64,000 nt of DNA from positions 32,001 through 96,000 of the IMG/VR virus record IMGVR_UViG_3300043395_003072, one strand, 5' to 3'. The position numbers were made by a program, and so were the translations under genes. The notes under the pieces were generated by a model that did not search any database, was not told the origin of the DNA, and saw only the letters and a program-made list of their open reading frames with translations. Within the stretch, counting starts at the first letter, position 1. The number at the start of each line of letters is the position of its first letter. This stretch comes from a virus. Below, in pieces: positions 1-64,000 of the stretch.

Positions 1-1
1 A

Positions 2-184
2 TTCTTCCCAGCCAATACTGATGTTAACTATGTTAACTTAGTGCACCTTGCTGCTCATAAGAAAGGGCTCAAGTCTCTTTACTATCTAAGGACTACAGCT
101 GGTGTTATTGCAGAGAAAGTTTCTACTCAAGTCGAAAGACGTAAACTTAAAGATGTAGAGGAGTGTCTATCATGTCAGGGTTAA
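2..184 (+). CDS. nrdA: Ribonucleotide reductase class I alpha subunit, 3' end (partial, starts upstream of window)
   Basis: My translation of frame +2 (not in ORF track): FFPANTDVNYVNLVHLAAHKKGLKSLYYLRT...EECLSCQG*. It has the KGLKxxYYxR motif and a C-terminal CxxC redox pair, and lies directly upstream of nrdB. Confidence 0.92.
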   Translation, partial: FFPANTDVNYVNLVHLAAHKKGLKSLYYLRTTAGVIAEKVSTQVERRKLKDVEECLSCQG

Positions 185-1164
185 CAGAGTTTTCTAAAGT
201 CTATAAGCCTTTTCAATACCCTTGGGCTATGGAGTATGCAGAGCAACATGAAAAGATTCATTGGGGCTCGTGGGAAGCTAAGCTACAAGAAGATGTAGCT
301 CAGTGGAAGAACAAGGTTATTACAGATAAAGAGCGCGCCCACATTACACAGATACTTCGTATCTTCACTCAAAGCGATGTAGCTGTTGGTGGTAACTATT
401 GCGATATCTTTATTCCCAAGTTTAAGAATAATGAGATTCGTAATATGTTACTTTCTTTTGCAAATAGAGAAGGTACTCATCAACGCTCATATGCTTTGTT
501 AAACGATACTCTCGGCTTAGCTGAATCTGAATATTCTAGCTTTCTCAATATAAAGGAGATGGCTGATAAAATAGATTTCATGCTTGAGACCGATTACAAA
601 CCAGAGAACGAAGCTCAAGAGTTAGCTTTTGATCTTGCTCGCTCAGTTTGTAATGAAGGTATGTGTCTCTTCTCAGCTTTTGTTATGTTACTAAACTTTC
701 AAAGGTTTGGTAAAATGAAAGGTATGTGCGAGATAGTTGAATGGTCCATTCGTGACGAAACTTTACACGTAGAAGCCATGACTAAATTATTCCACACTTA
801 CTGCGAAGAGAACCCAAAACTAGTTACAACACAGCTTAAAAAGTATATTTATACTAACTTTACTAGAGCAGTAGCTATGGAAGATGCTTTGATTGATTTG
901 CTCTATACAGATTACGAAAGTGAATCTCTCTCTGCTGATCAAGTTAAAACTTATATTCGTTATTTAGCTGATAGGCGTTTAATCCAACTAGGTTTAAAGC
1001 CACAATTTAAACAAAAGAAGAATCCTCTTGAATGGCTTGACTGGGTTGTCTCTGGCGACTCATTCAAAAATTTCTTTGAGGGTACTGTTACTGACTACAA
1101 TGCTGCTGGCATGGTAGGTCAAATTGACTGGACTGTTTTAGGAGATTCTAATGAAAATCAATGA
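163..1164 (+). CDS. nrdB: Ribonucleotide reductase class Ia beta subunit (likely true start ATG 172)
   Basis: YKPFQYPWA, di-metal ligands QSD / REGTH / NEG / RDETLH, radical Tyr (HQRSY), C-terminal NFFEGTVTDY; GAGGAG RBS before ATG 172. Confidence 0.95.
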   Translation: MSIMSGLTEFSKVYKPFQYPWAMEYAEQHEKIHWGSWEAKLQEDVAQWKNKVITDKERAHITQILRIFTQSDVAVGGNYCDIFIPKFKNNEIRNMLLSFANREGTHQRSYALLNDTLGLAESEYSSFLNIKEMADKIDFMLETDYKPENEAQELAFDLARSVCNEGMCLFSAFVMLLNFQRFGKMKGMCEIVEWSIRDETLHVEAMTKLFHTYCEENPKLVTTQLKKYIYTNFTRAVAMEDALIDLLYTDYESESLSADQVKTYIRYLADRRLIQLGLKPQFKQKKNPLEWLDWVVSGDSFKNFFEGTVTDYNAAGMVGQIDWTVLGDSNENQ

Positions 1165-1483
1165 ATATGTAAAAGAAGCTTATAATAATGCCGCCGAGAA
1201 AGGTTGGCATGAAAAAGAGCGCTCTATAGGCGAACTAATTGCACTTATGCACTCTGAGCTATCTGAAGCCTTAGAGGAACATCGTAATGGTCATGCACCT
1301 AATGAGACTTATTATCCAGAAGGCTCTTTAAAGCCAGAAGGTATTCCTGTTGAGTTAGCTGATTGCGTTATTCGTATTTTTGACTTTTGTGGGAAATATG
1401 ATATTGATCTTGAAGATGCTATAAATACCAAGATGCAATATAACAAATCCCGGCCTCACAGGCACGGAGGCAAAAAGCTTTAG
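1151..1483 (+). CDS. MazG-like NTP pyrophosphohydrolase
   Basis: HSELSEALEE...VELADCVIRIFD...KMQYNKSRP acidic-helix pattern of the all-alpha NTP-PPase family. Confidence 0.8.
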   Translation: MKINEYVKEAYNNAAEKGWHEKERSIGELIALMHSELSEALEEHRNGHAPNETYYPEGSLKPEGIPVELADCVIRIFDFCGKYDIDLEDAINTKMQYNKSRPHRHGGKKL

Positions 1484-1491
1484 GATGATAA

Positions 1492-2109
1492 ATGCTAAAA
1501 GATATGGACTTAGCAGACGATTATGAAAAATTACTTAAAGTAGTACTTGATGCTGCACTTGTTGATTTTATTAAACTTCAACACCCTAGAAATAGAACTA
1601 AAAAGTATTTAGAGGAAGCTTTAGATACTTCCGTTGAATTGTTTTTTGACCCTGATTTTCGCTTTGAATATTTTTTCAATCAAGATGATCCTAATGAAAA
1701 ATACTCTTTAAAAGAAGCCTTAATCAGATTATTAAAAACAAGGAATATTTCTATGACTAAAGTAAAAAATCATGTCGTCAATGAGTCTATATCTTATTGG
1801 TGGGAAAAGAATTTCCACGATATAAAAGTACCAACTAAAGTTAATTTAGCTGGTAAGGTTTTTTATATAGTAAATTCAAAACAAGAACGAATAGATTATG
1901 AAAATAATAAACTCTATTTTGCCTGCAAAAAAGAAGCAGCAGATAGAGTTTTTTTTAAACTATGTCTTAAAGTTCTTATAGAAGAATCTAATTTAGATTT
2001 TACAGATGAACAACTAGAGCTTTTTTATAAATACTTTTATCTTTTCTTAAAAATAAATGATGCATTTCCTACATTAAAATTGAAAGATAACCAAAATGAA
2101 TTGGATTGA
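1492..2109 (+). CDS. Hypothetical protein
   Basis: 205-aa ORF in operon context; no motif recognised. Confidence 0.6.
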   Translation: MLKDMDLADDYEKLLKVVLDAALVDFIKLQHPRNRTKKYLEEALDTSVELFFDPDFRFEYFFNQDDPNEKYSLKEALIRLLKTRNISMTKVKNHVVNESISYWWEKNFHDIKVPTKVNLAGKVFYIVNSKQERIDYENNKLYFACKKEAADRVFFKLCLKVLIEESNLDFTDEQLELFYKYFYLFLKINDAFPTLKLKDNQNELD

Positions 2110-2794
2110 TATTATAACCGGTATACTGCTTTTAGGTTTAACATATGCTCTTTATAGGTCTACTCAAAAAGTAGAAATACTTAATGAGTGGATTAATATG
2201 GTTGCTTCTCAAAATGAATTTCTAAATAAAAAACATGATCAGCTATCTGAATATTATAGTACTGAAAACCATGCTTTAGAGGCAACAATCAAAGAGCTAA
2301 ACTCTCGTAATGCTCACTTGGTTGATGAATTAAATACATTCTACAAGGACAACTCTTCTTTAAAAGAACAGATTTATCATTTAAAAGATAAGCATCCTGA
2401 AGAACTTAAAAAAGCAAGAGAAGAAGCCTTAACTAAATCAAGATCAGTAATGCGCGGTCAAGCTACAGAGCATCTCGCTCCTTATATTATAAAAGATACA
2501 AATCCTAAAGATTATCGCTTTATGGGTAACCCTGTAGACTATGTAATATTCGAAGGTCTATCTGATGTACTTGACGGTCAAGCTGATACAATCAAATCAA
2601 TTACATTTCTAGATATTAAAACTGGTAAGTCTTCTTTAACTAAATCTCAAAGAAGAATTCGAGATGCAGTAAATTCTAGCTTTGTAACTTTTAAAGTATT
2701 AAATCTAGATGAGCTTGTTGAAAAACAAGCAGAAGGAACTGTTCAAGATGAACATAGCGTTCAAGACGAAAACGGGTCAAATCCGCCAGATTGA
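2096..2794 (+). CDS. Membrane-anchored endonuclease related to archaeal Holliday junction resolvase (Endonuc_Holl-like)
   Basis: N-terminal hydrophobic helix and coiled coil, then SRSVMRGQATEHLAPY, RFMGNPVDYVIF, FLDIKTGKSSLTKSQRRIRDAV (PD-(D/E)XK core). Confidence 0.8.
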   Translation: MNWIDIITGILLLGLTYALYRSTQKVEILNEWINMVASQNEFLNKKHDQLSEYYSTENHALEATIKELNSRNAHLVDELNTFYKDNSSLKEQIYHLKDKHPEELKKAREEALTKSRSVMRGQATEHLAPYIIKDTNPKDYRFMGNPVDYVIFEGLSDVLDGQADTIKSITFLDIKTGKSSLTKSQRRIRDAVNSSFVTFKVLNLDELVEKQAEGTVQDEHSVQDENGSNPPD

Positions 2795-2972
2795 TATTGA
2801 TGAGTTGCTACCTATCATAGAAATCCCCGAGTATAACTTTACCACTCCTCAGAGTATAGATCTTTATGATAGCTCAATGCTTACTCTTAATGTTAAAACA
2901 TTAGTATTTAAAAAAGTAGAAATGAAACTTCCGCATTATAATATGTCTTGGATTGAATATCATGAGGTCTGA
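2709..2972 (+). CDS. Hypothetical protein (start uncertain, possibly ATG 2748)
   Basis: Fills the gap between flanking genes with short overlaps. Confidence 0.5.
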   Translation: MSLLKNKQKELFKMNIAFKTKTGQIRQIDIDELLPIIEIPEYNFTTPQSIDLYDSSMLTLNVKTLVFKKVEMKLPHYNMSWIEYHEV

Positions 2973-3387
2973 TTGGCATCAGTACTTTATGAATATAGCC
3001 TTTACTGTTTCTGCTAGAGCTACATGTCCAAGGCGTAGCGTTGGTTGCGTAATAGTAAGAGACAGATGCATTCTGGCTACTGGTTATAACGGTAGCTTAT
3101 CTGGAATGCGGCATTGCACTGATGGTGGTTGCATGATAATCGATGCGCATTGTATTCAAACTGTGCATGCAGAATTGAATGCAATTGCACAAGCAGCAAA
3201 GCAGGGGGTATCTCTCAAAGATTCAACTGCTTATGTTACTACTAGACCTTGCTTCAATTGCTTTAAAGGTTTAGTAGCTGCAGGTATTACTACTATCTAT
3301 TATCGAGAGACTTATGAATCTCACGCTAATCATTTCATTAATTATTATTTAGAGAAACATCCTGACTTTGTATTGGAGCAAATATGA
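2953..3387 (+). CDS. dCMP deaminase
   Basis: ATCPRRSVG, ATGYNG, HAELNAI and PCFNC zinc motifs. Confidence 0.93.
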   Translation: MNIMRSDWHQYFMNIAFTVSARATCPRRSVGCVIVRDRCILATGYNGSLSGMRHCTDGGCMIIDAHCIQTVHAELNAIAQAAKQGVSLKDSTAYVTTRPCFNCFKGLVAAGITTIYYRETYESHANHFINYYLEKHPDFVLEQI

Positions 3388-3605
3388 TTTTAACTAAACT
3401 ATGCCCAATTACACTTAAAGAAAATACATATCAGATCCCTATTACTGAAGAACAGTATTTTGCTTGGAGGAACGGAAATCAACTTATTCAAGCTGCTTTT
3501 CCTCATCTAAATGAATACGATAGAGAGTTTCTTATTTCTGGCATGTCATTCGAAGCTCAAGATGTTTTCTTTAAAGATCCTCTTGATTTAAATGAAAGAG
3601 ACTAA
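3384..3605 (+). CDS. Small phage hypothetical protein
   Basis: ATGA overlap with upstream gene; LIQAAFPHL...DREFLISG pattern resembles small phage proteins. Confidence 0.6.
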   Translation: MILTKLCPITLKENTYQIPITEEQYFAWRNGNQLIQAAFPHLNEYDREFLISGMSFEAQDVFFKDPLDLNERD

Positions 3606-3760
3606 TGAAACACTTAATTAAAAAACTACCCCCCAAGTATCGCATGACAATACATAATATTGTGGGTCATCCTTTAATGGAGATACTTAACTTAGTTGGT
3701 CTCAAAACTATTGCCGATATAGTTCATGACTCAACTTTACCCTTAGACTCAGAGGAATAA
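3605..3760 (+). CDS. Small hypothetical protein, 51 aa (below ORF-track cutoff)
   Basis: MKHLIKKLPPKYRMTIHNIVGHPLMEILNLVGLKTIADIVHDSTLPLDSEE*; TAATG coupling to the upstream ORF, ends 3 nt before recA. Confidence 0.7.
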   Translation: MKHLIKKLPPKYRMTIHNIVGHPLMEILNLVGLKTIADIVHDSTLPLDSEE

Positions 3761-3763
3761 TTA

Positions 3764-4843
3764 ATGGCTATTAAGAAGCTTACTGGTATACCCGAAATAG
3801 ATATGATTGCTTCTTCCCTTGCAAAGAAATTTGGCAAGGAAGATATCATGTCTGTTGGTCCTAAATATGAGAAGGTAAAAACTATCTCTACTGGCTCTAT
3901 TAGTTTAGATGCCGCTCTTGGTGTAGGTGGGCTTCCCAGCGATAGAGTTGTAGAAATCTTCGGCCCACCATCTGCAGGTAAAACTAGCTTATGCTTGCAA
4001 GTAGTAAAGAACTATATCAATGCTCACGGCTACACTAGGATGCCTGTGTATATCGATCTAGAACGTACTACAGGGCTTGATCTTGTTACTAGTATGGGTA
4101 TCGATGCAGGTAAGATGTTATTCTGCTATCCAGATACTGCAGAGGAAGCTTTACAGCTTGCTCAAGATCTAGGCAAGACTGGCAAAGTAGGTATCATTAT
4201 CTTTGACTCTATTGACGCAGCTCAATCAGAGCGAGATACTAAGCGCTTAATGAATGAGATGGGCGTAGGTGATCTTCCAAGATTACTATCAAAAGCTCTC
4301 CGTGCTATCTCTAAGATTAGCGTAGACAGTGATTGTCTTTACTTGTTTATTAACCAAGTACGCATGAATATTGGAGTTATGTATGGAAATCCAGAGACAA
4401 CGAGTGGGGGTAACGCTATTCCATTCTATGCTTCTGTTAGGCTTAGAGTAAGCAGCAAACCTTCTTCTGATACAGAAGGTGCTCTTACTATGAAGGTTAA
4501 AGTAGTAAAGAATAAAGTTGCGCCCGCTCTTAACAAGGAAGCTATCTTTGAATTCATTGCAGGTAAAGGTACTGAGACTTATGCTGACTTAGTATCTTAT
4601 GCAAAGGATATTGGATTGCTTCGTTTTGCTGGCTCTGCAGTTAAATGGTTTAATCCAGATAATGGCGAAGAAGAAACACTATGCTCTGGTGGTAAAGCCG
4701 GCGCTGTAAGTTTCTTCAAGTCTAACAATGACAAGTACTTAGCTTTTAAAGCTTTATGTTTATCTAAAACAACACCAACTGTTACCGAGGCTACTGAAGA
4801 TGACAGCTCAGATAGTGAAGACCTCTCACACGATCAGGTTTAA
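3764..4843 (+). CDS. recA: Recombinase A
   Basis: ISTGSISLDAALGVGGLP, Walker A GPPSAGKT, IIIFDSI, FINQVRMNIGVMYGNPETTSGGNAIPFYASVRL, VVKNKVAP. Confidence 0.97.
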   Translation: MAIKKLTGIPEIDMIASSLAKKFGKEDIMSVGPKYEKVKTISTGSISLDAALGVGGLPSDRVVEIFGPPSAGKTSLCLQVVKNYINAHGYTRMPVYIDLERTTGLDLVTSMGIDAGKMLFCYPDTAEEALQLAQDLGKTGKVGIIIFDSIDAAQSERDTKRLMNEMGVGDLPRLLSKALRAISKISVDSDCLYLFINQVRMNIGVMYGNPETTSGGNAIPFYASVRLRVSSKPSSDTEGALTMKVKVVKNKVAPALNKEAIFEFIAGKGTETYADLVSYAKDIGLLRFAGSAVKWFNPDNGEEETLCSGGKAGAVSFFKSNNDKYLAFKALCLSKTTPTVTEATEDDSSDSEDLSHDQV

Positions 4844-5108
4844 AGAATCGTGGGATGAGGTATCTAATAAAGTCTATGATATCTTACATCTACTTCCATG
4901 GAATAAGGATCATGTAGACTTCTTAACTTATATTACTAAAGAATATTCTAAAGGTCTTGATGACTTTTATAAAGAGAATATCTTTATCTGTCCCCGCTGT
5001 GAAGAAAAATCTATTTTAGGAAGAATGTGTCCTGCTCATAAGCATGCAGTGTGCATTGCTCCTAAAGTAGAACTAGACTATTGTGATGACGAAGAAGATG
5101 AGTTGTGA
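4800..5108 (+). CDS. Hypothetical protein with possible zinc ribbon
   Basis: CPRC...CPAH...C; overlaps both neighbours. Confidence 0.55.
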   Translation: MTAQIVKTSHTIRFKESWDEVSNKVYDILHLLPWNKDHVDFLTYITKEYSKGLDDFYKENIFICPRCEEKSILGRMCPAHKHAVCIAPKVELDYCDDEEDEL

Positions 5109-6405
5109 ACATAATCATGAAGTGGCTTGTAATCATTGCGAGAAGCAATTTGTACACTTGCATGTGCATACAGAATACTCGCTTCTTGATGGAATTAATA
5201 AGGTAGATAGGCTCCCTAAGCATGTAAAAGCTATGAATCAACCTGCTGTTAGTCAAACAGATCATGGTACGATTTCTGGTTGTTACAAGTTTTACAAGGA
5301 GGCTAAAAAAGCTGGCGTTAAACCAATCATAGGCATGGAAGCTTATTATACGGTTGGTGATAGAGCTGCAAGAGAGCCAGATGAAATGGGTAAGAACTAT
5401 TATCATCTTATTCTCTTAGCTCAAAATAACGTCGGGCTACATAACCTTATTAAGCTATCATCTTACTCCTATACAGAAGGTATGTATCATAAACCTCGCA
5501 TTGATGATGAGTTGATTGCTCAATACTCAGAAGGCTTAATTGCTACTACTACTTGTCTTGGCAGTAGAGCTTCTCAGTTGATTCTAAACGGAGAAGTTAA
5601 AGCCGCAGAGAAATTGATACATCATCACAAGGCTATGTTCAAAGACAGGTTCCTTGTCGAGCTACAACCTCATGTAGATCCTGAACAGATGCTAGTAAAC
5701 AAGACCCTGCTTCAGATCGCTACTTCTAATGATCTTCCTATGGTTATTACTGGTGACTGCCATTACCAGCATGACCACGATAAGATGCACCATGAAGCTG
5801 CGCTTTGTATGCAAACTAAAACTAAACTATCCGATGAGAAGAGATTCTCTTTTGGAGAGCTAGAAGTACATGTATCTGATCATGATTGGATGTGGGCTAA
5901 AGCAGAAGCTCAAGGACTTCCTTATGATGTAATATCTAATACTGTATCTGTTGCTAATATGATAGATAGTGATTCTTACTTCATGGATCGAATGAATCGC
6001 TATCCTAAATATCAAGAGATTCCAGATAACCTTAGATCATTTGAGCTATTAGAAATAGAAGCTCAACATGGTTTATGGGCTAGGTTTAATAGTATGCCGC
6101 CTCAAGAATACAGAGACAGGCTTGCTCATGAACTCAAAGCTATTAAGAAGATGGGCTTTTCAGATTACATGCTAATCGTTGCTCAATTTATGAATGGCGC
6201 AAGAGATTATGGAGTGATGCATGGCCCTGGTCGAGGTTCCGCAGCTGGCAGTCTAGTTGCCTATGCTCTAAGAATTACAGAAGTCGATCCTATTAAATAC
6301 AACTTGGTGTTCTCTCGCTTTCTAAATGAAGGTCGCGGAGCTACACCCTTAATCTTTAACCATGAGATGGCTGCTATTGCAGACAGCCACCGACTACCTT
6401 TTTAA
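5083..6405 (+). CDS. dnaE: DNA polymerase III alpha, piece 1: PHP domain plus N-terminal palm segment (start may be ATG 5098)
   Basis: FVHLHVHTEYSLLDG, TDHG, KPIIGMEAY, HLILLAQN, KPRID, GDCHY, GPGRGSAAGSLVAYALRITEVDPIKYNLVFSRFLNEGR; ends just before the expected PDxDxD. Confidence 0.96.
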   Translation: MMTKKMSCEHNHEVACNHCEKQFVHLHVHTEYSLLDGINKVDRLPKHVKAMNQPAVSQTDHGTISGCYKFYKEAKKAGVKPIIGMEAYYTVGDRAAREPDEMGKNYYHLILLAQNNVGLHNLIKLSSYSYTEGMYHKPRIDDELIAQYSEGLIATTTCLGSRASQLILNGEVKAAEKLIHHHKAMFKDRFLVELQPHVDPEQMLVNKTLLQIATSNDLPMVITGDCHYQHDHDKMHHEAALCMQTKTKLSDEKRFSFGELEVHVSDHDWMWAKAEAQGLPYDVISNTVSVANMIDSDSYFMDRMNRYPKYQEIPDNLRSFELLEIEAQHGLWARFNSMPPQEYRDRLAHELKAIKKMGFSDYMLIVAQFMNGARDYGVMHGPGRGSAAGSLVAYALRITEVDPIKYNLVFSRFLNEGRGATPLIFNHEMAAIADSHRLPF

Positions 6406-6416
6406 GGATAATTACA

Positions 6417-6587
6417 ATGACTACTATTTATGCGATTCAGAATAAAACAAACAATAACTTTGTTCCTGTAAACGGCACTATGTTTTTCTCAAAGCGTAGT
6501 GATGCTCGTGCAGCTCGTGCAAACCTTCAGGGAAATGATTATCGAATTGTTACTACTACTGTTACCGATTGGAAGACAGCTAAGTAA
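6417..6587 (+). CDS. Small hypothetical protein, 56 aa, between dnaE pieces 1 and 2 (below ORF-track cutoff)
   Basis: AAGGA RBS at 6404-6408; MTTIYAIQNKTNNNFVPVNGTMFFSKRSDARAARANLQGNDYRIVTTTVTDWKTAK*. Confidence 0.7.
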   Translation: MTTIYAIQNKTNNNFVPVNGTMFFSKRSDARAARANLQGNDYRIVTTTVTDWKTAK

Positions 6588-6593
6588 CTAACA

Positions 6594-6610
6594 CCCACCT
6601 TTACAGTGGG
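6594..6610 (+). promoter_or_regulatory. Short GC-rich hairpin in a rare intergenic gap
   Basis: CCCAC-ctttaca-GTGGG inverted repeat right after the small ORF; no clean U-tract, function unknown. Confidence 0.3.
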
Positions 6611-6656
6611 CGCATCTCTTTAACATCCATCTCTTATAGGTTATGATGCTTCTCAT

Positions 6657-8252
6657 ATGCTCTCCAAAGATATATGTTTAAAATATATAGATACTAAAGT
6701 TATTGAAGAAAGATTAGATCAAATAGATCCTGACTTTCTAGAATATGAAGTAAAGATGATATCTCGAGAAGATATTAATCGAATACATAATGTACTAGTA
6801 GTTCAAGATTTTAAATTTGAAGAAAATCCTCATAACAGTATCTTGCTTTATATTACTGGGTTAACCGATCAATTTGATTTTGAAGCTATGAGATCGAATA
6901 TGATTGGTGGTGCACCCCCGGATATCGATATAGATCACGATGCGCTAGAGCGTGAGAAAGCTATTCAATGGTGTATTGATTATTGGGGGCGAGAAAAAGT
7001 CGCCAATATTATTACTCATGGAACTTTTAAACCTAAAAGTCTAGCTAGATCTTATTATCGTATTACTGAGAAGGATCAAGAAGATTTAACAGAACTTCTT
7101 AAAATGATTCCGCCTCCTAAGTATGGCAAGGAAGCCTCTCTCTCAGAAATACTAGAACAAAACCCAAATCTATCCGAAGAAGAGAAGTATAAAACCTTTC
7201 TTGAATTTGCAGATAGAATAGAAGACATGGTTGCAAACTTTGGTATTCATGCGGCTGGCGTAATTATTTCTGACAAAGAAATCTCAGATACTATTCCTAT
7301 CTGGAAGAATTCTAAAGCAGATAGAATTACTCAGTTTGATAAAGACGAATGCGAAGAGCTTGGGTTGCTCAAGTTCGACTTCCTCGGTATCGATACTATC
7401 TCTATTATCAAAGAGTGCGTTTCGCTTATCAAGAGAGACAAGGGTGTAGAAATACAGCCTTACTCTATCCCAGATGGCGATACTCTAGCTTATGAGAAAC
7501 TAAACGAAGGGCATCTTGTTGGTGTGTTTCAAATGGAGACCTCTGGTACTGCCAAGAGGTTAATCATGGATATTCAACCAACTAGCATTGAGGACCTTAG
7601 TGCTATTAGTGCCATTAATCGCCCTGGACCGTTACAAGCTAATCTTGATAAAACCTATATAGCTAACAAACTAAACAAAGCTCCACCAGATACGCTTCCT
7701 GCTCAAGTAGCTGAGATACTCAAAGCTTCATACTGGACCTTGATATATCAGGAGCAGATTATGTCTTTGTTTACTGAGCTTGCAGGGTTTACACCTCAAG
7801 AGGCAGATGAAGTACGTCGAGCTATGGGTAAGAAAAAGCTAGAAGTATTAGAGCCTTACAAAGATAAGTTTATTATAAAGTCCCAAGAAATTGGAGGCTT
7901 GCTCGCTGAATATGCTCAATCTTTATGGTCTGATATATTAGGTTTTGCAGATTACTGTTTAGCTGGAAATACTCAAGTTAAGATTAAACAAACTCCTTAT
8001 GTAAAAACTATTGCAGATATAGTAGATGACCAAATATCACCTACTGTTTTCTCTTATAATGGCTCTGAATTTATAAGACAGAGGGTTGAACAATGGCATT
8101 ATAAGGGAGTAAAACAAACTTACACTTATCTTTGCGAAAACGGAGCGTCAGTTACTTGCACTCCAGATCATAAATTCCTTACAATAGATAATAAATTTAA
8201 ATCTATTGATGAAATTTATACTAATAACTTAGAGATATACACCATAGAATAA
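6657..8252 (+). CDS. dnaE: DNA polymerase III alpha, piece 2: catalytic palm/thumb/fingers fused to split-intein N-half
   Basis: PPDIDIDHD, GIHAAGVII, GLLKFDFLG, GVFQME, INRPGPL, IYQEQIM, ADEVRRAMGKKK, GFADY|CLAGNT.... Confidence 0.97.
   Translation: MLSKDICLKYIDTKVIEERLDQIDPDFLEYEVKMISREDINRIHNVLVVQDFKFEENPHNSILLYITGLTDQFDFEAMRSNMIGGAPPDIDIDHDALEREKAIQWCIDYWGREKVANIITHGTFKPKSLARSYYRITEKDQEDLTELLKMIPPPKYGKEASLSEILEQNPNLSEEEKYKTFLEFADRIEDMVANFGIHAAGVIISDKEISDTIPIWKNSKADRITQFDKDECEELGLLKFDFLGIDTISIIKECVSLIKRDKGVEIQPYSIPDGDTLAYEKLNEGHLVGVFQMETSGTAKRLIMDIQPTSIEDLSAISAINRPGPLQANLDKTYIANKLNKAPPDTLPAQVAEILKASYWTLIYQEQIMSLFTELAGFTPQEADEVRRAMGKKKLEVLEPYKDKFIIKSQEIGGLLAEYAQSLWSDILGFADYCLAGNTQVKIKQTPYVKTIADIVDDQISPTVFSYNGSEFIRQRVEQWHYKGVKQTYTYLCENGASVTCTPDHKFLTIDNKFKSIDEIYTNNLEIYTIE
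7956..8249 (+). mobile_element. Split intein N-terminal half (IntN, 98 aa), cyanobacterial DnaE type
   Basis: Block A CLAGNTQV begins exactly after FADY; TVFS, VEQWHYKG, block B CTPDHKFLT (TxxH), IDEIY, then stop. Confidence 0.95.
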
Positions 8253-8263
8253 GGAACAATTAC

Positions 8264-8629
8264 ATGGCTACTCATGCAAATAACTCACTACGGGGTGTAC
8301 TTATTACAAGCTCTGTAGTCAATGTAGATGTAGATAATAATACTACTCTTGGTGAAGCTGAAGTAAGAACCTTGCTCCCCGTAGAACATGATCTTACTCC
8401 ACAAATAAACGGCTTTACTACTGAGTTCGTGCTTAATCCAGCTATTGGTCAAGGTACGGAACAATTCGTAGAGGTTTATTTAGATGGCCAAAGGCTTAAT
8501 AGAAGTTTTACTTCTGGTGGAGCAGACTACTATTTAAATCCAAATAGAGTTAGATTATTGTTATCTACTGATTTCTTATTAAACCAAAACTCAGTACTGA
8601 TTATTAAATATATCGAAGCTGCAGAATAA
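8264..8629 (+). CDS. Small virion/tail-associated beta-sandwich protein (paralog of 17921-18214)
   Basis: INGFTTEFVL.P...VEVYLDGQRL...ADY pattern resembling phage tail-associated repeats. Confidence 0.55.
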   Translation: MATHANNSLRGVLITSSVVNVDVDNNTTLGEAEVRTLLPVEHDLTPQINGFTTEFVLNPAIGQGTEQFVEVYLDGQRLNRSFTSGGADYYLNPNRVRLLLSTDFLLNQNSVLIIKYIEAAE

Positions 8630-8640
8630 AGGAGTCAACT

Positions 8641-11600
8641 ATGACAATAAACAGAAGAACTAAATTTAGACCTGGCTCCTTAGATGCTTCAATTGTAAAA
8701 GATAATACTGGACTTCTTATTGAAGAAGATACTGGCAAATTATCTGCCCAGCCTTTAGTTGATGAGGACCTTGTACTTCATCAACGAATAAATGATTTAT
8801 ATTGGAAAGACCCATTAGAGGTCTTTGACGATATTACCGCACCTGAAGATTATAGAGTTGGCGATACCTTTTATATAAAAGAAGCTCAACAAATATATAT
8901 CTATGGCGGAGTTCAAATTACTATCCCTGAAGGTGTTGATGTTTATCAACCACAGGCATGGATAGATGCTAATAGGCAAGAGGTTTTCTTTCCTATAGCT
9001 GTTGGTTTGGACAAAGACTCCCTTGCTACAAAAGCTTATGTTAACTCAGAGATATTGAATCTAATTGATAGCGCGCCTCAGTTACTCGATACTTTGAATG
9101 AGCTTGCTGCTGCAATTAATGATAATCCAAACTTTGCTACTGATATATTAAATATCACTACAAGTCTTCAAAACAGCAAAGCCGATAAAACATCCGTCTA
9201 TACTAAGACAGAGGTCGATAATAAAGACGATGCTATCTATGATTACGTAGATACTTTAAATGCTCAAGCTAGAAGAGTGCCTGACTATGTTGTTGGTGCT
9301 GGCGCTTATGCAGACGACAATAATATTCAAGAACTTTTAAATGCTATTGATCTCACTGAGCTTTCTGAATTTAAAACGATTTATCTTAGAAAAGGCACTG
9401 AGTTTCCAGTAGTAACAAATATACTTGCTCCTTCTTTAGTCTTTACTTCTTTTGATAAAAATATAATTAAACTAAATCAGATAAATATAAACACTCAAGA
9501 AGCTTTAGAAGATTCTCCTAGCATTATCAGCTTTAGTAATATTTCTGCTAATAAATTAACCATAGCTTCAACAACTGCTCAAGTAGAAGTATTTATAAAG
9601 TCATGTCAGTTTGATAGAATTGATATTCTTTCTTCAAATGCAATTGTACATATAGAAGATTCTCTTCTAAACAAAGTTATAGTAAATAACTCTGTATTAC
9701 ATATTAAAAACTCTATATTGGATTCCTTAGATAATATTGAGCTTTTAAATATTGCTGGCTCAAGTAAAGTAAATATCTTTACTTCCAAGCTAAGAGGTCA
9801 GACATTTATCGCTGATACTGCAAAGCTTTATTTAAATAAGAATGAGCTCTTTAATATAGAAAACAATCCTTATTTAATTGTTAATTCTCTTACGAGTCTT
9901 TTGAGTCTAGAAAACAATAGCTTTTTCTCTGACTCTAGTTTCGCTACTTACCACGTAGATGGTATTGGTCAGCTTTATGCTAACTTAAATAACTATGATC
10001 GTAGACTAAATCCCGCATTAGATTCTGATAGCTCTTATACTACTAAAATAACTGTACAACCATTATTAAATAATGGAGCTGGGCTTCCTGTACAAAACTA
10101 CTACCTTCCAGTAGGGTACGGTGATTTCTTTTATAATGACGAAAGAGCCAGGGATACTATTGCAGAAATGCTTCAAGTTCAACCTGGCATAGTCAAAAAC
10201 TACGACGATATAAATAATACGCTCACTCTCAGCTTAAACATCAGTACTGCAAATCTTAGTGACGAAGCTAGCATTGCTTATAAAGATAGAGTCAATAGTT
10301 TTACTAAAGCTAATACTTTTGCAGCTACGCTTACAGCGAATGCTGGAATTTATACTAACTCTATTAGCGCTTCTTTTGGCACTATCAGTAATCTAAAAAG
10401 TACAACAGCTTCTTTAAGCGACAACTCCAATAAAGTAGCCACTACAGCTTTTGTACAAGCCAAATATGCTCAATTAGAATTTGATCTTCAAGATCTTGAA
10501 CTCAATGAGTTGAAAGATGTTGATATTATAAGTCCTCAAGAAAAACATTACTTGACTTATATTCCTACATCTACTTTAACCGGAATTACTATAAATGCTC
10601 ATTGGGCTAACCGAAGTATAGATTCTTTTGATTTAACAGATAGTGGAACTCTCGTTAGAGTTGGAAATTCTGTATTTGTTTTAGCAGATATAGGTCGTCC
10701 AGCTTTGTTAGATCAAAGTGGCGCTGCCGTTGGACCAATGGATGCTTGGCCCTCTACTTCTCAGATCCTAAGATGGAGTGGTCAACAATACGATATTGCC
10801 GGAACTTTAACTAAAGGATCTGGCCAGTGGATATCTGATTTTGCTAATAATCCAATATTAAGAGCTACGGAAGAACCTCTAGGTGCTGCTGGTTACGATG
10901 GTTGGGGTAAAATAGCCTTAGCTGATTTTGAGGAAGTTAGAGATGGTTCTAACTCTACTAAAGCTGTAGTACCCAGCTTACTACACACTTACTATGCTAG
11001 TGTTACTTTATCTAATTTAGATTCTACTCAAGTAAGATTGGCTAGAGAAAATATTGGCTTTCCAAATAGTCCTCAAGATTCTACTTACTTAGTATACTCT
11101 GCTGATGATAACGCATGGGTTACTACTAAAACTGCAAGGCCTAGCTATCTACATGTAAGCGCAGATGTAAATCAAACCATATATCCTGGTTTATTTTACT
11201 CAAGCGCATCTGCTTCTACTTTAATGACTTTAACTTTACCTAATGACTCTTCTGGCGATATCTTTTTTAGAAAAGCTGACGATAATACTAAAACTGTAAG
11301 ATTTGTTGTAAAAAATAATAGTTTCCCAATAATTACTTCAGATAATGTAGTGCTCACTACTTTTGATGTTACATCTCAAGGGCAAACTATTGAGTTTTCT
11401 AAAGTAGAAATAGAAGGCTCTCCTTATTGGTTAGCTAAGGGTTACTATCAATCATCTACTACTGGCGCGATTGATAAAGAGTTCATACAAGATGCGGCCG
11501 CTGAGTTGTTCACACAGAACTCTCATGCCCCTGCGATATCTCTCACCTATCAAGATTCTGACCATAGAATAGATCTTGCTCTTAATTATGCAACCAATGC

Positions 11601-12384
11601 TCAAGTTCTAGCTGGCGTAGTAAACAATCTTCCTGTTACACCAGCTGGTGTAAAAGCAGCCTTAGATGCAAATGTCCCTCAAGGTGTTTTGTTTTCAGCA
11701 AACAATTTAAATGATTTAAATAATAAAGCTACTTCAAGAACCAATCTTGGTTTAAAAACAGCAGCTATATATGATGTTGGCTTTACAATAGATACTTTGC
11801 CTAAAAATGCTCAATCTCTTGCCGTTAATAAACTTATTGCTTACAATGGAACAGGTTTAGTTTCTGCTTCTGGCGATATATTAACCTCACTCGAAGCCAA
11901 TTCAACTACACCTGGACTTGCTACATTAGCAGATCCTTCACAACCACTAGCTGATCCAACAGCCCCTTCTGTAGCCAATACTGTAGTAACTTTAAGTTAT
12001 TTAAGCCAAATACTTAATAATTCAAATAGCTGGCTTACTGTTTTATTAAATCAAGTAGTTGAGGGGGAATCTACTGGTAACGGAGCCGGAGCTTTAACTT
12101 ATACTCCAATGACTGAAACAACTTTTGTTGCAGACTACTTAAAGTATTACAGCCTTTCTACTTCCCTCAGCTCTATAGTAATTACTCTTCCTGCAATAAC
12201 TTCTTTAAACTTAGGTAAAAGGATAGAGTTTAAGCTTGCTTCCAATACTGCTCCTAGAAAAGTAACAATACTTACTTCTGGATCAGATACTATTGATCAT
12301 GTGTACACTGAAATAGAACTCGTAGAACAAGGACAGCATATAGCTCTCATACCTGGCATATCAAATAACTGGGAGATCGCATAA
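8641..12384 (+). CDS. Long tail fibre protein
   Basis: Fibre motifs ATKAYV..APQLLDTLNELAAAINDNPNFAT, SNKVATTAFVQA, NNLNDLNNKATSRTNLGL; beta-helix-like N/I/S-rich section; C-terminal ITLPA..GSDTID..WEI module. Confidence 0.85.
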   Translation: MTINRRTKFRPGSLDASIVKDNTGLLIEEDTGKLSAQPLVDEDLVLHQRINDLYWKDPLEVFDDITAPEDYRVGDTFYIKEAQQIYIYGGVQITIPEGVDVYQPQAWIDANRQEVFFPIAVGLDKDSLATKAYVNSEILNLIDSAPQLLDTLNELAAAINDNPNFATDILNITTSLQNSKADKTSVYTKTEVDNKDDAIYDYVDTLNAQARRVPDYVVGAGAYADDNNIQELLNAIDLTELSEFKTIYLRKGTEFPVVTNILAPSLVFTSFDKNIIKLNQININTQEALEDSPSIISFSNISANKLTIASTTAQVEVFIKSCQFDRIDILSSNAIVHIEDSLLNKVIVNNSVLHIKNSILDSLDNIELLNIAGSSKVNIFTSKLRGQTFIADTAKLYLNKNELFNIENNPYLIVNSLTSLLSLENNSFFSDSSFATYHVDGIGQLYANLNNYDRRLNPALDSDSSYTTKITVQPLLNNGAGLPVQNYYLPVGYGDFFYNDERARDTIAEMLQVQPGIVKNYDDINNTLTLSLNISTANLSDEASIAYKDRVNSFTKANTFAATLTANAGIYTNSISASFGTISNLKSTTASLSDNSNKVATTAFVQAKYAQLEFDLQDLELNELKDVDIISPQEKHYLTYIPTSTLTGITINAHWANRSIDSFDLTDSGTLVRVGNSVFVLADIGRPALLDQSGAAVGPMDAWPSTSQILRWSGQQYDIAGTLTKGSGQWISDFANNPILRATEEPLGAAGYDGWGKIALADFEEVRDGSNSTKAVVPSLLHTYYASVTLSNLDSTQVRLARENIGFPNSPQDSTYLVYSADDNAWVTTKTARPSYLHVSADVNQTIYPGLFYSSASASTLMTLTLPNDSSGDIFFRKADDNTKTVRFVVKNNSFPIITSDNVVLTTFDVTSQGQTIEFSKVEIEGSPYWLAKGYYQSSTTGAIDKEFIQDAAAELFTQNSHAPAISLTYQDSDHRIDLALNYATNAQVLAGVVNNLPVTPAGVKAALDANVPQGVLFSANNLNDLNNKATSRTNLGLKTAAIYDVGFTIDTLPKNAQSLAVNKLIAYNGTGLVSASGDILTSLEANSTTPGLATLADPSQPLADPTAPSVANTVVTLSYLSQILNNSNSWLTVLLNQVVEGESTGNGAGALTYTPMTETTFVADYLKYYSLSTSLSSIVITLPAITSLNLGKRIEFKLASNTAPRKVTILTSGSDTIDHVYTEIELVEQGQHIALIPGISNNWEIA

Positions 12385-12875
12385 TGGCTTATAAAATAAC
12401 TAATGTTAATGGCGATAGAGGTCCTAATATAGTATTACAAACCACTCAGATACCTGAGGGTTCTAATCTTTACTTTACTGAACAAAGAGGCTTTGATGCT
12501 TCTCTTTTAAATAGAACTCAAAATCCTACTTATTTAGACAAGCATTTTTATACTATTGGAGCTTTAGAACAAAAAGTTGGAGATCTTTATTGGCATATTA
12601 TAAATCCAATCAAGATTGTCCAAGTATTTGCTAAAGTAAAAATTCCATCAGCTGGTAATAGTATTGCACTTTATGTACAAAAAAACGGTGGAAATTCTCC
12701 AGATAAACTACTATATGATATAACGATTAATCCTGGAGCTCTTTCTGCTACCGTTGGTGGCGACAAGATATTGCAGCCTGGAGACTATATTCAAATAGAT
12801 GTAGCTTCTATAGGTACAGTAAGTCCTGGTGCAGATTTAACTCTATCATTCAAATACCATAACATTCTATCTTGA
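12384..12875 (+). CDS. Tail-fibre-associated protein
   Basis: TAATG coupling; TTQIPEGSNLYFT fibre-type repeat; C-terminal GDYIQIDVASIGTVSPGADLT beta domain. Confidence 0.6.
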   Translation: MAYKITNVNGDRGPNIVLQTTQIPEGSNLYFTEQRGFDASLLNRTQNPTYLDKHFYTIGALEQKVGDLYWHIINPIKIVQVFAKVKIPSAGNSIALYVQKNGGNSPDKLLYDITINPGALSATVGGDKILQPGDYIQIDVASIGTVSPGADLTLSFKYHNILS

Positions 12876-12882
12876 GGTCATT

Positions 12883-14979
12883 ATGCCAATTCTAAAGAAA
12901 TCAAATGCTGTTACATTTCTTCCTTACGACATTGCACTATATAGTGCTTCTTATAAAAATCCATTTTATCAACAGTATGCAGCCGGCTATAACACTTTAT
13001 TAATCGAAGATGAAGATCAGTCTACACTTTACCTAGATGGTGAAGCTTATGAATCTACAAGCTTAGTACCTTTCTTTGAAAAGAAACCACAAGCATTTAA
13101 TCCTGCTCGCCAAGATATATCTACCATGTATGAAAAGAATACTTTATTTACAAAGTATTCTTTTGCAAATGCTTGTCTTCAAACTCACTCATTAGTAACT
13201 ACTCAAAATAGTTACAATTCAGATAATAATTTAGGTTTAACTAATTTATCTAAAGCAGCAGATTTAACAGGAAATATGTCAACTGCTTTATTGCAAAGTG
13301 TAATCATTGGTGGTGAGACTTTTACTTTTTATCTAACAAGGCATTGGCCAAGAATAGTAAGCGCCCAAAACTCTTATGATCCTGCAGAACAAAAACTCAT
13401 TATGATTCAGGGGACTTCTTTTGAAAATTCGACTGCAATAGTCGAATACTCTATCCCTCTAGATACACTTGATTATACTTCTTATAGTACAATTCCTGGT
13501 TATACTTTTCTTTATATAGATACTGTAAATCGTTATATTTATTTTCTTGATAATGCTAGAAGAAACGGATCAGCTGCTTATACTCATGAATACTTTAATA
13601 AAGTAGTTGCTTTAAAATTTAACATCCCATCACAAGATGGGGTATTAAGTTTTGCTGCTTCTCCTACAGTACTTATTCATAATAGATCTACTGCTAGTTT
13701 TGTTCTCTTCCCTATGCTTGCTAGAACAATTCAAAGCTCAATTATATCTTTTTGTGGATTAGATGCATTCAATAACCTTGTTTTTGTAGAGCAGTATAAT
13801 AGAGCAGCAGCTTATCCTAGATCTGCAACTCCTGCTAATAAGTACTGGCTGCGTTTTCATATAGTAAAATATACTTCAGGAACTCCAAGCGTAACAAGAA
13901 CAGTAGACCTATCCTCATCTTGGGATATTGGTGCTTCTCCCAGTGCTTGGGCTCCTGGACATTCAGCGAGTATGCTTAGTTATCCTACCAAGTTTATTTC
14001 AGACAGCACTACTCCTACAATAAAAAGATCCTTACTTGTACTTCCTCAGCAAACTTATCAAATTGCTCCAATTGTCATTACCTGGAACTCTGCTTTAGAC
14101 TCAAGCAATGTTAGTACTACTCCATTTTCTATGGCTGCAGTTAGCCAATCAAATTTAACTTATCCATCAGGTACTACTTCTTTAGACTATATTGATATTC
14201 GATATGATAACGTAGTAAGTAACGCTTCTTCTGCTTATCAAAGCATATATGGTTTTCAAAAAGCTATTGTAACCAAATTAGCAGGCTCAACCTATATTAC
14301 TTTCTTTACTTCCTGGAAGTATCAAGTAAATATGGATGTAGCTAAAACAATAGCAACAAGAAAGATGAATGCTATTTGTTATAGACTTACAAATCTTGAG
14401 ACTAACCCAGCCTTAGAGTATATTCAAAGCTTCCCCATTGAGGCTTTAGATTATTTCTTAACTGACTCAGATACAACGTTAAATGTTATAGATAATGATG
14501 GAATCAGTTTTTACTCCTTAAGCCCTTCTGGTTGGGTAAATACCTCAAGAGAAGTTGGAGCCTTTACATCTATTGCTCTGGATAGTTTTGGAAGATTTTG
14601 GGCTACAAAGATTGCTGGTAAAAATTATTTACAATGGGATCAGCCATACTCAATTTGGTTACGCCCTTTCTATGACCCTAAGTTAGAGTTGCATATTATT
14701 CCTAGGACTTCTGCTTATACTACTAGCATTGAGTTTACAGATACCGATGTAGAATATAACGGTGTAAACATTAACAATACCCTCAAAGTTAACGCTTATA
14801 ACGCGCTTGGTCAAAGAATCGCTACTACTGTATTGCTTTCTATTGAAGGACCCAATATGGAGTTCCAAGTAGGAGGTACTCAACTTCAAGTAACTACTTC
14901 TACTATTCAAGATACTAGCGTTCCCGTAGTGATTACAGGCCCAGGTTATGTTAACGTTACTGCTAGCTTCGTGATCTAA
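12883..14979 (+). CDS. Large beta-rich virion/adhesin-like protein (paralog of 15887-17920)
   Basis: S/T/Y/aromatic-rich beta composition; C-terminal Ig-like domain shared with 15887-17920. Confidence 0.55.
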   Translation: MPILKKSNAVTFLPYDIALYSASYKNPFYQQYAAGYNTLLIEDEDQSTLYLDGEAYESTSLVPFFEKKPQAFNPARQDISTMYEKNTLFTKYSFANACLQTHSLVTTQNSYNSDNNLGLTNLSKAADLTGNMSTALLQSVIIGGETFTFYLTRHWPRIVSAQNSYDPAEQKLIMIQGTSFENSTAIVEYSIPLDTLDYTSYSTIPGYTFLYIDTVNRYIYFLDNARRNGSAAYTHEYFNKVVALKFNIPSQDGVLSFAASPTVLIHNRSTASFVLFPMLARTIQSSIISFCGLDAFNNLVFVEQYNRAAAYPRSATPANKYWLRFHIVKYTSGTPSVTRTVDLSSSWDIGASPSAWAPGHSASMLSYPTKFISDSTTPTIKRSLLVLPQQTYQIAPIVITWNSALDSSNVSTTPFSMAAVSQSNLTYPSGTTSLDYIDIRYDNVVSNASSAYQSIYGFQKAIVTKLAGSTYITFFTSWKYQVNMDVAKTIATRKMNAICYRLTNLETNPALEYIQSFPIEALDYFLTDSDTTLNVIDNDGISFYSLSPSGWVNTSREVGAFTSIALDSFGRFWATKIAGKNYLQWDQPYSIWLRPFYDPKLELHIIPRTSAYTTSIEFTDTDVEYNGVNINNTLKVNAYNALGQRIATTVLLSIEGPNMEFQVGGTQLQVTTSTIQDTSVPVVITGPGYVNVTASFVI

Positions 14980-14998
14980 TAATAATCTGGAGGGAATC

Positions 14999-15700
14999 AT
15001 GCCACAATTTGAGTTTTTAGATAGAATAGTTAATACTATTTCTCTACAAACAAAGCCTGCATCTAAATTTAAGAAAAAAACCACTTCTTATTTTTACGAT
15101 ACTGATTCCCTTCAGGTTTTTAAAAAACTAAATTCAAACTCTTATCTTGCTGACTTTACTTTTCTTAATGTAAATACTCGTGCAAGCTTATTATCTACAA
15201 TAATATCTTCAAGTATATTTTCAGTACCTACTGATTATATATATATGAATAGTTCTACTTCTATTGAAATAGACTATTTTAGTCCTCAAACTACTCAAGA
15301 AAAAACAGAAACTCTCTTATTCTTTTCACAAGAAGCTTCTGCTAATTCACTTCACTACTTAAATGAATCAGCTCAACTAAACTATTTGTTAAATAGTTAT
15401 ACAGCTTATACTGACTTAAATCAGTATACTGATATTTCTTTAATAAATAGTTCCGAATCTTTACTTGTAGCTTCAATTCAAGATAGCTATCAGGACTATC
15501 CTATAGGCTCTGCTGCTTCTGTATCTTTAAATACTCCTGCTTATATCTATGTTCAAAAGGTAAATGACGATTTAATTCTTGCTTTAGATTTACAAGAGAA
15601 TTTAATTATTGAATATACCGAACCTCAAGATGTTGAGGAGTATGTGCCTCCAAATCCTGAAGACCTTATAATCATAACTCTAAAAGAATTTTGGGGCTAA
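14999..15700 (+). CDS. Hypothetical S/T/Y-rich protein
   Basis: GGAGG RBS; lies within the fibre cassette. Confidence 0.6.
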   Translation: MPQFEFLDRIVNTISLQTKPASKFKKKTTSYFYDTDSLQVFKKLNSNSYLADFTFLNVNTRASLLSTIISSSIFSVPTDYIYMNSSTSIEIDYFSPQTTQEKTETLLFFSQEASANSLHYLNESAQLNYLLNSYTAYTDLNQYTDISLINSSESLLVASIQDSYQDYPIGSAASVSLNTPAYIYVQKVNDDLILALDLQENLIIEYTEPQDVEEYVPPNPEDLIIITLKEFWG

Positions 15701-15903
15701 AAATGACTGAATTACAACTCGTTGAAGGCTGTCTTTATGTTTATGAAGATAGCGTATTAATAATGACCACCAGGGGCAACCCTACTCTATATAATCAACC
15801 TTTTCTAACCTTAGAAGAAGCTCAAGCTTGGTATCTTACCACAGTTCCTCAAGAGCAAATACAAGTAGAAGAAGAGGAGGTTCAAGATGAGAGTACTATC
15901 TAA
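15691..15903 (+). CDS. Small acidic hypothetical protein (likely start ATG 15703)
   Basis: NP...PF.T.EEAQAW pattern; coupled to both neighbours. Confidence 0.55.
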   Translation: MGLKMTELQLVEGCLYVYEDSVLIMTTRGNPTLYNQPFLTLEEAQAWYLTTVPQEQIQVEEEEVQDESTI

Positions 15904-17920
15904 TACTATTATAAAAAGACTTGGTGCTTTAAATTACGAGTATCCTCAAAACAAAATATTAGCAGGTTTTGATGCTAATAATATTTATGCAAATGATCTC
16001 AAAATTCATAATACGTCTAAATTAGAAAGACCTTATAAAGAGACTTTCTTCTCTACGCACGATACTTCAAACACAATTCCTTACAAAAATTATTTGGCTA
16101 CGGAATTTCCTTGCAACTATTCTCCTCGATCAAATGTAGAAGCAGAAGACAATACAAGAAACTACACTGCTGGAAAAATAGATAAAACTCCTATTTGGAA
16201 AAACACTGCATACATGAATGTTCTTGATAAAAACTTAAGAGCGAAATGTGGAACTCTTTACAGTTTTCAAGATTCAGCATCAGTAAATCACTTTGTGCAG
16301 ATAGATTATAATGAACCTATTCTTTCCGCTTCTCACAACTACACAATCAATATTTCCCTAGTTCAAGGAAATGACTTATCTAGTATTCAGGCTAGTACTA
16401 TTAAGAGTTATTCTAATGGAATAATTACTCCTTTTAATCCAAACTATGTTTATACTGGAGTACCTTCCATTTTCTGGATAGATACAACTAGAAAATTTAT
16501 TTATTTAAATATGTATGCTGGTTATACTTATAGTGCAGATATTAATAGTTATCAGTACCAAGCTAGACTTTTATATAGAGTTAGTTATACTACAGTTGCA
16601 GATGGCGGTTCCCTCTCTCTTGGCAACTATGAGTACATAGCTACTCCAGGAACAAGCTTTTATACAATGGCCTACATGCATGCCGATCAATTGTTTCTTT
16701 GTGGTTTTGGTAACAATGGCAATCCAGTATACTTAAGAGCAGTTGAAAAAAATGCTGCAGGCTCTATCAATAGCTGGTACAACGCAGCGCCTTATACTGA
16801 TACACACTATCATAGGTATATAATATTTGAACACGTACTTAGTAATAATACTATTCTCACTTTGCACGATTTTGACTCTACTACTGGTTGGGGCCTTGGC
16901 GCTAACATAAACGATACTTCAAATAGAATAACTGGCCATTGCTCCCCTACTTGTTTTGAACAAGTAGATAGCGACAATTATAATGCTTTTTTTCCTGGGT
17001 TTAATACAAATAATCAACTGACTCCAATCCTTATAAAATGGAATAAAGCTACAAATGTTTTTCAACCAATAAGAGTACCTACAAGCATACAAGCTACAAT
17101 TAAAAATCAGTATCAAGATGTACATGACGATGCAGTTCCTTACACCTATACATTTAGTAACACTACATTAAGTCTTAGTTTAAAAGTTGTAGCTCCTGTA
17201 GTTATGGAAATTGTTACTGGTGAATTAGGTAATAAATATTTAGTAGTATATAATGACCTATTCAATAACAGAATGAGAGCTTATTGCACTTCTACCGGCG
17301 TTAGAAATATTGTTACATTCTCTATAACAAATAGTTGGTATACTCTAACTCACCTACAGACTGCTTCTATTGATTCTTTGTTTTCTTTGCCATTAAATTC
17401 TAATAGAACTAAATTAGCTGTTGCAGAAGCTGCAAATGTTTCTCTTTGGTCATTTAACGAAATAAATTACTGGCAAAAAACTATTACTACTCCAGCTATT
17501 GCCTATTATCTTGTTAGAAAAGATGATAATTCTTTTTATGCAGTAACTATGGAATCGGATACACTTGGAGATTTAGCTATTACTCAGTATCCAGAGAGAA
17601 GATATTCTACTTCTAGGATTCTTGAAATTAATGAAAATGCCAGTTCTAAGCAAATAGTTATAAATCTTGGTTCAGATGTTTCTTATACAGGTACTTCTCA
17701 AAATAAAACTATTTCTGTAGATGTATTGGATAATGGTTTAAGGTCTGTTGAGTCTGTAACCCTTACTATAAGCTCAGATAATGCAGTTTTTGATACTACT
17801 CCTCAAGCTAATACTACTACAATAGTAACTTCATCTACTGCATCTACTTCAGTGCCTTTAATTCTAAACTCTCCAGGTGTAGTATTTATCAGCGCTAAAT
17901 TTACTGATCTGGAGGTTTAA
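15887..17920 (+). CDS. Large beta-rich virion/adhesin-like protein (paralog of 12883-14979)
   Basis: GGAGG RBS; IFWIDTTRKFIYL vs FLYIDTVNRYIYF, LTPILIKWN vs IAPIVITWN, and a shared C-terminal Ig-like domain. Confidence 0.55.
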   Translation: MRVLSNTIIKRLGALNYEYPQNKILAGFDANNIYANDLKIHNTSKLERPYKETFFSTHDTSNTIPYKNYLATEFPCNYSPRSNVEAEDNTRNYTAGKIDKTPIWKNTAYMNVLDKNLRAKCGTLYSFQDSASVNHFVQIDYNEPILSASHNYTINISLVQGNDLSSIQASTIKSYSNGIITPFNPNYVYTGVPSIFWIDTTRKFIYLNMYAGYTYSADINSYQYQARLLYRVSYTTVADGGSLSLGNYEYIATPGTSFYTMAYMHADQLFLCGFGNNGNPVYLRAVEKNAAGSINSWYNAAPYTDTHYHRYIIFEHVLSNNTILTLHDFDSTTGWGLGANINDTSNRITGHCSPTCFEQVDSDNYNAFFPGFNTNNQLTPILIKWNKATNVFQPIRVPTSIQATIKNQYQDVHDDAVPYTYTFSNTTLSLSLKVVAPVVMEIVTGELGNKYLVVYNDLFNNRMRAYCTSTGVRNIVTFSITNSWYTLTHLQTASIDSLFSLPLNSNRTKLAVAEAANVSLWSFNEINYWQKTITTPAIAYYLVRKDDNSFYAVTMESDTLGDLAITQYPERRYSTSRILEINENASSKQIVINLGSDVSYTGTSQNKTISVDVLDNGLRSVESVTLTISSDNAVFDTTPQANTTTIVTSSTASTSVPLILNSPGVVFISAKFTDLEV

Positions 17921-18214
17921 ATGAGTAATGTCTCTTATCCAATAACAATAATCAATTCTACGATTAATATAACTGGTGAAAATTCAGTTGGTACTATAAT
18001 CACTACTCATGATCTCTCCTCTTTTATTGATGGCGAGACTGTAGTCTTTCCCTTATCTCCAGCGCCTAACCCAAGTAATGTATTTGTAGTAAGCCTAGAT
18101 GGTTTGGTTTTAACTCCAAACGCAGACTATACAAAAACAAGCAGCTTGCTTACTTTGAATTTTGATGCTCCTCAACCAGGAGCTAAACTTTTAGCTTTCT
18201 ATCAGGATCTTTAA
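17921..18214 (+). CDS. Small tail-associated beta-sandwich protein (paralog of 8264-8629)
   Basis: HDLSSFIDGETVVFPLSP...VSLDGLVL...ADY vs HDLTPQINGFTTEFVLNP...VYLDGQRL...ADY. Confidence 0.6.
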   Translation: MSNVSYPITIINSTINITGENSVGTIITTHDLSSFIDGETVVFPLSPAPNPSNVFVVSLDGLVLTPNADYTKTSSLLTLNFDAPQPGAKLLAFYQDL

Positions 18215-18215
18215 A

Positions 18216-19766
18216 ATGCCAAGAGTTACAAAAGTAAAAGTAGATGGCTTAGATATCCCTAATATATTCTCTCCAGGATATTCATTAGACTCTTCAGGTT
18301 TAGTTATAGCTTCTAGCACACCAGGTCCTCAAGGTCCTCAAGGAGCACCTGGTCCACAAGGCGATAAAGGTGATACTGGAGACCAAGGCCCTCCAGGTGT
18401 TAATGCTTTATGGAACTATACTGGAGAATATAATAATGGTGCCGAATATGCTGTAGGAGATATAGCTACTTATGCAGGAAGTCTATGGTACAGATCAGAT
18501 TCTAATGGAGGAAATGTTGGTGATGTTCCTGGTCTCGGTAGCAGTTTTTGGGATCTGCTTTCTTCTAAAGGTGATCAAGGACTTCAAGGGGAGCAGGGTA
18601 TCCAAGGCTTGCAAGGGCCTCAAGGAGAACCTACTGACATTACAGATTTAGAACAAAATCGTTTATATTCACAGGTTATTTATGTAAATAATTCAGTAGA
18701 AGATATTCAACCTGCTATAGATCAAGTAACTAGTCAAAACATTTTAGTTTGGACATCTCCAGGTTCTTATGGTGGTTCTACTTTAACTTTAAATGATAAA
18801 ATACTATTGAAATTAAAAGCAGAAGGTTCTTCTACTGGTGGTTTTGGTATTGCAGAATTACCTGAAAGAGCTTTAACAATTACTGGCTCTGCCTCAACTA
18901 GAAACCTTATTGAAGGTTTTCAAATAGAAGGTTTAGCTACAATTAATGGTACTCAAGGAAGACATGCTTTTATTAACTGCCAACTTTTAGGTGGTTTAAC
19001 AATTAATAATGCTTGTTCAAATTTTATAACTATTCGTGATTGCGAAATTGTTGGACCTGTAAGTATTGCTGCAAGCGTTACTGCTGTTATTTATTTTATT
19101 AATTGTAATTTTCTAGGCGTTACTTTTAGTAACTCTGCTACGCCTACTCAAGTTATTATTGCTAATTGCAATGGATTCCCTTCAGCTTCTGCTTTGTCAG
19201 TAACTTTAGTGGGTCAGAATGGATTTTCAGATCTTTCTATTAGAGGTTTCTTTTCTGCTTTAACGCTTCCAAATGCATTAGCATTCACTGGAAATACTAA
19301 TCAGTTAACTAATGGTGCCGGATTCATTACTAGCAGCCAAGCACCAGTACAATCTGTCAATACTGCTACTGGGGCCGTTACTATTAGTGGACAAAACACA
19401 AACACAAACCACACTCCAATAAACTACACTACTTCAGGTAATACGTTAACGCAACACCTTGCTGGTATAGACTCTAAGTTAAATTTCTTACAATTAACTT
19501 ACGAAAGAAAAACAACTAGCTTTAATGCTTCAACTAGTTATCATTATTCAGTAGATACTAGCGCTGGAGATGTTATTGCTACGTTACCATTAAGCTCCTC
19601 TGCAGGAAGAGTTATTGGTTTTAAACGTAGGGCTGGTAATCACGTTTTAACCGTAACTCCTTCTGGTTCAAATACAATTGATAGTAATGGAGCTTATAGT
19701 TTAACTCATCAAGAGTATATACGTTTACTTGATAGTGGTTTAGGTGATTGGGAGATTATCAAATAA
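18216..19766 (+). CDS. Tail fibre/spike with collagen-like repeats and beta-helix
   Basis: Two Gly-X-Y tracts flank a YAVGDIATYAGSLW module; repeated (F/I)xNC beta-helix rungs; VQSVNTATGAVTI; C-terminal ATLP..GSNTID..WEI module like 8641-12384. Confidence 0.8.
   Translation: MPRVTKVKVDGLDIPNIFSPGYSLDSSGLVIASSTPGPQGPQGAPGPQGDKGDTGDQGPPGVNALWNYTGEYNNGAEYAVGDIATYAGSLWYRSDSNGGNVGDVPGLGSSFWDLLSSKGDQGLQGEQGIQGLQGPQGEPTDITDLEQNRLYSQVIYVNNSVEDIQPAIDQVTSQNILVWTSPGSYGGSTLTLNDKILLKLKAEGSSTGGFGIAELPERALTITGSASTRNLIEGFQIEGLATINGTQGRHAFINCQLLGGLTINNACSNFITIRDCEIVGPVSIAASVTAVIYFINCNFLGVTFSNSATPTQVIIANCNGFPSASALSVTLVGQNGFSDLSIRGFFSALTLPNALAFTGNTNQLTNGAGFITSSQAPVQSVNTATGAVTISGQNTNTNHTPINYTTSGNTLTQHLAGIDSKLNFLQLTYERKTTSFNASTSYHYSVDTSAGDVIATLPLSSSAGRVIGFKRRAGNHVLTVTPSGSNTIDSNGAYSLTHQEYIRLLDSGLGDWEIIK
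18324..18632 (+). repeat. Collagen-like Gly-X-Y coding repeats (about 18324-18398 and 18570-18632)
   Basis: GPQGPQGAPGPQGDKGDTGDQGPPG and GDQGLQGEQGIQGLQGPQGEP. Confidence 0.9.
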
Positions 19767-19775
19767 AGGAAATAA

Positions 19776-19889
19776 ATGAAAATTGTCTCCAAGCAAGATG
19801 CTGGAGAGCAAGTAGTTTACGATATTGGAGTGGCTAGCTTAGAAGGTCATAACAATTTCTTACTAAACAATGGGCTCGTAGCATCTAAC
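19776..19889 (+). mobile_element. Split intein C-terminal half (IntC, 38 aa)
   Basis: MKIVSKQDAGEQVVYDIGVASLEGHNNFLLNNGLVASN followed by Cys+1 (TGT 19890); blocks F (VYDIGV) and G (ASN/C); has its own AAGGA RBS. Confidence 0.95.
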
Positions 19890-21038
19890 TGTTTTAACAA
19901 AGCGCATAGTGTTAGTTACTCTGTTCTAACTTACATTACTGCATACCTAAAGGCTCACTACCCTGTTGAGTTTTTCACCTCTCTGATGTCTACTCGATCA
20001 AAGACTTTGCAACCTAAAACCTGGGCTATTAAAGCTCCAGAATATATCAAGGAAGCAAAACACTTTGGAGTAGATATTAATCCTCCATCTGTAAATCAAA
20101 GTAGCTTTGAGTTTACTGTTATAGGCTCAGAGATTTACTTTGGACTTAATGCTATTAGGGATGTAGGGCAAACAGCTGCAAGAGCTATTATTGCAGCTAG
20201 AGGCTCTATAGCTTTTAAAGATATTAAAGACTTTCTTAATAGAGTTAATCTTCAGAAGGTAAACACTAAGGTCTTTGAGGCTCTTGTTAAAGCAGGTGCT
20301 TTTGACAAGATGGGTTATACTCGATCAGAGCTTCTAGAAAATACTTCTGCTATTTATTCTTATATAAAAGATATAGAAGATTATAAACAGCGAGAAATTG
20401 ATTTTGTTGAAAGAGAAAATCACAATCTTAGAGTTGTTCCCTTAATAGAGCGTAGAGATTTTCTTAGAAATGAAATCAAGAAGATAGAGAATAGAATAGC
20501 TAAAGCTAAAGATAAGCCTGAAGATGCTGCCACACTTCTAGCTTATCAAGAAGAACTTCAACCTCTAGAAGATCAAGCACTTAAACGTTTACCTGCTTTG
20601 CAAAAGTTTGAGCTTCCAGTATTTCCTGAACTTCAAAGGAATAAACTTGTGCCTTTGAATCTTAAAGAAATTATGGAGCAAGCTCAATATATAGGTTGCT
20701 ATATTGGTGGTCATCCACTAGATCTTATTTCTATTGAGAAAGATGATCTGGATACTCTAGAAGAAGATACGTATGCAACTGTAGCCGGTGTTGTTCTATC
20801 TACTAAAACTGTAAAAACAAGATCAGGCAAGATGATGGCTTTCTTTGAAATAGATGATTCTACTAGCAGTGCAGAGATTGTAGTATTTCCGCAGCTCTGG
20901 TCTAAGGTAGAAGCTCTAGAAGTAAAAGAGACTGATATTTTAAAGTGCCGAGTTAAAGTTGAATCTACAGATCCAGATATAAAACTAATTCTTCAATCAA
21001 TAGAAAGATTTAAAATACAAAATGAAATGGACACCTGA
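19776..21038 (+). CDS. dnaE: DNA polymerase III alpha, piece 3: split-intein C-half plus fingers end, HhH and OB-fold
   Basis: ...GLVASN|CFNKAHSVSYS...AYLKAHYPVEF, PPSVNQS, FGLNAIRDVG, LVKAGAFD, GGHPL, TRSGKMMAFFEIDD...EIVVFP. Confidence 0.97.
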   Translation: MKIVSKQDAGEQVVYDIGVASLEGHNNFLLNNGLVASNCFNKAHSVSYSVLTYITAYLKAHYPVEFFTSLMSTRSKTLQPKTWAIKAPEYIKEAKHFGVDINPPSVNQSSFEFTVIGSEIYFGLNAIRDVGQTAARAIIAARGSIAFKDIKDFLNRVNLQKVNTKVFEALVKAGAFDKMGYTRSELLENTSAIYSYIKDIEDYKQREIDFVERENHNLRVVPLIERRDFLRNEIKKIENRIAKAKDKPEDAATLLAYQEELQPLEDQALKRLPALQKFELPVFPELQRNKLVPLNLKEIMEQAQYIGCYIGGHPLDLISIEKDDLDTLEEDTYATVAGVVLSTKTVKTRSGKMMAFFEIDDSTSSAEIVVFPQLWSKVEALEVKETDILKCRVKVESTDPDIKLILQSIERFKIQNEMDT

Positions 21039-22089
21039 AGAAGAAAAACTATTAGCTCGCTCTTTAGGCAAGCTTAACTATGCGGAGATTACTAGCCTAA
21101 TCAACGCAAAATATAATGAGAATACCCCCGGCTTTCCTTACCAAAGAACAGAGCCTGCAGTTCGCAGGAAGATCTTAAGGGATAAAATCACTCCAACTGA
21201 AACTAAAGAGTATTCAGATAACTGGGATTTTATTATTGAGACTGCCAAGGAGTATCGTTCAAGATCTACCAAGTTAGATGTTGGATTGTCTGATAGTAAA
21301 GAGCGCAAGATTATTTCTTTTAGTGATTTACACTTACCATTCTTTCTTTGGGAAGATATGGAAAAAGCTCTAATACAACACAAAGATGCTAATATTATAG
21401 TACTCAATGGTGACATTTTAGATGCTTATATATTCAGTACATTTTCTAAAAGTAAAAACATTGCAGCTATCAAAGAATATAAGATGGCTTTCGATCTAGT
21501 ACATTACCTCTCTGATAACTTTGAGAAAGTAGTATTAGTTTCAGGCAACCATGACTATCGAACATCTAGAGCTTTAAAGATGGCAGGCTTTTCTAATGAT
21601 GCCTCTTCTGTCTATGGTGGAGACTTGCTCTTTAGAATAGCTAATGGTGAGAAACTAAATGATCAAGCTGTTCTCGAAGAGAAGATTGAGTTTGATAATG
21701 TTTACTATCAACGAGCAGATCCGTGGTATGTACGTATAGGCAAAACTATATTCTGCCACCCATCAGGCTTTGGAAGTAAATATCCTGGAGCTACTGTAGT
21801 AAAACTACTTGACCATTTCTCTGAGAGAATGCAAGATAGTGATTTCGATTCTATCGTTGTAGGTCATACTCATAAAGTATATAAAGGTATTGTCTCCGGA
21901 AAGCTTCTTATTGAACAAGGAGCTATGGCTCATAGGCTCCCTTATCAATTCCAAGCAGACCTTAAATTTAAAAATGCAATGAATGGATATGCCGTAATTT
22001 ATCAAGACGTTTCCGGCAATACCAATTTCAACGATTCCACCCCAATTTACATAGGTTCACATCTACCTACTAAGAAAGGTCTAATATGA
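21022..22089 (+). CDS. Calcineurin-like metallophosphoesterase with N-terminal HTH/Myb-like segment
   Basis: SDLH, NGDILD, SGNHD, FCH, GHTH motifs; N-terminal WTPEEEKLL...RTEPAVRRK. Confidence 0.85.
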   Translation: MKWTPEEEKLLARSLGKLNYAEITSLINAKYNENTPGFPYQRTEPAVRRKILRDKITPTETKEYSDNWDFIIETAKEYRSRSTKLDVGLSDSKERKIISFSDLHLPFFLWEDMEKALIQHKDANIIVLNGDILDAYIFSTFSKSKNIAAIKEYKMAFDLVHYLSDNFEKVVLVSGNHDYRTSRALKMAGFSNDASSVYGGDLLFRIANGEKLNDQAVLEEKIEFDNVYYQRADPWYVRIGKTIFCHPSGFGSKYPGATVVKLLDHFSERMQDSDFDSIVVGHTHKVYKGIVSGKLLIEQGAMAHRLPYQFQADLKFKNAMNGYAVIYQDVSGNTNFNDSTPIYIGSHLPTKKGLI

Positions 22090-22427
22090 CTACTGCTACC
22101 GACAATATGCCTAAAGAAGTTGCTGATCAACCAACTCCATTTGGTTTTACTATGAATCTGGCTCAAGCTCTTGAGTCTCGAATTGATTATAATTTCAATT
22201 CAATTATCCAGCTTTCTCTTCTTGTCGAGTTTCTTTATGACAAACTTGAAGAGAAGGGTTTAGGTATTGAACTTGACGAAAGCTTCCAGAAGTTTCAAGA
22301 AGAACGACTCGCTGATATCAAGAAGCAGTTCCAAGAAATTACTGAGTCTGTAAATAAAGAAACGGAAGCTGCAGCTAAACAAGCTGTAGAAGAGATTGCT
22401 GAAAAGCTAGATCTTAAGGATAACTAA
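22086..22427 (+). CDS. Hypothetical acidic helical protein
   Basis: ATGA coupling, AAGG RBS. Confidence 0.6.
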   Translation: MTTATDNMPKEVADQPTPFGFTMNLAQALESRIDYNFNSIIQLSLLVEFLYDKLEEKGLGIELDESFQKFQEERLADIKKQFQEITESVNKETEAAAKQAVEEIAEKLDLKDN

Positions 22428-23452
22428 TGTCTTATCAAAGTAACTGGTCATTTGTTAATTGGATTACTAATGAGCTCTGTAAGATTCCATTAGATGAACA
22501 AAAGGCCCCTACATTATGGCCAAGCTCTGCTACGGCTATTGTAAATAACCAGGTAATGGGGAAATGTAGGCGCCAAGCATATTATCGTTATGCTACAGAT
22601 CTATATAACTTCAGCCCCAAGTATTCTCACCTAGAAGAACTTATCTCTACAATCAAGCAGAATAAGCTTCCTCCAAGTCTTTATACTCAATGGATTTGGA
22701 AACAAGGTGAGCTTTACGAGCAACACTGCATTGATCTTGCAAGAGACTCAGGTATTTATGTAGGTACTCAGGTATCTGTATATATCCCCGCTTTCAATGT
22801 TTCAGGGAAGATCGATCTTATTGTACTTAACCCAGAAACCTCTACTTATCATATTGTAGAAGTTAAATCTGTTTATGGATTTAATGCTAACTCAGTAATT
22901 GGTACTGATGCTAATCATCGTATGGGCAAGCTTGGAGAACCAAGAGATGCTCACTTAATGCAGCTAGGTATCTATCAGTGGTGGTATGGTAACCCAAAAG
23001 CTTGGGGTCCAGGTATTCTTCTCTATGGTTCTAGAGATACTGGCAGGGCTGCTGAGTATCTTGTTACTGTAGAAGAGATCGATGGCTTAGATTATATCTT
23101 CTATCAAGGTCAATACCCTGTAAAGACTGAAAAAGTTAACAGTGGCATTACTATTCAAAGCATTATGAATAATTACAAAATGATTATGGATGCTGCGGAT
23201 TCTAATGAGCTTCCACCTAAAGACTTTGAACTTATTTACTCTCAGGAAAAGATTGACGCTATGTATGAAGCTGGTCAGTTAAATAAAACTGATACAGTAC
23301 AATATGAGCGCCGTAAGAAGCAGATAGAGGAAGGTAAGACTAAGCTTACTAAAGAAGTAATTAAAGGTGATTGGCAATGTAGATTGTGCGACTACAAGAA
23401 AGTATGTTATCCAGATGCTCCCGATACAGAAGACGGAGATGTCTCCGAATAG
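22427..23452 (+). CDS. Cas4-like PD-(D/E)XK exonuclease
   Basis: PSS..KCRRQAYY, SGKIDL, VEVKS, QLGIY, C-terminal CRLCDYKKVC (1+3 Cys Fe-S pattern). Confidence 0.85.
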   Translation: MSYQSNWSFVNWITNELCKIPLDEQKAPTLWPSSATAIVNNQVMGKCRRQAYYRYATDLYNFSPKYSHLEELISTIKQNKLPPSLYTQWIWKQGELYEQHCIDLARDSGIYVGTQVSVYIPAFNVSGKIDLIVLNPETSTYHIVEVKSVYGFNANSVIGTDANHRMGKLGEPRDAHLMQLGIYQWWYGNPKAWGPGILLYGSRDTGRAAEYLVTVEEIDGLDYIFYQGQYPVKTEKVNSGITIQSIMNNYKMIMDAADSNELPPKDFELIYSQEKIDAMYEAGQLNKTDTVQYERRKKQIEEGKTKLTKEVIKGDWQCRLCDYKKVCYPDAPDTEDGDVSE

Positions 23453-23684
23453 CTTCTATGTTGAAGCTAATGTAAATAACAAGCATATAGATATCTATGG
23501 GCCGTACTCGAAAGAGGCGGCTTTTGATTTTATAGTTAAAGATTTACTTTCTTGTTTAAAACAAAAACATGCATCTTCATTCTTTTTATCATCATTACTT
23601 TATTATTTAGATGAAAATCAAAATAAGATTGTATTTTTAAAAAGAAACCTATCTAGGATAAATAATGAGAAGCCACAACGATAA
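23367..23684 (+). CDS. Hypothetical protein (likely start ATG 23439)
   Basis: GGAG upstream of MSPNSF; fills the gap between neighbours. Confidence 0.5.
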   Translation: MIGNVDCATTRKYVIQMLPIQKTEMSPNSFYVEANVNNKHIDIYGPYSKEAAFDFIVKDLLSCLKQKHASSFFLSSLLYYLDENQNKIVFLKRNLSRINNEKPQR

Positions 23685-24708
23685 AATATTTTCTTTAGAA
23701 GACCCTACTGCTCCTAAGCTTACGACAGATGATGTACTTCTAGTACCTACTATTGGAAAGCTACAGTCCCGATCTCAAGCAAAAGTAGACTCTACATTTA
23801 TTTATTCAAGTCCAATGGATGTAGTTACTGGGTTAGATCTATGTAAAGCTATGCTTAACGAAAGACAAGCTCCAGTACTTTGTAGGTTCCTACCAGAACC
23901 TGAACGAAGATATGCCTTGTCTTTATATCATGCTAATTCTAACTTCTGGTATTCTGTTGGTTTAAATAAAGAAGATTATGATTTCTTAGATTTTTACTTC
24001 ACTCAAAAAGGTAAGAATTCAAAAGTAAATGTATCTGTAGATATAGCCCATGGTGCAACTGAACAAGCTTATAAGCTTTATAAACTGTACTCAGAAGCCC
24101 CTTGGTGTAGAGCTATTATGTCCGGAACAGTAGCTACTCCAGAAGCTGCTGAATATGTGAGTAATTACTGCTCTCATATACGCGTTGGAATAGGTCCAGG
24201 AAGCGCTTGTTCTACAAGGATAGTCACTGGTTGCGGGTATCCTAATCTCGCTGCTGTATACGAAATTAGAGCTACATTAGGAAGTGATCATTATATTATT
24301 GCTGATGGTGGCATTAGATCTTCAGGAGATATCATTAAATACTTAGCGGCAGGTGCTGATGGCGTAATGCTTGGTAGTATGCTCTCTAGTATTGATGAGT
24401 CTCATGGATGGTTAGAACCATTTATTGGCAAACCATATAAGTATTATAGAGGTCAAGCTTCTAAGCAGTTTCAAATTGAACGTCGAGGGAAGGTTAATGG
24501 TGCGCCCGAAGGTGTTCAATCAAATAAAAAGATTTATAAATCAGGTAGCTTCTCTGATTTTAATAATCAAACAAAAGCATCAATTGCTTCGGCAATTTCG
24601 TATCTAGGTATTAACTGTATACAGGATTTAAATCCTGACAATGTTAAATTTGTTCGAATAACTACTTCTGGCTTACAAGAAAGCCACCCCCATATTTTAT
24701 TAAAATAA
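23665..24708 (+). CDS. IMP dehydrogenase / GMP reductase family protein (no CBS domains)
   Basis: DDVLLVP, SSPMDVVT, VDIAHG, catalytic RVGIGPGSACSTRIVTG, IIADGGIRSSGDIIKYLAAGADGVMLGSML, YRGQAS, PEGV. Confidence 0.9.
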   Translation: MRSHNDKIFSLEDPTAPKLTTDDVLLVPTIGKLQSRSQAKVDSTFIYSSPMDVVTGLDLCKAMLNERQAPVLCRFLPEPERRYALSLYHANSNFWYSVGLNKEDYDFLDFYFTQKGKNSKVNVSVDIAHGATEQAYKLYKLYSEAPWCRAIMSGTVATPEAAEYVSNYCSHIRVGIGPGSACSTRIVTGCGYPNLAAVYEIRATLGSDHYIIADGGIRSSGDIIKYLAAGADGVMLGSMLSSIDESHGWLEPFIGKPYKYYRGQASKQFQIERRGKVNGAPEGVQSNKKIYKSGSFSDFNNQTKASIASAISYLGINCIQDLNPDNVKFVRITTSGLQESHPHILLK

Positions 24709-24723
24709 AAGAAGGAGAATTAA

Positions 24724-27228
24724 TTGTACATTACTCAAGTCGATGAAGTTGTAACTCTTCTAAGAGGAAAGCTTCCTGACTATCTTAAACTTAAACTTGG
24801 TAAAGATTTTGATCCTACTAAGAAATTTAAATGCTTTGCTCATGACGATAACAGTCCCAGCATGCATCTCAATCCAAAGTCTGGTAATGAGACTGTAAAG
24901 TGTTTTGGTTGTGGTTTCCACGGCGATATCTTTACGGTTGCTAATCAGCTTGATAACTTACCTACCAATGGCCCTGAATGGCTATTTACTACGCTCCCTG
25001 AGCTGGCAAAACTATTCTCTATTGACTATCTTCCAGGCACTCTGACCGAAGAAGATAAAGAGAGAATTAATCTTTACAAAATTGCTCAAGATATCTCCGA
25101 TATCTTAGCTTCATTATCTCTTAATGATAATGAATATATTCTTGAGCGCAACTGGCTTCAAAAGCATGTTTCTGTAGGTTCTATTGATCAGACTGTTCTC
25201 ATTAATAAGTTGATGGAGCGAGGCTGGTCTTCTGAGTATATTAACTCTACAAATCTAATTAAGACTCGTTTCGTATCTTATTTTGGTGAAGACAAAGTTA
25301 CCTTTGCTATTAAAGATCATGTAAAGCGTACTGTTGGTTTTATTTGTAGAAATATTAATCATGAAGAAAAGCAGATTCCTAAATATATCAATACTCCAGA
25401 GTCTTTGATTTATAAGAAGAATCAAGCTTTATTAGGTTTAGATGTAGCTTATCAGGAAGCTAAAAAGTATGGACTTTATATCGTTGAAGGTCCAGGCGAT
25501 CTTATGCAACTTTATCGCCTTGGGGTCAAGAATGCTGTTGCTGTATGTGGCACTGCTTTTACTGAAGCTCATTTACTTCTTCTCAAGCAATTAGGAATCA
25601 GAAAGATTTTCTTGAACTTTGATTGGGATCAAGCGGGTTATGCTGCTACTCAACGAGTTCTAGAATCTATTCTCAAAACTACATCTGGTTTTTCAATCAG
25701 CGTAGTAATGGCTCCTGCTTCTGGAGACTACAAGGATGTAGATGATTTCTTGAAGGGGAAGGAGACTGCTCACGAATACTGGGATCTCCATAAGATGACT
25801 GCTTTTGAATGGCAGCTCAACTCATTCTCAGATCAAGATACTCCAGATATCATTTGCCAGAAAATGATTCCTATTGTCGCTGCTGAAGAAGCTACTGTAA
25901 AGCGTGAGCTTTATATTAAAGAGCTTTCTCAGTTCACCACAGTATCTGCTGGCTCTATTGCTGCAGATGTAAATGCTATTCGTAATAATAAGTTCTCTGA
26001 GCGTTTAGAGAAAACTAAAGCTGCTGCAGAATCTTATCTACGAGCTGTTACTGAAGATCCAGACTCTATTCGTTCTCATATTGCTAATCACGAACAACAA
26101 GTTGAGCTTATCGAGAAAGAATTCAAACAAGACTCTATCGGTATTAATTACCAGATTAGTCGCTTCGAAGCTATTCAGCAGCTTAGAGAAGAGAGTCAAG
26201 ATGATGACTCCGCTACTTCTTTTAAGATGAATTACTTCAAGCAGTTTGCTTTGAATATGAATGGCGGTATGCCCTGGACTACTGGCACTCTTATGTATGT
26301 CGGTGGTCGTGCTAACTCTGGTAAGACTGCAACTTGCTTGATGATTGCAACTGATGTCGCTTTGAGTGATGAGAACGCTGTAGTTCTAATTCACTCTACT
26401 GACGATTCTTATGAGCAAATCGAGCCTCGTATCAAAACTAATATCTATCGTATGACTTGTCCCGAAGGTCCTACGCTTACTATTGGTATGGTAGTTCAGC
26501 CTAAGCTTAATATGCGTGGTAAGGGTGATGAGCATTGGCAAGCTTTTAAACGAGCCAATGATACATTCAGAGAGCTCATTGAGAAAGAACGTCTTGTTAT
26601 TATCGACAGCGAAGACGGTCCTACATTATCTACTCTTGAGCAAAACTTAAGGTATTATAGGAATCGCTATCCAAATAGAAAGATTTTAATGGTGTGTGAT
26701 AACACCCACAACTATATTGAATTCATGAATTTGGAACAATCAGCTCGTATGACTGCTATCTCTAACCAGCAAAAGAATCTTACTGTTAAGTATCATGCTT
26801 GTATGATTGCTACTGCAGAGTATCGCAAGAACATGCCTATGGATCATAGCAAGATTAAGCTTCCGGTTGACGATGACCTTGCAGATGCCCGTGCGCTCAT
26901 GTATCGTCCCAACGTTATCTGGCATGTATATAACGATATCCATGATCGTAAAGAGCATGCAGAGATCTTCTGGCGAGATGAAGAAGGTAATATGCGCCCC
27001 CGCTTACTACTACACTTCACTAAGAACAAGATCTCAGGTTTCAAAGACAAGCTTATTCTTGACCTTGATCCTGCAACTGTAAGCCTTACTCCTGTAGATC
27101 CAAAGCAAGCTCTTCGCGATGCAGAGAGCTTCAAAGAGTTGAAAGAGTCAGGTTACGTACATACAGATGGCAAGCAAGTTAAATATATCGAAGCAGACGA
27201 ATATGACGAAGGAGAGTTAGATGGCTAA
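24724..27228 (+). CDS. Fused DnaG-type primase / SF4 (DnaB-like) helicase; TTG start
   Basis: CHC2 finger CFAHDDNSPS..CFGCG, KYINTPES, TOPRIM IVEGPGD / NFDWDQAG / YKDVDDF, Walker A GGRANSGKT; AAGGAG RBS. Confidence 0.92.
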   Translation: MYITQVDEVVTLLRGKLPDYLKLKLGKDFDPTKKFKCFAHDDNSPSMHLNPKSGNETVKCFGCGFHGDIFTVANQLDNLPTNGPEWLFTTLPELAKLFSIDYLPGTLTEEDKERINLYKIAQDISDILASLSLNDNEYILERNWLQKHVSVGSIDQTVLINKLMERGWSSEYINSTNLIKTRFVSYFGEDKVTFAIKDHVKRTVGFICRNINHEEKQIPKYINTPESLIYKKNQALLGLDVAYQEAKKYGLYIVEGPGDLMQLYRLGVKNAVAVCGTAFTEAHLLLLKQLGIRKIFLNFDWDQAGYAATQRVLESILKTTSGFSISVVMAPASGDYKDVDDFLKGKETAHEYWDLHKMTAFEWQLNSFSDQDTPDIICQKMIPIVAAEEATVKRELYIKELSQFTTVSAGSIAADVNAIRNNKFSERLEKTKAAAESYLRAVTEDPDSIRSHIANHEQQVELIEKEFKQDSIGINYQISRFEAIQQLREESQDDDSATSFKMNYFKQFALNMNGGMPWTTGTLMYVGGRANSGKTATCLMIATDVALSDENAVVLIHSTDDSYEQIEPRIKTNIYRMTCPEGPTLTIGMVVQPKLNMRGKGDEHWQAFKRANDTFRELIEKERLVIIDSEDGPTLSTLEQNLRYYRNRYPNRKILMVCDNTHNYIEFMNLEQSARMTAISNQQKNLTVKYHACMIATAEYRKNMPMDHSKIKLPVDDDLADARALMYRPNVIWHVYNDIHDRKEHAEIFWRDEEGNMRPRLLLHFTKNKISGFKDKLILDLDPATVSLTPVDPKQALRDAESFKELKESGYVHTDGKQVKYIEADEYDEGELDG

Positions 27229-27508
27229 AGATACAGATATTGGAATTTATTTATTCTCAGACAAAACATTTTACTATCTAGAAGCTGGTGATAATTTTAT
27301 CGGCAATACTCTAGATAGAGTTCGCAAAACTTTGATTCAACGAGGCAAGATTGTTGGTCTTGTCGAGACTCCTCATAAGCAATCATATGAGATGATTACT
27401 GTTAAGGAGGCTCGAGCTAGAGACCTTAAAATGCAACCTGTTTATATATCTAAACATGTTCAGCAACTTGCACCAACAGAGCCTGCCAAGCAGAAAGGAT
27501 TTAAGTAA
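27221..27508 (+). CDS. Hypothetical protein
   Basis: AAGGAG RBS, coupled ORF. Confidence 0.6.
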   Translation: MAKDTDIGIYLFSDKTFYYLEAGDNFIGNTLDRVRKTLIQRGKIVGLVETPHKQSYEMITVKEARARDLKMQPVYISKHVQQLAPTEPAKQKGFK

Positions 27509-27813
27509 TGCCTTACTCCTCTCCAGTTTGGTTTGCTAGTGTAGGGTTTCTCATTTGTTTTGCAATCGTAGGTTATATTTGGCCCGAGCCGCCGAAATAC
27601 GAAGTCTTTTGTAAGGCTACTATTGAAGAGTTAGCTAAAACTAAGAACTCTTTATCATTACAATCTACTAGATGTTTAACTGAAAAAGCTAAGCTTGTAG
27701 AGGATTGTAAGGTTGATATGGATAAGTTTTGCGCTAGCAAAATAGAAGCTGTTTCTAAATTATGCGATGAAATTAACTGCACACTTTTGGAGGTCATATG
27801 CTCAGAGCAATGA
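27508..27813 (+). CDS. Membrane-anchored Cys-rich coiled-coil protein (possibly spanin-like)
   Basis: N-terminal TM VWFASVGFLICFAIVGYIW, then a helical region with several Cys. Confidence 0.45.
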   Translation: MPYSSPVWFASVGFLICFAIVGYIWPEPPKYEVFCKATIEELAKTKNSLSLQSTRCLTEKAKLVEDCKVDMDKFCASKIEAVSKLCDEINCTLLEVICSEQ

Positions 27814-28277
27814 TTATTTCTTTATGTTTTTTCTCTTCTACTGCTTTTGCACAACCTAATAGCAAGAGCTTTGCTTTGAATCTCGGAACTTATTCTGCTG
27901 ATTTAACTTTTGTTAAGAAGGGCGTTCGTTCACCTTACGATGCTGTACTTTTTAACACTGGTAAACTATCAGAACTAAAAGTTCACTTTGATACTATTGA
28001 GCAATCTTGTCAGATACAAAAGAATCTAATTACAGACTCTTGCGTTGCTGAGACCGAGGCTTTAAAGCTTGAAATCTTTTCACTTCAAGATGAAATCGAT
28101 AAACTTAATAGTACTTATAAAGAAGATGTTTCTCATAGAGACAAGCTATTAGCTTCTTTAGAATCGCAACTAGATCTAGAGAAGAAGAATGCTTCTTTTG
28201 AAAAGACAGTTATTTATATTATAGGTGGTACTACTACTATAGCTTCGGCTGTAATTACTTATCTGCTAGTAAAATGA
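27798..28277 (+). CDS. Secreted coiled-coil protein with C-terminal membrane anchor
   Basis: Signal peptide ending AFA-Q, heptad region, C-terminal VIYIIGGTTTIASAVITYLLVK. Confidence 0.5.
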   Translation: MLRAMIISLCFFSSTAFAQPNSKSFALNLGTYSADLTFVKKGVRSPYDAVLFNTGKLSELKVHFDTIEQSCQIQKNLITDSCVAETEALKLEIFSLQDEIDKLNSTYKEDVSHRDKLLASLESQLDLEKKNASFEKTVIYIIGGTTTIASAVITYLLVK

Positions 28278-29017
28278 CACATATATTAGAAAGCCAAATT
28301 GTTACCGCAAGCTATTGTTCTGAACTCTATAAGCTTAAAGGTGACTATACTGAGCTCTCTTATATTCAAAAAACAATAGCTACTTCTATTAAATATATAT
28401 ATGAAAGTACTAATAATCTTGAGAACTTTAGCAAGCTAGACAAGATTGTTGGTGCCTCAATATTTAAAGCTTTAACTGAAGATTCTGTTAAGTTTAATAG
28501 CTTTACAGATTATGAACGCAGAACCTTTACGGCTTATTGCTCTAATATGATTTATCAGTTCTTTAAAGTATACCCACCTTCTGAATGGATTCTTGTTTTA
28601 AGAGAACCTATTTATCATGAATATTACAATAAGACTGCATTTGTTTTTTGTACAGATATTATTCTTAGAAAAAGAAATGATAGCCGTTTGTTTTTTCATG
28701 CAGTGGATTTTATAAAGGATGTATCTTTAACTCCGCTAACTGATCTTTATAAGCATAAACGTAACCTTGTAAGCAAAGTACTATGGCGAGCCTTTAATAA
28801 ATTTAAGCTAAGTTATTTCGTATTTTCTTTTAGAGATTTTAATTATACAAATAATATGAATTTACCTCCTATAGAGAGTAAAGAGATTATTGTTGATAAA
28901 GAAATTAAGCTTGGTGCACATTATCAACATCTACTAAATGCTGATAATATTCCCAAGAGATTAATTTGTCTTGATAGAAAATGCCCTAAAAGAAAGGAAT
29001 GCATGAAAGATGAATAA
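28274..29017 (+). CDS. Divergent Cas4/PD-(D/E)XK-like protein
   Basis: N-terminal SYCSELYKL and C-terminal CLDRKCPKRKEC; central TDIIL..AVDF only loosely fits the nuclease motif. Confidence 0.4.
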   Translation: MTHILESQIVTASYCSELYKLKGDYTELSYIQKTIATSIKYIYESTNNLENFSKLDKIVGASIFKALTEDSVKFNSFTDYERRTFTAYCSNMIYQFFKVYPPSEWILVLREPIYHEYYNKTAFVFCTDIILRKRNDSRLFFHAVDFIKDVSLTPLTDLYKHKRNLVSKVLWRAFNKFKLSYFVFSFRDFNYTNNMNLPPIESKEIIVDKEIKLGAHYQHLLNADNIPKRLICLDRKCPKRKECMKDE

Positions 29018-29306
29018 CTACGGTGATTTTATACTTGCTTCTAGAACACGTTTAACGCTCCCTAGCCACATCTTTGGCGGTGGTCCATGGACACATATGG
29101 CTACCGTTAAAAGATCTCTTAGAGAGTACGTTTGCTTGCTTCATGAGCCTACTCAAAAGATTTACATCGAAGAGATTAGTGCTACTGGACAAATGCACCA
29201 TATAGAAGATGATGCCTTGTGGAGTGATCTTCTAAACTTTCTATTCAGTAAAGGGATCGTTGGTTTTGTAAAAGACCAAGAGGTTGTTGTTGGCAAACTC
29301 AACTAA
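29010..29306 (+). CDS. Hypothetical protein
   Basis: Coupled ORF. Confidence 0.6.
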   Translation: MNNYGDFILASRTRLTLPSHIFGGGPWTHMATVKRSLREYVCLLHEPTQKIYIEEISATGQMHHIEDDALWSDLLNFLFSKGIVGFVKDQEVVVGKLN

Positions 29307-29718
29307 ACTAAAGAATCAATTCTTCCATTATGAGAATGCTTCTAAGTTTCATAATGATGTAAGAGCTGTTTTTATAAATGATGATTTCTTTAAGAAACTT
29401 CAATGCTTTCAAGAAGTATTAGTCTCTGAATTAGTAGAAGGTTACTCAAATAATTATGATGCTGTAGATTGGTATATTCGTGAGCTTAATTGCATTATCG
29501 AATTACATGGTAAACAGCATTATGAGCAGGTTAAATTTTCAAATAATAATTCTTTCTTTGAAAATAAGAAGGAGTTTCACAATATCCAATATAGAGATAA
29601 TCGTAAGAAAACTGCGCTTATTGATGCTGGATATTTATATTTGGAAATCTCATATAAAGATGCTAAGAAAATAAATGCAGAATTTCTAAAAGAAAAACTA
29701 TTCTCAATTGGAGACTAA
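29284..29718 (+). CDS. Vsr/DUF559-like endonuclease
   Basis: VDWYI..LNCIIELHGKQHY...RDNRKK...GYLYLEISY. Confidence 0.75.
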   Translation: MLLANSTKLKNQFFHYENASKFHNDVRAVFINDDFFKKLQCFQEVLVSELVEGYSNNYDAVDWYIRELNCIIELHGKQHYEQVKFSNNNSFFENKKEFHNIQYRDNRKKTALIDAGYLYLEISYKDAKKINAEFLKEKLFSIGD

Positions 29719-30355
29719 AATGAAAAACCTAAAAGATCTTATTGTTCAAGAAATGTTATCTCAACCAGATATCGACTCTTGGCATATTCATGAGACGAAG
29801 TATTTTGGACCTACTACAAGGTCTCTCTTCTTTACTACCGAAGTTACTTCTGAGACAGCTGCTATATTGATTAGTCAGCTTTTACATCTAGAAGAACTTG
29901 ATCCTGAAGAACAGATTACTCTCTATCTGAATACTGAAGGCGGTTCCTTAACTGATGGCTTAGCTATCTATGATTGCATTACCAATATTGCTTGTCCTGT
30001 AGTTATTATTGCTACAGGCCTATGTGCTTCTGCAGGATTGTTAATCTTGAGTGCTGGTGATTATCGCGCTGCCACGCCTAACACTACATTCTTCTATCAC
30101 CAACCCATTCTTGGTGATTCTCATATTAACTCTACTGCTGATATGGAATCTCTTAATAGCCATTACGCTTACTGCAAAGATAAAGCAGATGGCATTATTA
30201 AGAAGCGCACTAAGATGAAAAAGCTTGTATGGGATAAACATTTCAAAGACAAGACAAGCTTCTATTTTACTCCAGAAGAAGCTATCGAGTTTAAATTCAT
30301 TGATAAAGTTATGCCTTCAAGAAAAGCAAAATTCACAGTTGAGGAAACTAAATGA
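29708..30355 (+). CDS. clpP: ClpP-family serine protease subunit (likely start ATG 29720)
   Basis: LISQLLHLE, ITLYLNTEGGS..GLAIYD, GLCASAG (Ser), HQP (His), EEAIEFKFIDKV. Confidence 0.88.
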   Translation: METKMKNLKDLIVQEMLSQPDIDSWHIHETKYFGPTTRSLFFTTEVTSETAAILISQLLHLEELDPEEQITLYLNTEGGSLTDGLAIYDCITNIACPVVIIATGLCASAGLLILSAGDYRAATPNTTFFYHQPILGDSHINSTADMESLNSHYAYCKDKADGIIKKRTKMKKLVWDKHFKDKTSFYFTPEEAIEFKFIDKVMPSRKAKFTVEETK

Positions 30356-30699
30356 CTAGTAGAGGAAGAGGCGCTAGAATTAAAGGCGCTACATTTGAAC
30401 GCCAGTTAGCTAAATACTTCACTGAAAATACTCCACTAGAAGCTAAGCGTGGCCTTGGTCAAACTAGGCTTGGTGGCGCAGAAGTCTCTGATGTAGATAT
30501 GCCTATTATTCATGTAGAAGCTAAACGCCATGCTAGATGTAACATCAAAGCTGCGCTTAGACAAGCTATTGAAGATGCAGCCGTTAATGGCAAGATCCCT
30601 GTAGCTATTACAAAAGATGATCGTGAAGAGATTCTTTGTACTATGCTACTAGATGATTGGGTTAAACTATTTAATGGGTATTTGAAAACCCTGGATTAA
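30352..30699 (+). CDS. Holliday junction resolvase (Hjc-like)
   Basis: RIKGATFERQLA, SDV, IHVEAKR, ALRQA, PV. Confidence 0.8.
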   Translation: MTSRGRGARIKGATFERQLAKYFTENTPLEAKRGLGQTRLGGAEVSDVDMPIIHVEAKRHARCNIKAALRQAIEDAAVNGKIPVAITKDDREEILCTMLLDDWVKLFNGYLKTLD

Positions 30700-30701
30700 T
30701 T

Positions 30702-31403
30702 ATGGAAGTTCAAGCTTTAGAATTTAAGGGAGATTATAAAAGGTTTGAGAAAGCCTATGTGCGATATAGGCAAACTAAAAAACCTGAGTATATGGAATAT
30801 ATCTATAAGAATATCAAAGATAACTTTATTAAATTTGAAGAACTAATTCTTTCTAGGAATTATAAATCAGATATAACAATTTATACTTTGATGTGTTTGC
30901 TAGAGAAAGATTCCAAGACTCCAGTAAGTTTAAAGCGTTTACTTTATATCTTTGAGGAATGGATGCAGTCTATGCATCTTACCTGGTTTGATATTTTTAC
31001 TGAAGCTTTCTTGTTACATATGAACAAGTTCTTCAGGATATCTAAATGGTATAAAAGCCCAAGGCATCTTGCCTATTTTATATCTCTTGATATGAAAATG
31101 TTTGTCTTCGCTAAAATAAGAAATATCTACTTTTTAAAAAGAAGAGATATCTCTTTAACAAATTCTAAGCGAAAAGAATATTTTCTTGAACAAGAAAAAG
31201 TATTTGATCCAATTCATTTTGATTCATATTCTTTTATAAAAGAACTTGAACAAAATAAAAAAATGCTTAGTATCTTTATGAAACAAATCTTTAATAAAAC
31301 TTTAAACAAACAGGATAAAGAATATTTATGTCACTCAATAAGTCAGAAGCTATTAGACAACTTGGAAACAACTCAAATGTTACCAACCAGCAATCCCTTG
31401 TAA
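30702..31403 (+). CDS. Hypothetical protein
   Basis: 233-aa ORF in operon. Confidence 0.55.
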   Translation: MEVQALEFKGDYKRFEKAYVRYRQTKKPEYMEYIYKNIKDNFIKFEELILSRNYKSDITIYTLMCLLEKDSKTPVSLKRLLYIFEEWMQSMHLTWFDIFTEAFLLHMNKFFRISKWYKSPRHLAYFISLDMKMFVFAKIRNIYFLKRRDISLTNSKRKEYFLEQEKVFDPIHFDSYSFIKELEQNKKMLSIFMKQIFNKTLNKQDKEYLCHSISQKLLDNLETTQMLPTSNPL

Positions 31404-31825
31404 AGAAGCTTGCTGGTCCTCAGATTAATAAGCAAATCAAGCATATTATTCCCGGAGGAGCTACCTTAACAGAGGATATCTCTAAAGAGAATCTACCTGC
31501 AGCTATTGAGACATGGCTAAAGAGAGTACGCCACTTTAAAGATGTTATTATCTCCTTTGTAGATAACTATGCTACTAAAGAGTATCAAACATCTACAGTA
31601 GTGGACTTTAATGCATCGACTAAGCTTCCTCAATGGGAACTAGAGTCGAAGAAGTGGCTAGCTGAAAGAATCGCAGAGGTACTTGTAATGGATCATGTTT
31701 TTGCTGTAAAAGTTGATAAGACAGGAATTCATGTGATTCTAGATAAGACTCAGAAGTTCTCACCTGAGTCTGAATCTTGGGAGCCACATCTAATCTTTAC
31801 ACCTCATAAGCCTACAGGATTTTAA
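31328..31825 (+). CDS. Hypothetical protein
   Basis: 165-aa ORF in operon. Confidence 0.6.
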   Translation: MSLNKSEAIRQLGNNSNVTNQQSLVKKLAGPQINKQIKHIIPGGATLTEDISKENLPAAIETWLKRVRHFKDVIISFVDNYATKEYQTSTVVDFNASTKLPQWELESKKWLAERIAEVLVMDHVFAVKVDKTGIHVILDKTQKFSPESESWEPHLIFTPHKPTGF

Positions 31826-31827
31826 TC

Positions 31828-32100
31828 ATGGGTCTATTTGAAGAACGCCAAGCTTCTGCTAAGAAAGTAGTCGCTTTACAAAACGAAATCATCTCTCTTA
31901 AGACACAGCTACAAGCAGTACCTGATTGTTCTGCTTGTCAGAAAGAGCTTGCTGCTCTCAAAGCTCAAGTAGAGTCGCTCAAAGCTCAAGTAGCTAAGCT
32001 ACAAGAGCAAGAGACTCCAGTTGTTCAAGAAGAGAAGCCTAAGCGTCGTGGTCGTCAACCTGCCCAAGATAAGCAAGAAGACGAAGAAGATGCCTTGTAA
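31828..32100 (+). CDS. Small coiled-coil protein with CxxC and basic KPKRRGR tail
   Basis: Heptads, CSAC, EEKPKRRGRQ. Confidence 0.6.
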   Translation: MGLFEERQASAKKVVALQNEIISLKTQLQAVPDCSACQKELAALKAQVESLKAQVAKLQEQETPVVQEEKPKRRGRQPAQDKQEDEEDAL

Positions 32101-32221
32101 TTGTAAGAAAACTAGAACTAAAGAAGCTAAACAAGATCTTGACTCACTTAAGCAGAAAGCACAAGAACTTGAGAAACTTCTTCAAGAGTTAAAAGCTAGG
32201 ACAGCTCCTAAAACCAATTAA
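32021..32221 (+). CDS. Small coiled-coil protein (likely start ATG 32090, MPCNCKK)
   Basis: Last gene of the + arm. Confidence 0.45.
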   Translation: MFKKRSLSVVVVNLPKISKKTKKMPCNCKKTRTKEAKQDLDSLKQKAQELEKLLQELKARTAPKTN

Positions 32222-32448
32222 TTGATATTAGGAATATCCTCTAGTATAGAAACTCTACGCTCTAGAGATATTAAAGTCTCTTGGATTACAGCAAGCTCAG
32301 TACTTATAACTGTTAAAAGTTCTTGAGTCTGAGTTGCTGATACAAATTGTGTTTGAGCAGTAAGTATATCTCTTACTCGCTCTTCTAAGTTAGCGACTCT
32401 TCTTAATAAGAGTGCGTCGCCTGGGTTATTGCTATCTAATGGCATCAC
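32218..32448 (-). CDS. Small coiled-coil hypothetical protein
   Basis: GGAGG RBS; last gene of the - arm. Confidence 0.6.
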   Translation of the reverse strand: MMPLDSNNPGDALLLRRVANLEERVRDILTAQTQFVSATQTQELLTVISTELAVIQETLISLERRVSILEDIPNIN

Positions 32449-32783
32449 TCACCTCCAAGTAGTTTAACTACAAATGCGCTCACTAAACCACCGCCAGCAC
32501 CCCAACTAAGTTTCTCCGCCATAGAGATCTTAAGACCAGTAATATCCTTCTGGATCTTCTCGTCTTCTTTGCGGAGCTTAGTTAACTCTTCCTCCAGCTT
32601 CCCAACTTTAACTTCAAGAGTAGCTTGAGCAATTACATTTCTATTTAGTTGTTCAATAATAGAGTCGATCTTATCAGAGATTTTGTCCATGCTACTTTTC
32701 AAGTTATTCTCCGTCTCTTTCAGACGGTAAGATATTAAAGATAAGTCTTGAGGTATAGGTGTCTGTGATTTAGAGTCCGACAT
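32445..32783 (-). CDS. Coiled-coil protein with C-terminal hydrophobic helix (XhlA/holin-accessory-like)
   Basis: Long heptad region, then WGAGGGLVSAFVVKLLGG. Confidence 0.45.
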   Translation of the reverse strand: MSDSKSQTPIPQDLSLISYRLKETENNLKSSMDKISDKIDSIIEQLNRNVIAQATLEVKVGKLEEELTKLRKEDEKIQKDITGLKISMAEKLSWGAGGGLVSAFVVKLLGGE

Positions 32784-32826
32784 TTTTAGCTTCCTTGTTG
32801 TTGGTTGATAGCTTTTTTATAACAAA

Positions 32827-35025
32827 TTAGAGCTTTAATTTACAATATGCTAAGCTAAATTCTACCAATGGAGCTATTGCTTCTCTTTGAGTTGGATTAA
32901 AAAGATCTTTACTTCCGGAATATTTACTAGTCCAAAGATCGTCTATAAACTCATAAAATGTATTTCCGGTACTAAAATTGCCGTCAATATCTAACAGGTC
33001 AGCACATAATTTGTGTGAATCTGAGATATTCAAACCGTAATCTACTACGCCAAGTATACCACCTAAATCTACTCGCCCCCCTACTTCAGAATCATAGTTA
33101 TATTTCTTAGTGACTACTCCTATAAAGTTCTTTTCATTAAGCACTTCATTACTGATAGTTTCTATTTGGCTATTACTAAAGTCCTCCGCTACTAGGTAGC
33201 TTCCAAGTTTTTGATTAAAGTATGTATCTGAAATACAAAAAGTCACCTCTTTATTAACAAGTCCATACCTTCTATTTATATAAGAAGGACAAGCATATAG
33301 TTTATCTGAAACATTATACGTTCCCAGTATCATAACTAAAGATTCTCCTTCAGTCATGATATCTGTTTCTGTTATAAGATTTTTATAAATACTAAAGTAG
33401 GAATTCTCTGTATTATTTGCATTTAAAAAATAATTACCTTGAATTCTTTCGTACGTTTTATCACTTCTATAGATTCCAACAGCGCTAGTACCCATATTAT
33501 AAAAAGCTTCTATTCCTGCTTCCCACCACAAGGAATGAGAGCTCATTACTCTTGATTTTGGATCTTTCAACTCATCAAATAAAGTTACTGTTTCTTCTAT
33601 TTCACTTGAATATTCTGCATAAAGGCTCGCATTTGAACTTAAGGGATACTTAGCGTTCTTATAAGCAAAAGCTAAAGTGAATGGTACTTTCTTAATAATG
33701 TGCCCACTAATCGATATATTTGTTTTCAATATATCTAGTCCATAAGAAATTGCAGGGCTTAAGGATTTATAGTCTTTATACTTTGCAATCTCCCACTTAT
33801 TACTACTCTTTTTGTAAGACAAAGTATTGTGGCTCTTAAGAAGAGTATCTTTTTCTTCAAAAGTATAGTCTTGTTTTGTATTTATGATATTAGAGTTTTG
33901 ACTAGATGAATATAGTTGCGCCTCTGTTACTGAAGGGCGCATCTGTATGTCTTCCCAAACAATAAGCCTATTTATAAATTTCTGGCTAGCAGAATCATAA
34001 ATTAAGGTATGCTTGTTAAGTAAAGCGTTAGGATTATTAACATCAGCTAGATCAAATATGGAAGATTCCTGTAGCTTTTCAAAAGCAACATCTTTGATAC
34101 TTTCTCTAAATAGATTTGTCTCTTCAGCTTCTACTGCATCAAACTCTAAAGATTGAATTAGATGTTCAGTGGTTACAGCCAAGTAGCTACTCCCACTTGA
34201 ACTATCGCTTGGCCCCGCCATTAAAGCTATATCTCTTACTGTTGCTACTTCCAAAGTACCGCTTACTGTCTCTGTTGCTTCTACTGTACTAACTGATCCT
34301 GCAATCCATTCTCCATTATTATAAACTAAAGCTTGTCCATTAGACACTACATCTACATCTACATTTGTTAGATCATTTAACTCTAAGCTTCTATTTAAAT
34401 TTAAACTTAATGCTGGATATGTTGATCCATCATTAAGATTTTGAATCAAAGATAAATCTAAGCCGCTGGTTAGTTGAGTCAAGATCTCATAAAGATGTTT
34501 ACTTAATGGCCAGTTTAGTAAATTATTTTGACTGCAACTAAAATTGTATAAACTGCCAAATGAATCTTTTCTGAGTCTCTCTAAGTTAAATCCATTACAA
34601 GCAATTTCATCTACAAGCCCAGTAATATCATTAACCACTGCTTGAGCTTCTACTACCCTATCTACTACTGACTCGAATAGATAATCAAAAGATTCTTTTA
34701 CAGTACAAGGTCTTCCCTCTCCAGCGACAACACCTGCTTTCCAATATAATCCGCTTTGAAAGCTATCGTTACCTTGCTCTTCTGGATAAGTAACTACTGT
34801 TAACCCACTGATTCCTACTTGGGCTGCATCATAAGTATATCTTGGTCCAGAAGCTAAACTTTTAAATCCTGGTACAATAAGACTGTTAATATAATTAGCA
34901 ATCTTATTTAGATCATCTCTGCTTCTTTTAGTTGTTAAAAGAAATGCGTCTTTGTTTTCTGTATTAGAAATAGCCGCTGTATTTATCTTAATGATCTGAT
35001 TCAGATTGTTTAGATAGTTTGCCAT
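32827..35025 (-). CDS. Tail fibre-like structural protein
   Basis: LELNDLTNVDV...NGQALVYNNGEWI, ATETVSGTLEVAT, IFDLADV..LIYDSASQKFINR fibre repeats. Confidence 0.6.
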   Translation of the reverse strand: MANYLNNLNQIIKINTAAISNTENKDAFLLTTKRSRDDLNKIANYINSLIVPGFKSLASGPRYTYDAAQVGISGLTVVTYPEEQGNDSFQSGLYWKAGVVAGEGRPCTVKESFDYLFESVVDRVVEAQAVVNDITGLVDEIACNGFNLERLRKDSFGSLYNFSCSQNNLLNWPLSKHLYEILTQLTSGLDLSLIQNLNDGSTYPALSLNLNRSLELNDLTNVDVDVVSNGQALVYNNGEWIAGSVSTVEATETVSGTLEVATVRDIALMAGPSDSSSGSSYLAVTTEHLIQSLEFDAVEAEETNLFRESIKDVAFEKLQESSIFDLADVNNPNALLNKHTLIYDSASQKFINRLIVWEDIQMRPSVTEAQLYSSSQNSNIINTKQDYTFEEKDTLLKSHNTLSYKKSSNKWEIAKYKDYKSLSPAISYGLDILKTNISISGHIIKKVPFTLAFAYKNAKYPLSSNASLYAEYSSEIEETVTLFDELKDPKSRVMSSHSLWWEAGIEAFYNMGTSAVGIYRSDKTYERIQGNYFLNANNTENSYFSIYKNLITETDIMTEGESLVMILGTYNVSDKLYACPSYINRRYGLVNKEVTFCISDTYFNQKLGSYLVAEDFSNSQIETISNEVLNEKNFIGVVTKKYNYDSEVGGRVDLGGILGVVDYGLNISDSHKLCADLLDIDGNFSTGNTFYEFIDDLWTSKYSGSKDLFNPTQREAIAPLVEFSLAYCKLKL

Positions 35026-37028
35026 TATATAACCCTAACTTGGATTTGATCTATTTTGGGAGTAACTCTCTGGTCGAAAGTTTTAAGGATAGCCTTTATG
35101 TATAAAAGGTTATTATTTTCTTCCAACTTTACTCTGGTTTTGCAAGTGATTTCAAAGTCTTCAAGCTTTGAATCTCCTACAGTAGTTTTATTTTTAATTT
35201 TAAAGTAAAGACCTTGAGAAGTTTCTACAATAGTATAAATCCCAAAATCGTTATCACTTAAAAATCTTTGATTTGATACTTCTTTTAAAGCATGCGCATA
35301 CACTTTATCAACACCAATATACTCTTTTACCCCTCTAAATACCGAAGAATAATCAAAGCCTTCAATTACGTATTTATGATTAAATGGATATAATCTATCT
35401 ATACTTCTTAACTGTCTAATTGATTGAACTGATCGCTCATCTATATCTAAGTCAATCCAGTTTTCTTTAGAAGTTTTAAAGCTATGAGTTCCAAAAGTTA
35501 AAAATACTTTTCCATTTACAATTCTACCATTTAAAAGTGCAGATGCATTTCCAAGATTAATATATCTGCCTTCTGGTTGAGTAATCTCTATTGTAGTACA
35601 GTATTTACTTCCATCAAATTCCCAACCACTACTGGCTTGATATGTTTTACTATCTTTATTTGATAATACGTTCCTTTTGATACTAAGGCTTTCTTTTATA
35701 AACAGCTCCTTGTTCTCTGCGCTTATATAGTAGTTTAAAAGCTTTTCATTGTTTTTAAGAGTTATCTCCTGAGGAATACTCTCTGCTAAAAAGCCAAGAC
35801 TGCTTTCAGAATCTACTATCTCAAATATATCATTCTCAGTTTCTCCAAACTGAACTACTTGTCTTGATTCTCCATTAAAGTCTGCTTTTAACCAATTAAC
35901 ATTATCTTTGCTTAAATAAATATCTACTGTAGTTTTTTCCGGAACAATACAACAAGTTCCACCTTTGATTGTTGCAAGGTTAAAGTTAATAGGCTCAGAG
36001 TTTTCATCTAGGATTTCGTATGGTCCTAGATAGGCTACTGACTCTTCATTTATTCTATAAGCAGATTTTGTGTGCCCTATAAAATCTAAAGAAAATACAT
36101 AACCATAATCATTTGCTACTTTTATATCATAACCTCGTTTAGTAATAACTAGTCTTAGTCTCTTAACATTATCTTGATTTACTTCTACATAGTTTTCATT
36201 ATTTGTAACTCTTAAATCACTTTCAAATACTTGAAAGTAGTTACTCCCATCCTTCGTATACAATACGCTATAACTTTGCTTAGAATTGATCTCTAAAGCA
36301 TCTGTAGTAAATTTCAATGTACCAATAGACCTTCCTGTAGGTTCTGAAAAACTTGTCTCTACAATAAAGTCTACTACTTCATCTTCATACTTGGAATATG
36401 AAACCACCTTGAAGAAGGTTCCATCTTCTTTAAAAGCATTTGAAAAGGCATTGTAGGCAGTTTCTCTTAACTTCCCATTACCTCTATGCCTTACATGATA
36501 TTGAGTATTACCAAACTCAAAGCTTTCTGAAGCTACTTTATCAAAGCCTACAGTAAGCTTACCATTGAAGAGATAGATGTTACTCCTATCCATATCTATA
36601 TTTGAGTAGTCGCTAAAATCTTCAACTATTCCATAGTTGTAAATATCTGATTTACTATAGAGTAGTAAGTCTTTATTTAGATTACGCTCAAGCCTCTTAA
36701 CCTCTCTAAATGTCTCATCTATCCTTCCAGAATAAATTCTGAAATTATCTTCAAGCATTTTAGATTCAGATTCTATTTTCTTAAATAGCGAATCTAAGTC
36801 TTCATGAGCTTTTAAAAGAATATCATTGTAATGTTCACTTGAAGATTCTGCTCCTACCAAGAAGTAGTTTTCTATACCCCCGGCAAGCATTCCGACTTCT
36901 TCAGCTTTTCTATTTGTTTCTATATAATTGTTATATAGAACATTTAATTCATTTCTCTTCGGAGCTCTGTTATTCGCTCTAATAAAATCTTTTAATAATT
37001 TATTCTTAATCATTTTAAGCCATTTCAA
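35025..37028 (-). CDS. Putative virion structural (baseplate/tail) protein
   Basis: Large ORF in the tail module; N-terminal coiled coil then EDF followed by beta region, the same layout as its neighbour. Confidence 0.5.
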   Translation of the reverse strand: MKWLKMIKNKLLKDFIRANNRAPKRNELNVLYNNYIETNRKAEEVGMLAGGIENYFLVGAESSSEHYNDILLKAHEDLDSLFKKIESESKMLEDNFRIYSGRIDETFREVKRLERNLNKDLLLYSKSDIYNYGIVEDFSDYSNIDMDRSNIYLFNGKLTVGFDKVASESFEFGNTQYHVRHRGNGKLRETAYNAFSNAFKEDGTFFKVVSYSKYEDEVVDFIVETSFSEPTGRSIGTLKFTTDALEINSKQSYSVLYTKDGSNYFQVFESDLRVTNNENYVEVNQDNVKRLRLVITKRGYDIKVANDYGYVFSLDFIGHTKSAYRINEESVAYLGPYEILDENSEPINFNLATIKGGTCCIVPEKTTVDIYLSKDNVNWLKADFNGESRQVVQFGETENDIFEIVDSESSLGFLAESIPQEITLKNNEKLLNYYISAENKELFIKESLSIKRNVLSNKDSKTYQASSGWEFDGSKYCTTIEITQPEGRYINLGNASALLNGRIVNGKVFLTFGTHSFKTSKENWIDLDIDERSVQSIRQLRSIDRLYPFNHKYVIEGFDYSSVFRGVKEYIGVDKVYAHALKEVSNQRFLSDNDFGIYTIVETSQGLYFKIKNKTTVGDSKLEDFEITCKTRVKLEENNNLLYIKAILKTFDQRVTPKIDQIQVRVI

Positions 37029-39855
37029 GATTTAAATTATAAATAATAGGCGAATAATATTTTTCTATTCCTTCAAGATTTAATCCATCTGGTTTTTCTA
37101 ACCATAAGAATTTGATCTTATTATTAACTGGAAGCAGCTCCTCGGTATATACTGAGATTCCGTTTTCAATTTTAATATTAGTTATCTCTTTAAAGATATC
37201 ATACTCAAAGTAAACATCTGCAATTGAGTAAGATACATCTTTAATCGTACTAGCTTCTATAGCTTCTTCTGTATAGATAACTCCATTTGTATAATCTACT
37301 GAGTACTTCAATACTTCTTCTTTGGTTCCAAGATAATAGTACTCTACACTATAGCCTTTACTAATAGAGTCTTCTTCTTTTAAATCTATGGTGCACACTC
37401 TTCCGTTTACAGTAGCAGTGCCTAATTCTTCGTTTCCTTTGAAAACCTTTACTTTAAATCCTTTTTCTAGATAGGGAATTTCTACTAAAGTAAAACTTAC
37501 TTTTCCAGATAAGTTCTTTTCTATATTTGGTACTGGATCGTTTTCCATGAAGTTGAGGTTCAAGAACTCTGTGAAGCCGTCAATATAATCTACTTCCTTG
37601 TATAAAACATCTTCTCCAAACAAATCTTCACTTAAAGTTAAACTTCCTTCAATAATATTACTGTGCTTCATTATAAAGCATTGGTTACTATCACTCGTTC
37701 CTCTTCTCTCTACGTAGCTTTTATTTATAGAGTCGTAACTTCTTGTAGAGCTTTCTTTTAGCTTCTGAGTTATTTCATCTATATATAGGCTATCTTCATA
37801 GAAATATAATCCATTAATTACATTTTCCTTAGCCCATATTTCGTATTCATTTTTATTTAAAGTCTTTTCTTTGAAGAATTTATAGATGCATTTTCTTTCA
37901 GCAGTAGAATTAGCATCATAGTAAAGTATTCCGTCTTGGCTATTTAGCTCAAAATCTTCCACTGCTTCTTTAATCCAAATATTGTTTTCCAGATAGAAAA
38001 GCTCAAAGCTATCTGAGTCTAGATTCTCTTCTTTTAAAAAGAAACGAGACTCTTCTTTAGGTAAAAATTCAGTAACCCTCTCTGAGCTTCCATATAGAGA
38101 GGTTACTTTAATTTCATCTTTATCATAATCAAAACTCTCGTTGATTGGAGAGTAGTAGCCTTCAGGTTTCTTTATTATGGAGGCCCTTAACGGTATCAAA
38201 GATAGCTTTGGCAAGTAAGTTCCACCAGTAAGATTTACAACTATCTCTTTACCATTCTCTCTTACGTAAAAACTTCCATTTGAAACTACTTCTGCCTCAG
38301 TACTTTTATTTACCCAGTACTCATTATTCATCTGAAGCTTTATCTCACTACGCTTTATATTGCTCTTATTGAGATTGTAAGGTAACGGAATAATATTCTT
38401 ACCCTGGTTACTTACTGTACCGAGGCTAATTCCATTTTCTTTTCTAGAGAGAACTTTAGGTTGAACAACTTTCAATGTTTTCCCATTGAAGCTTTCTAAG
38501 CTGTAGTTCACTGGAGATATATTTCTATTTATATTCTTTGTTACTTTTTGAACATTCGCAAAGAAGTTCTCTGTAACTATATCTTCTATAAGATTATTTT
38601 CTCTTGTTAATTTATAATTAAAAATTAACTCTTTTGACTTTCCGTCTAATATAGCTAGATTGTTTGTAATATCTAAGTACTCGCCACCTTTATCAAAACT
38701 AACTTTTAGGTCTTCCATATAAGTAGCTGATTTAACCGGAAATAAAGATCTTGTCCCTTTCAAAGAGTAAAGTCCTTCTGGGGTTTGGTAAACAGAGGAA
38801 CTTAACTCGCCGCTCTCTTTATAAACGTTAGAGTAAAATTCTAAGTTCTTTATTCCTAGCCCAAATACTTTCTCTCCCACGCTATTGCTATACTCAGAAG
38901 TTTCTAAAGTAATTGCAATCTTAATTGCTCGTACTGGTAAATGCTTAATGGGTAGTGAATCTGAGTAAGTGTAAGAGTCTAAATTTAACTGTTGATAGCT
39001 TTTATTAATCAACGAATCTAAGCTAACTCTTCTCCCATTACTATCTGTATAGATGAGCTCTTTTATTTTAAAAGATAAGCTCCCATTAGTATTCATTCTT
39101 CCGATTACTACTTCGTTGATAATCTCTTCTCTATTTAAATCTAATATTAGTTTTACTTTTAAGGGGCCGCTACCTTTCTTGTGTATCTCAAAACAAGTAT
39201 CAGGATTCTCATCTATTAGATTGTAGATTAGCTTATTCTTCCCAGTCTCTGGGTTGCCTGGTATCCCATTACTTTCCTTTGAGATTAATATTTTGTTAAT
39301 CCCGACCTTGCTTCTTTTCTCAATAGGCAGTGTCGCTACTTCAGCTACAGTATCTACACTTAAACTAACGCTACTATTTCTAGAATTATCAATATTATAT
39401 AAATTTATAAAATCTTCTTTGATTGCAAACTTAACACTATCTTTGAATTTAGAAATTAAAGACGCCTTTTTTCTAAGCTCGTTTGTCTTTCCAATCAAAC
39501 CAAGCTTTTTAACTTCTATCTTATTGTAATATTCTTTAATTAAATCTAATAAGCGTTTCTCAAGAAATACAATCTCTTTAATCTTATAATCAATTAAAGC
39601 TTTTTCATTTACTTCTTGTTCAATATTTAGCTGAGTAAAAGTGTTTCTCTTTAGTACTCTTGTATGTAAAAGTTCCTTATAAGCTTCAATATCTAAAGCT
39701 AAAGATTCAGCTGCATTTCTTTCTTCTACGGTTATGAAACTACTACTCTGGATGGATGATACTAACGACTCTTGAAGTGCTAAATTAGGCCTGTTTATTA
39801 AGCTATTAAATGACATTTGATGTTGCTCCGTATTGGCTCTCTTCAAAAGTTTCAT
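37015..39855 (-). CDS. Putative virion structural protein (likely start ATG 39816)
   Basis: Coiled coil, EDF.., discoidin-like LIDENPDT..LILDL segment, repeated 'YSVDYTNGVIY'-type strands. Confidence 0.5.
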   Translation of the reverse strand: MKLLKRANTEQHQMSFNSLINRPNLALQESLVSSIQSSSFITVEERNAAESLALDIEAYKELLHTRVLKRNTFTQLNIEQEVNEKALIDYKIKEIVFLEKRLLDLIKEYYNKIEVKKLGLIGKTNELRKKASLISKFKDSVKFAIKEDFINLYNIDNSRNSSVSLSVDTVAEVATLPIEKRSKVGINKILISKESNGIPGNPETGKNKLIYNLIDENPDTCFEIHKKGSGPLKVKLILDLNREEIINEVVIGRMNTNGSLSFKIKELIYTDSNGRRVSLDSLINKSYQQLNLDSYTYSDSLPIKHLPVRAIKIAITLETSEYSNSVGEKVFGLGIKNLEFYSNVYKESGELSSSVYQTPEGLYSLKGTRSLFPVKSATYMEDLKVSFDKGGEYLDITNNLAILDGKSKELIFNYKLTRENNLIEDIVTENFFANVQKVTKNINRNISPVNYSLESFNGKTLKVVQPKVLSRKENGISLGTVSNQGKNIIPLPYNLNKSNIKRSEIKLQMNNEYWVNKSTEAEVVSNGSFYVRENGKEIVVNLTGGTYLPKLSLIPLRASIIKKPEGYYSPINESFDYDKDEIKVTSLYGSSERVTEFLPKEESRFFLKEENLDSDSFELFYLENNIWIKEAVEDFELNSQDGILYYDANSTAERKCIYKFFKEKTLNKNEYEIWAKENVINGLYFYEDSLYIDEITQKLKESSTRSYDSINKSYVERRGTSDSNQCFIMKHSNIIEGSLTLSEDLFGEDVLYKEVDYIDGFTEFLNLNFMENDPVPNIEKNLSGKVSFTLVEIPYLEKGFKVKVFKGNEELGTATVNGRVCTIDLKEEDSISKGYSVEYYYLGTKEEVLKYSVDYTNGVIYTEEAIEASTIKDVSYSIADVYFEYDIFKEITNIKIENGISVYTEELLPVNNKIKFLWLEKPDGLNLEGIEKYYSPIIYNLNLEMA

Positions 39856-41686
39856 ACTCTATATAAGCTTGCTCATCTTGAGCTTTCTCTTCTATCAGCA
39901 CCCTGTACTTAGAAAGTATACTGGATTCATTCATCTTGCTTTCGCTTCTAAATATTAACCTTGGTCTTATAAAACCAAAACTATCAGAGAGAAGCTTTGA
40001 GAATATCACTTCGCCATTTACCAATTTTAAGGCTTTGATTTCATCTAAGTAAAACTCGTCATCAAGTATATACTCTACTGTATATACTGATTCAAACTCT
40101 GGAAAAGACTTTAGCTTTATCCAAAAATAACCAGCTATCTTTTCTTTGATCTTCTTGCTCAGCTCTTCTGAAGTTATTACTGTTTCTTCAAAGGAGTCTT
40201 TTTCGTTAATAGAAACAAAGTAGTCATTAAACATTGTTAATAATTCTTTGTTTCCATTCTTAGTTTTATAAACCTTAATGCTGTTAGATAAATTTATATC
40301 TTTATTTATCTTAGGGAAAAGTAAAACTTTAGCTTCTCTGTTCTTAAAAACTAAGACTTCTTTTTCTTGATACTTTCCATTTGGAAGTGAAATTACTTTA
40401 TTGTATCTTGGGGTTTTAAAGCTTTTATTTTTAAAAGCTTCTATGTTTGTTTCCCCATAGAGTACAACATGTAAGCTCTTCTCAATAAAGCATTCAGGGT
40501 CTTCATAGATTAATTTATAATCCATAAAAGCTGATATAGGTTTACTTACTGGAACTATTTCAGCTTCTCTATAAAAACCAAAAGCCTTATTAATTCTAAG
40601 TGAAGTTTTTATTTGTTTAATTGAAAGATCATATATTCTATAAGATTCACTCTCCTGGAGTACTGGATACTTATTCAAATAAGATTTAAAAATGAGCTCA
40701 TCTTCTTTAGATGATTCGCTATAGCTAACATTCTCAAAATACTTTGTTTGAATTAGCTTTATCTTTAATTTTTTAGTTCTAGTCTTATTGAAGAAAACTT
40801 GTTTTCTATTATACTCCTCTGAGACACAAACACCTTCTAGAGCTTTCCAACCAAACTGCTCATCAAAATAGAATATGTTTCCTGTCTCTAGGTTTACTGG
40901 TAGAGATGATGCGCTCTCTACGAACAGATGATTAAGCTCTTGTTCTCCATTGAATCTCAATACAAGGCTTACCGATACTGGTCTATGCACTCTTCTCTGA
41001 CCATCTAAAGAGTTTTCCTTCTTGCCAACTATATACTTCCAGGTTCTATCTTCCCTGATTAAATCAAAGTTATCTTTGCTTATATCTATAGGCTTATAGG
41101 TGTCTCCAAGGAAAGACTCTTCTGCTAGTAAGTCTATTTTTACAATAGATAGCTTTTGTTCATAGAGTAATGGAGACTCAATTGAGTCATCTTTAAATGA
41201 TACTTGATCTTCCTTTGTAAAACGCATCCCCGTTTTGGAATCTACTAAATCATAAGACTCTTGAAAGTCTTTCTCTTTAAATAAAGAGACTACTTTTACT
41301 TTGTTGTATTTGCTGTTTAATTTTAAATTAATCTCTTCTATCTGATCTTTAAATACTTTTAAATCTTTATTAAAAGACTTAAACCAGTTTTCAGTTTTGT
41401 TATAAAACGAATCTAATACTTGATCTACTGTTTTCATTTTTGAGTTGTACATATAAAGCATATAGCTTAGGTTCTTGAAACTAAAAGAAAACTCTTCAGC
41501 TCTTATAAGTCTATCGTATTTTAAATCTTGAAATTTAAAACGTTCAAACTCAGATATCCTTGATAATAAAAAAGCCTCGATATCTCTATCGAGGTCTTTA
41601 ATTCTAGAATCGCCTCTTAAGGAGAGTCTATATTTTGCTGCATCCCGCGCAGCAAATGTAAAATCAAATAGTTCATTACGAATCAT
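39806..41686 (-). CDS. Putative virion structural protein
   Basis: Similar coiled-coil plus beta layout; coupled within the tail operon. Confidence 0.5.
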   Translation of the reverse strand: MIRNELFDFTFAARDAAKYRLSLRGDSRIKDLDRDIEAFLLSRISEFERFKFQDLKYDRLIRAEEFSFSFKNLSYMLYMYNSKMKTVDQVLDSFYNKTENWFKSFNKDLKVFKDQIEEINLKLNSKYNKVKVVSLFKEKDFQESYDLVDSKTGMRFTKEDQVSFKDDSIESPLLYEQKLSIVKIDLLAEESFLGDTYKPIDISKDNFDLIREDRTWKYIVGKKENSLDGQRRVHRPVSVSLVLRFNGEQELNHLFVESASSLPVNLETGNIFYFDEQFGWKALEGVCVSEEYNRKQVFFNKTRTKKLKIKLIQTKYFENVSYSESSKEDELIFKSYLNKYPVLQESESYRIYDLSIKQIKTSLRINKAFGFYREAEIVPVSKPISAFMDYKLIYEDPECFIEKSLHVVLYGETNIEAFKNKSFKTPRYNKVISLPNGKYQEKEVLVFKNREAKVLLFPKINKDINLSNSIKVYKTKNGNKELLTMFNDYFVSINEKDSFEETVITSEELSKKIKEKIAGYFWIKLKSFPEFESVYTVEYILDDEFYLDEIKALKLVNGEVIFSKLLSDSFGFIRPRLIFRSESKMNESSILSKYRVLIEEKAQDEQAYIEYETFEESQYGATSNVI

Positions 41687-42116
41687 CTATTTCAACTCCT
41701 ATGTAGAGTCGCCTTGTATCGGCTGTATCATTTCCAATGAACTTTAATTTTACAGTAAAAGTTCCAGCGTTATCTAGAACTGCTTGTGGTAGCAATATTT
41801 TATTTCTATAACTACTACCATTTTCTAAATTAAAAGCAATCCACTCTTCATTTATTTCTACAAATAAACCCTTAGGTTCCTCTAAGGAACCCCAGTGAAT
41901 TATATCGTTATAATCTTTACTTAAGCTATTTTCTATAGGGTAGCTTATTTCTCCTAAAGTACTGCTAGCTTTTAGATAAATACCTGGACTAGTAGTAGCT
42001 TTATCACTAAACACCTGAAAAGAAATATCTTCCCCAGCTAAAAGTTCAGATCTAAGTTTTAACAAGTCTGATTCTTGCAAAACCTCTCCTGTTATTTTTC
42101 TGAATATAAAACTCAT
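41676..42116 (-). CDS. Hypothetical structural protein
   Basis: Coupled ORF in the tail operon. Confidence 0.5.
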   Translation of the reverse strand: MSFIFRKITGEVLQESDLLKLRSELLAGEDISFQVFSDKATTSPGIYLKASSTLGEISYPIENSLSKDYNDIIHWGSLEEPKGLFVEINEEWIAFNLENGSSYRNKILLPQAVLDNAGTFTVKLKFIGNDTADTRRLYIGVEIDDS

Positions 42117-44128
42117 GTTGCCATAACTCCAAAAGTGTTTCCGTCAGGATATTTATCAAATCTACACTTGTAGTAATAAACCTTACCTATCTCTACTTCA
42201 TCATCTATATATTCAATTACTTCCTCTTCATCAGAAATAATTTCAGCTATATCAATGAAGCCAAAACCATTCTCAATCTTCTTACTAAGAATGTAACTAC
42301 CTTCACCTTCCCAGCTTATTGTTAACTTTATTTCACCGCTAATAGAGTTATCTAAAGATAAGCTTGGCTTCGGATATACATAGTCTACAATGATATCTAT
42401 ACCATGGGGAAGTTTCCTTCTTAATAATGACTCTACTTCTTCTGGCGTATAATCTCCACCCATGTTTTGAAGCAAATCTATTGGCGCTTCTAAATACAAG
42501 ATGTTATTCTTTTGAACTACTTGTCCAAACTCGCCATACCCGTGTTTAGACTGCAAGATCTTCCATTGGTTAGCAAGTAAATCTTTGTAGTTGTTCTCAT
42601 TGGTATAAGTAGCTTCTTTAACTTCTACTTGGTTTATTTCATCTAAGTAGAAATCCTCTTCTAGAGAAACTTCTCCTAGTTCCATGTACTGGTATGAGTT
42701 TTCATATCCATAACAATAGTTTGCTCTAAATTCCCTGATATTCATTCCAATAACAGTACTCGTATTAAACACTGCTCCAACCTTGAGTTTCTTTGAATCT
42801 TCTGAACATTCAAGTATTCTTCCATCTTCATCAAGTACTAAGTGATGTATGCTTCTTGAACCCCTAGCAGCATTACTTAATAAATAGAAATAATACTTAT
42901 TATAAATCATGTTCTTGTTTTCTAGAGGGTTTACAGAGATTTGACTATAAAGATAGCAGTCAGTCTTGTAACAAAAATCTGCTTTGATTATTTGACTAGC
43001 GTCTATATCAAACTTCATCTCTACAAAGCCATTGAACTCATCCCACGAGTCAATATCGTTATCATACTTTATCTGCGTATTTGAATACCTGGTACCTACT
43101 TTTCTTAATTCTGTTGTTGAGCATTTAACAAGATTCTCTAATTCATCATAAATAAAAATATTTAAATGAATTTCATCTTCAATTTTAACTTTAATTTTAT
43201 TAACAGGAAGTTTAATTATATTTCTTTTAACAAGATTACATGTTTTATTATGAAGCTTAATTAAACCAAATTCAGGGTCAAATGGTTGATTCTCAAATTC
43301 AGGCAACCAGTATTTCTTTTTATCAAGCACCCAACCATTTTGTACTCTGAGTATCCATGGATTTTCCAAAGAGAAACTCTCTGGTTTTATTAATCTAATA
43401 AGATTCTCTTCAGAGCCTCTTACATAAAGTTTTTGACTTGTTAAATCACAAGCGTCTATCTCGTCAAAATTTACTTTGAAGTAATAACCAGTCTCCTGCT
43501 CTTCCTTAGTGTATACATCTCCCACCAAGTCTCCTGACTCTAAATCAATATCTTCCCAGCTAGCTTCTTTTATTGCTGATACAAGATTAAGTAAATCATT
43601 AACTCTATTTCCTGAAGCATCTACTCCTGTTACAAAATAAACTCTATAACTTCCGGTTTCTGGATTGTAGAAGTTTTTATAATTAGTATATATCCAATCA
43701 TTTACTATTTTGAATCCATTGCTAACAGAGAACTCATCTCCACTTTCTATATAATGTATCTTGGCTTCTTTAAGAGGCTTGTAGTGCTTATAGTAGAGTG
43801 GTTCTTCTTTGCCTTCAATGTTTATATATGTTTTATTAGTTAATTCTACATTTGAATAAGGCGAGTAAAATGCATTGCCTTCTATCTCAATCTCTGAATT
43901 TCTTTTTAGAAAGTTTGGATTATTAGAAGGCACTCTCCAAGAAAGATCATTTATATAAAGATTATCTCTTGAGTTTACTTCTTCTGATTCTAGATAGCTT
44001 ATAGCTACGCTTCTATCATCAATGAATTTAGAAAACTCAAGTCGCTCTAAAGGAGAGTTTACTACTGAAATTACGTTCAGTATTAACTCTTCAGAAAGAC
44101 TTTGATTTATAAGCTCTAGATTAAGCAT
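42113..44128 (-). CDS. Putative structural protein with C-terminal Fn3-like domain
   Basis: IKLTISWEG..YIL....EYIDDEVEIGKVYYYK Fn3 signature. Confidence 0.55.
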   Translation of the reverse strand: MLNLELINQSLSEELILNVISVVNSPLERLEFSKFIDDRSVAISYLESEEVNSRDNLYINDLSWRVPSNNPNFLKRNSEIEIEGNAFYSPYSNVELTNKTYINIEGKEEPLYYKHYKPLKEAKIHYIESGDEFSVSNGFKIVNDWIYTNYKNFYNPETGSYRVYFVTGVDASGNRVNDLLNLVSAIKEASWEDIDLESGDLVGDVYTKEEQETGYYFKVNFDEIDACDLTSQKLYVRGSEENLIRLIKPESFSLENPWILRVQNGWVLDKKKYWLPEFENQPFDPEFGLIKLHNKTCNLVKRNIIKLPVNKIKVKIEDEIHLNIFIYDELENLVKCSTTELRKVGTRYSNTQIKYDNDIDSWDEFNGFVEMKFDIDASQIIKADFCYKTDCYLYSQISVNPLENKNMIYNKYYFYLLSNAARGSRSIHHLVLDEDGRILECSEDSKKLKVGAVFNTSTVIGMNIREFRANYCYGYENSYQYMELGEVSLEEDFYLDEINQVEVKEATYTNENNYKDLLANQWKILQSKHGYGEFGQVVQKNNILYLEAPIDLLQNMGGDYTPEEVESLLRRKLPHGIDIIVDYVYPKPSLSLDNSISGEIKLTISWEGEGSYILSKKIENGFGFIDIAEIISDEEEVIEYIDDEVEIGKVYYYKCRFDKYPDGNTFGVMAT

Positions 44129-46799
44129 TTACATATCTGCCAGTAATATTTACGATTGCATCGTTTAAGTTTTCTATTATTTCTACTTCAAATCTAATAT
44201 CATTCATCAACACTCTTCTAAATCCTACTGGCGCATCTGCTTGAAAAAGGTTTTCTGCCGAATTTACAGAATTAAAACAAAGCTCTAATAAATTTACATT
44301 ATTTCCAGCTTCTACAAATACGTTTCTTTTATACTCTGTTCCTAATCCAGCATTATATTCATGCATTTTAAAATGTACATATTTTGGTTTATCGAATCTT
44401 ACTAAATAATTAGTTCCACTTATTCTAAAATCTGCTGTAAAATAATCTGACTTATTTATAATTAAGCTTTTTTTGTTTTTTTGATTAAAGTTTTGAAATT
44501 GGAATATAATGTTTTTATTACCAGTAGTATTGTAAACTTCTCTATCGTTTTCTAAAAAGTTTCCTATCATTTCATAATTTAAAAATTTAAAATCAACTTC
44601 TTCTTGAAGAAGATAAGCTGTTATGTTCTCAATTTTTTCTTCATTATCGAAAGAAGTAGTTTGAAATACACTATTTTTATTATTTAAAGCTTCAAACAAA
44701 TAATTTTTTGAGCGTATAAATATTCTATAAGGATCTACAATTTCATAATCACTTAACTGGTAATTATAAATATATTTTTTATCAAATCCAGAAACATCAA
44801 AAGTATTAAATATGCTAGGCTCTTCTTCATCGTCTAACAAATCTAGAAAACCAGCTTCAGCCCATCTTCCATCTGAAACCTTTACAGAGTCAAAAAAACT
44901 TTTTGTATTTTGTGTTGTACTTATTTTTTGATCTATTTCATAAGTTTCTTTTAAATAATTTGAATCTACTTTTTGTACAATCAAACCTCTTTTATAGAGG
45001 TAGTCCAAGGTTTCAGATATATTATAATATTTTGTATCTTTAGCTTTGGATTCTAAAATTATATTATCAGATAATATATCTATATTATTTTGTTTTAACT
45101 CAACTTTCTCTTTATTTAAAATAATCGAGCCATCATTATCACTATCTAATGCATTTACATAAGCTTTAAAATATTCTTCTTCCTCAGCTTTTTCTTTAAT
45201 TTCTATTTCAAATTTATTACTTTGAGTCTCAATACTTTCTTCTGAAATAATCCTTATCAATCTTCCTGAGTTAATTTGAGTTTGATCGCTGCTATAGCTA
45301 AGTATGTTTTGTGTATCAAGCTCAATCGCTTCTCCATTTCCTTCAAGAATTTTAGGAGTGTGAAGATTGATCCCGTACATAGCCTCTAAATTTATTCCTC
45401 CAGCTTCTACATTTATTGCTTTATAGTTACTATTAGTTATTTTAAGATCTGCACTATCCTCTCTATAGATTGCACAATCTGGACTTGTAAACAAAATAGG
45501 TTGGCTTTGATAACCTTCTGTAGTCTCTAATGTTGGTGAATTTTTTATAACAGTATTAACTATAGGGCTAAGTGAGTTAAAGCTTGTAGCTCCCATTAAT
45601 AACGTACCAAGCATTGCGTTGTTACCATTGTTCAAATTAGAATCTAAAGAAAAGCCACTCCGATGAAGATACATGGGAAAATGGTTATTTGGTATAGAAG
45701 ACTCTCCATATACTACACTAGAGTACTCAGAGAATTTATCTATAAGGCTTTTAACGCTAATCCTACCTTCACCGAAGCTTCCATCGTGCTTGTGAAGATG
45801 CAGCTTATTTCTTAGATCGTCAATGCTCGTAGTAATATCAGTACCTACAGTAATAACGCAAAACTCATGATCTACGCAAAGTGAAACACCTTTGATATGA
45901 ATCTCAGTTGGACTAATAAAATAATAATTAGCGTTTTGATAAACTTCGTTAGTAGTTAAGTTCTTTACTACAAGAAATCCTTCAGGGATTGAGTCTCCAT
46001 TTTCAAACCTAGGCAGATCTCCTTCCCACATCCACCCAGGAAGTTTAAGCTCTACCCCATTGTTAAACTCTCCAGCATTTAAAGAGCTTAATAGCAAAGA
46101 GTCTTTTGATTTAATTCCTGATTGTTGATGAGTGCAATTTCCTAGATCAATTGAGTAAGCGTTAACTTCATTAGCTAAGGCTACTACTGAAAGTTTACTT
46201 GGTTGATTAGGATCAGGAATAACATTGAAGCTTGCGCCTTCGTAGTTAGGTCCTCCAAATATTCCTTCGCTTGAAGTCTCATAAATTAAGCTTCTATTTA
46301 CTCCACCTGGAGTTGTATTTGAAAAATAGATAATACCGTTACTTACTCTAAATTGATTTGTTCCAGTAAAGTAATCGGTTTCTACTCTTGTAAGAACTGC
46401 TCCGCCTCCAGCTGAAAAGCTTCCATCATTATAAGGATAAGCTAGAGTATATTCCATTACTAAGCCAGAAATACTCTCTGCCACTAGCTTATCAAATTTA
46501 AGCATCTTAGGATTCAAGTTGCTAGCAGGTCCAATTAGCCTTGCAAGGTTTACTATGTCTAACGGTCTGCCTTCAGGGTTAGGCTCGTAAGGGTTCCAGG
46601 CACCAGTTAAATGCGTGTACTTATTAGCATCAGAGACATGAGGATATCCTTGGTCTCTAATATCGCCAATAGCTTTTGAGATATCTCTAAGAGATCTAGC
46701 GAAGTATTCGTTCGCTGCGTTAAACTTATCAGCTGAAGGCTTTTCTCCGGCTGAAAACTTAATAATATTAGAAGTGAGTGTATGTAGTTTGTCAGCCAT
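44121..46799 (-). CDS. Putative tail/baseplate structural protein
   Basis: N-terminal FSAGEKPSADKFNA, HxHDG fibre-type motif, beta-strand repeats. Confidence 0.5.
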   Translation of the reverse strand: MADKLHTLTSNIIKFSAGEKPSADKFNAANEYFARSLRDISKAIGDIRDQGYPHVSDANKYTHLTGAWNPYEPNPEGRPLDIVNLARLIGPASNLNPKMLKFDKLVAESISGLVMEYTLAYPYNDGSFSAGGGAVLTRVETDYFTGTNQFRVSNGIIYFSNTTPGGVNRSLIYETSSEGIFGGPNYEGASFNVIPDPNQPSKLSVVALANEVNAYSIDLGNCTHQQSGIKSKDSLLLSSLNAGEFNNGVELKLPGWMWEGDLPRFENGDSIPEGFLVVKNLTTNEVYQNANYYFISPTEIHIKGVSLCVDHEFCVITVGTDITTSIDDLRNKLHLHKHDGSFGEGRISVKSLIDKFSEYSSVVYGESSIPNNHFPMYLHRSGFSLDSNLNNGNNAMLGTLLMGATSFNSLSPIVNTVIKNSPTLETTEGYQSQPILFTSPDCAIYREDSADLKITNSNYKAINVEAGGINLEAMYGINLHTPKILEGNGEAIELDTQNILSYSSDQTQINSGRLIRIISEESIETQSNKFEIEIKEKAEEEEYFKAYVNALDSDNDGSIILNKEKVELKQNNIDILSDNIILESKAKDTKYYNISETLDYLYKRGLIVQKVDSNYLKETYEIDQKISTTQNTKSFFDSVKVSDGRWAEAGFLDLLDDEEEPSIFNTFDVSGFDKKYIYNYQLSDYEIVDPYRIFIRSKNYLFEALNNKNSVFQTTSFDNEEKIENITAYLLQEEVDFKFLNYEMIGNFLENDREVYNTTGNKNIIFQFQNFNQKNKKSLIINKSDYFTADFRISGTNYLVRFDKPKYVHFKMHEYNAGLGTEYKRNVFVEAGNNVNLLELCFNSVNSAENLFQADAPVGFRRVLMNDIRFEVEIIENLNDAIVNITGRYVNA

Positions 46800-46808
46800 T
46801 TTGATCTC

Positions 46809-49211
46809 TTATAAGTATAAGTTGATTTGATTAGTGATTAATGGATTGATAGTTATAAAGTTAGCAAATCCTAATCCTGAACTATCATCATTATCTTCGC
46901 TAAAGAATTTAAATCCATTCTCCTTGCCTTTCAAGAAGTTTGGAAGATCTAAAGACATTCTTATGTCGTTTGATCTTATTGTTCTTCCTGTAGCTGGATC
47001 TGTCCCTGTAGCTTTGATTGTTACAAGCTTACCATAATAAAGCTTATATCCTGCAATCAAGTTACTCTTATCTGTGATTGAGCCTTGAGGTATCAGAATA
47101 TTATCATACCAAACATAATTATTTGCTATTCTACTTGGTTTTATTCTTACAAATAAGTCTTGGTCTTCATTATAACTGTAAGCAACTCTTTCAACTCCAT
47201 TACCATTAAATTCAATTTCATTTCGTTTAAATATTACAATTTCATTTGGGTTAAAAATATCTTCATATCTTTTCTTGTCTAGGAGAATAATCTCGTCTTT
47301 ATTAATCTTGTGAATTAAAAGTCTTCTTGAAACTAGAGAATCTTGATACAGATAAGCATACCCGTAGTTCCCTACTAAAGGTTGACAGATATCAAAGCTG
47401 TTAGCGACTTCATCATTTCTTTCCAAGACCTGATAAGTTTCATACTCCTCCTCATCTTCTATGATCTCTGAGAGCTTAATCTTTATTAACCTTGTTGAAT
47501 CATCTAGATCTTCGCCGATATCCCAGCTTTCAATACTAACTTTTCTTCCTAGATCCCCATAGTAGGGATCTGTTTTTAATACTTGGAACAAATAGAAATC
47601 ATCTAAAGAAGCGCTCAAACTACTCTCTTCTAACCTGACTCTTGAGCTGTTTCCTATATGTTCTATCTCTACATATTCAAATCTATCGTAATCTGAGTAG
47701 GGTACACTATAAGTTGTCTTTGCTTCTCCAAGCAAATTAGCGACTTTAGTTGAGCTTAAACTATCACCTTCAAACCTTCCGTACTCCGCTTCAAACTTAA
47801 TGTTAATACCTTCTACTGGTTTATCATTTCCATTTAATGCCGTTGCTTTTATTATTGAATAATCACCTTGTATGAATAACTTATCATACACATTCATACC
47901 TATTAAGTTTTTATCTGCCTCTAGTTTAATTTTAGCTAAATGCTTTTCTTGAGGAGATATCTCAAGAATCCCACCGCTATCAATTTTTTGATATGGCTTT
48001 ACATTTATATTGTTGTCCCAAAATAAAGATTCTTTAATTTCATAATCTATTCTTGGGTAGGCAGTATAACTTATATATAGATCTAAGCCTGAATCTAAAA
48101 CTAGGCTCTTCTTACTTATAGATACTTCAGAGCCTCTATTTAAAGTAGGCTCTCTATCTTGAGTATTTAAAATTAATTTATATTTAGTTTTTTCTTTATA
48201 TTCTAAATTATTATTAATAATTCCAGTCTCTGGCAAATCGTCGGTGCTTTCAAACAACTCTAAAGCAAAACCAAGATCTTCTTTAATAAAGACTTGTTTT
48301 GTCTGAAAAGTATTAAAGCTAATTTTCCCAGAATGTTTATCGACTACAAAGTTGTAATCTATCTCAGGCTCCTCATTGAATGAATCAATTTCTTTCAATT
48401 CAATAAATGTTGAAGAGTCTTTTATCATTACCAGCTTAATATCATCTATGGGGAAGTACTCAGTGTACCCAATACTCCTATTGGTGCTTCTTCCAATGAG
48501 CTCCCAGTTACTCTTGATAGCTTCTACTGTATCTGCTTGTTGATCTCCTATTTGGATTTCTCCAAGCTCTTGAAGTACTAAAGTTCTTTCAGCAAAATCT
48601 TCAGTAGGGCTTACATCTGAGAGGAATGAAAAGCTTCTTCCAGAGGCTTCTGGAGTATCATCATAATACCACCTATATGCTGGTATATTATTAAAACTAC
48701 TATCTCTCTTAAAAATACAAATCTCTACTGAATTTAACATTGCTAATTCTTCAAGTAATACTTGAGTAGTCTTTGCAACTTTTGAAGTAGAGTAATTAGA
48801 GAATAGCTTTTTATTAAAATGATAAATAGAATAAACGCCTGTTTCTAATTTAGGCACCCATTTATATCTGCTCGTTATATCTTTATAAGCTTCTATAGTT
48901 TTAATTTCGCATCCGCTAAGCACTCCCCCGTACCAGTGCTTAGCTTTAGTACCTTCTTCTAGATTATACTGGTAGCCTCCAACATGTTCATTAATACGAG
49001 TCTCTATATTCCTTAAATCTTGAGGAAATGTTTTATTCCAGAGCCAACCCTTAACACCAGCATACGTACCAGTTAGAGGATAGAACTCTTCTTCTGTTTT
49101 GATGTTAGATTTTATAGATACACTAACAGACTCTTCTACTGACTCTGTCTCATTACTACCTAAACCTTTAGTTATTAAGGTTGAGAATAGTCTTCTAGAT
49201 ATTAAAGACAT
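46809..49211 (-). CDS. Structural protein with Ig-like (Big_1/invasin-type) domain
   Basis: IIKATALNGNDKPVEGINIKF....G.F.....ANLLGEAKTTY. Confidence 0.6.
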   Translation of the reverse strand: MSLISRRLFSTLITKGLGSNETESVEESVSVSIKSNIKTEEEFYPLTGTYAGVKGWLWNKTFPQDLRNIETRINEHVGGYQYNLEEGTKAKHWYGGVLSGCEIKTIEAYKDITSRYKWVPKLETGVYSIYHFNKKLFSNYSTSKVAKTTQVLLEELAMLNSVEICIFKRDSSFNNIPAYRWYYDDTPEASGRSFSFLSDVSPTEDFAERTLVLQELGEIQIGDQQADTVEAIKSNWELIGRSTNRSIGYTEYFPIDDIKLVMIKDSSTFIELKEIDSFNEEPEIDYNFVVDKHSGKISFNTFQTKQVFIKEDLGFALELFESTDDLPETGIINNNLEYKEKTKYKLILNTQDREPTLNRGSEVSISKKSLVLDSGLDLYISYTAYPRIDYEIKESLFWDNNINVKPYQKIDSGGILEISPQEKHLAKIKLEADKNLIGMNVYDKLFIQGDYSIIKATALNGNDKPVEGINIKFEAEYGRFEGDSLSSTKVANLLGEAKTTYSVPYSDYDRFEYVEIEHIGNSSRVRLEESSLSASLDDFYLFQVLKTDPYYGDLGRKVSIESWDIGEDLDDSTRLIKIKLSEIIEDEEEYETYQVLERNDEVANSFDICQPLVGNYGYAYLYQDSLVSRRLLIHKINKDEIILLDKKRYEDIFNPNEIVIFKRNEIEFNGNGVERVAYSYNEDQDLFVRIKPSRIANNYVWYDNILIPQGSITDKSNLIAGYKLYYGKLVTIKATGTDPATGRTIRSNDIRMSLDLPNFLKGKENGFKFFSEDNDDSSGLGFANFITINPLITNQINLYL

Positions 49212-49221
49212 ATTTCATTCC

Positions 49222-49773
49222 TTATTTAGTAGGTCTTGGGCTTTTGTAAGTAAGTACTCTATGATAAGGGTTGCTATTAGTTGGCCCTCCGCTAGCTCCA
49301 AATAGATTGAACTTAGTGATTTCGTTTCCTTGAGAGTCTTTAATAACTAACTGGTTATTAGCTATTTGCCACTCACCTTCTTCTATATCAAGTAATCTGG
49401 TTACTAGAGCTTCTAAGTACTCAGCGCTAGCTAATATGCTATCAGCTTTTGTTTTAATAAGCTCTGCGCTAGCTTCTATACTCTCTGCAGTAGAAGGTAA
49501 GTAGTCGTGCCTTTCGAGCCTATTGATGATGTAACGCTCTCCAGGAGGAGTAGCTTCGCCAAGATCTATCTTAACTAGATAGCTATCCTCTGAAACCAGT
49601 GCCCAGTCAAAGCTATATTTATAAAAGCCATCACCCATCTCAGTAATGGTTGGAGTTGGCGTTAAAGATTGACCATTGCTTACTGCTTTGAATGTAGCAA
49701 AGCTAGGGCTTAGTCCATTTCCAACAACGCCGCCTACTTCTGCATATAGAGTATATGTAACTAGCTTGCTCAT
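49222..49773 (-). CDS. Hypothetical virion protein
   Basis: TEMGDGFYKY; IEEGEWQI..NQL; coupled ORF. Confidence 0.5.
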   Translation of the reverse strand: MSKLVTYTLYAEVGGVVGNGLSPSFATFKAVSNGQSLTPTPTITEMGDGFYKYSFDWALVSEDSYLVKIDLGEATPPGERYIINRLERHDYLPSTAESIEASAELIKTKADSILASAEYLEALVTRLLDIEEGEWQIANNQLVIKDSQGNEITKFNLFGASGGPTNSNPYHRVLTYKSPRPTK

Positions 49774-50571
49774 TTATTTCCCCCAATAAGTGTTTTGTTT
49801 TTCAAGAACTTTATTAAAAATCTTAGCACCTTTTTGAGTTAAATTTCCGGTTTCATCTTTTGATATATTCTCAAAGCTTAAATCATTTAAAGCAATAGCT
49901 TTAATAGGCAGCCATTTTAACTTGAAAGGAAAATCATCATAAGAAAAAGTTACTTCTCCATAACCTCTAGAACCTTTAATAAACAACTCATCTTCTTGTA
50001 TGTAAAAAGAAGAGTCATTAATTAATTCTATTTCAGTGGTTTCGCTAACCAGCTCTCCTTGAAAATCTTTTATTTCTGTAATCTTATCCTTAGGAAGTAA
50101 TGATTGGTAATTGTCTGTTTCGTACTTAAGATAGTTTCTTCTTGAATCTTGAGGCATCAAGTTTTCTGTTTTTAACAACTCCCAACTATCTGTATCATCA
50201 AGAACTTCAACTATAAAATATTCTTCTAGAATAGTCTTAAAATCTCTTAAGTATTTCAACTCTCTTAAAAGTTTCTTATAAAGAACCTCTTCTACTTCAT
50301 AAATTATTAATTCACTTGAAGTTATTTCTATATTTAAATTATTTAAATTCTCTTTTCTATTTATTAAAAATACATCTTTATCTTGTAAAGAAGTTAAATA
50401 GCCAAGAGATTTATAAAAAGAATCTTTCTCTTGAACTGATATTTGCAAACAAGCTTTTAAAGTTCTTTTAAAGAAGTTATCGATAGTTTCATTCGTCTCT
50501 CTTACTAGTCCATATTTTAAAGCAATTTCATCTAATGCAGTACTATTTCTATTTCTCTTTGCTTTAATCAT
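49774..50571 (-). CDS. Putative baseplate wedge protein
   Basis: LDEIALKYGLVR..ET...F.KR resembles the baseplate I/J-type N-terminal motif. Confidence 0.45.
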   Translation of the reverse strand: MIKAKRNRNSTALDEIALKYGLVRETNETIDNFFKRTLKACLQISVQEKDSFYKSLGYLTSLQDKDVFLINRKENLNNLNIEITSSELIIYEVEEVLYKKLLRELKYLRDFKTILEEYFIVEVLDDTDSWELLKTENLMPQDSRRNYLKYETDNYQSLLPKDKITEIKDFQGELVSETTEIELINDSSFYIQEDELFIKGSRGYGEVTFSYDDFPFKLKWLPIKAIALNDLSFENISKDETGNLTQKGAKIFNKVLEKQNTYWGK

Positions 50572-52366
50572 ACGACACCTCTTCTAGAATAACACCGTTA
50601 TCTATACTTACTTCTATACTATCGTACTTCTCTAAAGTAACTCCCTCCCCACTCTCGTAATCAAAAAGAAAATAATCTTTATATTCTTTTATTTTATATA
50701 CGCTTTGATTATTCTCTTCAAACTTAATTACAAACAAATCGTTACTTATACCTTCATAAAAAATTCCAAAGTTCTCTCCTGAAAAACCAGTTTCAATACT
50801 ATACTCTGGTAAAGAATATTCGCACATCATACTATAATTATTTATATAAACCTCATACTGTTCTGTATTTGCAGTGTATGAATTTAATTTTGTTACAAGA
50901 TCTTCTATCTCAAAAATACTTTGGTTTTTTATTTGTAATAAAAGTAAATCTTTTGTTTCTGTTGTAAAAGATATTATATGGAAATTAATTTGCCCTATAC
51001 TATCAAAATAATTTTCAAATTCAAAAGAGTCTGCGTTTTCAAAAACATCAGCTCTATCTCTACCTTGAAACAAATGAATTGAATTTCCCCAAGAATTGTC
51101 TTCTTGCAAAGAGCTGTAAACTCCATTTTTTTCTTTTAAAACTATATAATTTACAACTGGACCTTTTGGTCTTTCTAAATAACCATAAATTTTTGCTGTT
51201 TCATATAAACTTACTTGCTGTCTAATGCTCTCTAATGAGAAATCAATAAGTTTAGTTCTTCTTAAAATGCTTTGATTAAAGCCTGTTTTTCCAATTTTAT
51301 AAAATCTAATTACTCCTGAACTATCAATTGTTGTAAGTTTATTTCTTACAGTATCAAAACAATAATCAACAATATCAAGGTTTTCTCCTGAAGTACCAAG
51401 TAGTGTTTGAGAAAATAGTATGTCCTGAAATGCTTCAGGAGACTCTATGTCTGCTACCCTGTATTTATTTCCCATATCGTAATATCGATATATATAATCC
51501 AAATATGTAACTTCGTTTTCTTTTCTTAATTCAAAGAAACCTTTATTTTCTATCAAAGAGTTATTCTTATTAACCCTGTCTGATTTTTCTACAAACAAAG
51601 AATAAGTATATTCTTTTGCTTGTATATTATAAGGCTTTATATAAACTTCTATCTCTCCATCAAAACCTTCTCTTTCAATACTTTTGCCACCTTTAATATT
51701 GAACTTAGGCTCTCTTTTTAAAGCCTTTATTTCTTTAAAATAATTCTTAGTTTCATAGAATCCGTCATCTTTTATAAAGATGGTTTCTTCTATCGGAAAA
51801 TCTGCAATGTTTGTCCCTCTTATAGTTATAAAATAATTATAATCGAACTTTTCTTTTGTTCTTGAATCATAATAGTAGTCACTGTTTTTTATATTAAAAT
51901 AAACTTTATAGATTTTATTATTAAAGTTCCAAGATTCTTCTTTTGTTTTTTCTTCTTTGTTAAAAGAGGTTATTTTAAAATCTATTCTTGTATCATGTAT
52001 TTCAATTTCAGTTCTTGTTGGATATTCCAGGCATAACTGTTCGTAAGAATTGCTTTCTCTTAATAGGACACTGTTCTCTCCAACAACACCTGTAATAGCA
52101 ATACTTGAATACTCTTTATTTTCCTGTGTATGCCTTACGTATTCATCAGAATCGCTTAAATTAAAATTCCAAAGATGCCCGGGCTCTGCAATTGGTTTAC
52201 CTTCTAAAGTTTTTAATTGATCTTGCATTCTTAAGCTAGATACTCTTATTAACTCTATCGACTCTCCGATACTATCCAATACTCTTCCTCCTACGGAAGA
52301 ATCATCTCTCCTTATAGTACTCCAGAGTGGAAATCTGTTTCTAATTGATTGTCCAATGAAGCTCAT
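50564..52366 (-). CDS. Putative baseplate protein
   Basis: Immediately downstream of the baseplate J-like gene; N-terminal RFPLW..S.GGRVLDSIG. Confidence 0.45.
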   Translation of the reverse strand: MSFIGQSIRNRFPLWSTIRRDDSSVGGRVLDSIGESIELIRVSSLRMQDQLKTLEGKPIAEPGHLWNFNLSDSDEYVRHTQENKEYSSIAITGVVGENSVLLRESNSYEQLCLEYPTRTEIEIHDTRIDFKITSFNKEEKTKEESWNFNNKIYKVYFNIKNSDYYYDSRTKEKFDYNYFITIRGTNIADFPIEETIFIKDDGFYETKNYFKEIKALKREPKFNIKGGKSIEREGFDGEIEVYIKPYNIQAKEYTYSLFVEKSDRVNKNNSLIENKGFFELRKENEVTYLDYIYRYYDMGNKYRVADIESPEAFQDILFSQTLLGTSGENLDIVDYCFDTVRNKLTTIDSSGVIRFYKIGKTGFNQSILRRTKLIDFSLESIRQQVSLYETAKIYGYLERPKGPVVNYIVLKEKNGVYSSLQEDNSWGNSIHLFQGRDRADVFENADSFEFENYFDSIGQINFHIISFTTETKDLLLLQIKNQSIFEIEDLVTKLNSYTANTEQYEVYINNYSMMCEYSLPEYSIETGFSGENFGIFYEGISNDLFVIKFEENNQSVYKIKEYKDYFLFDYESGEGVTLEKYDSIEVSIDNGVILEEVSYD

Positions 52367-53604
52367 ACAAGCTGCTCCTCTACGGTAATCTCAAGTATTC
52401 CAAAAGATATTCTTTCTTCTCGCCTTACCGTATAGCTTGTACTTAATAGCTCTTGTTTCTCTTCAGGAAGGAATCCTTCTCTATCTGTTTTTCTTATATA
52501 AATATTTTCAAATAAATTACTGTTTGAGTTTCCAAAACCAACTATGTTTGAATCTTTAAATTCTCTTTTTATTATTGAAGATATTTCGATAAAAGAAATA
52601 GTTTTAGTAAATTCTTTTTCTTTAATTGTTTTTATAATAAAACGTCTTGCATTTTCTTTTGCTCTTATTTTCTCAATTTCACTAATTCCAGCTTTTACAA
52701 AAACTCTAATATTAAAATCAAAGTAAACTTTTATCCCATTGCTTACGATTATTCTTTGTCCTGGTATTTTTAATTCATTTAATCTTTTTTCTAAAAGATT
52801 ATTTATGTTTCTGCCGGACTCTCTACCGCTTCCAAATAGAACTACCCCTGTAGTTCCTATTCCATAATAAGAAGGTATTACCTCCAGATCCAAAACTCCA
52901 GGAAGCTCTAATGCTTTTAAAGTAATCGCGTCAATGTTTAAATTAACTTTAGCTTGTAAGTAATTTGAGATTCTAAATCTTAGAGAGTCATCGGATTCTA
53001 TATCTGACCCCGATACAATTGGAAATGTGTTACTTATCTTTAAATAACCATTAATCGACTCCGTATAGTTCGTATAGTTGTGATAAATTAAACTATCACT
53101 ATCTACATTATACGAACTTCCAACATTAAACGCTTCTACGTTGCAATAAGAAATTCTATCGTTAGCATTCAATATAGTATCGGTTACTAACCTATATACA
53201 ATGCTATTTGTACTATTAACTATCTCGGTAGAGATTAATGTTCCTGCAGGAATAGAAATGCTATTCCCTGAATTTATTGTTCCGAAAGAGCCAGTAGTTG
53301 TATAAAAATATACATTTCTTTCTCTACTGTCAGAAAAAGCAAACGTAGCAGGCTTCCTACTTATCCCATACATATTGAATGCTAAACTATCTAAATCTAA
53401 ACCCGAAGCATTCGATACTTGAATACTATTATAGACTTGAGAAATCTCTCTTCTCATCGATACTAGTTCACTACCTACTACATCTCCTATTAAATTAGAA
53501 GTTGAGTCTTGAGAAGTGTTTGACTCTCCGAGTCTACTTTTTATTCTATTAGATAGATTTCTTTTTAGGACAGATTCATTTTCATTAGATATTATCCTAG
53601 CCAT
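52363..53604 (-). CDS. Baseplate J-like wedge protein
   Basis: ASGLDLDSLA...GISRK, ISIPAGTLI, VEA..VGSSYNV, GSDIESDDSLRFRI, LPGV..GIGT. Confidence 0.88.
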   Translation of the reverse strand: MARIISNENESVLKRNLSNRIKSRLGESNTSQDSTSNLIGDVVGSELVSMRREISQVYNSIQVSNASGLDLDSLAFNMYGISRKPATFAFSDSRERNVYFYTTTGSFGTINSGNSISIPAGTLISTEIVNSTNSIVYRLVTDTILNANDRISYCNVEAFNVGSSYNVDSDSLIYHNYTNYTESINGYLKISNTFPIVSGSDIESDDSLRFRISNYLQAKVNLNIDAITLKALELPGVLDLEVIPSYYGIGTTGVVLFGSGRESGRNINNLLEKRLNELKIPGQRIIVSNGIKVYFDFNIRVFVKAGISEIEKIRAKENARRFIIKTIKEKEFTKTISFIEISSIIKREFKDSNIVGFGNSNSNLFENIYIRKTDREGFLPEEKQELLSTSYTVRREERISFGILEITVEEQLV

Positions 53605-54035
53605 CCTAAACTCTCTTTCGGATTTAAAAATCTTTGAGCGATTTTATTAACTCTTGTATCATAGTTAAAGTTAAGAATTAAATCATTGCCATACTTATCT
53701 TTCCTATATACTCTTAAAAAGAAATCTAAAGTTAGTCCATTCCCTGGTAACTCTAAAATTTCTACTTCATTTATGCTAAGTAAACCGTCTGATATTAAGA
53801 CTCTGAATATCTCAGACTTTATATACTCAATCATATCTCTAGTTAATCTTTCCCCTCTAAATGAATCTAAAGAAGCAAATAGAACTGAATTGGAGTCCCA
53901 GTCGCTTGATGAGCACTGTAGTCTTCTTAGAATAGTATCTATGAGTATCTGGTTGTAATCGTCATTTATTATTTCTAAAGAATTGTTCTTCGTTAGAAAA
54001 AAATCTAAATCTTCAGTTAGCTTAATATCCTTCAT
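53592..54035 (-). CDS. Baseplate wedge subunit (gp25/W-like)
   Basis: MKDIKLTEDLD...ILRRL; size and canonical position upstream of baseplate J. Confidence 0.55.
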   Translation of the reverse strand: MKDIKLTEDLDFFLTKNNSLEIINDDYNQILIDTILRRLQCSSSDWDSNSVLFASLDSFRGERLTRDMIEYIKSEIFRVLISDGLLSINEVEILELPGNGLTLDFFLRVYRKDKYGNDLILNFNYDTRVNKIAQRFLNPKESLGWLG

Positions 54036-54376
54036 GATAAAGCTCCAGCTACCAAAGCGTAAGTTGTACTTATATTTATTAAGTTTGGTATTTCATAAAC
54101 GATTGGCATATCAAAAGTTTTTCTAGGAGTCATATTAGTTAAGCCTGGTAAATAATCTGCAGGTAAAGATGACTGTCTATGTAGGGGGCCAGTTACTGTT
54201 AAGGTGTTCAAGTATAAAGCATTGCCAGGACCAGGCTGAATATTAATTCCTTTAGGAGTTACTTCAATCGCAGCCATCTTTGATTGCCCACTAAATAAAG
54301 CTACAGTTTGAAAATCTAAGAAAATGCCACCGAGGCACATCTCATTAAATTGAGCTTTTAAGATTTTGCTTTTCAT
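54032..54376 (-). CDS. Hypothetical protein, possibly spike-associated
   Basis: Lies between the hub-like and wedge genes. Confidence 0.45.
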   Translation of the reverse strand: MKSKILKAQFNEMCLGGIFLDFQTVALFSGQSKMAAIEVTPKGINIQPGPGNALYLNTLTVTGPLHRQSSLPADYLPGLTNMTPRKTFDMPIVYEIPNLINISTTYALVAGALS

Positions 54377-54879
54377 TTTTCAAACCTAAACCAAGTTTCA
54401 CCTGGTCCTTGTGATTTATTGTTCATAAAGTTTCTGATCGTACTCGTTGGATTTACATTGATTCCTCCAAAACCACTAGTTGAAATATACGTATTACAAA
54501 GTTCGTCCTGGTAATAGTTATTTACACCAATCCCTATCTCCAGTCTTGCATACATTATATCTTTTTTACTTGAGCTTTTAGAGTGGATTATACAATTCCT
54601 ACCAATGATATTCTCATCCACTCCATACACCATCCTAAGCATATCATAACTTTCTCTCCAATAAACTGCATTTACTTCTGCTAGTTCTTTAATCCCTACA
54701 ATAAAAAATATTCCGCTATAAAAAGACTCACTATAATATTTTGATTTAGGATTATGAGCTCCGCAAATATCTAAAACAACCCCACTATAAGACTCTTCTG
54801 TTTTCTGTTTTGATTGAATTAAAAAATCACTAGACTGTTGTTCTTTAGAAATAACAGATTTTCTTCCGAATCTTGCCAT
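54373..54879 (-). CDS. Hypothetical baseplate-region protein
   Basis: TAATG-coupled to the hub-like gene. Confidence 0.5.
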   Translation of the reverse strand: MARFGRKSVISKEQQSSDFLIQSKQKTEESYSGVVLDICGAHNPKSKYYSESFYSGIFFIVGIKELAEVNAVYWRESYDMLRMVYGVDENIIGRNCIIHSKSSSKKDIMYARLEIGIGVNNYYQDELCNTYISTSGFGGINVNPTSTIRNFMNNKSQGPGETWFRFEK

Positions 54880-57800
54880 TATCTACCTACTCTTTCTGGA
54901 TTTAATTTATAATTTATTACACTCAAGTCAACTTCACTAGCTTGAACCGAATCTTCAATAATCCAATCTGGTATGTCTGCGAATACCGAAGACTTCCCAT
55001 AAGACTCGATTAAATGTTTATTTTCGTTATATCCTTTATATCCATCTGATAGAGCACTATATATATTACCAAGTACATTATTAAATCTTTCTGCTTCCGA
55101 GTGATTCTCAAACCCTCCAGCAAGCAAAGGCCTTCCATCTTTTACAAGCGGAAAAACCTTAATAATATTATTATTATCTACTTTTGAAAAAATTGTAGGT
55201 CTAAATATATTTTTACCAAGCCACCCAGATTGAAGGCTTTCTGAAAGAAAGTTTCTTATACTACTTGGCATTAAAGCCCCTGCAGATAACAATCCAGTTA
55301 AAGTTGCTCCAACTAAGAATGGGATTCTTCCAGTTAACCTTGTTGCTCCCATATAATTTATTCCGTTTGTTTTAAAGATTTGATAAATTGCAGCTTCTAA
55401 TCCTGTTATTCCAGCTGTAGTTGCTGCACCAACTCCTAAAGTTTTTCTAATTGGAGACTCTAATTCAACTGGTAACCTTGCATTCTCTCCAATCATGTCC
55501 TGCTGAAAGAATGGCTGATATCCATTTTTATTTTCAAAATACTGTATAAATTCTTTTGTTAACTGAGCTTTTACTTTATTAAGCACTTCTTTGTCTAAAA
55601 CATTTCCTCTTTGAAAGAAATCTATTCCTTGTAAATCTTCTCCTTCAAGCAAACTATCAAAGAAGTCATCAATCTTTTCACTAACAATCTCTGCAATTTT
55701 TTCATTACCTTCATTAACATAGTTAAAAGCTGCTCTACTATAAAAGCTTTCATAAAGCTCTTTTCTACTTTCAAAGAAAACTGTTTGATGTAACATTGGG
55801 TAGGTTAGAGTATCTGATACTGGAGCCACTATTGCTTCGACTTCTATATCAGTTACAAAACCAGTTTGATGACTAAACATATGTGTTACTGCTTTTACTC
55901 CTACCGGCCCGTACATAACGTTAACATTATCATTTAATATAATCGCATCGTTTGTATTTATTTTTGAATTACCAAGTACAAGCAAAGATCCTTCATACAT
56001 TTTCTTTGCACCATACAATAATCCTGCAGTAGCATATCTAGAAGCATTAGAAATACCTTTAATATTATCTGTCTTCAAAACATGATCTCTTAAACTCTCT
56101 GGAGGAATGTTACTATTTGCTACCGCTTTCCAAACTGAAGTACCGTCTACTTCTGAAACATCGTTACTGTTAGACATTAATGAATAGTGCACCGTGATTG
56201 AATTGTTTACATTGTGTCCGCTTACGATAATATTGTTTGCTATTAGATTTGTTCCTGAATTTACTAGATGGTACTGCCTAAATGGTACAAATCTATCTTT
56301 CGTTTTTTTCAACCAATCTTTCAAAGCAAAATCAGTAAAGTATTTTCTTTTATCTATAAACTTTGATAAGATATTATTTTTCTTATTTAAGATTGTCCAG
56401 TTAAAACTCTCTATTGGAAATAACAAGTTTATATCTTCTTCTGAAAGCAATTCATTTTGATTTAATTTTGATATTTTTTTATAAATATTATTTAAGCGAT
56501 AAATATTATAATTACTCATATCATTTCTGAAATACCTTTGACCTGGTAATCCAAAGAACACTCTATACTCCATAGTTTTCCCATATGGCCTAACGCCATA
56601 AACATATCCTGGGTGCCTTAGACTCATTTCGTGTAGCACTTCCCAAAAGGTTTGGGATGTTACAACATATTCATTTTCGAATCTACTTGTGTCTAAACGC
56701 TCATCAATGAACCCTCTACTTTTTCTAATAGCATCATTTATCAACGAGCTAGATGAGTCTCCTTGCAAATCAATAAACATTCCTGGAATTCCCATAAAGG
56801 AATTCGAAACTAAATTACTTTGTGAATAATAGTATTTTTTAAATGCTGTTATTAATCCAGAGTTATTTTCGTTATTTCTTTTAAGGTAACTTTCTGGCCT
56901 TGGACACCAGAGGTTATCATCTTGTGGTGATATCAATATTTTTCTAGTATAAGGTCTTTGGCTCTCATTAAAGAATGAGAGTAAACTATTGTATAGATTT
57001 ACTAAAGTATCAGTAGCTAATAAAGGTATTCCTATAGCAGTAGATATGAGTACATTTTTACCTGCGAATCTTGCCGCTGGCCAAAACCAACTATTAATAA
57101 AATTAGAAAACCTTTGAAGTCTAGTTAAACTCGTAGCGCTTGCAGTTACTACATCCGCTCCTAAAGCTGCAAAAGCTCTAGAACCCCCCCAGCCAAAAGT
57201 TGCAGTCAAGAAACCAAGTTCTTCTCTAATGACTGTTTGTACTACTGAATTTATTTGAGGTTCAGTTAAGGCACTAACACGTCTTCCACTCCTTGCTATT
57301 ACATCTGCAACTTTTTTAGTTAGATTTGCGCTAAGACTAATTCCATTTATAGTAAGCGTACTTCCTACACTTCCTGTTACTGTAGTAAGCCCACTTTTAG
57401 CTAAATCATCAGCTAATTTAACTAAATCATCTATCTCACTTTGAACTAATCTAGTACCTCCCCAATTATTCATTCTTTGCCATAAAGGTTTTATGGTCAT
57501 ATTAAAAGCTTTACTTGTAACACTACCAACATTGCCTACTATTGGACCAAAGATTTTTGTAGCTCCACCAAGGCTAGTCAATTTACTGCTAACAGCATTT
57601 ATTCCACTTCCTACTTTTCCAATTATTGCTGTTTTGCCTAAAGCATCCTTTAATATTTTTAAAGGTCTAGCTCCAATCGAAAGTATTACTCCACCAATTA
57701 AAATCAATCCTGAGTTATCTACAATCCAGTCATTCCAACTATTAAACCAGTTAAAAGACCATCCCCCTGACCTTGTATAAGTTTCCATATCTATGGATGG

Positions 57801-60629
57801 TATTTTAGATTCAAAGGTTTGAAATAGTTTTCCAGTCTTTACTCTACCAAAATGTTTGAGTTGAGGACTTAAGAGTAATGTTCCTAGAAGTTGATGCGTA
57901 GAATAAAACTTATTATTAATTTCGGCTTTGCTTGAAGTTCCATACTTTAACGATTCAAGCTCAATTCCATAACTTTGAACTACAATATTGCACAGCATAT
58001 TATCACCGGAATAAGATATTTCTGTAACAACTCCAGAAATTAAAACATCTAAATCGTTAGTATTACTGGCATATCCTGCTCTTAGTTGAACATTTACTCC
58101 CTTCCTTAAAACTACGCTTTCAATAGTAGGTAACACTTCTTCTGCATTTTGATTTACATTTCCAATATCAATGTCTCTAAGCATCCCCTTCCTTGTACCA
58201 TCTAATAGTCCAGATATATTTTGTAATTGTATACTTGCTGTACTTGTCGCTAACTCTCTATCACTATGCACATTGAATGAGATAACTGAGTTGTAATAAA
58301 AAAAGTCATCAAATGCTAAAAGTCTATCACTGTAAATTGCATCTTCTTCTACTAAATAGAGTCTAAAAGTAGGAAATGCTTTTTTCATTCCTTCTGATTC
58401 TTTTAAAGACAGGAAAGAATCTTCGCACAAATCAAAGAATTTTTCATCATTTACAGCTGATGATTCTTCTTCAAAGTAAGATAACGCCTCTTGATTTTCA
58501 TAAGCAAACTTACTTCCAAAGTTGCTTCTTAATTTTATTAAAGCTTCTTTTTGATTTTTAATTTGAGTTTCATAGTGAGCCTTTAGCTCACTTATATAAT
58601 TCTCAACTTCATTTTCTGGTACTGAATTTAAAGTCTTATTATCTACCAATAATGATAGTTTTGCATTGTTTCCATCTGTTGAATTAGGATCGTTATTGTC
58701 AATTTTTATTTCTGCATCTCTATTATCATATGATAAGTTTCCAAAATTAAACAAAATACCAGAATCAAAAATAGATACTGCTTTTTCTTCTGATTTAGAA
58801 ATCACTCCTTTATCTTTTATATTTTTTATAAAATCTAAAGATTTCGTTAAGATTTTATTTCCTCTAGATCTTTCATTTTCATTCATCTCGGAAAGATAGT
58901 TGTTTATTTTAAAGTAGTAAAAATCTATTGGAAGTCTATTTGCACTGTCTTTGAAGCGTGCAATTACTGGATCTTTAGGAGTTATAATATCAGGGTAAGC
59001 ACTGTCTTCTAATAAACTAAAGACATCTTGTTCTCCAAGCATCCTTGCTAATGCTGGATCTGTTTCTGCAATAGTATCAAAATTATTAACGGCTACTTCT
59101 TCTAAAAGACTGTCTAGTAGCGTCTTTAAATAAGCAATTGTTTTTCTATTTTGCTCTTTTAGTCTTTCTTTATTTTTACTAAAATATCCTTGTTGTAGAG
59201 CTGTAGATGCTTCATATCTATTGTTTTCTAGTTGATAGTCAAAAAGGTATCTTCCTGTACCGACTTTTTCTCCTGACTGATAATAACCTTCTTCGCCAAG
59301 TGAAGCATATATATCATTAGAAGTTACCGTTCCATTTACATTTATACTAAATACATCTACAGCATCTTCTTCATCTGCACCAAATTCGCTTAAACTTGGA
59401 AAATTTAAAATAAAGTTCAAGAAGCTAGAAATCTCAGCTCCAATAACTTCATTAGAAAATATATTTAAAGTTTTTTTATCTGCTTCTCTTTCTGATTGGG
59501 TATTTTTACTTCTTAGTAGTTCACTTACTCTTGCTCCCACCTTTATATCTGAAGCTAAACTTTCTAAAAGTTTAAAAGAACTACTTTGCATATAAACTTC
59601 TTCTACAAAATATTCTATCGCTTTATCTATTTCATCTGAAGTTCCTACTGATTCAAAGTAATTTTCATAATTAAAATCTTTATTAGTATTATATCTTAAT
59701 ATATCTTTGAAATAATTAGCATCCATCCCTTCTAAAGACAAGCCTACCCCGCCTCGCATTATTCTTTCCAAATTTCTATTACTACTTCTATCTTCAGTTA
59801 AATCAAACAAAAATCCATCAAAATTTGTTCCAGCAACTCCAAACGCTAAAATACCTAAAGCTATCCAGCCAATCGGATTTGTTGCTGCAAAAGTTATGGC
59901 TGCTACAGCTCCAGCTGTTAAAATATAACTTCCTAAAGCAACTTCTGTCGCAGTCGTAATGTATCTAAATATTAATGATTCATCTTTATATATTAAAGCG
60001 GTCAAATAGTTATAAAACGATGGCACTATTTTAAATTCATTACCAAAAGTTTTTTTAATAAAATCTAGTTCTGCATTTACTTCATTTTGATTTTCACAAT
60101 AAACCTTTGGTTCAATAATTAATATTGATGCTAAAAAAGCAAAATCTTCAATAGCTTTAATACTAATGTTGGTAGCTGCTTTTACAAAATTTTGTTCAAT
60201 CACTTCTATCTTTGGTACTAAGATACTATAAGAACTTTCTCCACCTAATGCATTACTCCCAATAGTTGAAACTTTATACTGCCTTCCAAGCTCTAGTCTT
60301 ATTGCTTCTATTTTTTCTGCGCTGTCGTAAGTAAAAGCATTCATGCTAGTTTGCATCATTACAAATTCAAACTCATCATTAACTTCAGTATATTGCTTAG
60401 ATACGTTACGTTGCTGCTCTTCAGTTAAATCTTTAAATTTAACAGTTTTAAATGATAAGTTATTATCTTTTATTTTTCTTACATTTTCTTCACTAAAAAA
60501 ATTATTAGGAGAAAAATTAACTTTTGAACTATTGCTTATTTCTCCGTCTCTAGTCTCGTTTGCATCATTTTCATCTAGTTCAAAATCTGCCATTATGATC
60601 TCCTCTTGAAATAACCTTGTTGACTCCAA
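54879..60629 (-). CDS. Very large baseplate hub-like protein with membrane-like segments (likely start ATG 60593)
   Basis: TASIQLQN, GVNVQLRAGY...ISGVVTEI, TFWEVL, GSLLVLGNSKI..D.I...VKAVTH.F...GFVTDI resemble gp27/gpD hub motifs; several hydrophobic Gly/Ala helices. Confidence 0.6.
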   Translation of the reverse strand: MESTRLFQEEIIMADFELDENDANETRDGEISNSSKVNFSPNNFFSEENVRKIKDNNLSFKTVKFKDLTEEQQRNVSKQYTEVNDEFEFVMMQTSMNAFTYDSAEKIEAIRLELGRQYKVSTIGSNALGGESSYSILVPKIEVIEQNFVKAATNISIKAIEDFAFLASILIIEPKVYCENQNEVNAELDFIKKTFGNEFKIVPSFYNYLTALIYKDESLIFRYITTATEVALGSYILTAGAVAAITFAATNPIGWIALGILAFGVAGTNFDGFLFDLTEDRSSNRNLERIMRGGVGLSLEGMDANYFKDILRYNTNKDFNYENYFESVGTSDEIDKAIEYFVEEVYMQSSSFKLLESLASDIKVGARVSELLRSKNTQSEREADKKTLNIFSNEVIGAEISSFLNFILNFPSLSEFGADEEDAVDVFSINVNGTVTSNDIYASLGEEGYYQSGEKVGTGRYLFDYQLENNRYEASTALQQGYFSKNKERLKEQNRKTIAYLKTLLDSLLEEVAVNNFDTIAETDPALARMLGEQDVFSLLEDSAYPDIITPKDPVIARFKDSANRLPIDFYYFKINNYLSEMNENERSRGNKILTKSLDFIKNIKDKGVISKSEEKAVSIFDSGILFNFGNLSYDNRDAEIKIDNNDPNSTDGNNAKLSLLVDNKTLNSVPENEVENYISELKAHYETQIKNQKEALIKLRSNFGSKFAYENQEALSYFEEESSAVNDEKFFDLCEDSFLSLKESEGMKKAFPTFRLYLVEEDAIYSDRLLAFDDFFYYNSVISFNVHSDRELATSTASIQLQNISGLLDGTRKGMLRDIDIGNVNQNAEEVLPTIESVVLRKGVNVQLRAGYASNTNDLDVLISGVVTEISYSGDNMLCNIVVQSYGIELESLKYGTSSKAEINNKFYSTHQLLGTLLLSPQLKHFGRVKTGKLFQTFESKIPSIDMETYTRSGGWSFNWFNSWNDWIVDNSGLILIGGVILSIGARPLKILKDALGKTAIIGKVGSGINAVSSKLTSLGGATKIFGPIVGNVGSVTSKAFNMTIKPLWQRMNNWGGTRLVQSEIDDLVKLADDLAKSGLTTVTGSVGSTLTINGISLSANLTKKVADVIARSGRRVSALTEPQINSVVQTVIREELGFLTATFGWGGSRAFAALGADVVTASATSLTRLQRFSNFINSWFWPAARFAGKNVLISTAIGIPLLATDTLVNLYNSLLSFFNESQRPYTRKILISPQDDNLWCPRPESYLKRNNENNSGLITAFKKYYYSQSNLVSNSFMGIPGMFIDLQGDSSSSLINDAIRKSRGFIDERLDTSRFENEYVVTSQTFWEVLHEMSLRHPGYVYGVRPYGKTMEYRVFFGLPGQRYFRNDMSNYNIYRLNNIYKKISKLNQNELLSEEDINLLFPIESFNWTILNKKNNILSKFIDKRKYFTDFALKDWLKKTKDRFVPFRQYHLVNSGTNLIANNIIVSGHNVNNSITVHYSLMSNSNDVSEVDGTSVWKAVANSNIPPESLRDHVLKTDNIKGISNASRYATAGLLYGAKKMYEGSLLVLGNSKINTNDAIILNDNVNVMYGPVGVKAVTHMFSHQTGFVTDIEVEAIVAPVSDTLTYPMLHQTVFFESRKELYESFYSRAAFNYVNEGNEKIAEIVSEKIDDFFDSLLEGEDLQGIDFFQRGNVLDKEVLNKVKAQLTKEFIQYFENKNGYQPFFQQDMIGENARLPVELESPIRKTLGVGAATTAGITGLEAAIYQIFKTNGINYMGATRLTGRIPFLVGATLTGLLSAGALMPSSIRNFLSESLQSGWLGKNIFRPTIFSKVDNNNIIKVFPLVKDGRPLLAGGFENHSEAERFNNVLGNIYSALSDGYKGYNENKHLIESYGKSSVFADIPDWIIEDSVQASEVDLSVINYKLNPERVGR

Positions 60630-63600
60630 ACAAAATCTTTAACTTCATCAAAGTATTTATGCTTTTCCATAGCTTCTTTCAATGTATACATTTTTAACAT
60701 TTCATTCAATGCTGTAGTTTCGTTTACCACAAGACCATCATGTATCTCATAGTGCCACCATTCAGTTCCCTTAAAATTACCTTTAGTTAAATAATCATCA
60801 ATTGGTGGAATTCGTACAAAACCTTGATCTTCTAGAATCTTTGTAAGATTAAAAGCTTCTCCTGTCCACTGATATGTACTTTGGTTTTGAAGAGTCTTTA
60901 CTAGACTTACAGTAAAAGTTTGATTTGTTATTAATCCTGTTTCATTTAGTGCCGCATTATATACTGCTTGATCAAAATCAGGTCTAGTTTTAACTATTGG
61001 ACACCATACCGTATAAAGAGATTTTTCATTATTTGGATTGTCTCTTATTACTAAATACACTGTGTCTTCATTTTCATTTATGTTTCCATAAAGACCGCTA
61101 TAAGCTCCAAGATCAATAGCTCTTCCAATATTGTGCATCCCTAATCTGGGCTTATCTATTGTTGATAAGTCTCTTCTTCCTCCACCAGAAGTTAATACTC
61201 CACCAAGCGCTATTATCTTATTATAAGCATTCATATATTTATCTTCAAATTCACTGCTAATACTATTCCGATTATAAGAAACTCCACCATTTTTAATCCC
61301 GAATGCTGGTACTTGCGACCAAGTGAATATTTTTTCTGGTCTAGTACTAGGTATATTTGTTTTTGAATTGTTTATAGCCTCTAAAACTTTTGCTCTTATT
61401 TCATTTTTAATTTGTTCTATTCTTGTTTTCCAGAAATGCCCAACGCTATCTTCTATAAACCTATCGTCTCCACTTTTTCCAACCCATCTTCTTCTTCCAT
61501 ATTTAAACTCTTCAAAAGAGTAAGTCCCTAAAATGCTTTTAGTACCAGCGCTATGATCTTTATTTAGCTTCGCGTTAAGATCTATATGAACAAATCCGTT
61601 ACTACCGGAACCATCCATTACCCTGTTTTCGTTATAGCTATTCTCTCCATATATTCCTAAACCAAATAAACCTAATCCACTATTAAGCAACATTTTAGGA
61701 TTTTTAAGATAGTTTTCTTCCATTAAAATTTCTATAATTCCACAAAGCTCCATAGCGTTTAAGCCATTTACTCTAATGTCTGCCGCTGAGCCATGATAAT
61801 GATTTGAAACAGTATCTCTAATTCCTGTATCTGAACTATCAAAAGTAGAACCTAAAGTTATCTTTAATGGTTTATTAATAAAATTATAATATGGACTATA
61901 ATTATTTAATAAATCTTGAAGAACATCTAAGCAAAGGCAAAGTTGGTATGCGTTGAAGTCTTGATTTAAATCGCTTTCTTCTTCAGTATTAATATAATTT
62001 ACAAGATTAGTTTTAATTTTTGTATTTTTAGAATACCAAAGCTGGCTATTGTAGTATTTTGTTTTCCAATTCAAGAACACATAGCCCTTACTGCCATTAT
62101 TTAAAGCTTCTACGGCTACAGGTTTGCCTTGATTGTCTTTTACGGTTGCTTCGGGATTATTAATCTTAATAATGTTATTTGATTTTAAATTCGAAAGTAT
62201 CTTTCTTTGAAAATCAGACCCAATCTTATTTGAAGCTACTGGTCTTAAATTTTCTTCTCTATAAGATTTACTTTCTCCAAACCTAAAATTTAAACCTGTA
62301 GTATTCGGAGAGCCTTCAATAGTGAAGGTATCTAATGAAGAAATACTAAAGTTTGGTTGAAAAATTCCTATAGTCTCCCCTTCTGCTTCAACAAGAAGTT
62401 TATTTGATTCTTTATAAGAACCAAGAAGTCTTGTAATGAAGCACTCTACCATAAAATTCCCAGCATCAGGTATCGCTGAAAAATTCTTTGCATAGTATTG
62501 AGAGTTAGCTCTTCCTTGTTCAAGAAAGCTTATAATATTTAAATCTACTGCAATATTATCTTTTGCTATGATATTGATCTGAAATTCAGGCTCAATAGAT
62601 CCTAAAAACTGATGTGTTGGGTATTCTTGTCCAAGGATTGGGATAGAACTAATTATATTTCTTAAACTACCTGATACTGCTGTTATTGCATGCCTAGTCG
62701 TTTTTAGATCTTCTTCTGCAATTCCGTATTGCAACATCTCCTCATTTAATATCTCCCTACCAATAATTGCTTCTAAATCTTCTTTACTAAAATCTAAATT
62801 CACTTCACTTATAACTTTTTCTAAAACATTTTCTAGACCTTCAACCCCACTGTATATACTAAAGTTATCATCTATATATTTTTTTAATTCTTTAAAATCA
62901 TTTGCATAAGTTGTTTTTGTTTTCTCTATTCTTGAACTCGAAGTATTAACACCTCGTATATAATAATCTACAATTTCTTTTGATGTAGTGATTGAGCTTT
63001 CTTCTTGATCAATGAAGCCAATTAAAGTTCCTTTTTTTATATTTGCTCTTGCCCATCCATTTTTAACACGCTCAAAAGCACGCAAGTTAAATACTCTATC
63101 CAAGATATTCATTGGGCAGTACATACCTTCAACTTTAAACTCAACATCATTCTTAAACTTTGCTACAAAAAGATTTTCGTCCCAAACTAAAATCTTACCA
63201 TCTTCAGGACAAAATAAAGGAAATATTGCATATCTATCTGAACCTAATTTTCTTTTATTACCAACTATCAAGTTGGTATCACTTGCACGCTTATAGTAAG
63301 GAGTATCTGTTATTGGGTAATAGGTATATTTATTTGCTTCTGTTTCTGGAATAATTGGTATTTCAAAATTTCGCTCATTAGGTTTTAAACTTTCAAAAAC
63401 AACTTCTTTTGAACTGAACATCTCTGGTTTAATTTCTCCAGAAATGCCTTTTAACAAAATCTCAAAATTCTCTTTTCTTTTTGCTTGTTTCTTTTCTAAA
63501 ATATCTTCTGGGCTCACTCCTTCATCGATAATACTTCTTAGGTATTTATAAAATTCTGGAGTGTATTTTAACAACGCAAAACTTCTAAAATAAAAAACAG

Positions 63601-64000
63601 TAGTAGAAGATTTAAATAACATCTTCTCAATCAATTCATTCCTGAACTTTAATAAAGCATTATCTCTTACTGAATGGAAACCTTCAGTGCCTTGCTCGAA
63701 TTTACTCTTTACTAAAGAGTATTCATTTAAATTTTTAATTACAATCCCAAAATTTTCTTCTAAAGAAACTGATTGCAAATAATTAGAATATCTTACGTAG
63801 GCTTTAGAATCTTTGGGTTCTGTTACTGCAAACGAAACTATCGGATTTAAAGCACCAGCCTCTGATTTTAGAGAATTCTCTATTTCTCTAATAGACAAGT
63901 TCCCTGACTCTTCTTGTTTTGTGATAGAAATTATATTTTCTTCACCTTCGATACAGCTAAAGCTAACTCTTTGCTTTTGATCATTTTTTACTAAATCGTA
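60593..64000 (-). CDS. Large virion-associated protein with two M15-family Zn peptidoglycan peptidase domains (5' end beyond window)
   Basis: SNHYHGSAADI...FVHID and GMHNIGRAIDL...EWWHYE; I read the frame as open from 63898 to 64000, so the TTG at 63898 is probably internal. Confidence 0.8.
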   Translation of the reverse strand, partial: YDLVKNDQKQRVSFSCIEGEENIISITKQEESGNLSIREIENSLKSEAGALNPIVSFAVTEPKDSKAYVRYSNYLQSVSLEENFGIVIKNLNEYSLVKSKFEQGTEGFHSVRDNALLKFRNELIEKMLFKSSTTVFYFRSFALLKYTPEFYKYLRSIIDEGVSPEDILEKKQAKRKENFEILLKGISGEIKPEMFSSKEVVFESLKPNERNFEIPIIPETEANKYTYYPITDTPYYKRASDTNLIVGNKRKLGSDRYAIFPLFCPEDGKILVWDENLFVAKFKNDVEFKVEGMYCPMNILDRVFNLRAFERVKNGWARANIKKGTLIGFIDQEESSITTSKEIVDYYIRGVNTSSSRIEKTKTTYANDFKELKKYIDDNFSIYSGVEGLENVLEKVISEVNLDFSKEDLEAIIGREILNEEMLQYGIAEEDLKTTRHAITAVSGSLRNIISSIPILGQEYPTHQFLGSIEPEFQINIIAKDNIAVDLNIISFLEQGRANSQYYAKNFSAIPDAGNFMVECFITRLLGSYKESNKLLVEAEGETIGIFQPNFSISSLDTFTIEGSPNTTGLNFRFGESKSYREENLRPVASNKIGSDFQRKILSNLKSNNIIKINNPEATVKDNQGKPVAVEALNNGSKGYVFLNWKTKYYNSQLWYSKNTKIKTNLVNYINTEEESDLNQDFNAYQLCLCLDVLQDLLNNYSPYYNFINKPLKITLGSTFDSSDTGIRDTVSNHYHGSAADIRVNGLNAMELCGIIEILMEENYLKNPKMLLNSGLGLFGLGIYGENSYNENRVMDGSGSNGFVHIDLNAKLNKDHSAGTKSILGTYSFEEFKYGRRRWVGKSGDDRFIEDSVGHFWKTRIEQIKNEIRAKVLEAINNSKTNIPSTRPEKIFTWSQVPAFGIKNGGVSYNRNSISSEFEDKYMNAYNKIIALGGVLTSGGGRRDLSTIDKPRLGMHNIGRAIDLGAYSGLYGNINENEDTVYLVIRDNPNNEKSLYTVWCPIVKTRPDFDQAVYNAALNETGLITNQTFTVSLVKTLQNQSTYQWTGEAFNLTKILEDQGFVRIPPIDDYLTKGNFKGTEWWHYEIHDGLVVNETTALNEMLKMYTLKEAMEKHKYFDEVKDFVWSQQGYFKRRS

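Follow-up and report, generated by a model that had tools for sequence, protein, structure and literature searches.

What keeps an intein that has no endonuclease inside an essential replication gene, and why do its two halves stand more than 11 kb apart with tail genes between them? We analysed a window of 64,000 nucleotides (positions 32,001 to 96,000 of the IMG/VR virus record IMGVR_UViG_3300043395_003072) in which a phage dnaE has this arrangement, together with related loci. The most likely answer is an enzyme that is stitched together after translation, with swapped genes in the gap. Table 1 lists the features of the locus.

Table 1. Features of the dnaE locus, in window positions.
Feature	Coordinates	Strand	Description
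DnaE piece 1	5083..6405	+	PHP domain and first palm segment; PF02811, PF07733 (model positions 3-102)
56-aa ORF	6417..6587	+	in the first, intein-less dnaE break
DnaE piece 2, N-extein	6657..7955	+	433 aa; extension of about 85 aa, DIDID palm, fingers, GFADY end
IntN and stop	7956..8252	+	98 aa; Cys1, block B TxxH
Cargo 1	8264..8629	+	121 aa; small LDGxxL..Y family
Cargo 2	8641..12384	+	1247 aa; long, tail-fibre-like; PHROG tail-fibre matches at residues 123-245, E to 1.5e-14
Cargo 3	12384..12875	+	163 aa; conspecifics 98-100% identical
Cargo 4	12883..14979	+	698 aa; beta-propeller and C-terminal Ig-like domain (predicted structure)
Cargo 5	14999..15700	+	233 aa
Cargo 6	15703..15903	+	66 aa
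Cargo 7	15887..17920	+	677 aa; cargo 4 paralog (propeller-like and Ig-like)
Cargo 8	17921..18214	+	97 aa; cargo 1 paralog; left end of the tract shared with L372
Cargo 9	18216..19766	+	516 aa; collagen repeats and parallel beta-helix, tailspike-like; PF01391, PHROG tail fibre
Cargo 9 stop and putative ribosome-binding site (AAGGA) for IntC	19764..19775	+
IntC	19776..19889	+	38 aa; blocks F and G, terminal Asn
DnaE C-extein	19890..21038	+	382 aa; Cys+1 first; HhH and OB domains

A polymerase in three pieces

Both intein halves are intact and of the cyanobacterial (Npu/Ssp) DnaE split type, inserted between FA(D/E)Y and CFNK of DnaE and parted between blocks B and F. IntN (7956-8249, plus strand) closes a 531-aa ORF (6657-8252) that ends in GFADY/CLAGNT..TPDHKF..IE and a stop, and IntC (19776-19889, plus strand) opens a 420-aa ORF (19776-21038), closing with ASN/CFNKAHS. 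The intein profiles recognise both halves above cut-off (TIGR01445 for IntN, 46.7 bits with a cut-off of 24.5; TIGR01443 for IntC, 22.2 bits with a cut-off of 15.6), and for each half all 14 of 14 PDB matches are DnaE-intein structures. All five residues that Dassa et al. 2009 (PMC2677866) name as catalytic are found here and conserved. Cys1 and TxxH are kept in 49/49 distinct phage IntN, and the Asn/Cys pair in 116/116 IntC junctions of homologs that were picked up by the junction pattern. A model of the IntN-IntC complex reaches 0.85, against 0.00 for the best control, with at least 93% contact agreement between runs and a partner pLDDT of at least 75; the mark is passed by 51 of 78 solved pairs and by 2 of 108 mismatched pairs. 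Since Npu/Ssp complexes have already been solved, we read this model as evidence of likeness only.

Removal of both halves leaves 433+382 residues joined at FADY-CFNK. The preliminary description had proposed these halves and this junction, and its coordinates are right. In 13 intein-less relatives FADY-CFNK is contiguous in one protein, a natural uninterrupted allele with the predicted junction. The 815-aa size is also right, but the product is not the whole polymerase, since a third gene (5083-6405) holds the PHP domain and the first palm segment. This piece 1 is a gene of its own without intein, its start possibly a few codons further in, and is likewise separate in the clade relatives examined; homologs of the 56-aa ORF that follows it occupy the same place in L001-L003 and L010. 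The N-terminus of piece 2, considered as a duplicated palm, gave no alignment in BLASTP.

Taken together, pieces 2 and 3 are very probably joined by protein trans-splicing through the DnaE site-a split intein. Regarding structured RNA and RNA-level splicing, the window has no Rfam match at E ≤ 0.1. In two RNA runs (X17 and X18) the contigs, which report presence only, include IntN, IntC and parts of the cassette, and no IntN-IntC joint occurs among them. The 5' junction recurs in five other assemblies, and contigs of runs X3 and X5 also span it; the 3' junction recurs in L102, L109 and run X5. We reject misassembly at 8253 and 19775, as independent samples and assemblies span both junctions.

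The genes between the halves

The gap measures 11,523 bp and holds nine plus-strand ORFs, as first described, the first of them only 11 nt after the IntN stop. All nine had been called fibre- or adhesin-like. This stands for four, two by sequence (cargo 2 and 9, with direct tail-fibre matches) and two more by fold (cargo 4 and its paralog cargo 7), but not for the other five. The cargo 4 model (AF2 pTM 0.67, pLDDT 62.5) matches propellers (Z 10.6, rmsd 5.1, 265 aligned) and, in its Ig-like domain, invasin (Z 8.4, rmsd 2.1, 81 aligned); an Atlas model of cargo 7, of low confidence, resembles propellers. For cargo 9 (AF2 pLDDT 87.5) Foldseek ranks lyases and phage tail fibres highest; as no match of its beta-helix reaches E ≤ 0.001, we claim no enzyme activity. 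The cargo 1 family, which has a second member at 17921-18214, opens most cassettes, and its ESM Atlas clusters are viral only.

Phages with identical DnaE-C carry different cargo modules. Downstream of IntC, conspecifics share 97-99% identity, and in the swapped tracts about 45-60%, which confirms that the cargo is variable and swappable. One such tract is the segment 11064-11427 of cargo 2, and another is the centre of cargo 4 (13104-14375), with within-species alleles 51-66% identical. In place of cargo 9, conspecifics have after the first ~18 codons a trio of genes (120+414/436+114 aa), and this alternative 3' module brings its own putative ribosome-binding site for IntC. Across species, one 1.9-kb module is 92-99% identical, with its right end within the first ~50 nt of IntC. 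Compared with L372, cargo 8 and 9 are 95-97% identical, DnaE-C 85% and cargo 5/7 42-44%, and the shared tract ends on the right at about 19780-19828. The remaining breakpoints (11064/11427, 13104/14375-14438, 17921 and 18268) lie in conserved stretches within the cassette, and we saw no swap with dnaE-N/IntN as left arm. The idea that the polymerase flanks serve as recombination arms thus finds support in one cross-species transfer, which ends at the start of IntC, but not in the internal breakpoints or on the left side. Similarly, of the proposal that the intein loop is a landing pad for a host-range module, the tolerant site stands, but not a dedicated swapping device, given the internal breakpoints and the homologs that intein-less kin keep outside dnaE. 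No att-like repeats pairing both junctions were found, and we reject site-specific excision or inversion of the cassette on that ground.

The predicted folds and the variability suggest that the cassette acts as a host-recognition (host-range) island. According to PMC7029224 (citing Mizuno et al. 2014), host-recognition clusters or metaviromic islands are hypervariable, non-syntenic blocks of fibre, collagen, LamG and carbohydrate-binding genes flanked by conserved core genes. The cassette is likewise hypervariable among near-identical genomes, and LamG, collagen and CBM occur in the cargo of relatives. In contrast to the islands described there, it sits inside a single core gene, on the replication strand and not in the structural module, and its right boundary is an intein half.

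A clade-wide layout and its explanations

The layout is shared clade-wide in a widespread group of uncultured aquatic phages. Cargo is present in every one of the 21 complete intein-bearing loci and amounts to 2.1-13.5 kb, mostly of tail/virion type. The loci differ in content, so the cassette is not invariant, and no gene is common to all. Families matched among 70 cargo representatives are collagen, LamG, CBM, M15 peptidase and PHROG tail families; some cargo, as the M15 match indicates, is not fibre-like. The close matches include no cultured phage (the best INPHARED matches are 25-36% identical), and no host-bearing record was found. Amongst intein-less relatives, cassette homologs lie 3-8 kb upstream of dnaE in L158/L208 and L211, and inverted, immediately upstream of the core gene, in L159/L209; there are none within the available DNA of L148, L152 and L156. 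In partial intein-less genomes, a small-gene profile matches G008 and G010 only, and one fibre query, run without positive control, matched none of five. Because intein-less relatives keep homologous genes outside dnaE, the cassette can do without the polymerase flanks.

These observations fit an explanation that we consider probable as a whole. The replicative DnaE would be made as three pieces, the second and third spliced through the site-a split intein. An ancestor may have had a homing endonuclease where the intein is split, a step borrowed from distant phages because no endonuclease-bearing form was found inside the clade. With the intein in two genes, the gap would be open to any insert preserving a ribosome-binding site for IntC, and a pre-existing block of tail/virion genes would have moved in. 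The block would now evolve as an ordinary hypervariable island, its modules exchanged by homologous recombination mainly at conserved patches within the cassette; for the last module, the right-hand arm would be the start of IntC, as seen at one module position. The arrangement would be self-locking: a return to an intact dnaE would require removal of both halves together with loss or relocation of the cassette, and this would account for the persistence of an intein without endonuclease throughout the clade. This would give a concrete reason for such persistence, the scar of a selfish element being reused to house the phage's most variable genes.

Alternatively, intein and cargo could form a mobile unit that converts intein-less dnaE via both exteins and spreads by the host-range gain it brings, hitch-hiking rather than homing. 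We consider this unlikely, although several observations agree with it. The intein is patchily distributed, and intein-bearing and intein-less alleles are interspersed (3-4 changes, on an unrooted tree where loss and gain look alike), with intein-bearing L019 placed among intein-less alleles (97/92; 95 in a second tree). Homologous genes in matching order occur within the intein in L032 and outside dnaE in L158, and some IntC pairs are 92-100% identical while their exteins are 63-68%. However, the 28 IntN sampled from the clade together make up one side of a branch (98/87), with subgroups that for the most part parallel those of the exteins, as would agree with a single old gain followed by several losses; the IntN of L019, L018, L204 and L032 are on long branches and not near-copies of a donor, and no recent whole-cassette transfer was seen.

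It is improbable that the nesting is kept for regulation, with polymerase activity tied to read-through of the tail block or to conditional splicing, so coupling replication to virion genes. Every intein-bearing locus found has cargo, and the window genes are all co-oriented, with gaps of at most 20 nt or short overlaps and no terminator-like site at either intein junction, as such coupling would have it. Yet the cargo varies six-fold in size and content, the gene is contiguous in intein-less relatives, and promoter-like sites are no commoner than in shuffles. More doubtful still is a non-covalent clasp, in which the halves dock without splicing: DnaE here already copes with one intein-less break, and block B HKF becomes HNF, HSF or HHF in some relatives, but C1, TxxH, the terminal Asn and Cys+1 do not vary within the clade, although mean IntN identity is only 37%. 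It is very improbable, and already largely refuted, that the cargo hides an endonuclease that escaped recognition, making this a classical fractured gene, or that the layout stems from faulty assembly: five window genes are unannotated and Vsr-like enzymes formerly went unrecognised (PMC2677866), but the junctions are seen in independent samples, no gene is common to all cassettes, and, in agreement with the first reading of the gap, Pfam and PHROG find no endonuclease in the window gap and no HNH, GIY-YIG, LAGLIDADG or Vsr among the 70 cargo representatives, a new nuclease family being still conceivable.

Distant phages and the cyanobacterial intein

In fractured genes as defined by Dassa et al. 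2009 (PMC2677866), the halves of a gene split by an intein enclose a free-standing endonuclease, and the insert is preceded by a regulatory hairpin; PolB of phage MIJ3 is another example (PMC6892783). The clade resembles these in that a replication gene essential to the phage is divided into two linked pieces with intein halves and foreign DNA between, and differs in the insert, 2-13 kb of tail/virion-type genes with no free-standing endonuclease found. A literature search, covering few subscription papers, found no paper on structural genes between split-intein halves. The three dnaE loci of Dassa et al. are at sites other than the cyanobacterial one (PMC2677866). At the cyanobacterial site we find two distant phages with an endonuclease: L273 has IntN, a free LAGLIDADG gene and IntC, and so fits the fractured-gene definition, and L039 has an IntN-LAGLIDADG fusion followed by IntC. 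Their IntN are only 32-37% identical to that of the window. Other distant phages have lectin-domain genes at the same split. L273 and L039 are of the intermediate type that the Dassa 2009 model predicts but lacked at this site, and they open the question of how the largest known split-intein group arose to testing.

The cyanobacterial split DnaE intein (Ssp PCC6803, Npu) is at PolIII-alpha insertion point a (Novikova et al., PMC4760082). It has the insertion site, split position and lengths of the phage intein and provides its sole and best PDB matches. The phage halves stand in one gene run with the cassette in a 158-kb virus record, whereas the cyanobacterial halves are in separate chromosomal loci; the phage DnaE has its extra intein-less break, and the phage IntN are more diverse (within-group mean identity 37%, against 63% in cyanobacteria) and only about 35% identical to the cyanobacterial ones. 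The best 80 of 512 cellular matches are nearly all cyanobacterial; the tree bearing on the direction of transfer has about 104 columns and no root. One tentative reading, possible at best, is that the cyanobacterial intein has its reservoir and source in aquatic phages, with stages kept at one site (an IntN-endonuclease fusion, a free endonuclease between the halves, cargo between the halves, and unlinked halves), and that in cargo-bearing lineages the nuclease-less intein, locked to a host-recognition cassette, persists or spreads, a state arrived at in up to three distant phage lineages. The Npu/Ssp intein is a workhorse of protein ligation, and the clade yields more than 110 natural, divergent relatives of it, candidates for orthogonal or faster pairs.

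The split intein in dnaE

The source virus record is 158,462 bp long and occurs in many freshwater samples. Its dnaE gene is in three pieces, and pieces 2 and 3 carry the two halves of an intein, IntN and IntC (see the table below). Each half scores above the NCBIfam cut-offs for inteins, and their PDB matches are all DnaE inteins of the Npu/Ssp type, which bears out the preliminary description of a split DnaE intein with separated halves. Its gap of 11,523 bp with nine genes, tightly packed, is also confirmed. The intein occupies PolIII-alpha insertion point a; known inteins at this point are all split and cyanobacterial (PMC4760082). Both junctions recur in other assemblies, the 5' junction (IntN/cargo) in five and the 3' junction (cargo/IntC) in loci L102 and L109, and each is spanned by contigs from unrelated runs.

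Features of the dnaE locus in the window
Feature	Position	Strand	Description
DnaE piece 1	5083-6405	+	PHP and first palm segment
DnaE piece 2	6657-8252	+	palm, fingers, then IntN
IntN	7956-8249		98 aa
Cargo gene	8264-8629		same small family as cargo 8, first in most cassettes
Cargo gene	8641-12384		matches PHROG tail-fibre families
Cargo 4	12883-14979		model: beta-propeller and Ig-like domain
Cargo 5	14999-15700		
Cargo 7	15887-17920		paralog of cargo 4
Cargo 8	17921-18214		small family
Cargo 9	18216-19766		matches PHROG tail-fibre families; collagen repeats
DnaE piece 3	19776-21038	+	IntC, then HhH and OB
IntC	19776-19889		38 aa

We consider it very probable that pieces 2 and 3 are joined by the predicted protein trans-splicing. 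Cys1 and TxxH are present in 49/49 distinct phage IntN and Asn|Cys in 116/116 matched IntC junctions; mean identity among the IntN of the clade of related aquatic phages is only 37%, with the catalytic residues kept all the same. In 13 distinct relatives without an intein (59-65% identity), GFADY-CFNK lies within one ORF, so that the predicted splice product, FADY-CFNK, exactly matches a natural allele. Splicing is likely, judging from the sequences, because the catalytic residues are invariant and the intein-less alleles match the predicted product. The modelled IntN-IntC complex scores 0.85 (best control, 0.00), with at least 93% of contacts agreeing between runs and a partner pLDDT of at least 75; the mark for this score is reached by 51 of 78 solved pairs and 2 of 108 mismatched pairs. 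Since homologous complexes have already been solved, we take the model as a likeness, not as binding.

A second, intein-less break lies within the palm (5083-6935); here piece 1 carries a short tail and piece 2 an extension of about 85 aa. It is kept across the clade, with a spacer of about 0.25-4 kb of variable gene content.

Cargo genes and module exchange

The cargo probably consists of virion proteins with a role in host recognition. Six of the nine cargo genes in the window can be assigned to a family, a fold or a paralog. The model of cargo 9 is a confident parallel beta-helix whose top matches, polysaccharide lyases and phage tail fibres, are non-significant. Clade gaps range from 2.1 to 13.5 kb, and every one is filled (21 complete loci). 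A Pfam search of 70 cargo representatives from the clade matched collagen, LamG and CBM families and, in one protein, an M15 peptidase; by this last match, the gap may hold a lysis-type gene as well. The search found no endonuclease families, in agreement with the earlier reading of the gap. The IntC-DnaE-C gene is carried by at least 116 protein clusters, built at 90% identity. The cargo of one subclade (L007:7858-15875; L009:10275-19420) comprises 14-17 small genes that form repeated units.

The proposal that the cargo is swappable holds: contigs with an identical DnaE-C protein, the polymerase part after IntC, have at least three different cassette 3' ends (516; 120+436+114; 120+414+114 aa) and three alleles of cargo 4 (51-66% identity). 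At the DNA level these contigs are 97-99% identical downstream of IntC, against about 45-60% in the swapped modules 13104-14375 and 18268-19766, which assort independently. Every alternative 3' module supplies its own ribosome-binding site for IntC. Between the related locus L372 and the window, DnaE-C is 85% identical, cargo 5 and 7 are 42-44% and cargo 8 and 9 are 95-97% identical; a common DNA tract (92-99% identity) runs from about 17921 to 19780-19828. Because this tract stops within the 5' end of IntC, IntC is the right-hand boundary of the last module. The polymerase flanks had been proposed as recombination arms, and this model holds for the right edge but not for the left, since the remaining breakpoints are inside the cassette and no swap via dnaE-N was seen among the compared contigs. 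RecA is encoded 1.8 kb upstream of piece 2, and the phage RecA would serve module exchanges.

The VASLEG motif of the window IntC is as in the distant L002/L003 group and not as in the closer L014 and L372. For some IntC pairs, identity is 92-100%, against 63-68% for their exteins. By these comparisons, IntC exchange is possible.

Gain, loss and origin of the split

The cassette can exist without the intein. In the intein-less L158/L208 and L211, cassette homologs in similar order lie between two genes upstream of recA, in a gap of 3.7-4.7 kb versus <750 bp in intein-bearing phages. In L159/L209 the homologs are inverted and sit directly upstream of the core gene; in L165, L178 and L211, the first dnaE break, between pieces 1 and 2, contains fibre-like genes. 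On both extein trees, alleles with and without the intein are mixed (3-4 changes), and the inteins of the clade make up one side of a branch (98/87*). The simplest reading is one old intein gain followed by several losses and relocations; repeated gain of intein and cargo together is also conceivable. Intein loss would require removal of both halves, with the cassette moved or dropped, which would lock the arrangement in.

At the cyanobacterial site, two distant phages carry an intein whose IntN is on average 57% identical to cyanobacterial IntN. In L273 (10001-13757) a free-standing LAGLIDADG gene lies between the halves, and in L039/L040 (L039:8389-11239) LAGLIDADG forms an in-frame fusion with IntN; the LAGLIDADG gene and the start of IntC overlap by 29 nt in both. 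These are candidate intermediates toward the cyanobacterial split, whose origin the endonuclease would have driven. Loci of this kind were proposed as a step preceding uncoupled halves by Dassa et al. 2009 (PMC2677866), whose dnaE loci are at other insertion sites. L365 (2-5776) and L368 (7490-15920) carry the same split intein, with a LamG gene and with a CBM gene (CBM4/9) plus one more in the gap, respectively. Their exteins share only 35-44% identity with those of the window, so this gap takes surface-protein cargo in more than one clade. In the unrooted IntN tree, L365 and L368 fall between the clade and cyanobacteria, and L039/L273 among cyanobacteria in an unresolved fork.

Cyanobacterial split inteins, fractured genes (PMC2677866) and host-recognition islands (PMC7029224) are known ingredients of this locus. 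In the literature searched, of limited coverage, we found no description of structural genes between linked split-intein halves. New here are swaps mapped within and across species, relatives that lack the intein and have the cassette elsewhere, forms that carry an endonuclease at this insertion site, and cargo in the gap of two further lineages.

Other interruptions and minor observations

Further contiguous inteins occur in L368; one of these, which has an HNH-like insert, lies nine residues past the start of the C-extein. L286 comes from a MAG labelled Sphingobacterium and is a dnaE-N of cyanobacterial type that carries IntN; it clusters with Limnothrix and is probably binning contamination. 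L180 lacks intein halves and has a LAGLIDADG ORF exactly at its FANY junction. A group I intron (RF00028, 66.8 bits) with a 324-aa ORF on the reverse strand interrupts dnaE-N in L099 (1506-1828), and also in L010, L011 and L013; L151, 100% identical to the window protein, has a break at the same place. The RRAMG motif is the dnaE interruption site in L218 (10945-12023; group I intron match), L183, L008 and L215. In L001 (6080-8088), L007, L009 and L010, recA is broken at the GVMYGN motif, which is probably the site of an intron or an endonuclease; in some of them an ORF occupies the gap. The end of the window's source genome (G000:C1:144000-158462, L376) looks compositionally different: overlapping long ORFs are numerous on both strands, and an ORF of 2138 aa lies in this part.
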